This document shows positions 1 to 64,000 of a stretch of 64,000 nucleotides of DNA, one piece after another. Made by a program: the position numbers and the translations under genes. The notes under the pieces were generated by a model, which saw only the letters and a list, made by a program, of their open reading frames with translations, was not told the origin of the DNA and ran no database searches. The DNA is taken from assembly GCA_009103225.1 (NCBI GenBank), contig RHPI01002069.1, positions 459,378-523,377 on the forward strand, read 5' to 3'. Source of the DNA: Chlorokybus atmophyticus (lineage: Eukaryota; Plantae; Mesostigma and Chlorokybus algae). Every line of letters starts with the position of its first letter. Position 1 is the stretch's first letter.

Positions 1-263
1 GCGACAGCCTTCTTCCTGATCTTACTGCTCACCGAGCTTGTTCGTTGAATTCACTGAAAGGTGCTTGTGCAAGTTGCCACCAAGAACGCACAAGGCGTGG
101 GTTGACAGACGCTCAGCGAATGCTACTCAGCAACTCATCCATGCAGCTGCCACAGCAAGGTGCTGCAATGGGGCATGCCGTGTAGAGACGCCAGCTCGGA
201 AGCACATTAATGCTCGACTCTACACATACCGCCAACTGCACGGCAGCAGATTGAGCACGCGCT

Positions 264-273
264 TTTAGGGTTT
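264..273 (-). promoter_or_regulatory. telo-box-like motif (AAACCCTAAA)
   Basis: + strand tttagggttt about 420 bp upstream of the SCPL ATG; the motif recurs at other gene 5' ends in this window. Confidence 0.35.
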
Positions 274-691
274 GTGCTCTTGTGCGCAGGGGCACAAGGC
301 AGGCACAAGGGTCTGCTGCAAAGTGCTTATGTGTTGGTTGCTTGCGTGTTGCCAGCACGGTGGTGGTGTTCGCTTGCGGTGCAGTGGTTGCTTGGGCGGT
401 GCTCAGCGTGGCGGGTCGGGGGTGTTGAGCTCCCCTTCTGCTGTGTGAACAAGTGAGCCGAGAATAAGCTATCAAGTTGAGCACTCAGTGAGAGTGAGCT
501 CACTCTCAGTGAGCGCTGAGAGCTTGACAGACTTCCTGTGGGCTGTGTGGAGTGCTGCTGCTGCTTGCCTTTAAGTGCACGCTGCCTGTCGTGTGTAGTT
601 TTATATGCATGGTGCGGTATACTGATCGTGCACGTTGTTCAGCAGTTCAAACAGCAGGTGCCACGCTGCCTGTTGCTCCGACTGCAGCAGC

Positions 692-3462
692 ATGGCTCGG
701 CACGCAGTCCTCCTCATCCTGCTGCTATGCACACGTAAGACTCACCTACAAGCAGCATGCAGATTGCCTCGTTTCAAACCTTGTATGTATTATGCTGCAT
801 GCATAGAAGCTGTTGCTCAGTGGCAGCAGCACAGGCCTTTACAAGCTTCGTGCATCAACCCTTCCGTTTGCTTATCTCAAGCAGATTATCACTAGGCTTT
901 GTCGTTGTTGATGATGTCTTGTTCCTTCCTGTATACAGTTGGGATTGCGGCGCATGGCCGGAGCTTACCGCAACCTGCCAAGTCAACGTCTGGCCGGCTG
1001 GTAGAGGAGGTCATCCCTCTGCAAGTGGCGGGGGGCCATGCCCTTGAGGGCAATGCCGCCAGCAGCGAAGCTCAACAGTACTCCGGGTATTAATGCCTTG
1101 CACGAGTGATTCATGTGCAGTGGTAGTTAGCATATTGAGAGCACAGCATAGAAAAGCACAGCGCAGCGCGCATTGTTGATCGGTGTGCTCCTGGAAGGTA
1201 TTTCAAGCTGGATAGGACGCACGACGCCCGCATGTTTTACTTCTTCTTTGAATCGCGCGGTAACAAGGACAAGGTATGTTTTGCAGTGGTAGCTAGTGCG
1301 ATGCTTACCTGAGGAGCCTGCTACTCCATTGAGCTGCAATGATTGGCCGCTCTTTTGCACAGGACCCGCTTGTATTGTGGATGACTGGGGGTCCGGGTTG
1401 CAGTTCAGAAATTGCTGTCTTTTATGAGAATGGTCCCTGGACGATCAATGAAGACATGACATTGAATTTTACCAAGTGAGTGCAGCCCGAACTTGATGCG
1501 ACATTGCTGCAAAATGCACTGATCAGAGTGGGCACCACCCATGGTAGTCGTTGTCAGATGGCATGCATCTGATATCTGGACATGTACAGGTATGGCTGGG
1601 ACACTGCAGCCAACATGATCTTCGTGGACCAGCCCATCAACACAGGGTTTTCGTACAGCCTTGATCCGCGAGATGTTGTCCACAATGAGAAGGGAGTAGG
1701 TATGTGCCCACTTTGTAAGCTGTTCTCATGGAGCTCATGTCCCGCGGACTGCTTCTCATGACCTGAACTATGGTAATTTCCATTGACTGTTCAGCGGAAG
1801 ACATGTATGACTTTCTGCAAGAGTTCTTAGCCGTACATCCGTCGCTGGCGGGCCGCGACTTCTTCATTACTGGTGAAAGCTATGCTGGCCACTACGTTCC
1901 TGCAGTAGCATACCGGTACGCCTTTCAATGTGTATGGTTGCTCTGGTTCGCACATGCCTTTTAGTGGATCCACATTGCATCACTCGGTCAGGGTATGGAA
2001 GGGAAATAAGGACCTGGCGAAGGGCTTGCAGCAGCCTTCTTTTACTGCCAACCACACAGAGTGGAAGCACATCAATATGAAGGCAACTTGTTGCTGTGCT
2101 CAGCATGCTCTAGCAAGGGAGGACTAGTGAGAGGAAGTGCTGTGTACTCACATCAAAAGCTGATGCGCAGGGCATCGCCATCGGGAATGGCTTGACTGAC
2201 CCCGAGATCCAGTACGGTGCTTACGCTGACTTTGCGCGTGACAACGGCCTCATCAACAACTCGACATACCACGTGAGACCTTGAGCCTGGTTTGTGTCAG
2301 GACACCGGACACACCTTGCTCAAAGCCCTGTACGGTGTTGTGTATGTTTATGCTGCAGTGTGATTCTGATCCTTTGGCACTGCAGCTGGTGCAAGCGCAA
2401 GGACCTGGTTGCAAGCGGGCCATCCACTTGTGCGGTGATAAGGGCTCGGCGTTGCTCTGTCTGTACGCTGTTCAGCGCTGCAACGCCATTGTGGCTGAGA
2501 TACTCATGGCTGCTGGGAACATCAATGTGTACGTACTCAAGAGGAGCTCTTGCGCATTGCAACCCTTTCTGGTTCAGTTGCTCACCCAACACACGCAAAT
2601 GTGCGCAGCTACGACATCCGTGAAGAGTGCAAAGTTCCACCCCTTTGCTATGATTTTGAGCGCGCAGACAGGTGCTGGTTGTCATTGCCATGCAAGTGCA
2701 CTTTACCAACCCAATACTGCCCCAAGTTCGCCTGCATACATTGCATGAGCACAAACGACCCTATTTTGTAGGTACTTAAATCTCCCGGAGGTCCGCCAGG
2801 CATTGGGAGTTGGCGAGAAGCGCTGGACAGCTTGCAGTGCAGTAAGCTAGTGCTGAATATACCGCACGTTTAGCTCTCTTTGTTTTTTCTCGTCTCCTCT
2901 GAGTCTATCAGTTTTAAAGTCGGCCCGTTGCTTAACGTTTTGCTGCTTCCTGGTACTGATGCGCAGCTGTTACCAGGTTGTGCATGCGTCTATGATGGCT
3001 GATTGGATGCATGATTATGAGCCAATCATCCCTCCGATGCTAGAAGATGGCGTGCGCGTACTGATCTATGCCGGAGAGGCAGACTTCATCTGCAACTACG
3101 TGGGCAATCAGCGCTGGGTGTCGGCAATGCCGTGGTCAGGGCAGCAGGAGTACAATGCCGCGCGCGAGCGCAAGTGGACAGTTGATGGGCAGTATGCTGG
3201 CCTGGCCAGAGCCGCAAAGGGGCTGACTTTCCTGCGCATCGCAGCAGCTGGCCACATGGTGAGCTACTGAGAAATCTGCCTCCTGACAATCCATGCATGC
3301 ATGTCCAACCTGTCATGGGAGTCTTATTCCGCCTACTTCAACCAATCTACTGCTTGACATCAGGTGCCAATGGATCAGCCAAAGAACGCTCTGGAGATGC
3401 TCAAGGCGTTTGTTAAGGGTCAGCAGTTTGCCAGCAGTCAGGGGATGGTCGCCGATGCTTAG
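692..3462 (+). CDS. serine carboxypeptidase-like protein (peptidase S10, SCPL49/CPVL type), secreted, multi-exon
   Basis: Exon 1 (692-734) [14 protein letters not shown] signal peptide. Spliced motifs [68 protein letters not shown] (catalytic Ser), [23 protein letters not shown] (Asp), AAGHMVPMDQP (His). TAG at 3460-3462. Confidence 0.93.
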
Positions 3463-4088
3463 GCTGTCTGGTTCAGTTTGCCTTGCTGCTAGAATGAATT
3501 GATCAGGCGCAAGCACTTGGTTTCAATTTGTTCAGTTCATTCGTGCACAACAGTGCGGTAGGCTGTCAACTGTGAATGTTAGATTGATATGCTGCCGTAA
3601 CCACCCAGAAGTGTACAGTAGCGGGTGGTTATTTTTCGCATGCTACAACAAAGCAGTTGCAGAATATTGCAGCGCAGGCAAATTCCATTGGATTTTTCCA
3701 GCATGTGCTGCAGACCTTGCACGTGCAGCAAGCATAGGCTCCGGTTCACATGCAGCTGTAGATGCGGAATTGGTGGGTGTGATGAAGGAATTGGACGGGT
3801 GCCCTGCTAGTGGTATTATCCACTCATATGCCAGGCTTCCTGTCCGCCACAGGGGCAACTAAATAAAAATGAATTTAATGTCCAGATCGTCCAGGCTCGG
3901 GCAATCTGTATTGCACGTTTGATCACTACCTTTTGGCTACACAGTAAAGCCGACCTGCCATCAACATCGTATGCACACTGCGCGCAAAAGTTCAGCAGCT
4001 CCTCTCACAGTGGCAGCACCCGCAGTGATGTAGCACATCAGCGAGAACTTGGCACTGCGCACCTTGAAGGTAAGCAGCAGGTGGTAAC

Positions 4089-6519
4089 TCAAATCGCCAT
4101 ATCTTCGTCCAACTCCCGCACAAGGGTATGCTTGCCATGCGATGCAAAATGTCCACCCCGACCAAAAGGCAGAAGCAGCTTGGCACCAAGCAAGCCAATG
4201 GTGATGGACATTCCCACCTGCATCAGTGCGATAGTTACATACACCTACACAACGGCAACCAGCGACAGCGAGTGATGCACACACACAAAAGCTGCAAGCC
4301 AATGGTGATGGACATTCCCATCTGCATCAGTGCGATAGTTACATACACCTACACAACGGCAACCAACGACACAGCAAGTGATGCACACACACAAAAGCTG
4401 TGTACGGCAACACTCCCTCACACCTCACAAACGGCAACCAACAACAGCAAGCGACACATGTACACACGCATGCACAGATTGTGTGTAGAGTAACACTCCC
4501 TCACGCCTCACAGGGACAGCATGCACACCACGCCAGGACATACCATTAACATGTCGAATCCGAAGCTCAGGCCGGATATGATGTTTTGTTCAAGCATGGC
4601 TTCAACTCCCCTGACACCAACGCCGCCAGGAACAAGGATGAGGATTCCAGACAATGTGTACGCCAGAGGCAGTGAGTTCGTGGCACGGGCGTAACACGAC
4701 CCGACTATGCTGACCACGAGCGCAGACACCACCGATGTGGAGCTGCCAGGGAAAATCATTCCAGCAAACGTGTCGCTGATGTAGCCAGCAAAACCGGTCA
4801 CAATCATGCCTGGCCACTGATCGCGCCTCGAGTTCAACAGTATATTGGACGCAACAAGGTACACAAGGCAACCTGGCAGAAATAGCCATCGTGGAAACTG
4901 GTCATGATGCGGACACCTGCAAAAAAGGTGTTGATGTTAAGCTGCGTCTCTGACAACCCAACAACTGTGCTTAAAAGTTTTCAAGCCTAAATGGTAACAT
5001 TCTGCATGTAGGACTCACTTCTGTTGTGACTTGTGCTTGTGCCAGAACACCATCGCCTGCCCAATGGCAAGACCGAAACCGAGTTGAAGAGCAGAAACCA
5101 GCGCCAATAGGAGGCGAGATGTGCCGGACACGGGGGAGTTGGCTGACACCTCACTCACACCAATGGTCAGGGAAAGTCCGGGCAGCAGCCACACGAGAGA
5201 TCCAAGCGCCATGGCAAAAAAGCAAAGCTTCAAGTCCGGTAGATACACCATGAGCAGCTGTGCGATAAAAGACACCGTCATTGCGGTGATAAACTCCAAG
5301 ACGTTGCTGAACTGGGATGACTTGCTGGCCATCCAGTTGTAGAGGCCGACAATGGAGCCGAGCATTCCGCAGAACACCGCGTCGTACACGCCACCGTCAA
5401 AGAACAGCAATGCAGCCATTGCACACAGCATCATCATAGCGAATACGCGCGCGAGGGGAGTCCACTGCAAACCAAGCTGCACTAAGCCATGCACGATGCA
5501 CGCTAGAGAGTGCAATTGACCTAATATGCTAAGTGTGCACATGCGCGTTCAACACAACATACCAACACACAACGCATATGAAAAGTAGCATTCCAACCTC
5601 AGGAGGAGCTGATGCAATGGCACGCAGGCGCCAGTAGCCGGCCAACAACGGGACTTGGTCAGTTCCAACTCGAGCAGCTAGCTCGTCCGCTCGCCCCAAC
5701 TTGTCAAGATCAAGATCGTAATCTACTGACAATTGATGGAATTCCGCCTGCATGCACATGTTGCTTGCACATACAAACACGAAGCACAAAGCCTACATGC
5801 CCTTCAACAACTACATACTGCTTGCGGGTGATCGCCATTGTGCGCAGCAAATGATAGCAAAATTAAAGTTGGGAAGACGGATATGGACAGCTTGATGCCG
5901 AGGCGCTCTCCTGATGACTCTATCAAGTGCTCTGTGCGTGAAGCAGAGCTGCCATATCTGTACAGCAATATGTTTGTAAGGTGCAGGCCACAAAGTGATG
6001 CACTTGTTCAGCATGTGCACCAATGCATGCGTGCATGCAACAGCAACAAACACATGACATACGAGTGCAGTGCGATGGCGAGCCTGATGAGGAACCTCTT
6101 GCGAAGCTCCAGGTTGTTTCTTAAACTCACTTGCGGCACACCATGCTTCTCTTGGATATGAGACCGAACCTGCTCAAAGTAATTGCCAAAGTTGCCAAAC
6201 CCAACTATGCAACACGACGGCCTTGCACCATATAAGACACGACAAATGCAACGGAGTATTTCATACCCGACCCACAGTGTTGGCTTGTGCAGGTGTCTCC
6301 TCCCCACTCGATCTGTAAACACAGTACACAATGCTTGACAACTTGAACGAAAGATGCAAGTACTGAAAATTCCTCTGACCTGGCATGAATGGCGTCTTTC
6401 GCTGCGGCTGTGCCGGCCCCCCAGTTAAGTTTGGCCCTGGCGGCAATAGTGTGCTGAATCTGCGACTCATCGCCGCGCAGCAGAGCCTCCTCGTCAATCT
6501 TGTGCTCGTTGTCAGCCAT
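4089..6519 (-). CDS. ThrE/DUF1212-family threonine/serine exporter-like membrane protein (PRM10-like), multi-exon
   Basis: Exons encode RKRFLIRLAIALHSY, LDLDKLGRADEL, WLLPGLSLTIGVSEVSANSPVSGTSRL, LILVPGGVGVRG and a last exon VGMSITIGLLGAKLLLP...ELDEDMAI* (4217-4089). Start could be 6519 or 6543. Confidence 0.83.
4191..4400. repeat. two-copy tandem duplication (104 bp + 106 bp) spanning the last intron/exon junction of the ThrE gene
   Basis: caagccaatggtgatggacattccca...cacacaaaagctg at 4191-4294 and 4295-4400, near-identical. Confidence 0.95.
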
Positions 6520-7447
6520 CGCAGATGGGGATGGGACCTGCATGCGCACAAAACAGCGAAAGGTTTGAGACCTCCACTAGCACAAGCAGGCTGCGTGCTC
6601 TAAGCAAGTGCATGCTTGGCTTGGAGTTGCAATCGACCAGTTTTGAGTTGGCAGCCTGGTGAGCATCGCATGCAAGCAATGAAATCGCAGACCATACGCA
6701 CTCTCAGAAGTACAAGTGTTGCCTGTTCTGCTGGATGCAACAGCTTGGCGCAAACTCTTACCTGTCTGCTGGTCACCTGTGTTTTGTGCGTTGACGCAAT
6801 GTAATCACAGGCCTCTTCGATTCAGCTGCTGTTTACTGTCAAAACCATCAAGCGAAGCTTTGCCGTTCCCCTCTCTGCTGCTGAAAGCAAACCAGCTGCG
6901 CACGCAGCCAGCTCTCGTTTGCTTGTCGAGGGAAGGGATCAAGTGCTCATACAACAGCAATTGCCAGCTGCCAGCTGCCAGCTACCCAAAGCTGTTACGC
7001 AATTGCACAGGACGCAACAGCACACATAAGCAGCCTGACCTGCATGCACACGCTGCGCCAACAACAAGCCCCTCCGCAACACAATCCGCCCTCTGCCGCC
7101 TTACGAACAAGCAGCGCTCTTGCCCCTTGATCAGCTTTCAGCCGCTCATGGACAACTACGCCCAGCTCTGCCGCCCACCACAGGCCCCAAGCATGTCCTG
7201 GGTCCGGTCGCATGGCTTTCAGCCAAGCAAATGATTTGGCAATCATGCCGGGTCCCGATTCAAGCCTTATTGAACACAGTCCAGGACAGTGAAAGAGTTG
7301 GGATCGGGATTTGGGTCGGCTGTCTGTTTTGAGTTGTGCGTCACAGTGTTGGCGGCGGCGGCAGCTGCAGCGGCGGCGGCGGAGGTGGCGGAGGGAGGGT
7401 TAGGTGGGTCAGGTGGGTATTGGTGATTGGAAAGCCAGGGTTGGATA

Positions 7448-9659
7448 ATGGCGCCTGGAGGTGGAGGCGCCTCGCCTACGCCGGTGGCGCCGTTGCCCTT
7501 CTACAAGACGTTCGCTGCCAGCGCTGTGGCGGCATGCTGGGCTGAGGTGGGTGTTCGTTGGTTTCAATGAACCTGTCCAAGCCTCAATGGTATCTCTTCA
7601 CTTCAGAGCACACCGAATGCTATGTTTTAGTAGCTTGTAGACTTAAGGGAATGCAACATTCTGTTAGTGACCACTGGAGCTATGTGCACTCACCACGCAC
7701 TTGCGTTGCCATCCCCCGTCAACCATGATTCACTCGCAACGGCTACATCGTGTTCAGTCGCTTCATTATGCCGAGCAAACTCAAACCAACCAGCATTCCA
7801 AGTTACGCTAGATCATTTGCAGTCGACGAACATTGCAGCAAAAGCAGTGCATGCTGAGGGTGTTCATAGCTACAACGACAATACTTTGCATGATGGTGAT
7901 TGGCTTGTGTTAACGCCACAGCACATACTGAGATGTGTCAATCAGTTCAGCAATTGAAGCAATGCGCTGCACGATTCGCAAGCATTACGCACCAACTTGA
8001 AACTTCTGCACAGTACTGGTTGCAACTGATGGGTTGGGTTTTGTGTGTTTATGTTTCAGTTCTGCACCATTCCACTGGACACAGCCAAGGTCAGGCTGCA
8101 GCTGCAGCAAGGGGCGGCGAAGGGGGCGGCGCTGAAGTACAATGGCATGCTCGGTACAATTGGGATGGTGGCGAAGGAGGAGGGCTTCGCTGCGCTGTGG
8201 AATGGCATCATCCCGGGTCTGCACAGACAGTGCCTGTACGGAGGCATCCGGATTGGCCTCTACGACCCTGTTAAGCAGTTCTTTGTTGGCAAGGACCATG
8301 TTGGAGACATCCCTCTCATCTACAAGATCGCGTCGGGGCTGACAACAGGTCAGCCATAGGATGGTGTTGGCCAAACTGGCATGCAATGCATGCCATTCCC
8401 CAGCTGCGTCTTGAGCAGCTGGGCAATGTATAGCATCATTGCACAATGGCTACTACATCATAGCATATACCGTACATTCAGCTCCACACAGGGTTGCCTA
8501 CTTGCATACAATATGGCACCTGGTATAGTATGGTCGTGCAAGTTGCTTTCTCTGTTGTTGCTCGGTCATCAGCAAGCGTCTGCTGTTGCATACGCCAATA
8601 CTCACCGCCAATGAATGCCAGGTGCCATTGCAATCACGGTGGCGAGCCCCACAGATCTGGTGAAGGTCAGGTTGCAAGCAGAGGGCAAGTTGCCGGCCGG
8701 GGTGCCGCGGCGGTACAGCGGCGCGATGAACGCGTACTCGACAATCATCAAGCAGGTTGGCGTGAAGCTTGACTGGTTGCAAGTTGGCGTCCTTGCCACT
8801 AATAATTACTTGCACATGACAGGAGGGAGTCGCAGGCCTTTGGACAGGCCTTGGCCCGAACATTATGCGCAACTCCATCATCAATGCTGCAGAGCTGGCA
8901 AGTTACGACCAAGTGAAACAGGTGGGCATAACCACACCAGGGAGTATGACAATACTTCTTTGTTCACAGCAGCTGGGCTCACATAAACTGACTGGTTTTG
9001 TCTTCTGCAGTCGCTGCTGAAGCTCCCTGGATTCAGTGATAACATAGTCACGCATATCTTGTCGGGCCTGGGTGCCGGCTTCTTCGCTGTTTGCATTGGG
9101 TCACCTGTTGATGTGGTAAGTTTTACCTCTCTGTCGCTCATTCCATTTGCAGGTGTGAGACATGTGGTTGGCGAGTTCGCATTGAACCTCATTCGCCATG
9201 CGCAACACCTCCTGAGTTGGAGCTGGCTCTCACTGCGTTTGCGCTTATGCAGGTCAAGTCCAGAGTCATGGGCGACTCAAAAGGGCTGTACAAGGGCACA
9301 ATAGACTGCTTTGTGCAGACTTTGAAAAATGATGTAAGTCTACCATTGGCAAGTGTGTGCAAATGCTGCAGCTTGCAAATCTGGCTGCACTCCCTTGACA
9401 TGCAACCTTGTGGTATCGCAGGGGGTGGGAGCGTTTTACAAGGGATTCTTGCCCAATTTCGGCCGCCTTGGATCGTGGAATGTCATCATGTTCTTGACCT
9501 ATGAGCAGGTACCGCTTGCAACACATTATGCACACATGACCTGTCTTTATGACGTGTGCTGGAGACAGCCAGTTTGCCTCTGAGCAGTACGCATGCGTGG
9601 TTCTTTATCGACACGCGTGGTATGCTTCGCAGACAAAGAAGCTGGTTGCCAATATGTAG
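7448..9659 (+). CDS. UCP: mitochondrial uncoupling protein (SLC25 carrier, plant UCP/PUMP type), 8 exons
   Basis: Exon 1 [33 protein letters not shown] (7448-7546). Three carrier signatures [72 protein letters not shown] at 9657-9659. Confidence 0.96.
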
Positions 9660-10949
9660 TTGTCGGACAACATGCTCCTCAATATTGCTGCGCTCGCACA
9701 CATGCACCAACCTGCAACCTTGCGGTTGCTGGGGCAAGTTTTGACACTGGCACCATTTGCATTGGAACCTGCGTTCATTGGATTCATTGGCCACGATGTT
9801 GTGGCTGTACAACATTAGCGAGTAGTTGCGCCTTAGGTCATTGGTGAATGTGATCATTGGTGAGCCAATGGCACGTGTTATTGTTTGCGAGCATGTCTCA
9901 TAGCTGGCTGTCTTGCAAGCTTGTCTTGACAAGGGCGGTGAAGGGCTGCAACTCACATCAGTCAGAACCTTGGTTTACATAGGCTGACACCCCAACTTGT
10001 GTTGTTGATTTGTCACCTTGTTCCATGATACCAGTGGTGATAAGGTCAAACCTTGGGTGATGTACAGGCTGATAGATACTTGAGTAATGCATTTGTTCTT
10101 GCAATTGCTGTAAACTTACAGAAAGATTGTTGCCAACAATCACTAGTTTTCATAGCACTCATCGTTTGCATGCACGATGAGGCACTGGTCAATGGTAAAG
10201 TCAATGACAGGACAAGTTTCACAGTATAGTTTCGTTGATACTCAGAGCACAGGTATGCACTGACTTGTTACGCCTTGTAGCAATATTGCGTAACTGTGCA
10301 GTTGAGCCAAACCCAACAGCTGCACCAAGGTGCGACACACGCCACCACATGTGGAGCGACAGGAGTCCCCACCACTGGTCCCGATGAGGAGTCCTAGACT
10401 CGCTGAGGAAGTCCAAGGCAGCTGCATAGTGTTCGTCGGCGTTAGCTTGGCGGCACCTCGAGTGTCGGCCTCTTATTGGTCAGCTTCCGTGCCGCCACTG
10501 CGCCGACGCCACTGCGCCCGTATACCGACACGTCGGCGCCCAAACTCCACATGGCGGCGGTTAAGTTACATCCCGCGCTCATCTGCAGCTGACGTCACGG
10601 AGCGGGCGGCGGCGGCGGCCGCGGGGTGCTTGGCGTGGTTGGCGGCGGCGGGGCTTGCAGGCGTTATCTGAGTTGGAGGAACAACACCTACGGTTGTCGT
10701 GCAGTAGCTTATGCGGAGAGAAGGAGACGAAGAGCCACCGACGCATGGATAGATCTTGCTGTTGAGCTTCTTGGTCTGGTCTGATTCCAACCCGCGCCTG
10801 TGGCCTGCTCGGCTAGTCGCTTCTTGCTGTAACTCGGTGCATTCGGTGCATAGCTTAGGATCAGCTGCTGTTGCTACAAAAGTTAGGTTGCTTGGTTGCC
10901 TGTAGCAGTAGCAGCAAGCTTGCGCCTGCTTGCTGTGCGGGGGACAGAG

Positions 10950-13900
10950 ATGAAGATTATAGACAAGGTGCGGCAGGCGGAAAGCGAGGGGCGGAACTAC
11001 TTCTCCTTTGAGTACTTTCCTCCCCGTACAGATGAGGGCGTGGACAACCTGTTCGAGCGCATGGACCGCATGGTAAGCCTGTCCGAGACATGCACTCACG
11101 TTTTCAGTTTCTCACTTTCTCCCCGCTTTTAGCTGATCATAACAGGGTCAGCGTCCCGTTGCTCTGCACTTGCATGCTGTTCTGCTGCGAGGGGTGTTGT
11201 TTGTCAGCTAGCATTGTGATTGTTATAGCCCAGTCGGGTTCACCTTGCGATGTAGTGGGCTGAGCTGAAAATTGTGCTGTGTTATTATGGTTTGGAGTAC
11301 AGCTGTAGCTGTTCTTTCAGATTGTTTCTTTCAGTCAAACCAAATAGAAGTGTTGAGATGTTGACTTATTTACACGCGCACATTGTGCCAAGGCCCTTAC
11401 CAGTGGTAACAAGTCAGCTGGTATTCGTGTGTGCTGTCCTCCAAGTTGTGGTGCATGCATGATGACACTGGTGGTGCAGCTCATTACTGCTTACGTGCAG
11501 GTGGCTCACGATCCCCTTTTCTGTGACATCACGTGGGGTGCTGGAGGCTCCACATCAGAGTTGACGCTCGACATCGCCAGCAAGATGCAGAATATGGTAT
11601 GAAGTGGTGCTGTGCATTCCTCCTTCTGCTTTGACACACAATGATGCTCGAGTTACACTATGAGGTGCTGCTTGTCGTGTTGGTACTGTTGTTGCATCGA
11701 TGTCTCACCTGGTGTTAAGGCCGGTAGTGCTTTTAGTAGTCACCATTTACTATTAACGATAACTGTTTCAGCACATACTGATTTCTGCACGGTTATGTTG
11801 GGAACAGATTTGCGTTGAGACGATGATGCATTTGACGTGCACCAACATCACGCGCGAAAGCGTGAGTGAGACGATCCGCGCGGTGAAGAAGTCCGGTATC
11901 CAGAACATTCTGGCGTTGAGGGGAGACCCGCCCAAGGGCCAGGACACCTTTACAGCGATTGAGGGCGGCTTTGCATGTGCGCTTGATCTGGTATGTTCAC
12001 GAATGCTCCTTATATTCATGCAGCATGTGAAGTGTGTTTGCAACATGCTGAAAGCAAGAGGGTTGCCTTTGCAAGTTAGAAGACTTCTCTGTGTTCCAAT
12101 CTGGTGTCATGCAGGTGAAGTACATTCGAGCAGAGCATGGTGATTACTTTGGCATAACAGTTGCAGGCTATCCTGGTACGTTTATCCTGGCACATATTTT
12201 GTTGGAGAGCTTGTCTTGGGAGTAGCACACATCAAAGCATGCTGTGGTATAGAGTTGGGCTCGTGTTGCATATGTGTCTACTACCAGCATGCAGATATCG
12301 TGGCTTGGACTCTTGTTGAATGTCCCTTGTTTGCAGAGGCTCACCCGGACTCCATCGGGGAGAGCGGGGAAGCGTCGCAGGAGGCATACCAGAAGGACTT
12401 GCACTACCTCAAGCAGAAGGTGCATAGCTTTGCTGTTATTGTTGCCGACAATGCTCAGAGGTTATTGCGAATGTTGTGTATGTACGCTGAACATTTTCTG
12501 TAAGTGTGCAATGTAGGTAGGAAACTCATTAGGCTGTATTGTTGCGCACAGATTGATGCCGGTGGCGACATGATTGTCACGCAGCTTTTCTACGACGTGG
12601 ACAGGTTTCTGCAGTTTGTCAAGGACTGCAGACTCATTGGCATCAACTGTCCGATTGTGCCCGGCATTATGCCCATCAACAACTATAACGGCTTCAAGCG
12701 CATGACAGGCTTCTGCAAAACAAAGGTGCGTGCAAATTATACTCACATCAAGGTCTAGTAGCTTGTTGTAAGCGTGTACCAGAATTCTTGCAGTTAGGCC
12801 ATCATCTATGACAGCCCTCAAGCAACATCGGATGAAGGGTGACTTTTACGGTAGTGTACGGTCAGCTCAGCCACTGTTGCATTAGTAATATATTTTTGTA
12901 GACGACAATGTCGCCACCGAAACAAGGCACTGGCAACAGTATTGAGTGCACGTACCCATGGGAAAGTATCAAGCCCTTGTACTCAGTTTAAGGTTGTATA
13001 TGTGGTTGTTGCGCTGCAGGTGCCGAAGGAGGTGCATGACGCGCTTGAGCCTATTAAGGACAACGAGGAGGCGGTGAAGGCGTACGGTATCCATTTGGGG
13101 AGGGAGATGTGCAAGAAGCTGGTGGATGCAGGCGTGAAGGGCTTCCACCTGTACACCCTCAACCTGGAGAAGAGCGTGCTGTCCATTCTGCAGCAGCTCG
13201 GCTTCGTCAGCAGCACCCGCCTGCCCCGCGCCCTTCCCTGGCGACCACCCACCAACGCCAGGCGCCACGGCGAGGACGTTAGGCCCATCTTCTGGTAGGT
13301 TTCTTTTCTCATTGACGTTGAGGACACTTGTTGGTTGGATGTTTCATCATCGGGGCATGGTTTGGTTGGCACACGGCAGTACATGGCATATTGCATTGGT
13401 TGCTGCTGGGGAGCCAGTTGATTGCAATCACTTGCTAAGAATGATGCTTTCTTATAGTAATATACTGAGATGCACACGCCGTGTGATCAGACGGGCAGCA
13501 GCATTGACTTGTTGCTGTTATGGAGTAATACCGAAAGCCTTGTGTGCCTGTGCAGGGCAAACAGGCCGAAAAGCTATATCTCGCGCACAGTGGACTGGGA
13601 TGACTTCCCTCATGGTCGATGGGGGGATTCACGCAGTCCAGCGTTTGGAACACTGGCGGACTATCAGGTGCACGAGTCATTTGGCAGTGCAATGGTCAAC
13701 TCCTTTCCGAGTCATGTGGAGCTGTTGGTGTTGGTGTTGGTGTTGACAAGCTGCTGTTGCATTACATACTAGTGCACTCACTTCTTTCCCTTGTTTCCGG
13801 CTGCATCATAGCAGTTCATGAAGCCAAAGTCGAAGTCAAAGAAGATCCGGGAGCAGTGGGGAGTCGACGTGACGTCTGAGGAAGACATTTTTGAGGTGTG

Positions 13901-14889
13901 TGTATGGTATTTGGGTATGTTGTACATGTTGCATATATCTAAGACCATTGACAACAGACGTGCATTGTCGTACGCGTGTCACATGTATGGTTCCTGAGTG
14001 CATGTCCGTCAGGTTTTTGAGAGGTACTGCGCTGGCGAGATCACGGCGATACCGTGGTCAGAGTCGGATGGTCTTCAGCCGGAGAGCAAGCAGATCGACC
14101 AGGAGTTGATGCAGATGAACAAGAAGGGCTTTTTGACAATCAATTCGCAGCCGCGAGTCAATGGCGCACCTTCCGATACGCCCGGAGTGGGTCAGTAATG
14201 ATGTTTAAGCAAGCTCTTGTGCAATGTCGTTTGACGGTGGGGTACCGACTACCTGGAATGTGCTTTGTGTGCAGGCTGGGGCAGAGCCAATGGATATGTT
14301 TACCAGAAAGCTTACGTGGAGTTCTTTACGGGCCCGGAGAGGCTACAGTCTCTGCTGGCGAAGCTGTCTCAGTACCCCAGCTTGACCTACCATGCGGTCA
14401 ACTGCAGGGGAGACACCAAGTCCAATGTGTCACCCAACGACGTGACGGCTGTGACTTGGTATGTGCTGGGTTGACTTGTTTTGCAGCAGGTCCATTGGCA
14501 ACTGTCCGTTGGTTGATTGCGGGAACGCTGTGTTGACGCCGTTGTTCTGCAGGGGAGTGTTTCCGGGCAAGGAGGTCATTCAGCCCACCATTGTTGACCC
14601 GAAGAGCTTTATGGTGTGGAAGGATGAGGCGTTCGACATCTGGATTTCAGAGTGGTCATCCATGTACCCGGACAATTCGGAATCCAAGAAGTTGATTGAG
14701 AGGGTGCGTATTGTCTGCGTTGTGAATACTGTAACATGGAGTTTATGCTGCAAGTGCACTTGCGCTGTGAAGACTGACTCAACCCCACTGACATGCTTTT
14801 CACAGGTACATGACACATATTGGCTGGTCAATATCGTTGACAACGACTACGTCCGAGGAGATATGTTTGCCATTTTCAGGGACTTGTAG
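10950..14889 (+). CDS. MTHFR: methylenetetrahydrofolate reductase, eukaryotic/plant type with C-terminal domain
   Basis: MKIIDKV...[118 protein letters not shown] at 14887-14889. Confidence 0.97.
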
Positions 14890-15636
14890 CGTTATTTGTA
14901 GGTAAAGGGTATCCGCCTGTTGTGCTGCTACAATAGCGCAATTGTTGTGCTATGTTGGCGATTTGCTTGCTCGAATGCCACCCGAGAGTCAGCAACTGGG
15001 TATCGGCTTCACTAGTGTCTGCTCTATGTCAGTTACCAACATTTTCATATGACATCGTGGCAATATACCTTGTCCCGAGTGGAGCCTTGATTTGACTTGC
15101 AGCCTACTGCAGTGGGAATTTCGTGCGATATGTTAGCACTTCCTTGACAATAGTGGCAGGGCTGGGACCTGGTGGCTAGTTAGCTAATGCCTCCGGTTGT
15201 CACTGCAGATGTAAAGACAGCACTGCGTCAAGAGGCTTCTGCTGTGCAATGCTTTCATCTGATGGCATGGCACGTACTGTGGTCAGAAGCTAGATTGATA
15301 GCTTATATGTAAGGAAGCATGCCAAAAATGCATCTCAAGTGACCACTGGCCAGCTAATAGCACAAGCTGGACCCTGCCAGCTTATGTGTAAATAGCTTGA
15401 CTTCAGGGACCTCTCCTGCAGTCAACTACTTGCTTTATTGCTACTGGGCTCTCTATGCAAGAGCTTTATTACTGTGCTTTATGTAAAGCTACCTGTACAT
15501 ATTGCGTTGATGTGAAAAATTGCCTGGTCTCACCGGCATTGGGGACGCCCCTTGATATGGCAGGAACATCTGCTAACACAGCACGCATCAGCATACATAC
15601 CGCCGAGAACAGACCACTGGTTGTTGGCGGCAGCAA

Positions 15637-18600
15637 CTAAGCACTGACCTGTGGTCCGCGAGGAAGCAGGGTAGGGTTGTTGGGGAGCACCGCCATGTCA
15701 CGAGGGTAGTACCTGGGAGTCGGTACCATGTAAGGTGGTGCCATCGGCTGGGGGCTGAAGTTGTTCTGCGCCATGTGGTGGCCCCAGTACGGCGCCTGGC
15801 TGCTGGGTCCCATTCCCGATAGGATAGGGCGTGTCATGAACTGCTGCAACTGCGGCCGCTGCTGCAGCGGCTGAGGTGAACTGTGAATTACAGGCTGCAT
15901 GTCTTTATCGTCAGGTGCGTCCGCACCTTCAATGACTCGCTCAATGCAGCAGACCTCATAAGGGAGTGCGGGCTGCACGACATGGTGATCAGCTACAGTC
16001 AACAGGACTGGCAGCAACTTGTGTTTGCCGCTTGTGAGCACACTACTCCAAACCAGGTGCGCTGTACCTTGAGCTTTAAGTCGTGCAAAATGACCTTGTA
16101 GCTGGCTTCGACCATGACACTGCCACCGTTCTTGCACTGTCTACGGAAGCTGAACAAGCCCTTCAGAGCGATGGGCACCTCCTTGTCTTCCGAGGCGTCT
16201 TTGATGATGTCCGCGCGCAAACCGTTGAAGAACATTGGAAAGTCCACTCTGACCTGTGTGAGTGTGTGTGTGTATAGTACCACTCAGTACCCCAAGCATG
16301 TCAGTTTAGCAGCCAGTCAGTCCTTCGTTACCTGTTCCACATCTTCAGGATGCGCATGGAGCATGAAGTGATGGCCGACGTACTCGAGAGGCGAGTACCC
16401 ATAATTCTCTTCACAAGTTGTAGACATGCGAAGCACCTGATAGCAACACATTTGTCAAGCCCATTCAGCTGACAACAGTGATGCACATGACCATGCTGAC
16501 GATCCCACAGGCAAGCCAGGACCTTGCCGTTCGGGTCAAACAGCAACAACACATCCGGCCAGCACGCCCCGAACGGTCCACAATCTGGCCATTTTGCCGT
16601 CCTCAGCGCCAGCTGTGCCGCCGTCTCCTGAGTAGTTGGCAAAGGGCTAACAACTTCGTCGACAGAAAGCTTCTGCTGGCGCTTGGCGAGCATGTCCCGC
16701 TCGTCTGTGGAAGCGAGGTACACGCATTGCGTTGGTGGACTAGGCGATTGGTTACGCATTTCCATGGTCTGCTTGACAACAACCGCTTTATTAGTCATCT
16801 AGTCACTGCCAATACACATGCACCAAACACAATGACACCCAGATACGCAGTGTACCTGCTTGACCCAGTGCTCGTAGTCTTGCTGAGGTCGTGTTGCCAT
16901 TACATTACGCTCCACCACAACATACAGCAACCGGTCGCTCCTTGGCTCCACGCCCGTCCGCTTGGTCACCTCGTACCAGATGAGCCTCCCGTCCTTGTGC
17001 ACTCGTCTGTAGCGCAAGCAGTGCGCTCGAGATGGGTCCAACGGTGCATCTGGCCCCGATGCAGTAGACTGCAAAGATTTGCACGACCGTGTTGGTTACC
17101 TCATGCACAACGTTGAGCCAATTGTTAATATGAAGTGAAAGCCTACAGCATACCTGATGGATGACCCAAAGGTCCTCAAAAAAGATGGTGTCGAACCCTG
17201 GCTTTCCAACCAGCTCGCTGGGCCTGTATCCCAGCTCGTCAAATACCGTATCCGATACATGCGCTGTGAGTGGCGTGTTGATGTAAAAGAGCCAGATGAC
17301 ATCTTGAGATAGCCTCGCTGCAGCTCCCAACAATGACATCTCGTCTTCCAGAGCCTTCTTCTGAGAGATGTCGCGCGCAACCATCATCACCTGAGAAACA
17401 GGTTTTCGTGTTCTTGGCTGAGCCTGCAAGCTTACAAGTCCACGTAGAAAACCAATGCTTGTCTACATGTAAGCAGCACCTTGACTGCTCCTTTAGCGGA
17501 AGTCACAACGCGTACTCCGCTTGCTGTCATCCAGATGATAGTATTATCACGACGTACGAAACGGAACTCAAAAGGCTTGGGCAGATCCATTGTTGCCTGC
17601 CGTACGCATAGGCAAGGTTACATAACAAGCGCATGACAGCAGTTCTTAGTTATTCACACAAACCTGTGGGTTTTGGACGCGTTCACGTATCACAGCTTCA
17701 ACATGAAGTCTGTCCTGCAGTACTCAAGCAGACGGAATCAGTTCTGCCAAAACGCTCCACTGTAGAGTGATGCACGGCCAACATGCATCCCATTACCTGC
17801 GTCTTAAGCAGTTCAAAGGCATTGCGACCTATCAACTCTGCCGCCCGGTAACCAAGAATGGCTGCTCCCGCAGGAGAGACACTCGTGATCATCCCGCACG
17901 GTTGCATCTCCAACTTAAAGTCGTGCGCGAGCTCGTCGAACACCCTGGCGCGCTGCAAGTCCTCTTCCATGGCTCTGTCAAACAAATGTGCCATCCAGTG
18001 AACTTCAGTTCTGTAAACAAACATAAACCGCGCAAAGTTGTTGAGTAATGCTAACGATCTCAAGCACTTGCTTCAGGTCTTTGCCGGTGACTGAGGTGCC
18101 AACAGACTCGTCTCTCATTTGCCGGTAGGCTATCCAGCCGGCCTGATAGCCCGGCACCTCCGAGGATGCATACTTGGGGGATGAGTTGCAATCACCAAGT
18201 CCATGAAGACCACCACTCCGGCGCTCGCGAACTTGCTCAGCCGGTTTGCGAAAAACTTGCCTCTGCCAGCAGCAAAAGCAGCAAAACCAATATTGCGCGT
18301 GAATGCATGATGTGCCGTACTGGTGATGAGGCAAGCCATCCCGAATGATACACATGCCACGTGATGTACTCAAATAAGAACATGTCACAGGAGTCATCAT
18401 CATCTGCGTGACAACATGTTAGTGCAGCAGAGCAGGCCGTACCTCACAGACGAGTTGCATGCCCACTCGGCGTCGCTGTTCCTCATTCTTGAAGGCCTCA
18501 TGTAGTTCCTGGTTGCGGACGAGATGCACGTACGACTGCCCGTTGTGCGCTACGAGGCTCGCACCGGACTTCAGCAGCAATTTGATTATGTCCACTTGCT

Positions 18601-19685
18601 TATTCGCGATGGCCATGTCCAAGGCGCGAAGCCCCGCCCTATTCTCCGCATCCACATGGAACTTCCCCGAATCCAGCAAACTCTTGCACACGCGTTTGTG
18701 CCCGTTGCTTGCAGCCAGGTGCAGTGCAGTTGTCCCATCTCTGTCGGGTGCTGCCGACACAACCTGGAGGATGAGACTTGTTGCCATCAGAGCAGAGCAG
18801 AAAGCAAGGCAAGACACAAGTCAGTGGAGTGTCAAATATGCGTACCCGTTCGAGCAGAAGGTTGACCACCACTGCATGTCCAGCATTGGCGGCGGCCATA
18901 AGCGAGCTCCATCCTGCAATGTTACGAGCGTCGGCGTCTGCACCGGACTCGAGGAGCGCTAAAACTGCGGCAACATGCCCCAAGTTGGCCGCGAAGTATA
19001 TCGCTGTCTCGTGCGCTGCATTCCGCGCCTACAATGACGACACATTTGGTCAACTGTTATCTGCAGAAGTCAAGCTAAGCAATCCAAGCTTGCGCTCTGG
19101 AATCACCTCAAGAGCAGCGTGTGAGTGCGCAAGCACAGGCACAATGTCTGCACTGCCGGTTATTGCAGCCAACATCAATGGCGTGTGCCCCGCAGAGTTT
19201 GCGGCGTTGACATCTGCACCCGCAGCTACCAGGTCGGTCACCAGCTGCGAGGAAAATCAAAATTGAGCCTTGGCAAACCTATGCAGCTGGTACAGCTGAC
19301 AATGCACAAAGCCACTGCCCACCTTCAGGTCACCACCCGAGATGGCCAAACGCAATAGCGAACACTGGTCTTCCCCAACCTCATCGCCCACCTCCGCCTG
19401 CCAGAGCGCGGGCGTAAGTTGGAATTGACAAACAGCAGTGCTCAGTGCCTGCTGATGCATACAACGTCACTTCAATCAGCTGACCTGCAGCACAACGCGT
19501 AGCATGTTGACAGTAGAAGGGGAGGCATGCGCGCAAGTTTCTGCCACGGAAATGGCTGCGTGGGCGAGCGCCAGAACCCATGCCAGTCGCGCTTGCGGAC
19601 CTGCGCTCTTGGCATCTTCGCTGGTGACCGGGAACGACGACAGCTGCCGTATGGGGCATGCCAACGCCTCGCGCAGCAGCACCAT
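15637..19685 (-). CDS. ankyrin-repeat + three PAS/PAC domain protein with Pro/Gln-rich C-terminus (5' end uncertain)
   Basis: About six ANK repeats (e.g. GHTPLMLAAITGSADIV, GTTALHLAASNGHKRVCKSLL). PAS1 ITSVSPAGAAILGYRAAELIGRNAFELL...FEFRFVRRDNTIIWM. PAS2 VSDTVFDELGYRPSELVGK...YRRVHKDGRLIWYEV. PAS3 MSTTCEENYGYSPLEYVGHHFMLHAHPEDVEQ...FRRQCKNGGSVMVE. Exons join through GT-AG sites. Confidence 0.8.
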
Positions 19686-21199
19686 CACTCTTACGAAACC
19701 ATCCGCTTAAAGGCACACTGTCTGCCTTTACTGAACCCTAACCCACCCTTCAGACCTCGCTGAATCTGACCTCAAGAATCCAATCGAGCACCTGTTGGGA
19801 TCAACACAATCGGTCGCATGCATCAAGTAGTGGTAGTGGACAAGTTGCGGCAACAGCGTGCATAACGCTGCTGAATGTGACACTGCATTGTTCATACAGC
19901 ATTAATTAAGTGACGGTGTAGAGATGTGCCATGCAGTGCACATAAATGCAACAGTGAGCGCCTTTATGTGCTGCGCACAATAGCATGCACTGCAAGCAAG
20001 CGGCATCCGTCTTTGTTGTAATCGGCCAGTGTGAACCTGCTGCATGCCGGCTAACTAGCTATGCAATTGACGAGAAGTGCCACAAGGCGGCAATGCCAGC
20101 GGCTCCCAAAGACCTGTGCACCTAGGGAAGCACCTCACACGCCAATGACTTTAACACACTCACCTCACTCGCCCCCGCTCTGCCGCCGCCGCTCATGTCA
20201 AGTAGATTGCAGCCAAGTAAGTCCGCACAAGGCCAGATGGCCTGGCCAGCGCGCCGTAGCTGCGCAAGTCCTCTCAAGCGCCACACCTCCGCACGGAATT
20301 GCAATGCTACACCATCACACCACCGCTGTTCCACGTTGCCGTGAAACCGTGCTCCCGCCTCCGTCGCCGCCTCCGTCACCTCCACCGCCACCCACACCGC
20401 CGCCGCCCGTCCACGCTCCGTCGCTGACAGGCAGCGGCCGCAGCTTCAAGCTCACGTTTTGGCATTGAGCTTTTAGTTTTGGGTTGCGCTCATCATCAAT
20501 GCTCCACAATTAGGGCTGACGAAGCACACTTGGTACCAGACTGCCAAAATGCAAGCCCCTCGTTATATATGGTACCACTGCACGTCACCTCCTACAGGAC
20601 AATCAAATGAACCTCATTGGGTGGATCGGCACTGTGCATGTTCGAACGACATCTTTACCACGCCAAGGCGGATTGCAGGATGCGGCCTGCTGAACCAGAC
20701 CAGGCCTTCCAAGTCGGTGGAGGCGCTGTTCAGGCGCTGTCATGAACCAGGTGAACCAGCAACTCAACTCGATACTCAACAAGTGTCAAGCAGGTGAACT
20801 GACCCGGCAGGTATCCGGGCACGTTGCAGTCAACTATTGGTTTGAGCACGTCGCTTGGGTGTCAGGTTGGGGAGAAGCGCAATCACAAGTTGTGATCCAC
20901 GGTGAATCAGTCACAACTGCGCGATGCACGCGATCTGTTAAGTTTAGTTACCGGGTAGGCTAGATGTTGAGTTGACGTCGTTGAACTTGGTAAGGGAGCA
21001 TGCGTTGGCAAGCGAACCGCCGCGAATTGTGGGCATTCAGTTCAATGGCTTCACTCGCGGAAGCAGCTGCGCAACACGTGCGCTGCGTACGAGTTGATGA
21101 AAGTATGGTGTGCGCTTTTGGTTGGCTCTGGTACACAAACTGTGAACTTGAGACATCTTATGGTAGCCTGCGGTTAAGGCGCTTCTTGAAGCCCTCCTG

Positions 21200-22420
21200 T
21201 CCTATTTAGCGATTGAAACTGCGTTTTCATTCAATAGTTCTGATACACTGCTATGTTCAATTATGCCATCTATCATATTGCAATTGCTTACACGTGATTG
21301 TATGTAGCCGAGCACAATGCTCCATATAGGGCCCTTAAGGAGCTTGAACATGCATTATATTTGACCGTAGAACGCAGCCCCTTCCTGATATACATTGGAA
21401 CCTTGATTGATCTAACGTTGTCCATAGTAGTTATAATCAATGTAAACTCGTTGAGTATACATGTGAGGGTTGCTGTTGGTCCGTTATTTGTTCAACTGTA
21501 ATTTGTATTTGCTTAACATTCAGCGATAAAGGTCTGGCGATCCTTGTATTAACCTTACAGTATATGGCACAGAATAAATCAATACATGTATTGGTCATAA
21601 GAGCTGCGTCAAACACATTCAGAGAGGGGTTATGCAAACATATGGCACACATAAAAATACAATGCACTTATGTAGGCAAAGGTAAACAGAGCAAGTGTTG
21701 AAGTCAATTTGCTTCGACACTTGACGGTCAGAAATATGGCAATGTGATACTTGATGCGGTTATGGAATAGCACTCTGACACAATGACACATAACGGCAAT
21801 ATCAAACTTTATGCAGATATGAATAATGTGCACAACACCTAACGGCAGATCTATGGCACGCCTGAGCTATACTCATTGTGGAAGAATACAACGTTTGATG
21901 AATTAAATGTAATATAAAGTGTAATACTGTATATGACCCGCGGTGAAGTGTAACATTGTAAATAATGTAATAAAGATATGATGAGGATTGTGGTCTTGCT
22001 TTGTAATTGCACAAAGTGTTCATTTGCATCTTTAATGCGTGTGTATTGCATTTGTACAGGAGTTCATCGATTTGCTAATGTACATACATTGAAACATGCA
22101 TAAATGTGAGCATCTTATGTAATGAGCACATGTATTTGATAAGGATTGTATATATGCAAAAACTGTATGCATATCCATTATAATGTTGAAAGTTTTGTTC
22201 ACTTTGTGGATGATGCATCATGTGACTTGCCGAGTGTCGCATTTAATTACATACGTTGTAATCTGTAATGCATGCCACAACTTATACTTAAGCTTAGCTA
22301 TATATAATTAACATGTTGCTGAGAAATCGTGATGTATGTAAATTGTACAAGATGATAATTAAGCGTGGTTGATGCAGGATAGGCTACCATGTGTAGCATG
22401 CATAAGCACATATATTATAC
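21200..22420. other. AT-rich non-coding island
   Basis: Sharp drop in GC (roughly one third by eye) versus flanks; no credible exons. Confidence 0.6.
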
Positions 22421-23768
22421 TTATATCGGAAATGCGCAAATCGCACTACAAAAGGGTTTGTGCAAATACATGGCACGCGTGGCATGCAACAAGCACAAGT
22501 GAGCAAGATTCGGCGGGGGCCAAAGTAGGTTTTACTAAGTTGGCAACTTTTAAGACAAACACGCTAGCTAAACTCTACCCAAAACTTTGGGCTCGACCCT
22601 CAAGCGGCAGCACGCAAGGGTCACCCATACGATGTGGGCGTGCACGAAAGTATGGTTCGTGCTGACGACCTCAGGTTGATTGCTTGAGCCATTGCTGCTT
22701 GTTGCCAACTGCCTGTCCCATTGCCACTGCATTGCACAGCATACAACAGCATTTATGGTAGCAAGTACGTGGCCTCGAGTGTATGATTAGCTGCCTTTGC
22801 TTGTCGTGCCTGCTCTGCTTGCCCTCATATGCATCTTTGCCTGAGGACGCATGTTTCTGCATGACATACCACAATCTATACCCCATAAACAACAACACAC
22901 ACAACAGTTGTATACGGCCGCATGTGCCTTATGGATTGCATGTAATGCCATCACGCACTTCACCACACCGTTCTCATAAGTAAACGGAAGCAGATTTCGC
23001 CCCAAGGGAAGAACTTTCAACTGCACCTGACTTGCTACACCTATTGCACGACATGCTTGCGTGTGTGTAATGCAACATGTGCACCAGGTCATAAGGTGAG
23101 GAGGAACGAGGCAACAACTTGCAGCTCATGGGGCCAGCATGCGCTGAACATGTAATAGCCGTATATGCTGAATAGGTGACCCTTCAATCAAAATTGCAGA
23201 AGACAGAAATATCCAAACCGAACAACTGCTCCCCACAATGTTCCCCCCACCCCATTATTGCAATTCAATGCACAGCGACAAAGCATGGAGTTGTGTAAAT
23301 GACATGGCGTGCTGGCGTGCGTATGAGTTTACTGGTGCAGTGTGATGGTGCATAGCTTTGTATGACAATGTTGCTGTACTAGTAAATTCACACGAATGAA
23401 CCCAATCGATTCATGCCCTCGTGAATATGGAATTTGCACAGTTAGCAAAGGAAGGGAAACTATGCAGATTCCAGGCACATAGGATTGATGTACATCATCT
23501 TTTAGGAAAAACACTGGCGGAAGACTTCAGGGGGGAATACAATTCGACATACAATTTGCATCCAAACACCTATAAACAATGGTTCTTCCTGCACACATCT
23601 GATAAACTCTGTGAGGACGGATTGCATAGGGCAAAACCATGCCGATGGTTTGGCCAAATGAAACAGCTTTGATGAAGCACTAGACTACCTGGAGCACGTG
23701 AACAATGCCACGAATGTACAACACATTGGCAATTCGAGGGCAAAAAGTGTTGCATGGGCTGAAAGAAC

Positions 23769-26700
23769 TCAATACCCCTCATCAGAAGTGGTAACGGAGG
23801 TATGAAAGGGAAGCCACTTGCGAGCAAGTTTGGCTGCTATTGAGTGGTCTGCTTGACCAAAAGCATATGAGAATCCGTAGATCTTCAGCTCCCCCGCATC
23901 AGCGTCATGGTCCATGCGCCCGCCCCCAAGCGGAGTAACCTGACACAGTGCAATGCTTGTGCAAGATGCCAAAAGACACGCAACCACTGCACCCCTGAAC
24001 CCTCCATTGAGCTGGTGATATTCAAACAGCAGTACGGGTGGCGTGGTGTACTGAGCATACCTCAATGCTGATGAGGCCAAACTCTTGCCGCTCCTTGTTG
24101 AAAGCATTCAGAATATCTTGATGGTATTCAGCATTGGAACTCCCCCGTACAATCTGCAGACGCACACGTGAGAGGTCATCATCACTTGTGAACGCTGTCC
24201 ATGGCTATCTACAGCAAGTGTCATACCACGCGCTCCCTTCCCAGGTGGTCTTTGATTACGACAGCTATGTACTTAAATATGCCTGCAACATCACCAACCT
24301 TGCATCACCAACCTTGCCGCCACTATCACCATTACACATTGTGCAACATCTTACTGTTGCAGCACCTTCATCTATAACAAACGGATCCAGTTGCTGAAAC
24401 AAATCGTCCTTGGCAGGTTGACCCTCCGCTAGCCACTCGTCAATGAGAACCCTTGAGACAGAAAAGGGCGCGGGCATAGAAAATGGTCTGCACAAATGCA
24501 CTGAGTTCAGCATGGCAAGCAAGCGCTGTCTGGCAAAACTGAAACACTAAAATCCGGCCAAAATCAATTTGTCAACTGTAAAGGTAAGCACCTCCCAAAC
24601 AGTAGAGAAAAGTCAGCATTGCGGCGGGTCAACGCTGTCCTTAGCCAATCCTTGTGGAACCACCGCACATCCTGCAGTGCGGCCAACCTAGCTGAAAGTG
24701 AAGCGGGTGTGCTGCACTAAATAGCACACAAACAAGACCATGACTGACCTGGAGCTCCTTGCCATCCGGCTTAGGTGGTGGTGGGGTGCTTGGTGAAGAC
24801 GCATCTGCCACGGCGCTAGCGGTGAAGCCTACCATCAACGAAGAAGGAAATGGCCAGGGCTGGCTGCTATGGTACCTGCGCAAGGACGCTCTCAGGCAAA
24901 TACTAATAGAGTGCAGCGACCAAAGTCATCAAAAAGTAGACAAGCCAATGGCAAATAGGCGCCTGTCAATGCTCAAGCGTGACCGATTCGCAGCAACTGG
25001 TCTTGCAACACACCTGACTGAATCAGGGTCAACTACTACATTAGCCTCTTCCGACACTTCTCTGACAACACTCATCTCCATGGTTTCACCAATCTCTGCA
25101 AACATGCATTCGCTGGTCAGCACCTTTGACAGAAGCCTAAAAGAGTACAAGCCACTTGCCTGCAAATCCTGCAAGAATTGAATAACGCCCATCTGCCCAG
25201 CGACCCTGCAAACATTGATCAAGAGTCAAAACGGTGTGTCAGCAGGCTACATGTACAACGACAACAGCTTGGAACATGACACACCAACAATGGTCCTCAG
25301 CAGTTCGTACTGTCTGCATGCTGTCTGTATGCACGACACAAACAAATGCCATAACAGTAGCTAACCTGATGACCCAGCAACACATAGTCACTACTTGAAA
25401 CCCGCATGATGACAGCTGGGTCCTGCACAGGAACGTGTGCAGGCTTGTGTTAGAACAGAATAGAGTGAGGACCGCACGGGCGGGATGCGCATTGGACTGA
25501 AGCACAACTTGCCATGCGAGGATGATGTGACGAACCACAGGCTGAGTTGCTGCACTTTAGGGCATGCCCAGCGCTCCTAGGTTCTGTTATCGACCCACAT
25601 CGCCCACAGAAAGCCTAGTGGGACCCCGAGCACGTGTCTCGCAGTGATAGTCGTGCAATACTGCAGACAACTTATATCATAGAGCGTGACAACTGACCTG
25701 ATTCCTCTGCCACTCTGTCATACCACGTGCGTATGCGAGTAAGGCAGCGTCCACAAACGGCAACTGTGGCCCTGCAGATCGAAGGTCTGCCAACTGCGCA
25801 TCATTGCCGCCAAGTTCCTCTGGTGTCAACCCTTGCCTGTAATATCAAAGCCGCGTAATTGTCGTGGAGTACACCTCGCTAATGAGTAATCCTGATCCTG
25901 TGACTTGCAAGCAATGTATGCAGCCTAGCAATGCACTTGCCCAGGGCTGGCCTCGAAGTCTACGGCGAACAACGGCGTGTTGTCCGCAGATAGGCCGAGG
26001 AATATTGGTCGCAGCTGAGCGAGTTGGACTGGCAGCTTGCCTGCTTGCAACAAAATAGCTTGCAACCTGTCGCCTTTGGTCACCAGGTTCTTGCCTTTCC
26101 AGATGGGCACCACCTGAAGTGGACCAAGTCCTTAGAATGAGTTTGTCACATATGGTGTATCATACAAATGCATCCTGTCAGGGAAGTCTGTTGTTGAACT
26201 AACCCAACCATGGGTACGACTGCAGGTGTGCACGCACGAGGCTAGTAGACGAGCTCATTGCCGATGACATCCAATCGGCATCTTCGCGCAAGATGGACTC
26301 CCTTCTCAAGGCGTGATCGGCATAAAACACAGTCTGCTTGCGGACAGCAACATGAGTGTCTTGAACATCAAGCTCTGAACATTGCAGCTGGTTACCAAGT
26401 AGCAGCTTACACGCATTGGTAATAGTTTTGGCTGAGCTGCAATCTGCGTTGGTGCTGCGGTTGCCACTGTTGCCACCCAACGGTTTCCTGCAGTTGAAAT
26501 CATAGGACGCATGCAATTAGTTTACATGTATTTGAGGCCTGACGACAAGCTGGCACCCTCTGCATTCATACTGCATGTGTCCATACTACGCTGAACGTCA
26601 CTTCCGCCGGCATGACAAGCTGCACAGGCATGTCGACAACGCGCACAGTATGACGCGACCGTGAAGACGAAAAGCGAGCAGACGCAACATCAAGGAAGCT

Positions 26701-26910
26701 ACGAGTTGCAGGGTGCAAGGCATGCATGCAAACGAGGACAGGTGGCACCAAGTTGCCAGTGCAAAGCGCACCACGCAGTCGAGGGGGACAACGCCGGCGA
26801 TCAGGTGTCCGCACAACCACGGCGGCAGCACCAAAAGCCAGGCGACGGGCAGCCAACGACGGTCCTCCCCACCCCAGTGCTGTTACAGCGGCGGCGGCAG
26901 TGCCCGCCAT
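23769..26910 (-). CDS. NudC/NUDT12/NUDX19-type NAD(P)H pyrophosphatase fused to a C-terminal PHPT1 (Janus/Ocnus) phosphohistidine phosphatase domain; N-terminal organelle-transit-like peptide
   Basis: Zn ribbon FCGRCG...KCSNSAC, HPRMDPAVIM, Nudix box GFAEIGETMEMSVVREVSEEANV, YHSSQPWPFPSSLMVGF, ELQDVRWF, PAPFSVSRVLIDEWL. The same exon (24487-24366) continues to DPFVIDEG, then IFKYIAVVI, IVRGSSNAEYHQDIL, LGGGRMDH, KIYGFSYAFGQADHSIA...SDEGY* (TGA 23769-23771). All junctions checked in phase. Confidence 0.9.
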
Positions 26911-26961
26911 GCATGCGCAACAGCACAATGGAGCTCACTGGCTCTGCTCACACAATCCTAC

Positions 26962-26970
26962 TTAGGGTTT
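26962..26970 (-). promoter_or_regulatory. telo-box-like motif in the 241-bp bidirectional promoter between the NudC-PHPT1 and TRAIP-like genes
   Basis: + strand ttagggttt between divergent ATGs at 26910 and 27152. Confidence 0.4.
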
Positions 26971-27151
26971 CGTTGCTGGAAGCTGAAACGGACTGAGTTT
27001 TGAAGCGTTTGAAATGTTTGAGAAGGTGCAAAACTGTGCAAGCCAGCGGCGGCGGCGGCGGCGGCGGTGCCGCCGGCGAGGTGATGGAGGTAGTGGCTGG
27101 CGTGCGGCGTAGTAGTAGGCATCCCAGAGGCTTGTGCTCAGAGACGTTGCC

Positions 27152-29695
27152 ATGAGCTGCCCCATCTGCTCGGGGAGCTTGACCGACCGATCCGCCGAGG
27201 ACTACGCCGAGCCGTACGCCAGCAGGGTCTGCGGCCACGTCTACCATCAGGAGTGGTGAGTTTGGCTGTGTAATGACAAACGCTTTATGCACATGTTACG
27301 TTTGTACGGCTGTCATCTGGCACAGCCTGTCTGCGCCATGAATGCACGGGGAACACTGTCTTGATTAGCACAGTGCAAGAAAGGACTACTTGTCCCAATC
27401 ACGTATGTTTCCCTCCATTTAACATGTTGGACATGCGCCTCTTGGGTTTTTGGTCTACTAGCACTATGGCAAACATTGCTTTCAAGCAATGCAAGCCTAA
27501 CGAGCACACTGCCCACAAACTGTGCCTTGCCCACACTGCTGCACGAGCATGCAAAGCTTGAGTGCCTGTGTGCATGTCTGGTCGTCACAGTACGCAGTGA
27601 TGACTTGTTTTGCATCTGTATAACACGCGTCCCTTACGTGCAGCATCTACAAATGGTTAGAGTGTGCGCAAAAGCCTGCGTGTCCGATTTGTAAGCAGCG
27701 CTGCGGGCTAAACGATGTCATCCGACTCTTCTGGCCCGCTGCTGAAGATGAAAGGCGGTCGAGTGCGCTTGCAGTGACAACCACAACCAGGAGTGAGGAT
27801 GAGGGGCATGCACCACAGGAGACTCTGCATGCCGTCAATCATGCTCTCGCCTCTCAACTCAGGGTATAACTGTAGTTGTTACGGCATGGACTGCAAGTCC
27901 AGCTGTTGATAATTCCTGTTGTGGTTGGAGAGTGATGGTTTTCTTACCATGGGTGGTACGTTTCATTTCACATGACAGGGCAAGATTGAATGCCTGCAGC
28001 GTCAGGTGGAAAGGCTGCAAGACGAGCTCAAGGAGCATCAGGACACAAGAACCGCCATGAGGAAAGAGGTGAGCACATCAGGCCTTACATAAAATTGCAT
28101 GTTACCATGGAGGTGTAAGCTTGATCTGATTTTTACACTCTCTGTGCAGCTCGACCAATATCACTGCAGGCATGCGGAGCTGAAGTCTGCAGTACGAGAC
28201 GCAGTCCGGGAGAAAATGACAACAGCTGATGCCCTGTCCGGCGTGCAGCAGGTGATGTCGGACGCATTGTTGTGCTATGCAGCTGGATACTTGGAGTTGG
28301 TGGCCTTTCAGCGCTGTACCGCGCCTTGCTATGTAGTGGGTTCAAACATCATGTGGTCCAAGTCTGGCAACCGCTGATTTGGTACTTCTCTCAGAACTTA
28401 ATCAGAACCAGGGAGGAACTGCAACGATTGCGTATTGAGAAAGCAGACCTCCAGAGTCGCGTTGATTCAATCAGATTGTACGTGTGTGCTGAGCTATGGT
28501 ATAGAGGAGGCTGTGGATCCCTGCCACCTGTCCTCCTTGTGTCAGGTCGATCCATGATGATGCTACTAACCAAGGTCATATTGCCAGCATCGATGATGCG
28601 GATATGGACGAAGCTGAGTTGGAAAGCCTGCTGCGCTCCCGCAATGTCCATGATGCGGTCCGAATACTGCAGCGCTCTTTGGCGTGCCGCAACAAGTACG
28701 CTGAGTCTTGTTCTCAAGTAGAAACTGTATGTTCTGTTGTTGGGACCATCATGGCCAGCAGCTTTGTGCCGAATGTACTTGCTGGTTGCCAGGGAGTACA
28801 CAAAGCTTGTTGCCAAGTATGAGTTGGAGATGATAAGGATGACAGACTCCAAGCAACATGGTCACGAATCTTATCAGCAGTTGGAGAAGGAAGTATCCAC
28901 GTTGAGAGTAAGCGCCAAATCAGGATGCTAAGCAGGTTCAGTGCCAATGCACGGCTGTTGCATAAGCACAGTACTGCACCTGAACTCATGTGGTGCTTGC
29001 AGAAGCAATGCCTAAAGCTAAAGGCGGCATTGAAGAATGCCAAGGATGACAGCACCGCAAATAAGGCACCTGTTGCAGATAGCGTCTTGTGCCATGCAGC
29101 CTCTGATTGTGCAGAGAAACCGCGAGAAACAGGTGACTGAAGGTGTTGTGCTGCATTGCTCGGCTTTTGACTTGAGTTTGTGCTATGCAACAAGTCTTCA
29201 GGTTGCTGCGTCTGTGTGTTCAAACCAGGGGAGGCTCCGGTTCAGCAGTCTCCAATGACCATACGATGGGTTAAGAGTGCTGCAACAGACCACAGCAATG
29301 GAGGCATGTGTGGAGACCAGCTGCTGGTCTCCAGGCAACCACTAGTCAGTTTGGACAATCGGGCAGTAATGCCAGCTGGCATCACCAATGCTGCTTGGTT
29401 AGAGCCCGTTGTGGACAATGCACGTTTTGTGAAGAGCGGTGCGGATGGCCGTGGAGGGCGACGCACCGTGGTGGCATCATGCCCGGCTAATCGACAGGTG
29501 ACAGCTGGTCATACTTGACAGCAGCATGCGTGACAAGTTAGTTGGCATGGTCAGTGCTGAGAGTCTTGCAATTTCTCGCAGGGTACTTTCCTGCAGCATG
29601 TACCAACGGCGAAGCGAGCAAAGACACTCAGTGGTGTCAGACAAGCTGGACCTTCACTTAGCTTAGAACAGTTCTTCGTGAGACAGAAGGGTTGA
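27152..29695 (+). CDS. TRAIP: TRAIP/NOPO-like RING-H2 E3 ubiquitin ligase with coiled coil
   Basis: MSCPICSGSL...CGHVYHQECIYKWLECAQKPACPICK...VIRLFW. Coiled-coil exons (KIECLQRQVERLQDELKEH). TRAIP-type GADGRGGR motif. Last exon 29597-29695 ends SLSLEQFFVRQKG*, a PIP-box-like ending. Confidence 0.8.
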
Positions 29696-32600
29696 CAACT
29701 CGTCAACAGGCCACAGGTTGCTTGGACTACTGGTTCTTTTGCTTTTGCCTAGAGCAGCAGACTGCATTGCGTGACATAACTGTGACCAAGGCAAGGTTCC
29801 GCCACCTGCAGTGAACTGAACTAGCAGTCGTTGCTTGGAGCTGTGCATTAAAGAGAAGCTGCTTGACTCAGTTGATGGTGTGAACGGCTCCATGCGGGCA
29901 TGCATTGCTGCACGAGATGCTTAAATGTTCCACGGCGAACATTGCACCCGGTCACATGAGCTTTGGACTCAGTGAGACACTCAGTGACGCTGCCTTGCCC
30001 GGAGCAGTCAAGCATTGTTGCAGACTGCATTCACTGCAAGTCACACCAATATGCGAAACAACGCGTGCGCGAGCTACGCAGCATATATACACACTTTTCT
30101 GGTACGCAAGTGCACAATTTTGGTGTGTTTCTACTAAACAATGCTATACTGTTGGCAATGGTGTCGCTCGCCTTGTTGGAACAAGAGGCACATTGGGCTG
30201 ATCGAGCAGGCTCACTGAACCTTGCGGCTGTTGCAGTGTAGGCACCACATTACCGGCCTGAGTCATCATACCATTAGGAGCAACATCAAAACGCGCACGC
30301 ATCTGGTGTGAAACCGCTGCTGGAGGCACACTAAATGCAGGCCACGCGGTCAAGGATGAGTCACGCCTCTCCAAGCCGAGGCTCTGCTCTTGCCCAGCGA
30401 TGTCACTGTCCCGACCAAAGCCTTCTTGGCGAGGGAGGCATTGGTCATCTGCTGCTTTTTGGGGCCTTTGATGGCGGCCAATAGCATCATCCAGACGCAG
30501 CACTGGCACTATGGGTGTCACTTGCGAGTCCCGCGGTGTGGTCATGGGCGTGGATGATATCGACAGCTGACCCGCATCTGGCAGCTCCAAAGACAGCTGA
30601 GGCCGACACACCTTGGCTGTCGTCGCTTGTACTCCGCAACTGGCATACTCGAATGCTTCAAACCTATTAGATTCCCTAAATGACGAGTGCCTGTCAAGCA
30701 CCCGTTGTGCAAATTGCAACTGCAATTGCCTGCTCAGCTTGTGCGATGTCGGCGCACCGGCCTGCCCTGACAAAGCGGACGACGGCATGGAGAACGGTAC
30801 AGCAGTGGATGGTCCTGCACCACGCTTGCCCTGCGATGACGCTAGCTCAAGGAGTTGCACAAGAGTGCTCTGAGAGTGTTGAAGCAAAGCAGTAGCCGCA
30901 CGATCTCAAAACACACTTACCAGACGGCGCTCATGTGCCATTTCCAGCAAACGGTTGTGACAGAGATGCTTAGCGTACCTGTAATGCAAAGAATGTTAGA
31001 GTGGGTATACAATGAACCACAAGCAGCGTACAACAAGTTGAGCTGCAGAACGCACTTTTCTTCTGCTTTGGCGCGGCCTCGCACAGTCATCTCCAGCTTG
31101 GAACATGCTACGTTGTTGACCTCCACCTACCAGAACGACAGCGTCAGCGCTCAAGCTTGTACCGAACTGCATATGTTGCAAAGCTATGCAGTTCTGCTCG
31201 CCTTTGCTGGAAGGCATGCCAATGTGACAAAGCGGACGGACACAAACTGAAAACAGCACAATAACGCACAGCATACCTGGTGGCTCAAGCGTTCATGACA
31301 GCGCCGCATTTCAGCACAGATCTCATCATCTTCTCTTTCGCTTATATCCCACTATTGCAATTCCATTGTCACCATGCACAACCACGTGCAGTGCCATGCC
31401 GAGCAGTTGAACAATGTTATGCTGAATGCATCTTGCCCTCACCGCCGCGTCGTCAAGCAGCCCAGCACTTTGCAACTCCAACACAAGCCTCTCATCCAAG
31501 GTTAACTGTCTGTACCGATCAGTCCAGTCTTCACCTGATGTAGCACCTGTCAGCTTCATGCGCTGCAAATGCAAGCAAAATCCAGTGCACACAACAACTG
31601 AGCCGAACCCGCACAAGCCGTTGGACATTTCATCGAGACATCAGGGCCTTCAGTAGCCGGTTTACTTGACACTTCACTGTGCGAGTTTGTTCTTGCAGGC
31701 ATGGGCAACTGAATGCACTGCGAAGGCTCGTCTTGTGTCTGTTTGGTGTCTCCGATCAGTGCAGCAACAAGTCGCTGCGACACAGACTCAAACGGCAAAT
31801 CACTGCCGGCAGGAGCGCGCTGGTCGTCGCCGTCAACAAGCAGACCAGGTTTGGTTTCTGCAAGCACGAGACTTGATGCGCCACCCGTGAGAAAGGCAGA
31901 TCGTTTAACAAGCTCATCAAGGCCATCCTCCCATGCACACTCCATGGCGGCCCAAACCTGCAACAAAGACCAGGCATTCGTCCGTAGCAACCTTTTGAGT
32001 CAACCATGTAGCACTGAGTGCACACAAATGCATGCGTGTGTGGTGACACGCATACTTATAGTATGGCACATTGTTGTGGGTACTTGTGCATTAGTATATG
32101 CAGACACCCTCAGGTTCTGCCTAATCAGGGAGTGAACGCATGCGCATTTGACTTGTCAGCTGAAAACCAAGCGTCGACATCTTCACTCATGCTACAACTG
32201 AAGGAATGTCTGTGCTGATCCCAATAGTCACACAGAGGACTGCATGATTAACGAGGATGCGCATGTGCCTTACCTTGGTGTAGTGGTCTCCCAATGTGGG
32301 AATATGCAGAGGCTGAGAGGGGTCAAGCGGCTCAAGCTGTGCAAAATGCTCTGGCAAAACTGGTGCGAAGTACGGCTCAACAGATCTCCAAAAGCCAACA
32401 GGTGCAGCCTTTTCGCTAATATACGCCGCAGCAGCAGGGTATTCAATATCCATGTCAGCCTCGGCTAACCGCTCGATGGCGACCTCCATAGCACTTGTCT
32501 TGTCACGCTGTGCAGACTTGCTTGATTTGCCATTCTTGCTCTTTCCTTTCGCCTTTGACTTCTGCACACTGCTGAACACAACAGAGTTCAGTTCCGTATT

Positions 32601-35059
32601 GATGTTGCTAGCCTTGGAGGAGGCATGTACACACAAGGCGGTAGAATGACAAGCCACATAATGAATTGTAAGGTTTGTTATCTCTTAATCTGTGGTGAAC
32701 GCACAAGCGGGTGTACACATACTCACATGTCATTAGGCTGGTAATGCGACGCCGGAGAGCTGGTGACTTTTGAGCCCTTTGTTTTGCTGCTGCTTTTGAT
32801 CTTCTTGAAGACAGGGCCGTCGCAGCACTGCGTTTCAACTTGCGTATGACTGGGTACGCGGTCACCGGCAGCCGCGTTCAACTTTTGTGCGTCCGTATGT
32901 ATACTTGCACTACTGTGCTTGCTACATGCGCCAGCGTTGCTTATTCTTTTAGCCGGCACGCCAGATTGCTCCCTCCCTGATTTGAATAATGAGCCGTTGC
33001 TGAACTTGCTGTGCTGGCGATCGATGCCTTCCAAGCTTTCGGGCGAATGTACAAGGCCTGGGGCATGCTCCAGCTGTCGATGTTTCGATTTTTGCCGTTC
33101 TACACTATGAACAAAACCTTCAGATGGAGACCTGCACAATTCCTACCATAAGAGCAAGGCGCACGAGGACATGAGACATGTCACTGCACGAAGATCAGAA
33201 TACAATACCTTTTGGATGCAGACGGTAGCAAAGCACCCCTGCCATCTCTCGACACATCACTGCCAGCATGAACGCTGTTGCTGTGTCCCGCTAGCTTTCC
33301 AACCTTGCTTAAGGCATCTGCCTGCCGCAAGCTGCCATCCCCAAACCCTGAAGCAGCTCCAGGGGCTGTGGCCTCGGAGCGATGATGATGTTTTCGTTTG
33401 CGGCGAATGCTTTGGCTACTCATTGCAGGTCTATCCAGCTGATCGCTAGACGTCGCTCCATTAGATTGAGACAACCGTGCTGCAAGCTCTTTGCGCGCAG
33501 CTGAAGCCCCAAGCGCACTGGATTTCTGCAAGCACAGTTAAAATCAAAGCCTGTATCCATCAGGCTGTGTAACTCACTGATGACACTTTGAGCCCATTGA
33601 AGCTCATATACCTGCACATGGCGGTCCTCTGCGCGCGCTGAATCAGATTTTCTCCTTGACACCTCATCTGCTGGATGTTGCCTACTTTCTGTAGTGCCCA
33701 GCCCTACCTTATGTCCTGCGCCTGACTTTGCTTGCAACTCATCGTTGCAGCGCATTTTTGCGTTTAATTCACTCCGCCAGCTGTCTAATCTTCCAAGAGC
33801 ATCATCGAGAGAAGCCAATTGGCGCCTGTTGAGGTTATGATGGGTTTGATACCAGAAGTGTGCAGGACACATACGAAGCTTTCCACAATGCGCGTGTACC
33901 TGCCAAACTCCCCAAGCTTCCGCGCTGCAAGAATTAGACGCTTGACGTCTTGAACTTTCCACTGGATGGGAGAATCCGGTGCGGTGTAATGCAGTTCCCC
34001 TTCTTGTGTGATGGATGGCACAATGTGCTTCAGAAGTGCAGACGGCCAAACCTCTTCTGTTGATGTCGCCAGCTGTCCCAACGACAGCACCTTACCAAGC
34101 CCAGTGGTCTCCCCGACAGCAGTGGCATGGGCTGCTGGCGCAGCACCATTTGATGGAACAATGCTTGTTGCAGTGTGTCGAATGCCCCCATTGGATCGAG
34201 ACCCCAGCCCACTCTGCTGTGATGAACTGGGCTTTGGAGGATACCGCTGCACACACTTCATCAGTCCATCTGACCACTTACGTGATTGAAGATGACACTG
34301 CAGACAGCGGTATACAAGCAAGACTTGCCCTGTATGTGCCTGTTGTAAGAACGAACTAGCTGATAGTGGTGCTGCCTTGTGGTACAGTCTTAGTGCAGAA
34401 AGTTTGCTATAAGCAAGCATCTGCCCAGCGCTACTACTTATACGCATTAAGCTTCTGTCAGCCGCAACCTGGACACCGTTACTGCTTCCGCAACGCTTGT
34501 TTTCGTTACACTCAGCAAGAATAAGAACTTAGCAGCACTGGTACGTCAATGACCTAATTGGTTGTTGTGCTCACAAGTGTGTCAGTAAGTGCTGAAGGCG
34601 CAGTGTCATACCTGGGCAGACTTGGCCATTTTCGGCAAGCGTCCATCAGGAAAAGATTGTGCATTCGGTGCACTCTCAAAGCGAGCTCCATCTGAGGACG
34701 CCAACGCCATAGAGCCAATCTACAAACGGGGAAAGGGCCGCAATTTACTAAAGAACGACTCACAGTGCTGCACAGACGGTCTTGCGTTGTAACATCGTCT
34801 CTCTTCACCAAATGCTTGACGCCGAGCAGCATAGCTTGCTTGCAATGTAACAATGTACTAATTGACCTCATTGCTGCGCTGTAATGAGAAAGGGCACAGC
34901 ACAAAATTGAAGTGTACAGCTTGAGAAAACGAAGCATTGCCTTCTTTACGTAAGAGAAGCTACACACGTCGCCTCCAAACGACTGCTTGCACCATAACAC
35001 GATTGCCAGCAGCTTACTGTGGTGCTGTTTCCAGCACGCAAGCGTGCCTGGTCCGTCAT
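29663..35059 (-). CDS. large plant-type ADA3-like (SAGA/ADA complex) protein, low-complexity, multi-exon; start and some exon borders uncertain
   Basis: Ada3 motifs GFWRSVEPYFAPV...HIPTLGDHYTK (~32400-32275), FESVSQRLVAALIG (~31790-31740), YRQLTLDERLVLELQSAGLL (~31515-31455). N-terminal LASLDDALGRLDSW. Last exon ends PVDELSTLLSHEELF* (TAA 29663-29665). Confidence 0.68.
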
Positions 35060-35230
35060 GGCCTCCCGCCGCTGCCTCCCTGCATGGCTGCGGTCGCCTC
35101 TCGGCCCCCCAAATACCGTGCACCAAGTCGACGCTCCACCCCTGGCCTGGCCCGGCCTGGCCTGGCCTGGTAAAACCCTTGGCCACAGCCCAGCAGCGAG
35201 CGAATAATTGAGACAGAGCGGAGGGAGACA

Positions 35231-35250
35231 GGGCCCACCAAAACCCTAAT
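35231..35250. promoter_or_regulatory. site II-like (GGGCCCA) plus telo-box (AAACCCTAAT) pair upstream of the ADA3-like gene
   Basis: gggcccacca aaaccctaat at 35231-35250, about 180 bp upstream of the predicted ATG; a known motif pairing in plant housekeeping promoters. Confidence 0.5.
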
Positions 35251-35559
35251 TCGGAAACGGGTTCCGCGGATCTGCCGACGCCGAACCTGATCTCATATGC
35301 CGCCGGTCTGACACCGGTCACGTCGGCCCTCCACTGTGCGGCGTGCGCGACACGTGGACACCCGAGTTGAGCAGAGGAAGATACCTTGCCAGCGTGGCGG
35401 TCTGATGTGGCGGAACCAGGTGGTATCAGGTGGTACACTAGCTTGCATTACTGACTCTGCAATGGTGGAGGGTTGAAGTGACAGGTCGTGCATGTTGAGA
35501 ATTGACATTGACACCATTGCCTTGGTAAGTTTAACACACATCTGTGATGCTTGCAGCAA

Positions 35560-36054
35560 CTTGGTTATGAACATGTTGATACGTCAGTAGCTTCGGTTAC
35601 ATTGCTAATCATTACATTGTTGATTCCATAACTAAGGTTCATAAGATTGTGCTACATAGCTTAAGTGCTTGATAAAGTACGATGAAATAAAATTGTATTT
35701 TGATTGATTGTATTTTAATTGATTTTCTGTCACTCACAAGCGCTTACATTGATAGCACCAATTTAATGCGATTGCAGTAACTTGCGATTTAAATTAATAT
35801 TGATTGTACATTTGTAGGCACATATTTGATTGAAAATCATAACCGATTGGCCCACACAAAGCTTAACATCAACTTCAGACTTGATGTTGCGGTCGTACGC
35901 ATACATATGCCATAAGTTTTCAACGACATGCAAGAGGCTATAACGCAATGGTGAATGTGAGCAAGTCTTGTGATGAGGAGTTTGCAATTGATTAACAACA
36001 CAATTTGCAACTATGTTCATGATTATAGTATTACACGATTCACCGCTCAGCAAG

Positions 36055-36085
<31 letters not shown>

Positions 36086-36560
36086 ATATATATATGTGTG
36101 TGTGCAATAATATATATGTGTGTGTGTATAAACATGTGTATATACATATGCATATACATACACTTATACATATACATATACATATACACATATATATACA
36201 CATATATAAATACACATATATATGTGCATTTGTTTTCACACATATGGGATTAAAATATATAACTATATATTTATTTCAAAACACATCTACTTTAACCTGA
36301 CCTTCAAATGTAAAATGACCAATAGTACAGACGCAAGCACACACAATGGCACAATAATAAGTAATCATTGCAATATATACAATTGCGCATAACCATCAAA
36401 CATAAACAACGTAAAGCGTCTTGTGGACTCATATAAGACAAGGTGATCAATTGAACAGAACTGGAGCGTTGCGATGCATGCATAAATCTGAAGCCTTGAG
36501 GGGCCATGTAGCACGTTGTGTGCAATGCAGTGCTTGCTAGAACCCTTAAGCACAAGCCAC
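35560..36560. other. AT-rich island containing a compound microsatellite
   Basis: Low GC, no credible exons. Confidence 0.55.
36055..36225. repeat. compound (TA)n/(TG)n/(CATATA)n microsatellite
   Basis: gtatatatatatatatatgtgtgtgtgtgtatatatat...catatacatatacatatacac. Confidence 0.9.
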
Positions 36561-37458
36561 GCACTGACACAAACATAAGCCCGCTCACATCAACACATTA
36601 GCACCAGGGCCCCGAGGCCTAGGCTAGGGCAACACTAAGTGAATGTGTAACATGTACATTTATAATATGGGACATATATGAGGCATGTGGCTCCCCCAAT
36701 CATAGCTGCCATGATGGCAGCGACTTTTACTGCCGTAGCTAGTGATTAAGGCGCCGATATTACAGAATGCAACGGCAGTAAAGTAGTAGAGGCAGCAGCC
36801 AATGTACCTGCCACAATCCCAAAGCGTCGTTAGCAACCGCGGCCATGCACTTAGCCTAGGCCTAGTGTACCACTGGCGCCGCCAGTGAGTTCAACTCATT
36901 ATTAAGTTATACCCGTTAGGGTTGGCAGTAACGGCAAGTAGACGACAAACAGGTCAGTATCCGTTAGGCATAGGCAGTTTCCGTTAAGCAGGCCAACACG
37001 GGTTGGCAATCTCTACTGTAGAGGGTGTGAGACACCCAATGAGACACCCATAAATATAAGTGGCAATGCCTGGTGCATACCATATTATGTATGCGGGCAC
37101 TTACGTGCTCCCCGCATGGCATGTTTGTTGGTGGCGACCTTACCAATCGCATGTCTTCACTTACCATATGGTCCGTCACCTGCTTGCTGCTTGCTGGATC
37201 CGTGCACTTGCATGTGTAACAGACGTTGGCAAAGCATCGTATACAAAAACGCACCTGTGATCTCCAAATACAGCTCCTTAAAGTTGCATTAGTGGTTTCG
37301 CCGCGTTTACATCACCTTGCGTGTGTGATACCCCTCAAGCAACAACCCACACATCCACTTTGCGTGCTCACACACAAAATGGTCCCAACGTGTGGGTAGT
37401 CAAACATATCATACCAACCGAGCCATGACCACATCTAGCTTGGCTGACAATGCGATGT

Positions 37459-37610
37459 CTAACTATAGGTGAGGTGCCCTTTGGGCCTGATACCCGCAAA
37501 CAAGTCAAGCTTGTTGTAGACGCGGGTGATGAGATGGGTCTCCGGGGTCAGCAACAGCTGCACATCCAGGTAAGGCTCTGTCACCCCCGGGGCGGGCCGC
37601 AGCTGTGCAT
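37459..37610 (-). mobile_element. possible Penelope-like retroelement RT C-terminal fragment
   Basis: Translation EPYLDVQLLLTPETHLITRVYNKLDLFAGIR resembles the PLE RT motif [FY]LDx-x-I...(T)xx[VL]YxK; isolated, no introns. Confidence 0.42.
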
Positions 37611-39051
37611 GACAAGGACAAGATGGCCTCCGAGTATAGACCCCCTGCCAATGCGTCATCACGCATGTACATAAAGGCATGCATGTTGGCTTTGAGAAAA
37701 GTAATTCATGTTTTGGAGGCGCGTGCCCGCTGCATGCATGCATGAGATCATAGACAACGGCAACATAACGTGCATGCATTAGCAGCTTCGCAACGTGTAA
37801 AGGCAAAGTCTGCATTGCGTCGGCGCGAGCAAGGAGAAATTGCATCGACAGATTGAATTGCTGCATAGATGGCATCAATGTTTGGGAGGCGCTAGTGCTT
37901 ACCTTAATGACTTCAACTCATCCAACGACGCCATCGTGCAATGCAAGCAAAAAACAAGGCAATGTACGGTACAAACATCAGGACGATTCTCAACGGTGTC
38001 TTCGTTCATGCAAACCGCCGACGGTTTTAACGATGTTTGCTGCAGTGAGGGGTTTTGCATGGTTAAGTCCTAAATATGGAGATTAAGATTAAGTAATTTG
38101 CGGTGACGAGGAATGATGACATGGACAATCGAAGAGAATTAGAAAGGCGAAAATGGCTATTTGCGATTTTAAAATCAGTAGCGTCATCGAATAAGAATTA
38201 AGTCCATTCTAAGAACTGATGAGCTAACGTTTTTTGCCGATGAAAACCGGCATTCAAAGGCATGATTGCCAACTTGCAAACGCAAATCATGCTTTTTGTA
38301 GGATTGTTGTGCATTACAACTTGCAAGTAAGAAATTATCGACTATAAAAAAAGCAATGTTGCTGACTTCAGGATTGCACTGAACTCGCCATGCACATCGA
38401 TGTGTATAGCAACCCGTCATAGACAAAAATCTTTAAATTCTCATCATTTAAATGATCATACATGCACCGCATTGCATGTATTAAACGTACAATATGTGCG
38501 TATACACATTCACAACATTGCACACATCACATGCACTCATCAGATAATTGCGCAGCACAGCACGCACCACACACACACAGTCGCGCAACACAAATTAACG
38601 AGCCACTTTATGGGTATTGGTTGAATAAACATGGAGCTCTTTGACTTAGGCTTGCAGGAGGGCTAGCTACGTGCAATGCAAGCAGCAGCAACAGCAGGCT
38701 TGCAGATATGACGCATCAACATCAGCAACTTGTGTTCCCCACCTAGGTCGTCGTAGAGCAACATACGCACCTCGCATCAATGTATCACATGTGAGTCAAC
38801 CTTTAAAGTATCAACAACACCAAGTTTGTATGACCAGTACAGTGAGTGCTAAGTGTGTCCACGGTATACCACATATGCAATTGTGTATGTACCATTTCCC
38901 AAGCTATCTCAGCGCATAACAAGCACATAAAGGCTGCACCAACCACGTCCATCCAACACCCAACATCCTGTACACATCATCGAAGAAGGGAGTTGTTCAT
39001 ATGCACACCCAACCTCATTCATCCAAACAGCACTAACAGTCCCCCCCATCC

Positions 39052-42000
39052 CTACCCCCCCGCCTCGATGCGTCGTCTCCTCTCCGCCCGCAGGTACGCG
39101 CTCCGCCTCCTCGACCTGAACCCGGGGTCCTCCCCGCGCAGGAGGTACCCCGTCGTGTCCGACGAGGACGACGCGTTGCCGTTGCTGCGACGATCGCGAC
39201 GACCGCCATTGCCGGGGGAGGAAGGGCGGCGGCGGTGGGAGGCGGCGGGACGGGATAGGGAGGGGGCTGTTGTGAAGTTGTGTTGAGCTCGTGAGAGATG
39301 TGACATATGCAAGCATGTGGTGTCCGCATGCTAAGTGCATGCATGCTATGTGCATGTTAAGCACACCAGACGCATGACAAAGTAACCTGCATCTTGTCGT
39401 TGTTGGCCAACAAGTTGTACATGCCATAACGCACAAGATGCTTGTTGCTCTGCATGCATGTGTGCAACATGCACCTTGCATGGTGCAAGCAAGGTGCATG
39501 ATGCTTTGCACATGCAAACAGCGCAGTGCGCATACCGTCGGTGGAAACTGTCATGCGGCGACGCTTCTGCTTCGTTGGTGTTGATGCGCGTCTGCTTCCA
39601 TCACTCGGACTCGGAGTCTGGACACGCCACATCAACCATGAGACCAAAGTCCACGTACTATACACGATACTTATAACTTACACAACTTCTATACCACTCA
39701 CTTGAGCACGCCCGGTCTGACCCGCGAGGGCCCACGGCCCCTGCTGCGCTGCCCTCGCAGCCCTCACACGCGCTTCTCTCTCTGCAGCACTCTTAAGGAT
39801 GGCCTTCAGCACCCTACGCCCACCCTTCTCTTTGTCCTCCTCCTCCTCCTCCTCCTCCTCCATGTCGTCCTCATCATCTCCCTCCCATCTGCTGAATGTC
39901 GCAGACTCAGAGCGCTGATACAACGGATCCGATATACGTGTTGATCGCCATGGTATCGCCGACACCGCGTCTCTGGTGGGCATGGATAACGACCGGATGC
40001 GGTAGGGCGGGAGGAGCGGTGGGAGGAAGTTGTTGTTGTTGTTGTTGTGTGGGGTTGAGGGGGAAGGTGAGATGGTTGATGATGGGGGAGTTGTGGGGCG
40101 GTCTTGCATACGCGAGGAGGGGCGCTGGCTGTGGCGGGAGGGTGCGCGCGAGGACGAGCGTGAAGGGGGGGCCGAGGGCCTATAGAGTTGTGTTAAAAGG
40201 AGGAGAGCTGGATGATGGTGGTTGCAAAGGTTGGGAGCAAGAGTTGAATCAACATACACGAACGTTACCATGTGTCGGCTGTCAGGGACTCGGGGCGGTT
40301 GCGCACCGCTTGGTCCTCTTCCCTTGCTGCTGCAACCTGTTGGCAAGAGTACATGTACATGACATGTGACATGCAATGCTGGCAACGCTCAGCGTGCAAC
40401 TCATGTATTCGGGTTCGCATTGAACACTTACAGCCGTACGCCAGGCTCTCCGCTGCTCCTCCCACTGCCTTTGCATCCTCTCCAGCTGCATCACCCTGAC
40501 ACGCAAAGATCTCATCACTAATACAACCAACCTCTTCATTGCTTTGACAAATAACACACATACACACCAGATCTCTCTTTGGTGTAACAACCACACATAC
40601 CATAGCTCCCTCTCGGCTTCAGCGCTCTGTCTGAACCGCCTCCTGACCTTCACAGGCTGCTCGATGAAGCGCTCCACGAAGGAAGCCGACGTGGACGGCT
40701 TCGGCCTCCACGACCTCGCCCAACGCATCGACCCAAACCCACTGCAAGAAATAACTCAACGGTAATGTTGTTGCTTAATTTGATGTTGTTATTGATGACG
40801 TTAGCAATGTTTCCCCAACCTGTCTTGGCTGTCCTTGATATAGGGATGCTTCTTGAACGGGTGCTTGAACCCATGCGCTTGGCGCTGCTGTTGTTGTTGT
40901 AGTTGTTGTTGCTGCTGTTGTTGTATCTGTTCTTGCGACACCCGCTTAGCGCGTGCTCGCCACGACCCGACCACGCTCGTGACGCGCCACACGCTCAACG
41001 GCGTGACGCCAACTTGACGCGCTCGCGCTTGCCCTGTGCTGTTGCTGGGTGCGCCAGGACCTGATTGTTGCTGTCTGGCAGGGAAGGGGTAAGAGGACTT
41101 GGTGTTGGATGATGAGGAGGAGGAGGAGTCGTTGTCTGATGAGGAAGAGGAGGGGTTGGTGGCTGTGGTGAGGGACGTTCTACGGGAGGCGGCGGCGTCT
41201 GCAGCGCCCTCGCGGGAAGCGGTGCTGGATCTGCGAGGTTTGCGGCGCGATCGCGACTTGGTCTGCAGCGCAGATGTTGTTGGTTGATGACACATACACA
41301 CACATATGCGCGCACGCACACACGTGCACACATACACACCTTACTACTGCTTGGCAATCCATACCTTTTTGGCGTGCTGCGGTGGGAGTGAAGGCCTGTC
41401 CAATGTCAATCCGCCATGATCCTCTAACGCGGCCTGCGAACAGAGAAACAAGAGATGTGTACTCTTACATGATATTCAAGCGATCTGCGACTGCCCGCGA
41501 TCCCCACTTGTGTCACATGACAGTTGTGTGCGCTAACCTGCAGCATGGCCTCACGCGCGGCCTCCTCCTCAGCAGCCTTCTGCGCCGCACTGCGGTCTGC
41601 AAGCAGGCTCTGCGTGCGCTCAAGATGCGCCAACTCCTGCGTGAAGTCTGCACACGCACACAACAACCATGAGCACAACACCCACAACTGGGCCAACAAC
41701 AACCACAACAAGTACCATCATCCTGGCCGAAGCGATCGAGCCAGGCCTCAAAGGTGTGTATCTCCTTGAACAGGTCGTAGTCGTCGCCGATGCCGCCGCC
41801 GTTGGCGGAAGCGCCCTTACCCATCTCACCGGCGCGGGCAACAAACTCCGCTGCCTCCTTGCCCTGTGTGACTATTGTTGTGAACACACATGTTTACATA
41901 CACAACCACACATGCGAGCTGCGGGTGCACTCATACCTTGAGAGACATGAAGCGCGCGCGCATCTCGGGTCGCCAGGCACCTTTGGTCCCTTTCCGCCAG

Positions 42001-42855
42001 ACCTGTTACACCCACACACGTAGTTGTGCAAGTTGTGCACATGGCATGAACACCCGGTTGTAAAGCGCACAGCAATGCGTGTATGCGTGCGTGCACGTGT
42101 TCATGCGTCATATACATACCGATTCAAGCACCGCCTCCTCGTTCTCGGACCCAGACGACGACTCTTTGCTCTTCTTCTGCTCATCACCGCCGCCAACAAC
42201 GTTCCCGCCTTTCACCCCGTCCGCTCTTTTCCCACTCTCACCCCCCACCTCACCTCTCACCTCACTGATCAGCCTATCTATCCCAGACTCCCCAACATCC
42301 TGTCCGTATTGCCCCCCTCGGGACCGCAAACGCGAGCGTGGGCGCGAAGAGGGCGGGTCCACACCGTGTCCGTTGGGAGGTGTGCCCGCGCGTGAGAGAG
42401 CCTCAGCGGCCTCGCGTTGGGCGCGGCGACGACGACGTGAGGCTTTTTGGAGGACGCGACGCGCCTCTTCAGCAAGACCAGCTATGTTGCCCTGGTCCTC
42501 ATCGTCATCCCCGTCATCGTGAGACTCACCCTCGTCGTTGTTGGGTGTTGTGTGGCTGTCGTTTGGGGTGCTCGCGCGCGAGGCTGTGCGGGATTTGAGG
42601 GATTTACGGGAGGGGGGACGGGCTGCGGGGAGGAGGTTGAAGTTGTCCGGGAGGGCGTTGTCCTCGTTGTCGTCGCGGCAGGGCTTGTCGCTGTCGGAGG
42701 AGGAGGAGGAGCCGTCCATCTCGGCCGTGAAGAACCTCTCGCCCTCGGACCTGCATGTGTGCGTGTGCGTGTGCGTGCGCGTGAGCGTGCGCGCGCGCGG
42801 GTACGTGCGTGCTTGCGTCATGTATGTGCGTGTGTGCATACGAGCGCTCCTGCGT

Positions 42856-42930
<75 letters not shown>

Positions 42931-45900
42931 NATGCGTGTGTGCGCATGTTTGTATGCGCGTGTGTTGACACGTCCATACACTACGGGTTTCTAATCCAAC
43001 ATGCGCTCACCCCTTGAATTTGTTAAAGACGTTGCTCATCCCGCTCGCAAGCTTGCTATTCACTCTCTCCCCGCTTCCCCTTCCTTCCTGGTTCACCGCT
43101 CCTCTCCTATGCCTGTGCTTCACCCCTGGCGAGCCCGGCCCCTCACTCTGCATCATCATGTCCTGCAAGACACACGATCAAAAATCAGAGCCACGTGGGT
43201 CTGTGTGTAAAGTGTGTGTGTTGTTGTTGGGAGTTGTGTCTGTCTTACCAGGGAGGCGGACTGGAGCCATAGGGAGACGGGTGAGGACGCGGTCGGGCTC
43301 GAGGATAACGGGGAGAAGGGGGATAAGAGGGGTGGAGGAGAGAGCGTGTGCGCGCCGGGAGGAGGACTGAGGAGGATGAAAGGGGGCTTGTGGTGGCTGT
43401 GATGACTCTTGCTCATGGTATGGCCGTTGTTGTTGGTGATTTTGTTGGGTGACGTTGATGATGTTCGTGGTTGTGCATGCGTGGAGGTGTGTGCGTGCGT
43501 AGTAGAGTGTCTGTGTGGTGTGGCGGGCTCCGAGGGCGTTAGCTCCACGCGAGTGTCGAACCCGAGCGCTCGCATGCGTTGGGCTATCCACGCGGGTGTC
43601 AGGTTCACACCCTCACCACCACCATCTCCATCCTCACCCTCATTCAACCCTTTACTATCTTCCTCCTCACTGCTACTACTCCCAGCCGACGAGGACGACC
43701 CCGACGCCGCCATGTTGGGCGACACGGCCGCGCTCCCCTCCTCGTTCATCACGGCGCTCACGCCCTCGTACTGCACCTCAATCACCCGCGTGACGGACTT
43801 CACCAACATCGGGTTCCTTATCAACTCTGCATTAACAACTTCATCGTTATCACCCGCTACACCTTCCCTCTCGACCATGCGTGGACCCGCCGCAACCGAC
43901 ACAACATTAGCCTCGACAACAACGGGTCCACTCTGCAGACGGGTGGGACCGGCCTTGGAGGCCATGTCTCTGTCACGGCGAGACCTAACATTGTTGCTGT
44001 TGGGGTTGGGGTTGGGGTTGTTGTTGGAGGTGTCGGTGGGAGTGGGTGTTGGGGCGACGGTGTTGGTGTCGGCGGGGAACGGGATGGCGAAGGCGTCGGG
44101 GTTGTAGCGGGGAGGCACCAGGCCCTCGCTGGCGCGAGACTTGGCGGAGGGAGGCAAGCTTGCGACCAGGAAGCGGTAGGCTAGGACGGACTCACGCCAG
44201 GCTGACGCAACCTGCCGAGCATGCACGTGCATTGGTGTATCTACTTTGTACGTTTACACGCTTGTACACGTGAGCTCAAACCATTGCGTGCCTAAGTGCG
44301 TGCGTAAGTGCGTGTATGTGCCTGCATGTGTGTATGTGCGTGCGTATCGTAATGTGTGCGCCTCTTCGTGTGCCTCTGCGCCGGTGTGGCGTATGCTTGC
44401 AACTAGGTTCCAGTTAGACCCTCACCCTGATTGGGCTTTTGCTGGCCTCATTACGTTTCGCCTCCTCCTCCTCGCTGCTAGACGACCCCGCCTCCAAATC
44501 ATCCCTAAACCTCTCACTCCCAACAACATCCTCCCCTCCCGCTCCCCTCCCGTTCTCCTCCACGGTGAACCTCCCGTCCCTCCGTTTCGCTTCCCTGGCC
44601 AGCGCGTGTATCCTGCCATCGGCGACGAGCGCGTTGTCGCGGGCGAGCGAGACGGAGCGGAGGGCGGCGCGGTCGCGGAGGGCCGAGGAGAGGAGGGCGA
44701 GGAGGGGGGGGAGGAGGGGAGGGAGGAGGAGGGAGGAGGGGGGGAGAGGGGGAGGGGGAGGGAGAGAGGAGGGGTCGTCGGAAGGAGGGATGATCCTGGG
44801 AGGAGAGAGAGACGTTCAAGCACATGCACAAGCTCATACGTAGATGCTCGCATGCAAACTTAAGATAAGCAAGCATGCGCACACAAGCGCGCGCGCGCGT
44901 AGACACATGTATGCGCGCACACACCAACACGCACGCGCACGCATGAGCACACACATAAGGTCGCGCCCGCACACACACACTCACACACACACTCATGCAA
45001 AAAGCATGCGCATACAAACGCACGTACGTAAGCATGCACGCAAACAATGGTATGTGTATACTGTGCAAGCGTTGATGTGCGTCATACCACTCTCTCACCT
45101 CAAACACGCCCACATCTTGTTGACCAGCGCGCTCTCCGCCCTCGCGAACCTCTCCTTCTTGTTCTTCACCCACTCCCGCACCATCTTCTCTGTCGTCTTC
45201 GGCAGTCTCGCCACTCCCACCAGGCTCTCCTCCACCTTCCTCTCCATCTCCCTCTCCCTCTCCATCTCCTTGACGCGCATGGCCCTGTTCCTCACCATCT
45301 CAACCACCTTGCGCCACAGGAACACATCACCCGACATTGTGGTGCTGTCATTGTTGTTGTTGTTGTTGTTGCGGGCCATCCATGCGGCTACGAGGGTGTG
45401 ACGACGTGTCCTTGCAATAACCATGACGGGCGACACCGAGCGCGCAAGTGTGGGTGGTAGTGTTGGAGGAGTTGATGATGATGTCGATGTGAGGGACGAC
45501 AACATGGCCAGGCGGCGACGGACGGTCTCCGGCGTGTACACGTATCCCCTCCTCGCCTTTCTCACATGATCCACACAACAGTCCCTCATCACCACTCCAC
45601 TGCACCCCAGCCCAGGCAAAGCCTCCAACGCCGCCGACAAAGGCCACCTCTTCTCCTTCTTCGACGTGGACCCGCCGTTGGGCTTGGCATCCTCGGCATG
45701 TTGGGCCTTGTGGCGGTCGGCGACGAGGGCGCGGCCGTGACGAGCCGCGCGACGACGAACGCCGCGACGGAGAGTGGACCAGGCCCACTGCTGGAGGCGA
45801 AGAGGCTGGACAAGGGGGGAGGGGGGAGTATGTGGGTGTGTGTGCGTTTGGGTGGGATGGGAAATGAGTTGTGGAAAAATGGACTTACGTAAGTGAGCAT

Positions 45901-48900
45901 GTGGTGCGCGAGGTAGGAATGCCAGCGGACGCGACGTTTGGCGTAGGAGGACCACGCCAGCCAACACCGCATAAGCTGCACAATCAACCCCATATCAACA
46001 CCCGCATGCAAGCCTGAACGTTGGATCCATCAGTGGCTGATACTCTCCCCACCTGTAGGTGTGGCTTGTCATTCATCAACCCATACGCCGCCACGTGCAC
46101 CACCGCCCCTCGATCCCCAACATCGATCAGTCTCAGCGCCGCGTGCGCCTCGAGGGCGCGGTTGTCGCGCGCGTGGTCGCGGAGAGCCCGCAGACCCGCC
46201 CGGAGCTGGGAACGCACCGCGTTGGCGCGGAGGTCGGCGCGGACCTTGCGGACAAGACGATTGCGCTTTGCTAGGGCCTGTGAGGGGTTGAGAGAACCAT
46301 GAGCACAACACCCACAACTGGGCCAACAACAACCACAACAAGTACCATCATCCTGGCCGAAGCGATCGAGCCAGGCCTCAAAGGTGTGTATCTCCTTGAA
46401 CAGGTCGTAGTCGTCGCCGATGCCGCCGCCGTTGGCGGAAGCGCCCTTACCCATCTCACCGGCGCGGGCAACAAACTCCGCTGCCTCCTTGCCCTGTGTG
46501 ACTATTGTTGTGAACACACATGTTTACATACACAACCACACATGCGAGCTGCGGGTGCACTCATACCTTGAGAGACATGAAGCGCGCGCGCATCTCGGGT
46601 CGCCAGGCACCTTTGGTCCCTTTCCGCCAGACCTGTTACACCCACACACGTAGTTGTGCAAGTTGTGCACATGGCATGAACACCCGGTTGTAAAGCGCAC
46701 AGCAATGCGTGTATGCGTGCGTGCACGTGTTCATGCGTCATATACATACCGATTCAAGCACCGCCTCCTCGTTCTCGGACCCAGACGACGACTCTTTGCT
46801 CTTCTTCTGCTCATCACCGCCGCCAACAACGTTCCCGCCTTTCACCCCGTCCGCTCTTTTCCCACTCTCACCCCCCACCTCACCTCTCACCTCACTGATC
46901 AGCCTATCTATCCCAGACTCCCCAACNCCCCTCGCCTGCGCACCTTCTCCTTCAACATCCTGTTCCTCTGTTCCACCGCCGCCCCCCACGCCTTCCTCAT
47001 CGCCTTGCACTTCGCCACATACGCCCGCAACCGGTCGAAGCTCCTCCCCGTCCACGCGAGCGCCTGCAGCGACGACGCGCGTTCGCGCAGTGTCGAAGAA
47101 CGCTTGTGGTCCCAGAGCCAGAGGTCCCAGAGGGGGAGGCGGGGGCGGAAGACGGGGACGGGGAGGGAGAGACGGTCGGCGACCTGATGCACATGAAGAC
47201 AGGCGTGGTGAGGAGGTGAATCAGTGTTGCTGTCTTATATGCAACCCAATGCACTAGTAGGTTAATCCTGCTTGTAGTAGCAGTAGCCTTCTGTTGCTGT
47301 TGGTTATGCTACACGTAGCTGGAGCCGCAATCAGCAACCAATAGCAGTAAGCTGCTGTTACTTACAGTTGTACTACTACTTGTACAACTTGCAGTCCTGA
47401 GTTTACAAGCAGTAGCAATGCTGATTGTAATAGCCTACTCTTGGTGTTTATGTGATTGTAAGCGCGGATGATATTTTATTTCGATATGTTATCGGTGCGC
47501 GAACCTTGCACATGGCGTATCGGAACCAGAACTGGAACCCTACGCGCAGGCGATCGGTTTCTCGCGCCTTGGCAAAGATCGCGAACGCCGCTCCCGCACG
47601 CGCTCGCGCACCTTTGCGCAACGTCACGAGCGCTCTCCACGCCTGACCATCACAACACAACGACAATAATAATAAGGCGGAAGAGGAGGTGGACACAACA
47701 ATAACAGTAATAACACTGTACCTTTAGGGTGCGCAGGGTCAGGCGTAACGGGATCTGGCGCTCGGCCACAATGGCGAGAAGGTGTGCGAGAGTGGGCCGT
47801 TGGGGTGGGAGGAGCGTGAGGGTTGTATTGTCGGCACCGGCGTCATGTTGGTTTGAGTGCGTGATGTTGTTCATGCGTGTGGGAACGGCGCACACGCGCC
47901 AAACCTGGATGGCTGGAATCTACACGCCACAGTGCATGTTGGACTGTTTTGTCATATTCACCCACCCACATGCACACACGCATGCACACCGACACACACC
48001 TGTGCGTGTTGGAGAGAGGCAGTGAGGGCAGCAGCGAGGCGTGAAGCGAAGAGCGAGACCTCCCGCATGCGCTCGGCCCACGCCCTGAACGCCCTCCGCA
48101 TGCGCACCCGCCTCGCATTCCTTCCCGCTGAGCGCACATACATTACGTTCACCCAACTTGTCCACACGGCTGCTTGCAAAGAACAAAGAACACCACAACA
48201 ACACAAGTACACACACAACACACCTAGCACCCAGTTGCGCCATATGCGAGCCGCTGGTGCCGCCTTATTCAACCTGCTGCGCTTCGTCAACGCGCGCAAC
48301 CGCCCAAAAAACCTCACCGCCTGCGTGACACACAACACCTCCATCACTCCCACACCACCCCAACAACAACAACAACAACAACCAAAACAACGTCGTCACA
48401 CACAGCCCTCACCATCAACGCCCGCCACCTAGACTGAATCCTCACGGCGGCGTGGTCTGCCATCTGCGCGCGTCGGTGCTCGCGGACAAACTCCTCGATC
48501 TCACGCAGGGTGTCCGGGGCCTGTTGGGTGGCATCTACACCATCATGTGACATGTTGTGTGGGAGGAGTGCGAGGTGGGGGATGGAACCAACACGCGAAG
48601 GAGAAGCCCACATGGACGGGACCGGAGATGGTGAAGACGAGTGGGAAGACCTCTCTCTTGTCAAAGGTGTTGTTGTTGTGTGCGTTTGACCACTCTTAAT
48701 GTTCCATCTGCCACTCTGCTTTCTAGCCAGGTGCTTCTCCTCCTCCTCGTGCTTGTGGTCCTTCTCGTCCATGTGGTCTTGTGTGCATGTGCACGGGCGT
48801 ACGTGTGACGCGCGCGAGCGCTTAAGCGCCGACGAGGAGGAGGGGGAGGACGACAAGGTGGAGAGGGAGGAGGGGAGGAGGGCGGAGGAGCGGGAGTACG

Positions 48901-49768
48901 ATGAGTTGTGGTAGTCCTTTGTTGAGGTTGCGGCGGCGAGGAGGCGGGACTCGAGGGAGGCGGCGGAGGCGCGCAGGGAGGCGAGCTGGGCGGACAGGGC
49001 TTGGACCTGAGCATTGTGTTGGTTTGATATGTGACGCTGCCAGCGATAGTGGTTGCTTGGCTTTGAGCAGCTGGGAGTCGACGCTGGTGATGTACACATG
49101 TATACATGGGTGCGTACATTTTCATGAGCGCGTACGCACCCACCGCGTATGTGTGTGTGCGTGCGCGTGTGCGCACGTGTGTACGTGCGTGAGTGTGCGC
49201 GAGCACGCGTGTGCGCACGTGTATGTGCGTGTGTGTATGCGCGCGTGCACACGCACATCTACATACACACATACACGCGTATGTGTCTGTATGTAGATGT
49301 GCGTGTGCGAGCGTGTGTACGTATCTGCGTGCCTGCGTGTGTTTGCGAGTGTGCGCACGTGTGTGCGTGCGTGCGGGTGCGCGAGCGCGCGCGGGGGCGC
49401 GTGTATATGCGTATATGTATGTGCGCGTGTATGCGTGTGTGTGTTCGCGTGTGCGTATGAGCATGTGTGTGTGTGTGTGTGTGTGTGCGTGCGTGCGTGG
49501 GTGGGTGGGTGGGTGGATGTCACTGGGCTTGGCCTCAAAACATACATGGGCCTGCGGTGTGCTGTTGTTCAACTTCATGTGGAATTCACACAACGTCGGT
49601 TGGCACCTCATCGCTGGCTCCCGGAGCAGCAGCCGCAGAGGCGGCCAATCCCCTGCTCCAGACCGCTGGTGACGTTCGCCTGGCCGTGCCGTCCTTCGCT
49701 CCATCACCTCCTCCACCTGCTCCTAGACCAGGACCAGGTCCAGGCGGCGCGACCACCCTGCGGGCCAT
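39052..49768 (-). CDS. very large Arg/Trp-rich helical protein with an IQ motif and Sfi1-like (centrin-binding) repeats; model interrupted by assembly joins
   Basis: IQ motif [15 protein letters not shown] (~48480-48430). Repeats [63 protein letters not shown]. Exon 1 MARRVVAPP...SDE. Last exons TPSPSDG...TVSTD|APSLSRP...RIEAGG* in phase. Confidence 0.6.
41665..46926. repeat. 632-bp near-exact direct duplication (41665-42296 = 46295-46926), second copy ending at an N
   Basis: Both copies start aaccatgagcacaacaccc and end cccagactccccaac; constant offset 4630 bp; N at 46927. Confidence 0.93.
42858..42931. repeat. (TG)n microsatellite terminated by an N (assembly join)
   Basis: About 36 TG units followed by N at 42931. 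Confidence 0.95.
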
Positions 49769-49844
49769 GTCCCCGCCGCCGTCACCGTGCCTGTCGCCAG
49801 CGCCAGCGCCCGTGGTGTAGGCAGGGTTAGTCCCTTGGAGCGGG

Positions 49845-49862
49845 AAACCCTAATTAGGGTTT
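49845..49862. promoter_or_regulatory. palindromic double telo-box AAACCCTAATTAGGGTTT in a 150-bp bidirectional promoter
   Basis: Perfect 18-bp palindrome between divergent ATGs at 49768 (-) and 49919 (+). Confidence 0.6.
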
Positions 49863-49918
49863 GCAGGGGGCTGCGATCTCTCTCTCGCTCTCCTTCGGCC
49901 AAAAGGGGACATCACGTG

Positions 49919-52015
49919 ATGCGCGGATATCACCCGGCATGCGAGTTATGTCGACGAGGTGTCAGACACAGCACGAAGTCCTGTGCGCAAGTGCGGGAGC
50001 GCACTTGGCCTTTCAAGCGTAACGCTGCAAGCATCACGCTTGAAAGCGTGCTTCTTCTCAAGCTGATGATGTCCCGGCACACTCGGTTGTACAGACCAGG
50101 GCGCTGCGGGCTTTGGACGCTGCCTCCGCCAGCAAGGCGTTACCGCCTGGGTGCTGCTCTGCAAGGTGACTTGAAGCTTGGTCGCTTGCTGGCCTGGATG
50201 CTTGGGTGCTTGTAGCTCCTCCAACATGCGCAATGCATCGTGCTCTGAGCTGGGTAGGATGTCCGCCTGATGACAACGTCATGGTGCAATGCAGGCTAAG
50301 GCTTTGCCTTCAGCTTGCTTGGGGCGGGTGCAGTTGCAGCAGGCGCCTGGGAGGCTTTGACGTTAGTCAGGCGCTGTTACTGACAGCGAACAAGACTCCC
50401 TTGTCTTGGTGCAATGGCATATGCCATGCTTTACAGCTCGATGTAGGTCCACGTGTTCGCATTTGCTGCCGACTGCATGCACGCTAACGAGTAGTGTATA
50501 TAGCTGCTTTCAAGGGCATGCTGCTTTGCTTGTGTCAACAAGTTGTTGAAGCACATGGGAGGTGCAAGGTAAACGGGCAGCCATGCAACAGTCAAGCCAA
50601 GCAGTCAAGCCAGGCAGCCAAGCTTGGTGAAGCGGACACTGCCTTCATAGGGTTTACCTGGCCAAGCCAGGATTCACTCAAGGCTGTAGTAAGCACCTTG
50701 TGTTCTGCAGTTAACAGCACAGGCATGGCTGTTGCGCAATTTGCTGCTTCGGCGCAAGCGCATGGCATCTCGCCTGCTGTTGAGGGCAACAACGGTGCTT
50801 CTTCCACAAGCTGCTTCATCAAGCACTCTGACCAGCCTCCAGGGCTGGGCGAGCTGCTTCACCTGCTGGAAGCAACTCACAGGTGCATGCACTTGGGTGG
50901 TGGTGAAGGCAGCGCACAGCTCTGTTGCAAGGTGCGTTAAGCCAGCGCTTCGTGTTGAGGGAGCTGCCTGGTAACTGCGTGTCTTGCTGATTACGTGCAT
51001 TCTGCAGGCGAACTGTTTGTAATACAAACCGAAAGCATCTGTCTGTTGCAATGCGCCACGTTTGTTAATGCCCGCCTTGAGAGCGGCAATTCCGCTGTGA
51101 TGTCATGCTCACAACGTACCGCAAGCTTGCCGCCCTGCTCAAGTCTTGCAAAATCTTGTGGCCTGGTAGTTTGCGTCTGACCGCTAAGTTTGCTTGCTAG
51201 GCAGCTGCCAATGCAGTATACATACCGTGTTGATATGGCTTGTTGACTGATTTGCCCGGTTGCAGAATAATGTGTAGTGAATTACACAACTATCTTGGAG
51301 GAGCTTGGAGGAATGGCAAACCAGCAGCTGAGGTGCCCCCACCCCCCCACCCCCCCACCCCACCCCACCACACGCGTGCACAGGCACACGCACACACACG
51401 TGGCGTTTGGCGAGGTTGTGTGCAACAACTTGCATTTTGGGAAGATGGTCCCAATTGTCGTGCCCTTGACAACGCTGGACGACTTGCGACCCAAACGACC
51501 CATTTAAATCTCCAATCGTACGGGTTGTTTCCCCGCGGTTCAGGTACAATCATGGCAGCATAGTGCAGAACCGTGCAGCTGCTCTTCTTACTGACAAGGC
51601 AATAACTGCTGTCTGCGTATTGTTTTGCTTTCAATACTTACGAGCAGTAATAGTGATGTTACAGACGTGCATAAAAGGCTGAGTAGCATCAACTGGTTGC
51701 ATGCCACGCAGGTTTTGTAAGGGTCATGTCACTGTTGGAGGCAGCATCCGCATGGAGTCCTGGACGCGCACGGGCTGGACACCAGCCATGAAATTGGAGA
51801 GCCTGCTTGTTGAGGTTAGGAACCTTAGGGGTGACCCTATGTGTAAGTACTACTCATTTTTGATGTTTGGTTTTGCTTCTCACCTCACCTTGACTGCCTG
51901 TTGCAGATTTACTCGCACCTTGTGGAGGGCAGCGCCCGCCTAGACATCGCCAGCAGCCGTAAGTACAGCTTGGCTGAAGTTTAACAGGCATTCCGGCGCG
52001 TGGCAGCGCAGCACG
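49919..52015 (+). pseudogene. UBE2Q-like ubiquitin-conjugating (E2) gene, apparently disabled; 5' exons uncertain
   Basis: DPFKSPIVRVVSPRF|FCKGHVTVGGSIRMESWTRTGWTPAMKLESLLVE|IYSHLVEGSARLDI...YSLAEV*QAFRRVAAQHG. Catalytic Cys position is Arg (CGC 51749-51751). In-frame TAA at 51982-51984. Apparent frameshift near 51470-51490. Confidence 0.7.
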
Positions 52016-52640
52016 GTGACAAGCTTGTGCGCCGCGTGACAGACTGTTGTCTCTGTCTGAAGTCAGCAGCATTGCTTTGATAGAGCGGTGGCACGCCGCT
52101 GTACACATAATGGCATCTAGACCTGGGCGTTTAGGTTGTGACTCCTGTCAGTACTCATCCTTGCTGAAATTAATGTTTCGCAACCGATTACTTGTGTGCT
52201 GCACGTCTATTTTGTTGCACAGATTTGCTGATGGCTGCGTCTGCTTTAATGCATGAGGGGCGAGTTGCGACCTGCTTAGAACCTTGGCGTGCGTGTACAA
52301 CCCTTGCAAATAAGGCGACGATGCTGATTAGAGCCGCAACACAACTTCTCCAAAAGAACTGACATGCTCCCCATTGCCAGCAACTCATCTCAACTGCAGC
52401 CCAAGCACAAACCTTACAATGGTGTAGGGTGTGTGCGTCTTGTCACTGTGCATGCTGCTGACTATGCATGTCAGTATGAATGTGTCGTACTGTTGTGCGT
52501 TGTTTATACGACACCGCATTGCACTCTTTTTACACATTGTGAAACACACGAGCAAGGAGGATGTTGCACAGACAGTGCAAGCTTGACATAGGACTGTGCT
52601 GCATTACAGAACTGCGGCACCAACTTCCCTCTTGCGTGAC

Positions 52641-52833
52641 AGCAACTGATCATGGTGCATCATGTTGTAAAGTTTGTGCTAAGCACCACCCCTGCCATCG
52701 ACACCTACAGACTAACTGTGTGATAAGTAGATTTTTCCTCTTGCATAAAAGCAGCTGATCATGGTGCATCATGTCGTAATCTTGTGTGCTAAGCACCACC
52801 CCTGCCATTGATGCCTACAGACTGACTGTGTGA
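52641..52833. repeat. ~83-bp direct repeat pair (52641-52723, 52750-52833)
   Basis: agcaactgatcatggtgcatcatg...ctaagcaccacccctgcca...ctacagact.actgtgtga twice, with a few substitutions. Confidence 0.9.
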
Positions 52834-53215
52834 CGTGTAAAACGCGAGTTCAGCATTCACACCAACGCCAATCACTAGGGCTGACTGTAGTTGCAGTCAC
52901 ATATGCTACATGCCAGCATCCCCAGCAGTCGCTGATAAGCCATGCAGAGCATCTAAGACACGTCTTGACCAGCAAGCGCTTGTTGCGCTGCGGACCACCT
53001 GCTCTGTCACCGCCCATGCCATGTGTGCGCCAAGGTGTTGGCCACACACAACTGTGATCAGCACACAGCACTTATGCATACCTGTGCATACATGAGACCA
53101 CGCATGCAATCTGTCCGTGTACATCACACTGACATCTCACAGGTTTGAAACTGTTCTATCACACTCCTACACTACCCCGCTATGCCACGGCCAGCACCAG
53201 CTGCTAACAACATTT

Positions 53216-55181
<1,966 letters not shown>

Positions 55182-55371
55182 GTTGGTAATGCTGATGGTA
55201 TTCACAGGCAACAGTCCAGAAACTACTCAACCTGATGTATGCGCCGCGTGTATGAGAGTGTTTGACTGCGCGTGCAAGCTAACAATGGTGCTTGTAGCTG
55301 GCTAAGTATTGTTAGTTGGCTTCTGTCAGTATATGCAGCTGCAGTCAGCAAATGTGTTGATGGCGGCAGTG

Positions 55372-55790
55372 GTACTGGCGGCGGTGATGATGATGATGGC
55401 GGCGATGACGTGGCGGTCATGAGCTGGTGTTTCTAGAGAGCTGTGTACTGTACGCCACCGCTGTACAATGGTACCCAATGTACGTACCGGACTGACGGCG
55501 CTTTGGCTGCTGGGCCAGCAGTGGCACTGGTGCAGTGCCACTGCTGGCTGACTCTATTGTGCCGAAACGCAGCTCCGTACACTGTGTGTCTGGGCCTCCC
55601 ATCAACTGTCACCATAGGCTTTCCATGCGTACCAAGCAGACTGGCCATGGCCGAGCAGGGCATCATGGCCCGTAGATTATGGCATGGTTCATGGCTGTGT
55701 GCGCGGTACAGCCAGTGCGTATCGGTACCAAATGTACGCAGCCCTGCGTACCTGCGTCTCTGGCATGCACGGAGATCTGCTGACATGTAC
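55372..55790. promoter_or_regulatory. dense GTAC cluster (candidate SBP-domain/CRR1 elements) with a 16-bp perfect hairpin, upstream of the MDR gene
   Basis: GTAC at 55372, 55445, 55450, 55463, 55471, 55480, 55484, 55577, 55629, 55706, 55725, 55734, 55748, 55787. Confidence 0.5.
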
Positions 55791-55899
55791 GGATGTGCCA
55801 GCTGCCGTCATGAAGGCTGCTTGAAACCAATGCTGATCAGTCAATGGAGATGGATTGAAGGTGTCATCTAGTGTAGCATGATGTTTGAGTTGTTTCGAA

Positions 55900-56560
55900 A
55901 GAAGGCCTAGGCCATAACGATAAATAAATAACAAAATTTACCGTCCAAACAAGGTCACATGCCAATTTGTGTATCTGCATTGGCATGTTATTAACGAGGC
56001 ATGCGCAACGATAATTGCTTTTAAATATGATAAACTTATGGATTCATTACGAATGTATGTGAGGCTTTTATTGAAGGACGAACTATATGTGTTAAATTGA
56101 CATTGTTACCACAGAGTATAAGACATAATTGTTACATTGCAGGATTCTGCATTAGCAATAGGTGATAAGAAAATATTGATGATGTATAGATATAAAGAAG
56201 ATGTGAAAATGAAGCGATTGCATTAAATGCTTCAACACCAATTTAATTATAGGTCGTTGCATAATGAGTTTGCACATCACAGTTAGACATCGCAAAATAA
56301 CATGAACATGTGTATTAGAGTATGACTGACATGGTAATACACAAGACACTTGAATAATTTAGCCCACATTGCACAACCAAGGTTGCACATGCATTTCTTG
56401 CGTCTCTAATGGCGCGGGCAATGTTATAAATCAATACTAACTGCCTGATGTCCTTGCGGAAGCGCAGCGCAACAATCAAAGTGAGTCCAAAGCAACTTTC
56501 GTAACCAATCAATCATCCATCATTAGCAATGAAACAGCTGGCAATGCAAACAACAAATCA
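55900..56560. other. AT-rich non-coding island
   Basis: Low GC relative to flanks, no credible exons. Confidence 0.5.
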
Positions 56561-56877
56561 AGCTGTCAGGTATGGCTTGCCCCCTGGCATAGCTGTTTTT
56601 GTTGATAAAGCTGTTGTAGACGCACACAACAGTCATTACGCAAAAGCAGCGCCAGTGACTCGTCCATTGGGCTATTACAGTCAACAAACTTAGACAGCAC
56701 CGATAGCAGCCCATTGTGCAGCATGCCTATATGCTTGCGCTGGATTAAGTACTAGCGCCCGTGCTTCTTGATTGCCTTTGCTTGTTCCTTGCTACCACAT
56801 GGTACGCTGCACACAATGTATGCATCATGCAATGAATGCTTCTATTGTACAACCACTATAGTCGTTGCAAAAGATGG

Positions 56878-56923
56878 ACCTGTGCGCTCCCAACCCTGAA
56901 CTGTACCTGTGCGCTCCCAACCC
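56878..56923. repeat. 19-bp direct repeat (acctgtgcgctcccaaccc x2, 27-bp period) in the PITHD1 3' region
   Basis: 56878-56896 and 56905-56923 identical. Confidence 0.85.
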
Positions 56924-57053
56924 ACTAGACCCCACTTTACAGTTGCTGAGAACCACAGTCACGTGCGCAGCGCACCTATGCTTCAACCCCTTGAAAACAA
57001 CACTACCACCTACTAACATTGCTACTCTGCCTACCTGAGTACTACCTGTCCGC

Positions 57054-58883
57054 TCATTGCAGCAAGTGCGAGTTGGCCTCCAGCCGCGCCTCCCTGCTTA
57101 CAGCATTGGTACGGCATACACATTGACATGCATGCATGCATGCATGAATGCATACAGTGATGCACACCCTCAATGCAGTATGTTACAAAAAGGCACTTAC
57201 ACATGATCTTGAGGCAGAGGAGCTGCCTCATACACAATGTTTTGGACAACAGCATCCCTTTTCAACTGCACGCAATCAAAAACAACATGGAATGCTATCA
57301 GCAAGAGCTGAGCCCTCAGACGAGCACACAAGAGACAATAAGGCAGACACTAAGTCACCTGTGTATACTCCCCTTTGAATCCAATGAAATGTATGCGCGT
57401 GCGCTCGCCATTCAATGACGTGGGGAAATAAAGCGTCACATTCGCAACGCCCTGAAACTTTGCATACCTGCAGTTGCACGCCCGTGTCTCATTTCAATTT
57501 TATACAGACACTCCCAAGAGACATAACCATGACACTGCAGAAGGTCTACAATACAACACCACACAGTAGACTTTGCACTTTGCCTTGTTGGGTACTCCAG
57601 GTCTCCTCGCGCGTTTTCGGCCAACTCAAACTCCTGGCGCACAGCATGCATTACCATCAACATGTGTAATAGCAGAATGCAACACATAGTGTCGCTGTCA
57701 GGGGCATGTATAACACAAGCCAACCTGGACAGCTGGTGCTGCTGCAGCGTTGCCAAAATCCATGTCTTCCCTGTTGGTGAACCTGCGCACAGTACAGTTT
57801 CATGAGCACACAAGTGACACTAACATATGCAGTGTCACATACACTTTCATGCGGACGGGTGACGTGCCGTCCGTGCCGCCAATCACACATATCGACTTGA
57901 TCTTGACATCCACAGAGAACCTGATGTTGCAGTAGTTGACGAGTGTTCAAATGAGAGGTCTATCCTCTAAAGACAATGCACCTTGCAATATGCGTCTGAT
58001 CTACTTACGGAATGAAGATGAGCAGCTCAGGATCATCCTCATTGCTTTCACAACACTGCATACAGCAGTCTCTCAGAGTCATTACTCAACTGACTACGTC
58101 AATTGAGGAGAAAAGACAGTTGCAAGAGGTTGGTGGGTGTCATAAGCATTCACTGCTTAGTTGATTCACTCATTGTGTTAATCAACCATGAATTAGTGTA
58201 ACACGCGCACCCCAGCGGAGAAGTCCAGCCGCTCTTCCCACGACCTCAGCACGGTTTGCGCGCTACCCTCAGTAGCCTCGTTCAACGCGCGAACCTGCGA
58301 AACCCATCACACAAACAACCGTGAGCGTACGATAGGCAGCATGTAAGAGGACATTGCTCGTGTAGAGGCTGGTGTGCGAATGTGCTGTAGTGTACGTATG
58401 ATGATTGAGTACCATTGGCAAAAACCCATGACCAGCCGATTGGAGCACTCGTATGATTCAATCAAACACAACTGTTGGTGGTGGCGCAAACTACACATGC
58501 TGCACATGTAGTGACTGCCAAAATTGATGTTTGGAACGATAGAACACCCAAAAATAAGCATGCAAACCTCCAACGTTTTGTTTCCTTCTTTCCATCAACC
58601 TGCTGCAGCAGCAGCAAACGGCGTTCCGTCGCTGCCAGTGACAGGCACAGCCAAGCATGTGTGTGCACGGACATCCACACACGGCTGCACAATGCTTGTG
58701 TACCCTATTATATTTGTGCTCGGTGCTGCTCACAAGGCCAGCGCAGAGCATGCGTATGTGTGCCTGATTTCCACACATGCACATGCGGGAGCCTACCCGC
58801 GGCGTGTCCACTTGCTGGAAGAGCGACCACTCGGCGCCGCAGCTGTGCTCGGCGCACTCGTGATCGTGCAGGCACGCCGCCAT
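57054..58883 (-). CDS. PITHD1: PITH-domain-containing protein (PITHD1, plant type)
   Basis: MAACLHDHECAEHSCGAEWSLFQQVDTPR|VRALNEATEGSAQTVLRSWEERL, SNEDDPELLIFIP|FSVDVKIKSICVIGG, FTNREDMDF, EFELAENARGDLEYPTR|YAKFQGVANVTLYFP, IHFIGFKGE, LKRDAVVQNIVYE...DH. TGA at 57054-57056. Confidence 0.93.
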
Positions 58884-58999
58884 GTGGCCGCCGCCCACCG
58901 CCTCAACCGTCTATCAGGCTACAACCTCAGAACTAGCAGCAGCAATGCGCACACAAGTAAGTTGAGTGGCACAATCTCTCGTGTTGCCACGTGGCATGC

Positions 59000-61843
59000 A
59001 TGCAGAGCGTTGCGGCGGCGACGGCGGTCGGCGGCGGGGTCCGCCTGGACGGACGCCGCACAGGACAAAGCAGCACTGCAGGTAGCTTGCTTGCTTGCAT
59101 GCTTTGAGTGCTGTGCATGACTCTGGACTGGCAGCAGCAGCAGCAGCAGCAGCTTATTGTTCCAGCACAAGTGGTACACGCCTTTCAAGAGCAACTTTAC
59201 GTGCGATCTACTTTCTGTATGAGGCTCTTAGCACCAGCTTACGTTGCCTTGGTTGGTATCGCGTGTCTGCAAGCTCCTGCTGCTGCCGTCAACAGTACCG
59301 TTCAGTTACTACTGCACTGCAGTAGTCGCTGTCACTGCTGCTTGCAACTTGCATAGAGCATGCAGCAGTAGCGCGCAAGTAGTCTGTCTTTGTTCGCACT
59401 ATGCACGCTGCCCTAACAGCAGCACAAACACTCCAGCAAGTCGCTAGTAGTGTTGCTGGCTAGTCCGGTAACTGAACTCACAGGGAGACAGCACACCAAC
59501 GCTTCTCTTGCAGGCTCGCACACGCAAGGAGCAACCACTACTCCTTTACAGTTGCACAGAAGGAGACGCAACACCTCAAGCATTGCCACTGCAGCACTTT
59601 GCTCACCCCAGCGCAAACAAGCATTGTGGAGTCATCACGCACGGCCGGCACGACTACCAACCGCGTGCTGTTTGCATGCAGCTTCAGAAGTTGAGACCAA
59701 ACAAGCTTCTGAAGCTTCCGAACGCCACAAACACCAAGAGAAAGAGCAAAACAAACATACAAGCCAACATGGGCGTCATCGCTCGCCACTCTCATCCCAC
59801 CCTTCAGTGCCTCCACTTCAAGGCCGAACCCGCGAGCTCCGTTTCCTCACCTCCCTGCTCTCTTCTCCATCAGCCGCTGCCTTCCTGCTGGTGACTGGTC
59901 CTCCGGGTGCCGGCAAGACGGCATTGCTGAAGAGCGGGCTGGTGGACATTGCGACGGCGGGCAACGACAGCTTCAAGGTGGCGCGCATTGACCTCAAGGC
60001 CAGGGATGTCGCATTCGATGAGGGGATGGCGGGAGCGCTTGAGGAAGCAATAGGGGTCTGGACTGTGGGCAAGGTGGGTCATTCAAGGTGCAAGGTGGAC
60101 ATGATGCATGTACACACTCTTAGCATGCTCGTATGCTAGTAGGCGTGCACGCGCACGCAAGTCATGCGCATGCGCGTGAGCGTCCGAATGCTTGTGTGCG
60201 TGTGTGTATTGTAAGTTACTTGAGTTGTACTTGTTTTGTCTGTTCAACAGGTGGCTCAGAGCACGCTGAAGTCGGCCGAGCGCAAGCTGCCACGTGTGCC
60301 GCAGGCACTGAAAGACTTCGTCGCAAAGCTTGCGAGCACTGCGACAAACTTCCTGCCGCCATTCTTTCGCGGTGCCGCCAAGTACCTTAACTCGATGATG
60401 CCACAGCCCCCTCCGCCCACAACCAATTCTGTTGCCGAGACGCTGAACGACTACCTGCGCACCATAAAGTGAGTAGCAGCAGAACCAACATAGTGGCTCA
60501 TGCCAAGTATGTTGGGTATGCTCACTCATTGTTGTGTTTGGGTCTTAAGGCAGAGGCCTGTGTTGGTGATTGACAATGCGCATCTGTTGCGGTTGTGGCC
60601 GAAGGAGAGCGAGAAGGGTCTCCACACCATCCTGCGGTTGCTCGAGAAGATAAGCGTGCAAGACAACGCTGCGCATGTTATTTTTGCAAGTGGAGATCCG
60701 TACTTTTACGAGTGGCTGCGCGCCCGTAAGCTTTTTTTTGCAAGCTGTTCCCTCAAGTCTTGTCGTATGTTTCGTTAGAGTCATCAAGCATTGTTTGCAC
60801 AAACACATGCAGGAGTGCCTGCTTTACAATATGAAGTGATCGGCGACCTACCATACGATGATGCGAAAGAGTTGTTTTTCACGGCCGCGCATAGGCACGA
60901 AGACATCTTTGTGACGGATGTGAGTGCACTCTGTTAAGTCCCTTATCAGAATCGCTGTTTCAAAGTATCTATGGTGTGACACATCTTGTAAGTTGCCAAA
61001 GAAGACTGCGAGAACAACAGTGCAAGTTCGTTTGTTTGTGTGCGGTGATCCAATGCGGAAGCGCGACTGACATGGGAATTGCTTGCAGGCTGACTGGCGC
61101 GCTGTTTATGAAGCATGTGGCACCAATCCCAAGGCGTTGCTGACCTGCTTGTCGTTAGCTAACGCATATCAAAGCCTTGATCAATGTAAGTTGGACGCAT
61201 GCGCATCTGTTCATTGCCTCATCACCGCCGGTGACTGCTGTCAACACTTGGCATGCATGCGCAGCTTTGCAGCACATGCTCATGCAAGCGGAGCAGCAAC
61301 TGGCATCCAGTTTGTGCCCCTCAGAGTTCAGCACCGAGCAGTGGTTCGCAAGCAATGAGTCGCCCTCACTGGGTTGGACCCGCCAGCATTGCTTGCAGGT
61401 ATGGTGCAAACACATAAGCAACATCTACTCTCAGGACTTCGTCCTGCACAACTTGTAACTCAGTGTGCGCATTCCTCATAGGCACAATCATGCGCACATC
61501 ACGGTAGTCACGGTACTTACAACTGCTACACATATTGCTTGTGAAACTGGTGTGTAACATATGGTGACTACGTTGCCAAAAGGTGTACAAGGCAATATTG
61601 AACGCCTCCGAGACGGGATTCTGTGTGCAAGAGCGCAAGCTCATAGAAAACATGGGTGGGGAGAAGCGCGAACGAGCAGTGCGCGCTATGGTGGCTTGCG
61701 GGCTGGTGTACAGAAGGTTGGGAGGGTCGTTCCTGGCATGCGACGTGCCACAGGAAGTCAACGTTGGCGGGAGCTTTATTACAATGGCACCAATGCAGCT
61801 TGCGGCGCTTAAGAAGATGCAGAAAGCACGGTTGATAGAATGA
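59000..61843 (+). CDS. P-loop ATPase of the archaeal-ATPase (ATPase_2/AAA_16)-like family with C-terminal helical domain; 5' exons uncertain
   Basis: GRTRELRFL, Walker A LVTGPPGAGKT, Walker B-like PVLVIDNAH, HVIFASGDPYFYEWL, VIGDLPYDDAKELF, WRAVYEACG, last exon VYKAILN...LVYRRL...MAPMQLAALKKMQKARLIE*. Confidence 0.75.
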
Positions 61844-62670
61844 GACCTGTAAGCAACATTGTCTGTGCATGCGGTTTCACGTATAGAATGTGTACGATTA
61901 CAGCAATAGCTTTGTGCTCTGAATCTTGGCAATCGCGTGCAAAGATTTGGGGTGCGAGCAAGTTTTGTGAGACGTGATGTATACCAATGCATGGCATCTT
62001 TCAGTTTGAGGTTGCACCAGGTGTGTACAGACATAAACATAGTGTGTTGAACTCTGCTTCAACGTAGTATTGGCAGTGACAGGTGGTTGCTGCAGTGGTT
62101 TTGATGCAATGCCATGAGTAACATAAGTAATATGTAAGCCTATCGCTATGTTGCATTCAGCATCTCCACGCGAAATGTGTGACAGGGTAGAATGCAAGAG
62201 CAACTCGCACCAAATTTACTGTTGAGCGAGTTGGTCGTGCAATTGCTCAGCTGCAGCACAGGCTACACGCGTCTTAATGAACGGCTATGAGGGAAGAGGG
62301 GAAAGGCGGTCAATCTTAACAGTTGCATCACAAGTTTCAGACCAGGGCCCGCCCACAGTTGTTACCAGTGCGCAACTTGCTGCGCGTTCCGCATTGTCAG
62401 CTGCAGCGCTACATGCAGGCGTTTCGGCAGTGCCTGTCAAAGGTGTTGTCCTTGGCCAGAACCGCACAGCAGCGGACTACATGCTTGAGCGCTGGAGAGA
62501 CTCAACCGGTCGCCCCATTGTTTGGTCGCTTCGTGCAGTGTCTCAAGCTTCGTTAACAGAAGTACTCTGTAACCAACTGTTACGGAGCTAGTATGTGTGC
62601 ATGCATTGTAGGCGCAGATTTTTCAAGCAGCAGCAAAGGCGGCGGACTCAGTGCGTACAGCACGCAGCAT

Positions 62671-62811
62671 ATGAACAGGACGTGGAAGCTGGTGAAGACG
62701 CCTGTGGGCGACAACTTACCCAACAATACAAGGCTGGTGGAGGAGCATGTGGTTGAATGCACTAGTGCACACCGGAACTACCCTCGTATACTGGTGTTTC
62801 TGGAAGTATAA
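62671..62811 (+). pseudogene. truncated paralogous fragment of the 5' end of the MDR oxidoreductase gene
   Basis: MNRTWKLVKTPVGDNLPNNTRLVEEH versus MVASKAWKLVKRPVGDLSPDDLKLVDEQ; shared DNA cgtggaagctggtgaaga.gcc.gtgggcgac; similarity lost after about 26 codons, TAA at 62809-62811. Confidence 0.75.
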
Positions 62812-62969
62812 ACGTGAACACGTAGTGTATGCAGGCACAAACATATACATGCAACAACATGCATAGTTGCATAGGCTTGCTTGCTGGATACATTTCACAT
62901 GTCCACACTAGACAATTCAAACGCACACAACCATTGCAAGGAAGGGCTGTGCAGGCTCGACAGCATACA

Positions 62970-63390
62970 CTGATAAGTGGATCTTACAGGGTGAGATGTT
63001 GATGGTATGTCCACCATCGTGAGTACAAGCGTTATTGCTGAGCAATTGGTGAAGCGCACAGGCAGCCATGTTTTCGGTCTCCGAGCAGTACAAGTAATGT
63101 GCAAGTTCAACAGTTCATCCTTGTATGTACGATGTCTACAACAAGTGAAGCAAGAGTTGGTATTTACTCAAGTGTTGGTGACGCTGATAAATGGAAACCT
63201 TACAGGGTGAGATGTTGGTGGTGTGTCCACCATCGTGAGTACAAGCATCATTGCTGACCAATTGGTGAAGCGCACAGGCTGCCATGTTGTTAGTCAGCAG
63301 TACAAACAAAAATGTGCAAGTTTGATTAACCTCGTCTGTATGATGTCTACAGCAAGTGAAGCAAGAATTAGGTATTTACACAAGTGTTGA
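62970..63390. repeat. diverged two-copy tandem repeat, unit ~215 bp
   Basis: cttacagggtgagatgtt..tggt.tgtccaccatcgtgagtacaagc...caattggtgaagcgcacaggc at 62983 and 63199. Confidence 0.9.
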
Positions 63391-63663
63391 AGTACCAGGA
63401 GCATTATCTGATGGTTTTAAGTGCGGCTCTTGAACCATCGCAGAAACATAAACCACATGCACAGATGGAGCTGGTGCACAGATGTTGCGCACTTACAGAC
63501 AGACAACATGCCAAGTGGCAATTCAGTTAAGCTACAAGAGACAACAGGATGTATGCTTACACCATGTACAGTTTTACAGCATGCCAAACCAAGCTATTCT
63601 AATCTGCCGCACCTCTCTAACCCTGTTTACCTACCAGACAAAAAGCGTAAAACTTCCCCCAGT

Positions 63664-64000
63664 CTACGACAGCAGCTGCCCACCGGTGACACCCAGAATC
63701 TCGCCATTAATAAACCGACCCTCCTCGGATGCAAGGAACACATATGCAGGTGCCAACTCCTTGGGCTGCGCGGCCCTTCCCATTGGTGTCTGAGCGCCAA
63801 ACTTCTCAATCTGTACACACCCACTCCATTAATCACTGCCGCTATGAAGCATCCACCTGTTCGAACACTTTATAACATCGATAACAAGGTACCTTCTCAG
63901 CAGGGAAGCTGGCCTGGATGAGAGGAGTCCACACTGGGCCAGGAGCCACAACATTGACGCGGATGCCCTTCTCACCGATTAATGTCTTGGACAGACCCTT
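63664..64000 (-). CDS. classical short-chain dehydrogenase/reductase (YhdF/YghA/glucose-dehydrogenase-like), 3' part only
   Basis: KGIRVNVVAPGPVWTPLIQASFPAEK|IEKFGAQTPMGRAAQPKELAPAYVFLASEEGRFINGEILGVTGGQLLS*; TAG at 63664-63666; gene runs off the window end. Confidence 0.9.

Follow-up and report, generated by a model that had tools for sequence, protein, structure and literature searches.

In plants and algae, PAS domains are known mostly within photoreceptors and kinases. PAS/LOV sensors that lack an output domain and signal via protein contacts are represented by Arabidopsis PLP/LLP and, in bacteria, by short LOV proteins such as PpSB1-LOV. In prokaryotes, the multi-PAS "S-box" sensors are histidine kinases and GGDEF/EAL proteins of Chloroflexota, cyanobacteria, proteobacteria and archaea; PpsR of Rhodobacter sphaeroides (PDB 4hh2) is a triple-PAS repressor whose PAS array works via oligomerisation and partner binding. 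In animals, PERIOD and the bHLH-PAS proteins ARNT, BMAL1 and CLOCK are PAS regulators devoid of enzyme activity; PER has no DNA-binding domain, while CLOCK and ARNT carry Gln-rich tails.

The locus described here, Chrsp17S02837, is a real, expressed gene of Chlorokybus atmophyticus without an encoded enzyme domain. It lies on the minus strand of a 64,000-nucleotide window of contig RHPI01002069.1, the whole stretch of DNA that was analysed; all positions below are those of this window and all features are on its minus strand. Chlorokybus branches at the streptophyte base, and the gene is therefore of interest for how bacterial-type modules were put together into the signalling repertoire of this lineage: an expressed, duplicated PAS array with no other visible output than an ankyrin (ANK) stack and a low-complexity tail would be an example, among green organisms, of PAS signalling that relies on protein binding alone.

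A single spliced transcript

Two independent studies yielded spliced transcript contigs, which define the locus as a single 17-exon gene spanning 15243 to 20383. In each run (X1 and X2), one 3388-nt spliced contig bridges 16 introns and carries every ANK and PAS exon; separate ANK and PAS transcripts, which an earlier preliminary description had named as a possibility to be checked by RNA, were not seen, and the contigs hold no additional kinase or cyclase exons. All 16 introns have canonical splice sites (15 GT-AG and one GC-AG). Exon 1 (20164–20383) contributes 5′ UTR alone, and the main coding sequence (15489–19685, exons 2 to 17) forms a continuous reading frame of 948 codons from the ATG at 19685, already correctly proposed as the start, to the TAG at 15491–15489. 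The 3′ UTR occupies 15243–15488, the contigs ending at 15243 and 15278.

Three points of the gene model differ from previous readings. The TAG at 15639–15637, taken in the preliminary description for the stop codon, is located inside intron 16 (15570–15648), whose joint (15569|15649) is the same in both runs; exon 17 adds 26 further codons (MFLPYQGASPMPVRPGNFSHQRNMYR) up to the true stop codon at 15489–15491. The candidate 5′ exon beginning MSGGGRAGASE (20196–20164) is indeed part of the transcript; it does not encode the N-terminus of the protein but opens an upstream reading frame of 24 codons (uORF, 19750–20196) in the 5′ leader, which starts at the ATG at 20196, crosses intron 1 (coding parts 20196–20164 and 19791–19750) and stops at 19750 in exon 2. 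Finally, intron 7 (17975–18071), the GC-AG intron and the sole coding intron outside phase 0, is missed by the public annotation, which places a GT donor at 18107 and thereby removes 12 residues (SVGTSVTGKDLK replaced by E). In the transcript isoform these residues interrupt a helix that AlphaFold2 modelled on the annotated product, which makes that helix uncertain. The annotated product (936 aa, hereafter P0001) is otherwise identical to the 948-residue transcript protein. The practical gain is a gene model corrected at the true stop, in the 5′ leader and at this GC-AG intron.

Ankyrin stack, PAS array and tail

The N-terminal part contains six ankyrin repeats (residues 77–275; 18536–19370, introns included), where about six had been counted by eye. 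Pfam assigns Ank_2 (E 8e-29) and Ank (E 7e-23) to P0001, and AlphaFold2 predicts six ANK helix pairs with pLDDT above 94, in line with tandem 33-residue helix-loop-helix repeats matching ANK profiles. The stack is 30–38% similar to consensus-like repeats, a generic level of resemblance. It is preceded by a helical region (residues 22–70; 19389–19622) modelled by AlphaFold2 at pLDDT of about 55–75 and thus with modest confidence, which could possibly cap the repeat stack, and followed by a predicted long single helix (residues 284–322; 18215–18511) rich in Arg and Lys (QRRR...RK...RERR).

Three PAS domains follow. Pfam matches P0001 to PAS_3 (E 1e-21, in three stretches), PAS_9 (E 4e-18), PAS (E 1e-13) and PAS_4, and AlphaFold2 builds three PAS folds (the fold being defined by an antiparallel sheet of five strands flanked by helices) at P0001 residues 377–480, 504–607 and 696–815. 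PAS1 (17370–17919; residues 389–492 of the transcript model) is matched by PAS_9 and PAS and is predicted with pLDDT above 90. It is joined to PAS2 (16904–17300; residues 516–619; Pfam and AlphaFold2) by a helical linker (17310–17366; AlphaFold2 helix 138–156 of the model) bearing an S-box-like motif (ARDISQKKALEDE), for which alignment A2 gives the consensus RDITxRK. PAS1-PAS2 is a bacterial-type tandem joined by an S-box helix and aligns colinearly with prokaryotic arrays, 134 alignments covering 220 residues or more. A disordered linker (16559–16747; P0001 residues 631–693; pLDDT below 50) leads to PAS3 (15934–16552; residues 708–827; PAS_4 and PAS_3; AlphaFold2 pLDDT of about 80), which contains an inserted helical segment as well as the motif FSFRRQCKNG. 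GRNAFELL and EVCCIERVI, the PAS sequences quoted in the preliminary description, are both present as given, the former in PAS1 and the latter in the final PAS strand.

Beyond PAS3 extends a low-complexity tail (residues 828–948; 15492–15933, including intron 16) recognised by its composition (Pro 19%, Gln 11%, Met 9%, and Tyr also), in agreement with the Pro/Gln/Met-rich tail first noticed; its modelled part, up to residue 835, has pLDDT below 50. Pfam, AlphaFold2 and fold searches revealed no kinase, cyclase, receiver or DNA-binding domain in the protein. Pfam matches on P0001 are limited to ANK and PAS families, with no HLH match (the N-terminus being the ANK stack) and none of the HisKA/HATPase_c or GGDEF/EAL domains that bacterial relatives carry C-terminal to their PAS arrays; the predicted folds agree, and the absence of a catalytic or DNA-binding output domain that had been proposed from the letters alone is upheld. 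Judging from the structural model, a hidden enzyme domain has no room, every ordered segment left without assignment being too small for one.

Two classes of cofactor-bound sensor were considered for the PAS array. A LOV photoreceptor is rejected: the GXNCRFLQ motif is replaced by GRNAFELL in PAS1, GKPGFDTI in PAS2 and GHHFMLHA in PAS3, with no cysteine at that place, which bears out the non-LOV reading of PAS1. A heme sensor of the FixL/EcDOS type, which would call for a conserved proximal histidine on the F-alpha helix, finds no clear support: His421 of PAS1 lies near the FixL/DOS proximal-His position, one residue off the spacing by manual count, but its column holds Ala, Arg or Gln in relatives and Ala in the paralogue described below and is thus not conserved, and sequence matches to DOS and FixL are not significant (E 0.06–0.3). 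No cofactor motif or signature was found in the sequence of the PAS array. The HPxD motif common in relatives is lost from PAS1 and PAS2, which read KTQD and FFED.

A divergent paralogue in the same alga

Among the matches listed from about 5.8 billion proteins, a single other protein combines ANK and PAS: Chrsp21S03327 of the same alga (P0044, 1242 aa). It is colinear with P0001 and about 23–26% identical to it, and shares the N-terminal ANK stack, a basic linker (with KKKKKK in the position equivalent to the Arg/Lys-rich helix), the colinear PAS array, a disordered M/P/Q/Y-rich tail and the lack of any enzyme domain; it differs in its longer tail and in an additional, highly divergent PAS-like segment that separates the ANK stack from the array. 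PAS3 has a specific counterpart there: its sole phmmer match is to residues 840–949 of P0044, the last PAS of the paralogue (Smith-Waterman score 150, z 26). Six ANK repeats, a PAS array ending in a PAS of the insertion type with the motif FRRxCKNG, an M/P/Q/Y-rich tail and the absence of an output domain are found in both proteins; going by their sequences, they are ancient colinear paralogues, and a small two-member ANK-PAS family is proposed for them.

No ANK+PAS protein from outside Chlorokybus appeared among the matches listed, either in word-index searches with the whole protein, its PAS array and the PAS array of the paralogue, where ANK and PAS matches are very numerous and the best 120–150 of 8000 scored candidates were considered, or in an exhaustive HMMER search with exon 11, where 284 weaker matches lie beyond those listed. 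Feature searches of the ESM Atlas returned generic PAS clusters, including one diatom PAS cluster at a score of 0.96. Nothing relevant emerged from the literature, whether searched for ankyrin and PAS in algae or streptophytes or for the two gene identifiers. The architecture, which had been described as unfamiliar, is indeed an unusual combination of modules that are each very common. Both PAS and ANK are promiscuous, so that little can be predicted from the architecture by itself.

Candidate function and known systems

The best explanation overall, to which we give slightly more credence than doubt, is that the product of Chrsp17S02837, one of the two ANK-PAS paralogues, is an enzyme-less sensor-scaffold signalling by protein binding; by analogy with other PAS proteins, it would probably be dimeric. 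From N- to C-terminus, such a scaffold would consist of the helical cap, the six ANK repeats, the basic long helix or linker, PAS1-PAS2, the disordered linker, PAS3 with its insertion and the Pro/Gln/Met/Tyr-rich disordered tail. Its PAS array would dimerise through helical linkers, as in bacterial sensors, PpsR, PER and ARNT, and may bind a small ligand; the signal output would then be an altered choice of partners by the ANK groove and the low-complexity tail. The structural neighbours of the PAS array are consistent with this: the best Foldseek neighbours of the three-PAS model (E down to 8e-16) are multi-PAS proteins, namely PpsR, DosP, ARNT/HIF, PER and CLOCK:BMAL1, which act as dimers or via protein contacts. 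At the level of single domains, PAS1 superposes on ARNT PAS-B with a VIA-align Z of 17 (rmsd 2.0 Å over 108 residues) and on PpSB1-LOV with a Z of 15, and the best sequence match of PAS3 among solved structures is ARNT (E 4.5e-5). Since a basic linker with short basic stretches is common to both paralogues, a role as a nuclear co-regulator is plausible by analogy.

The same lack of an output domain in cis would also be expected of a regulatory or targeting subunit acting on an enzyme in trans, in which the ANK stack docks a kinase, phosphatase or ubiquitin ligase and the PAS domains tune it, as in a split PAS-kinase sensor. Some of the generic ANK relatives are annotated as phosphatase-6 regulatory ankyrin subunits, and others are fusions of ANK with a kinase (P0162, P0160 and P0181 being examples of these relatives), but the ANK similarity is as generic as noted above. 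This unlikely alternative overlaps with the sensor-scaffold and differs from it solely in naming an enzyme as the partner.

Equally unlikely in our estimation is a pure structural adaptor, whose PAS domains would serve dimerisation or interaction without sensing, as do most PAS-A domains of bHLH-PAS proteins. The best structural matches (ARNT, BMAL1 and the PAS domains of PER) work mainly through protein contacts, and both the missing cofactor motif and the loss of HPxD from PAS1 and PAS2 fit such a role. However, PAS-B pockets of the ARNT and HIF kind are able to accommodate ligands, so that the fold is compatible with sensing, and the retention of three PAS domains in two paralogues only about 25% identical suggests more than simple dimerisation.

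A bolder extension of the sensor-scaffold, and one that we regard as a long shot, is that the two Chlorokybus proteins found a green-lineage class of enzyme-less PAS co-regulators, functional analogues of animal PER/ARNT/NCOA, in which ligand- or redox-gated PAS dimers would recruit partners via the ANK stack and the Met/Gln/Pro/Tyr-rich tail would serve transcriptional activation or the formation of condensates; if true, PAS-based nuclear signalling would have been invented independently in an early-diverging streptophyte.

That the gene is functionless, being either the decaying rest of a sensor kinase or cyclase stripped of its output or two genes fused in annotation or assembly, is very improbable: its closest PAS relatives among the matches listed are histidine kinases and GGDEF/EAL proteins and it occurs among those matches in one genus only, but the reading frame is intact over 17 exons, the same spliced contig was recovered in two studies, the C-terminus is a low-complexity tail and not a truncated enzyme, and the putatively ancient paralogue retains the same enzyme-less layout.

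As a candidate enzyme-less sensor-scaffold, the algal protein can be set beside each of the known systems. In comparison with PLP/LLP and PpSB1-LOV, which bind flavin via the LOV motif, all three of its PAS domains lack GXNCRFLQ. With the prokaryotic S-box sensors, it shares the PAS1-PAS2 tandem and the RDIxxxK helical linker, colinear and about 25–36% identical; among the matches listed its nearest PAS relatives are prokaryotic, in databases where prokaryotic PAS arrays dominate by number, and horizontal transfer is not proposed. The S-box sensors have no ANK repeats and end in HisKA/HATPase_c, GGDEF/EAL or receiver domains, whereas the algal gene is interrupted by 16 spliceosomal introns and encodes no output domain. 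PpsR, which ranks first among the Foldseek matches of the three-PAS model, likewise has an array of PAS domains, one that operates through protein contacts, but it lacks ANK repeats, ends in an HTH DNA-binding domain and is about 11% identical in sequence. By comparison with ARNT, BMAL1 and CLOCK, the algal protein carries ANK repeats in place of a bHLH at its N-terminus and three PAS domains, not two; it also has weak sequence matches to PER. As sequence similarity to these animal PAS regulators is marginal, the resemblance is one of functional analogy and not of membership.

Transcript structure and revised gene ends

The ANK-PAS gene is eukaryotic, lies on the minus strand and is rich in introns. 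Its product is already present in public annotation as a predicted protein, eukprot jgi/Chlat1/2111/Chrsp17S02837 of Chlorokybus atmophyticus (here P0001, 936 residues, whose numbering is used for its domains). In each of two public RNA runs from separate studies (X1 and X2), one 3388-nt contig maps to 15243–20383 with sixteen stretches left out. Once alignment ambiguity is allowed for, these skips are all canonical (15 GT-AG and one GC-AG); the contigs thus represent spliced RNA, in which all ankyrin (ANK) and PAS exons are linked within one molecule. Assembled from 17 exons, the transcript has a longest ORF of 948 codons, which opens with the ATG at 19685 and closes with the TAG at 15491–15489. 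Most introns measure 67–97 nt, and 14 of the 15 coding introns (introns 2–16, window 15570–19484) are in phase 0, the GC-AG intron 7 being the exception; such symmetric phase-0 exons would suit exon shuffling.

The preliminary description of an ANK and triple-PAS protein is confirmed, with its 3′ and 5′ ends corrected. The TAG at 15639–15637, taken there as the stop codon, lies inside intron 16 (15570–15648), and exon 17 contributes 26 further residues beyond that position. MSGGGRAGASE, the candidate coding 5′ exon, is not part of the protein either: its ATG (20196) is in exon 1 and runs into a TGA at 19750 once spliced to exon 2. The resulting 24-codon uORF (19750–20196), which crosses the exon 1/exon 2 junction within the 326-nt leader, may regulate translation of the mRNA. 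P0001 and the RNA-supported product are identical apart from the junction of exons 7 and 8 (17975–18107). Here splicing starts from a GT donor at 18107 in the annotation and from a GC donor at 18071 in the contigs of both studies, giving a transcript form with 12 more residues; a minor isoform using the GT donor at 18107 may exist and is compatible with the contig data.

Two features border the transcript. At its 5′ end and promoter region (20320–20440) lies a G-rich GGN-type repeat (GGCGGTGGAGGTGACGGAGGCGGCGACGGAGG) that reads as a proline-rich ORF on the plus strand and is probably not coding. On the other side, a convergent, spliced methylenetetrahydrofolate reductase gene occupies about 10900–15221 of the plus strand (Pfam MTHFR, E 6e-24; MTHFR_C, 2e-24), its contig ending at 15221, about 22 nt from the ANK-PAS transcript 3′ end (15243).

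Domain organization and predicted folds

Pfam detects in P0001 ankyrin families (Ank_2, E 8e-29; Ank, 7e-23) and PAS families (PAS_3, 1e-21, in three stretches; PAS_9, 4e-18; PAS, 1e-13; PAS_4, 3e-7), and no others. P0001 served as the full-length protein in the searches and structure predictions, and single exons were also used as queries; the assembled 948-residue sequence was used to work out ORF and intron phases and to compare its PAS domains with one another. AlphaFold2 modeling of residues 1–345 with an alignment of ANK relatives yields six helix pairs at 77–275 (pLDDT above 94), preceded by a helical N-terminal region of lower confidence (22–70) and followed by a long basic helix (284–322). 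Residues 345–835, modeled with an alignment of 40 PAS segments, are predicted to form three PAS folds: PAS1 (377–480) and PAS2 (504–607), both with pLDDT mostly above 90 and joined by a helical, S-box-type linker, and PAS3 (696–815), which carries a helical insertion and reaches a pLDDT of about 80. Residues 631–693 and the start of the tail are predicted to be disordered; the remaining tail is of low complexity (Pro 19%, Gln 11%, Met 9%, plus Tyr). The top Foldseek matches are multi-PAS proteins (PpsR, DosP, ARNT/HIF, PER, CLOCK:BMAL1 and FixL; E down to 8e-16), and PAS1 superposes on ARNT PAS-B with a VIA-align Z of 17 (rmsd 2.0 Å over 108 residues). In Pfam and the AlphaFold2 models of P0001, no ordered segment remains that could house a kinase, cyclase, receiver or DNA-binding domain. 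Spliced contigs, Pfam and structure prediction thus agree with the original reading of ANK repeats and three PAS units devoid of an enzymatic output, and the contigs of both studies place these exons in a single transcript with no added kinase or cyclase exon.

A paralogue and distant relatives

Exon 11 (first half of PAS2) was used in an exhaustive HMMER search of 1.84 billion representatives. The gene's own product was the one match under E 1e-30, ahead of prokaryotic multi-PAS proteins of about 30–36% identity. Ten matches that were looked up come from Chloroflexota, cyanobacteria, Rhodospirillaceae, an archaeon and metagenome sequences; those matches that were scanned with Pfam are multi-PAS proteins, most of which end in histidine-kinase domains. 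Among the matches listed in word-index searches, the whole protein retrieves ANK-only proteins and its PAS array prokaryotic PAS-only sensors.

When the proteins collected from the searches were scanned for both halves, only one other protein matched: P0044 (Chrsp21S03327, 1242 residues), also from Chlorokybus, whose domains are of the same types and nothing else (Ank_2, E 3e-22; PAS_3, 4e-30). Its own PAS array retrieves prokaryotic PAS sensors only, among the matches listed. The two proteins are colinear across the ANK stack and PAS array (23–26% identity), and the last PAS of P0044 is the sole database match of PAS3 (Smith-Waterman 150, z 26, far above every other PAS pair), sharing with it an FRRxCKNG motif. 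Both proteins have M/P/Q/Y-rich tails and basic clusters in the linker between ANK and PAS. In P0044 the ANK stack and the PAS array are separated by an additional segment (about 440–592), which resembles none of the PAS domains of the two proteins significantly (z below 2). Colinearity, the PAS3 pairing and the shared tail and linker traits indicate that the two genes form a small, old family, which among the matches listed is confined to Chlorokybus. A literature search found no paper on Chrsp17S02837 or its architecture, in which two very common, promiscuous modules are combined in a new way.

A putative sensor-scaffold

The functional interpretation first offered is partly supported. As proposed, PAS1 is not a canonical LOV photoreceptor domain; the LOV cysteine motif is absent from all three PAS domains. 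His421 of PAS1 lies near the proximal-histidine position of FixL and DOS and is conserved neither in relatives nor in P0044, no significant sequence matches to heme PAS structures were found, and the sequence features of P0001 indicate no ligand. Two alternatives seem less likely to us, about equally so: a pure adaptor devoid of sensing, and a regulatory subunit whose enzyme would be provided in trans. That the gene is decaying or artefactual is unlikely because the ORF is intact and spliced in two studies and the paralogue is conserved.

The ANK-PAS protein is probably a non-enzymatic, dimeric sensor-scaffold, in agreement with the earlier idea; its output would be the binding of partners via the ANK stack and the low-complexity tail, possibly in the nucleus. 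Its basis is a resemblance to PAS arrays that work as dimers and signal through protein contacts, seen in the structural neighbours, in the S-box-type helical linker and in the long helices predicted to flank the array in P0001.

What the first reader, a model, noticed from the sequence alone, without database searches (positions are those of the whole stretch)
23769..26910. In-frame fusion of a NudC-type NAD(P)H pyrophosphatase with a PHPT1/Janus phosphohistidine phosphatase
Seen: one exon (24487-24366, minus) carries both the NudC C-terminal helix (PAPFSVSRVLIDEWL) and the first PHPT1 strand (DPFVIDEG), with only AEGQPAKDDLFQQL between and no stop. Upstream (AG|A at 24592/24487) and downstream (24366/24282, 24227/24153, 24061/23939) junctions are canonical GT-AG and in phase. 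Established: SQPWPFPxS plus the Zn ribbon mark the NADH pyrophosphatase / NAD-cap decapping family. The PHPT1 residues matching human K21 (FKY), R45 (IVRG), catalytic H53 (AEYH), R78 (GGGR), S94 and H102 are all present. Exon 1 (MAGTAAAAVTALGW...RRCPPRLR) looks like an organelle transit peptide. Inference: I know of no described protein with this architecture. It could couple NAD(P)H turnover to phosphohistidine signalling (e.g. organellar NDPK or succinyl-CoA synthetase pHis). It could also act as a two-step eraser: Nudix cleavage of a nucleotidylated or ADP-ribosylated residue, then removal of the remaining phosphate. The Nudix box has Asn in place of the terminal Gly (EEANV).
Basis: partly seen in the sequence, partly recalled or inferred. 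Interest (0 to 1): 0.9.

Follow-up and report, generated by a model that had tools for sequence, protein, structure and literature searches.

The report
Known green-lineage NudC–PHPT1 fusion enzyme
This is a real, single, spliced gene of the alga Chlorokybus that joins an NAD(P)H-cleaving Nudix enzyme to a phosphohistidine-phosphatase domain, but the same fusion is conserved across green algae and non-flowering land plants and was already noted in a 2016 paper, so it is an untested known family rather than a new architecture.

Summary
A 15-exon minus-strand gene (CDS 26910-23769) encodes a 519-aa protein with four parts. These are a basic, acid-poor N-terminal presequence, a NudC-type NAD(P)H pyrophosphatase (NUDIX-like, Zn ribbon, NUDIX, SQPWPFPSS), a short linker, and a full PHPT1/Ocnus domain.

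The novelty claim fails, for three reasons:
- The published Chlorokybus proteome already predicts the fusion (Chrsp17S02838).
- At least 45 retrieved proteins carry NudC followed by Ocnus. They come from Mesostigma, Mesotaenium, Spirogloea, Chlamydomonas, Volvox, Gonium, trebouxiophytes, liverworts, Sphagnum, Selaginella, Psilotum and Cryptomeria.
- Maruta et al. 2016 (PMC5118724) described this as "SQPWP subgroup II" with an additional Ocnus domain.

- The catalytic residues of both domains are invariant in 34 of 34 family members.
- In a model of the Mesostigma orthologue the linker has low confidence, which suggests a flexible tether.
- The deposited gene model is wrong at three GC-AG introns. 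It loses the Zn-ribbon exon and the start of the Nudix box.

Function and any coupling between the two domains remain untested. The scan's earlier notes did not contain this fusion.

The parts
23588..26944 (-). Extent of the spliced mRNA seen as one RNA contig (5' UTR 34 nt, CDS, 3' UTR 181 nt)
   Evidence: table 8: X1 record 1 is 1775 nt with 0 other letters. 1775 equals the sum of the 15 exons extended to these ends.
23769..26910 (-). CDS of 519 codons plus stop, in 15 exons: 26910-26772, 26487-26411, 26333-26238, 26113-25941, 25836-25698, 25614-25513, 25422-25366, 25205-25160, 25095-25014, 24875-24749, 24671-24592, 24487-24366, 24282-24227, 24153-24061, 23939-23769
   Evidence: model and phases. 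table 5: all 14 joints, allowing for the stated cut shifts.
26411..26910 (-). Exons 1-2: N-terminal presequence, residues 1-72 (Ala/Arg-rich, one acidic residue). Inferred to be an organelle targeting peptide.
   Evidence: composition; orthologues have comparable basic, acid-poor extensions. (TargetP 'Mit' for Ocnus-bearing family members in Maruta et al.).
25698..26333 (-). Exons 3-5: NUDIX-like N-terminal domain of NudC-type enzymes (PF09296)
   Evidence: E 1.6e-4 and 2.2e-5 on single exons. (P0001, E 2.2e-12).
25513..25614 (-). Exon 6: Zn ribbon (PF09297) with four Cys (C211, C214, C229, C234). This exon is missing from the deposited gene model.
   Evidence: E 8.8e-8. (absent from P0001). 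(piece 25512-25613 lies in the RNA contig).
24592..25422 (-). Exons 7-11: catalytic NUDIX domain. The Nudix box lies at 25169-25160 plus 25095-25037 (residues 274-296, ending EEANV). The SQPWPFPSS motif lies at 24865-24839.
   Evidence: G274, E280, R288, E289, E292 and E293 are invariant in 34 of 34; position 295 is G in 31 of 34.
24366..24487 (-). Exon 12, the junction exon: NudC C-terminal helix, a roughly 14-aa linker and the first PHPT1 strand in one open frame
   Evidence: joints 24487/24592 and 24282/24366 in X1 and X2, and the X1 contig is continuous across the exon.
23772..24390 (-). PHPT1/Janus-Ocnus domain (PF05005), residues about 406-519, on exons 12-15. The catalytic His443 codon is at 24123-24121.
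   Evidence: (E 1.2e-24). (human PHPT1, E 3.3e-12, end to end). (K417, Y418, G436, H443, G468-470, S487 and H495 in 34 of 34).
25939..25940 (-). GC donor of intron 4 (GCAAGT). Introns 6 (25512-25511) and 8 (25159-25158) have the same GC donor.
   Evidence: sequence. table 5: joint 25095/25160 is listed CT..GC; joints 25421/25512 and 25831/25936 fit GC-AG within their stated shift; the deposited model departs from the RNA at exactly these three places.

Best explanation
What it is: the Chlorokybus member of a known, conserved Viridiplantae family, NUDX19-type 'SQPWP' subgroup II. One mRNA encodes a presequence, a NudC-type Nudix NAD(P)H pyrophosphatase and a C-terminal PHPT1-type domain.

Shown here: the single spliced transcript, the domain identities, the conservation of the fusion across green algae and non-flowering land plants, and the invariance of the catalytic residues of both modules.

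Inferred:
- The protein is imported into an organelle. Mitochondrion and chloroplast cannot be told apart here.
- The Nudix module hydrolyses the pyrophosphate bond of NAD(P)H, and possibly of NAD-capped RNA, as NudC, NUDT12 and AtNUDX19 do.
- The PHPT1 module uses His443 as a general base to hydrolyse P-N phosphoryl groups (phosphohistidine, phospholysine, phosphoramidate).
- The two act as independent catalytic units held together by a flexible tether of about 15-25 residues. The fusion would then give co-localisation and equal dosage rather than substrate channelling.
For: Transcript: one search shows a 1775-nt RNA contig with all 14 introns removed and no mismatch, and a second study supports the same joints.

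Domains: searches give the Pfam assignments. One search gives the end-to-end alignment to human PHPT1. One search shows that the NudC part of the Mesostigma orthologue hits NUDT12 (E 4.7e-33) and NudC.

Structure: searches cover the AF2 model of orthologue P0004. Both modules have pLDDT above 90 and the linker (residues 372-396) mostly falls below 60. Foldseek TM-scores by target are 0.81-0.85 to NUDT12/NudC and 0.90 (rmsd 1.6 A) to PHPT1 2HW4.

Conservation: searches show the catalytic residues of both modules in 34 of 34 members. retrieve 45 proteins, always in the order NudC then Ocnus, from chlorophytes to a conifer. These include transcript-derived ORFs such as a Psilotum Trinity contig.

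Single origin: all 39 fusion Ocnus domains fall in one group (SH-aLRT 86), which is consistent with one ancient fusion.

Literature: searches show that Maruta et al. 2016 describe the family and its predicted organellar targeting.
Against:
- The tether-only reading rests on low pLDDT in one model of an orthologue. No inter-domain error map was available, and pTM 0.71 does not exclude a defined packing.
- Retention of the fusion across the whole green lineage (chlorophytes and streptophytes) hints at more than co-localisation. So does the loss of the whole gene, rather than one domain, in 'higher plants' as reported by Maruta et al., which I did not re-test.
- The Gly-to-Asn change in the Nudix box is untested.
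Confidence: 0.72

Rival explanations
1. The two modules are mechanistically coupled. Either they act in sequence on one substrate, or one regulates the other. An example of sequence: NADPH is cut to NMNH plus 2',5'-ADP, and the PHPT1-fold domain then removes a phosphate. Examples of regulation: NAD(P)H occupancy of the Nudix module gates pHis phosphatase activity, or a pHis-bearing partner such as NDPK or succinyl-CoA ligase is the shared target.
For: The fusion is very old and rarely broken. Both active sites are invariant. A semi-conserved W-x-G-D motif lies in the linker of most members (W in 23 of 34, G in 22 of 34). Subgroup II was reported lost as a whole in angiosperms.
Against: PHPT1 chemistry, from established knowledge, is specific for P-N bonds, and the known Nudix products carry only phosphoesters. 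The linker is poorly conserved in this protein (D-L-F-Q replaces W-x-G-D) and has low confidence in the model. Micromonas subgroup II enzymes lack the domain. Short Ocnus-only proteins occur inside the fusion clade in Ostreobium and Botryococcus.
Confidence: 0.15
2. Two neighbouring genes, or alternative transcripts, merged by the reader and by assemblers. The cell would then make a stand-alone NudC and a stand-alone PHPT1, for example from Met377 in exon 12.
For: Logan contigs cannot exclude minor isoforms. In run X2 the transcript is in two contigs that abut inside exon 12, and depth is higher on the 3' piece (18.9 against 11.8). An in-frame ATG exists at codon 377.
Against: The NudC C-terminal helix and the first PHPT1 strand share one exon with no stop. 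Run X1 has one uninterrupted contig across it. Retaining intron 11 would truncate NudC before its conserved C-terminal helix. The X2 break, at about 24430, lies downstream of Met377, so it would not give a functional start. The same fusion is found in 45 proteins from many species.
Confidence: 0.03
3. One module is a catalytically dead binding or regulatory domain: a pseudo-phosphatase, or a Nudix disabled by the G-to-N change in EEANV.
For: The Nudix box departs from consensus at position 295. Chlorophyte members have lost Zn-ribbon cysteines, and volvocine members have Trp at the position of PHPT1 R45.
Against: In this protein every metal-binding or catalytic Glu/Arg of the Nudix box, all four Zn cysteines and all PHPT1 active-site residues are present, and they are invariant across the family. 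Selaginella also has Asn at position 295.
Confidence: 0.05

Closest known systems
SQPWP (AtNUDX19-type) subgroup II enzymes of Maruta et al. 2016, e.g. Klebsormidium kfl00032_0450, Physcomitrella Pp3c14_12120, Chlamydomonas Cre13.g582476
   Same: Same domain order: NUDIX-like, Zn ribbon, NUDIX with SQPWPFPxS, then a C-terminal Ocnus domain. Same kind of N-terminal presequence and the same C-terminal -GY ending. The Chlamydomonas protein was retrieved here as P0077.
   Different: Nothing architectural. Chlorokybus was not in that survey. This member keeps all four Zn-ribbon cysteines, which chlorophyte members have lost, and has Asn for Gly in the Nudix box.
Arabidopsis AtNUDX19 (SQPWP subgroup I), an NADPH pyrophosphohydrolase of chloroplasts and peroxisomes
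   Same: The same three NudC-type domains and the SQPWPFPxS motif.
   Different: AtNUDX19 has no Ocnus domain and ends in a PTS1-like tripeptide. The window protein ends in EGY and belongs to the other subgroup.
Human/mouse NUDT12 and bacterial NudC (PDB 6SCX, 6O3P, 8ZB3, 5IW4)
   Same: Fold and sequence of the N-terminal three quarters: phmmer E down to 4.7e-33 and TM by target 0.81-0.85 for the Mesostigma orthologue. From the literature, these enzymes are NAD(P)H pyrophosphatases and remove NAD caps from RNA.
   Different: None of them carries a PHPT1 domain. NUDT12 has N-terminal ankyrin repeats and a peroxisomal signal.
Human PHPT1 (14-kDa phosphohistidine phosphatase; PDB 2HW4, 2AI6, 2NMM) and Drosophila Janus/Ocnus
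   Same: End-to-end alignment with equivalents of K21, R45, H53, R78, S94 and H102. The orthologue model superposes at 1.6 A with 40% identity.
   Different: PHPT1 is a free-standing cytosolic protein of 125 aa. Here the domain is the C-terminal module of an organelle-targeted 519-aa enzyme.

Membership tests
NudC-type NADH pyrophosphatase (SQPWP group) | Nudix box GX5EX7REUXEEXGU | tested here: met
   Residues 274-296 match at every catalytic position. The only departure is Asn for the penultimate Gly.
NudC-type NADH pyrophosphatase (SQPWP group) | SQPWPFPxS motif downstream of the Nudix box | tested here: met
   SQPWPFPSS at residues 308-316; conserved in 32-33 of 34 family members.
NudC-type NADH pyrophosphatase (SQPWP group) | NUDIX-like N-terminal domain and four-Cys zinc ribbon | tested here: met
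   PF09296 and PF09297 hits on single exons. C211, C214, C229 and C234 are present.
NudC-type NADH pyrophosphatase (SQPWP group) | NudC/NUDT12 fold | tested here: met
   Tested on the Mesostigma orthologue P0004, not on the window protein: Foldseek TM by target 0.81-0.85.
NudC-type NADH pyrophosphatase (SQPWP group) | Hydrolysis of NADH, NADPH or NAD-capped RNA | not testable with these tools
   Needs an enzyme assay. No subgroup II member has been assayed in the papers found.
PHPT1 / Janus-Ocnus (PF05005) | Significant match to the family profile over the whole domain | tested here: met
   P0001 scores E 1.2e-24 over profile positions 5-102 of 108. The last exon alone scores E 8.9e-12.
PHPT1 / Janus-Ocnus (PF05005) | Catalytic His (human H53) and phosphate-binding residues (K21, R45, R78, S94, H102) | tested here: met
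   Aligned to 2AI6. K417, H443, S487 and H495 are in 34 of 34 members, R435 in 29 of 34 and R471 in 30 of 34.
PHPT1 / Janus-Ocnus (PF05005) | PHPT1 fold | tested here: met
   Orthologue model against 2HW4: TM by target 0.90, rmsd 1.6 A.
PHPT1 / Janus-Ocnus (PF05005) | Phosphohistidine or phosphoramidate phosphatase activity | not testable with these tools
   Needs an assay on pHis peptide or phosphoramidate, with an H443A control.
SQPWP subgroup II (Maruta et al. 2016) | NudC-type enzyme with an additional C-terminal Ocnus domain, found in green algae and non-flowering plants | tested here: met
   Architecture. Closest relatives are fusions from Mesostigma, Mesotaenium, Spirogloea, bryophytes and others. 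Family definition. No tree including subgroup I was built.

The most novel reading that the evidence does not exclude
The fusion is functionally obligatory, in one of two ways. Either the PHPT1 module is the green lineage's organellar P-N phosphatase and is gated by NAD(P)H binding or turnover in the Nudix module, which would link organellar redox or nucleotide state to phosphohistidine relays such as NDPK, succinyl-CoA ligase or chloroplast sensor kinase. Or the two modules complete one degradation route for NADP(H). In either case, loss of the whole gene in angiosperms would mark the loss of a pathway.
Probability: 0.15. Interest if true: 0.7.

Novelty: already known. Interest (0 to 1): 0.27.

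Why it matters
As a discovery of a new architecture it does not stand. The fusion is annotated in this genome, is common in Viridiplantae and was noted in print in 2016.

What remains worthwhile:
- The 2016 paper linked the extra domain only to Drosophila testis proteins. The papers I could search do not connect it to phosphohistidine phosphatase chemistry.
- Both active sites are invariant across the whole green lineage, so the family is a well-defined and experimentally tractable candidate for an organellar pHis/P-N phosphatase in plants and algae. Genetic models are available: Chlamydomonas Cre13.g582476, Physcomitrium Pp3c14_12120 and Marchantia.
- The corrected gene model is a practical annotation fix for this genome. 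Three GC-AG introns restore the Zn ribbon and the Nudix box.

Tried and rejected
- Reads search: the look-up of sequencing runs was busy three times before it answered.
Domain tests therefore used single exons, the deposited (imperfect) protein P0001 and the Mesostigma orthologue P0004. The structural results are for the orthologue.
- Literature: searches for 'phosphohistidine phosphatase + Nudix + fusion', 'PHPT1 + NudC + plants' and 'PHPT1 + Arabidopsis + phosphohistidine' gave nothing relevant. Only 'Ocnus + NUDIX' found the key paper.
- Rejected, two adjacent genes: see the RNA contig and the conservation of the fusion.
- Rejected, intron-11 retention as a normal NudC terminus: it would remove the conserved C-terminal helix.
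- Not examined: whether angiosperms truly lack the family, whether Chlorokybus also has a subgroup I or a free PHPT1 gene, and the neighbouring genes beyond noting a separate transcript below 23428.
- The scan's earlier notes held nothing on this fusion.
Full report
**1. What is in the sequence**

Reading 27200-23500 on the minus strand and translating the three frames gave a 15-exon model.
- The CDS runs 26910-23769 and encodes 519 codons. All exons are in phase.
- Eleven introns are GT-AG. Three have GC donors, all GCAAGT: intron 4 after 25941, intron 6 after 25513 and intron 8 after 25160.

**2. Transcript evidence**

Two RNA runs from two studies hold 35-40% of the sampled words of 23600-27000. 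That is roughly what exons alone would give.

Laid on 23300-27150, run X1 contributes one contig of 1775 nt with no mismatch.
- Its pieces run from 26944 to 23588.
- Its 14 joints coincide with my 14 introns, once the tool's stated cut ambiguity is allowed for.
- 1775 is exactly the sum of my exon lengths with the first exon extended to 26944 and the last to 23588.

Run X2 shows the same joints in two contigs that abut inside exon 12, at about 24430. Depth falls to zero between 23557 and 23429, so the next transcribed unit is separate.

The fusion is therefore made as one spliced mRNA. Contigs cannot rule out minor isoforms. No start or end pile-ups were reported.

**3. Domain identity**

- Pfam on single exons gave NUDIX-like (exons 4 and 5), Zn_ribbon_NUD (exon 6, E 8.8e-8), NUDIX (exon 9, weak) and Ocnus (exon 14, E 5.6e-4; exon 15, E 8.9e-12).
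- The C-terminal 131 residues align from end to end with human PHPT1 (2AI6, E 3.3e-12). FKY, IVRG, AEYH, LGGGR, the Ser of the phosphate loop and the following His are all matched.
- The NudC part of the Mesostigma orthologue hits NUDT12 (E 4.7e-33), Mycobacterium NudC and E. coli NudC.
- An AlphaFold2 model of that orthologue, built on a 30-sequence family alignment, has mean pLDDT 81 and pTM 0.71. Both modules are above 90, and the segment between them (residues 372-396) mostly falls below 60.
- Foldseek places the N-terminal module on NUDT12/NudC (TM by target 0.81-0.85). It places the C-terminal module on PHPT1 2HW4 (TM by target 0.90, rmsd 1.6 A, 40% identity).

**4. Whose gene it is, and how common the fusion is**

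A phmmer search of 1.84 billion representatives with the last exon found a 485-aa protein at 100% identity (P0001). It also found many proteins of 400-800 aa with the match at their C-terminus.
- All ten that I scanned carry NudC-type domains plus Ocnus.
- P0001 is jgi/Chlat1 Chrsp17S02838, so the window is Chlorokybus and the fusion is already predicted in its proteome.
- In total, 45 retrieved proteins have both modules, always in the order NudC then Ocnus.

Named sources:
- Streptophyte algae: Mesostigma, Mesotaenium, Spirogloea.
- Chlorophytes: Chlamydomonas (CHLRE_13g582476), Volvox, Gonium, Parachlorella, Symbiochloris, Myrmecia, Trebouxia.
- Bryophytes: Marchantia, Calypogeia, three Sphagnum species.
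- Vascular plants: Selaginella, Psilotum (a Trinity transcript ORF) and the conifer Cryptomeria.

In a tree of Ocnus domains, all 39 fusion domains fall in one group of 48 rows (SH-aLRT 86). This is compatible with a single ancient fusion. A few short Ocnus-only proteins from Ostreobium, Botryococcus and metagenomes sit inside that group. They may be fragments or later fissions.

**5. Prior description**

A full-text search for 'Ocnus' plus 'NUDIX' returned one paper: Maruta et al., Sci Rep 2016 (PMC5118724).
- It divides AtNUDX19-type 'SQPWP' enzymes into two subgroups.
- It states that all subgroup II enzymes except those of Micromonas have an additional Ocnus domain, and that subgroup II is ancestral and was lost in higher plants.
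- Its Figure 1a draws the Klebsormidium protein.
- Its Supplemental Table S1 lists the Ocnus coordinates for Klebsormidium, Physcomitrella, Coccomyxa, Chlamydomonas Cre13.g582476 and Volvox. TargetP predicts 'Mit' for each, and the proteins end in -GY.
- The authors relate the domain only to Drosophila testis Janus/Ocnus proteins. They do not mention phosphohistidine phosphatase.

No later paper on subgroup II was found. No paper linking PHPT1 to plants or to NudC was found either.

- *Conservation.* In 34 family members the Nudix residues G274, E280, R288, E289, E292 and E293 are invariant, and the SQPWPFPxS motif is nearly so. The PHPT1 residues K417, Y418, G436, H443, G468-470, S487 and H495 are also invariant, with R435 in 29 of 34 and R471 in 30 of 34. 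Both modules are therefore under the selection expected of active enzymes.
- *The EEANV variant.* Asn at position 295 is a rare variant, shared with Selaginella. The family has Gly in 31 of 34.
- *Gene model.* The deposited model differs from the RNA at exactly the three GC-AG introns. It inserts eight spurious residues between exons 4 and 5. It skips exon 6, the Zn ribbon. It truncates exon 8, the start of the Nudix box. The RNA-supported protein has 519 residues, not 485.
- *Presequence.* The N-terminal 72 residues have 1 acidic, 11 basic and 18 Ala residues. Comparable extensions precede the NUDIX-like domain in most complete orthologues.

**7. How it most likely works**

Shown: one transcript, two intact and conserved catalytic modules, and a low-confidence linker.

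Inferred from the families:
- The Nudix module cleaves NAD(P)H, and possibly NAD caps on organellar RNA.
- The PHPT1 module hydrolyses P-N phosphoryl groups with His443 as general base.
- The presequence sends the protein to mitochondria or plastids.

I favour independent modules on a flexible tether. Known Nudix products carry only phosphoesters, whereas PHPT1 is a P-N hydrolase.

Mechanistic coupling cannot be excluded (about 0.15). The age and stability of the fusion argue for it. So does the reported loss of the whole gene, rather than one domain, in higher plants.

**8. Verdict**

The claim of an undescribed architecture is refuted. The functional proposals remain speculation. The gene is a member of a known but biochemically untested family.

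Noticed in passing
window 25939-25940, 25511-25512, 25158-25159 (minus strand): Three of the 14 introns of this gene use GC-AG with the identical donor GCAAGT. The deposited gene model fails at exactly these three places. If GC donors are this frequent elsewhere in the genome, other published models may be damaged in the same way.
   Followed up: partly
window 23300-23428: A separate, well-covered RNA contig (X1 depth 170; also in X3) lies just beyond the 3' end of the gene, after a gap with zero depth at 23429-23557. It is a neighbouring transcribed unit that I did not identify.
   Followed up: no
window about 24430 (exon 12): In run X2 the transcript is assembled as two contigs that abut inside the junction exon, with higher depth on the 3' piece (18.9 against 11.8). 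This is most simply 3' bias or an assembly break, but it is the one place where a shorter isoform could hide.
   Followed up: partly
related proteins P0028, P0043, P0049, P0052, P0077 (Volvox, Gonium and Chlamydomonas are the named ones; P0043 and P0052 are unnamed) and other chlorophytes: These five members have Trp at the position of PHPT1 R45. Most chlorophyte members have also lost three of the four Zn-ribbon cysteines, whereas streptophyte members, including this one, keep them.
   Followed up: partly
related proteins P0031 (Ostreobium, 142 aa), P0055 (Botryococcus, 220 aa), P0047 and P0060 (metagenomes): Ocnus-only proteins sit inside the clade of fusion Ocnus domains. They are either fragments of fusion genes or secondary fissions, and this was not resolved.
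   Followed up: partly
window 27038-27070 (minus strand, about 100-160 nt upstream of the RNA contig's 5' end at 26944): A (GCC)n run, CCGCCGCCGCCGCCGCCGC, lies upstream of the gene. The reads tool skipped 27038-27150 as repeat.
   Followed up: no
P0154 (Cryptomeria japonica), P0092 (Psilotum nudum), P0167 (Selaginella): The fusion persists in a conifer, a fern ally and a lycophyte. So the 'loss in higher plants' reported in 2016 may be specific to angiosperms. Angiosperms were not searched specifically.
   Followed up: no
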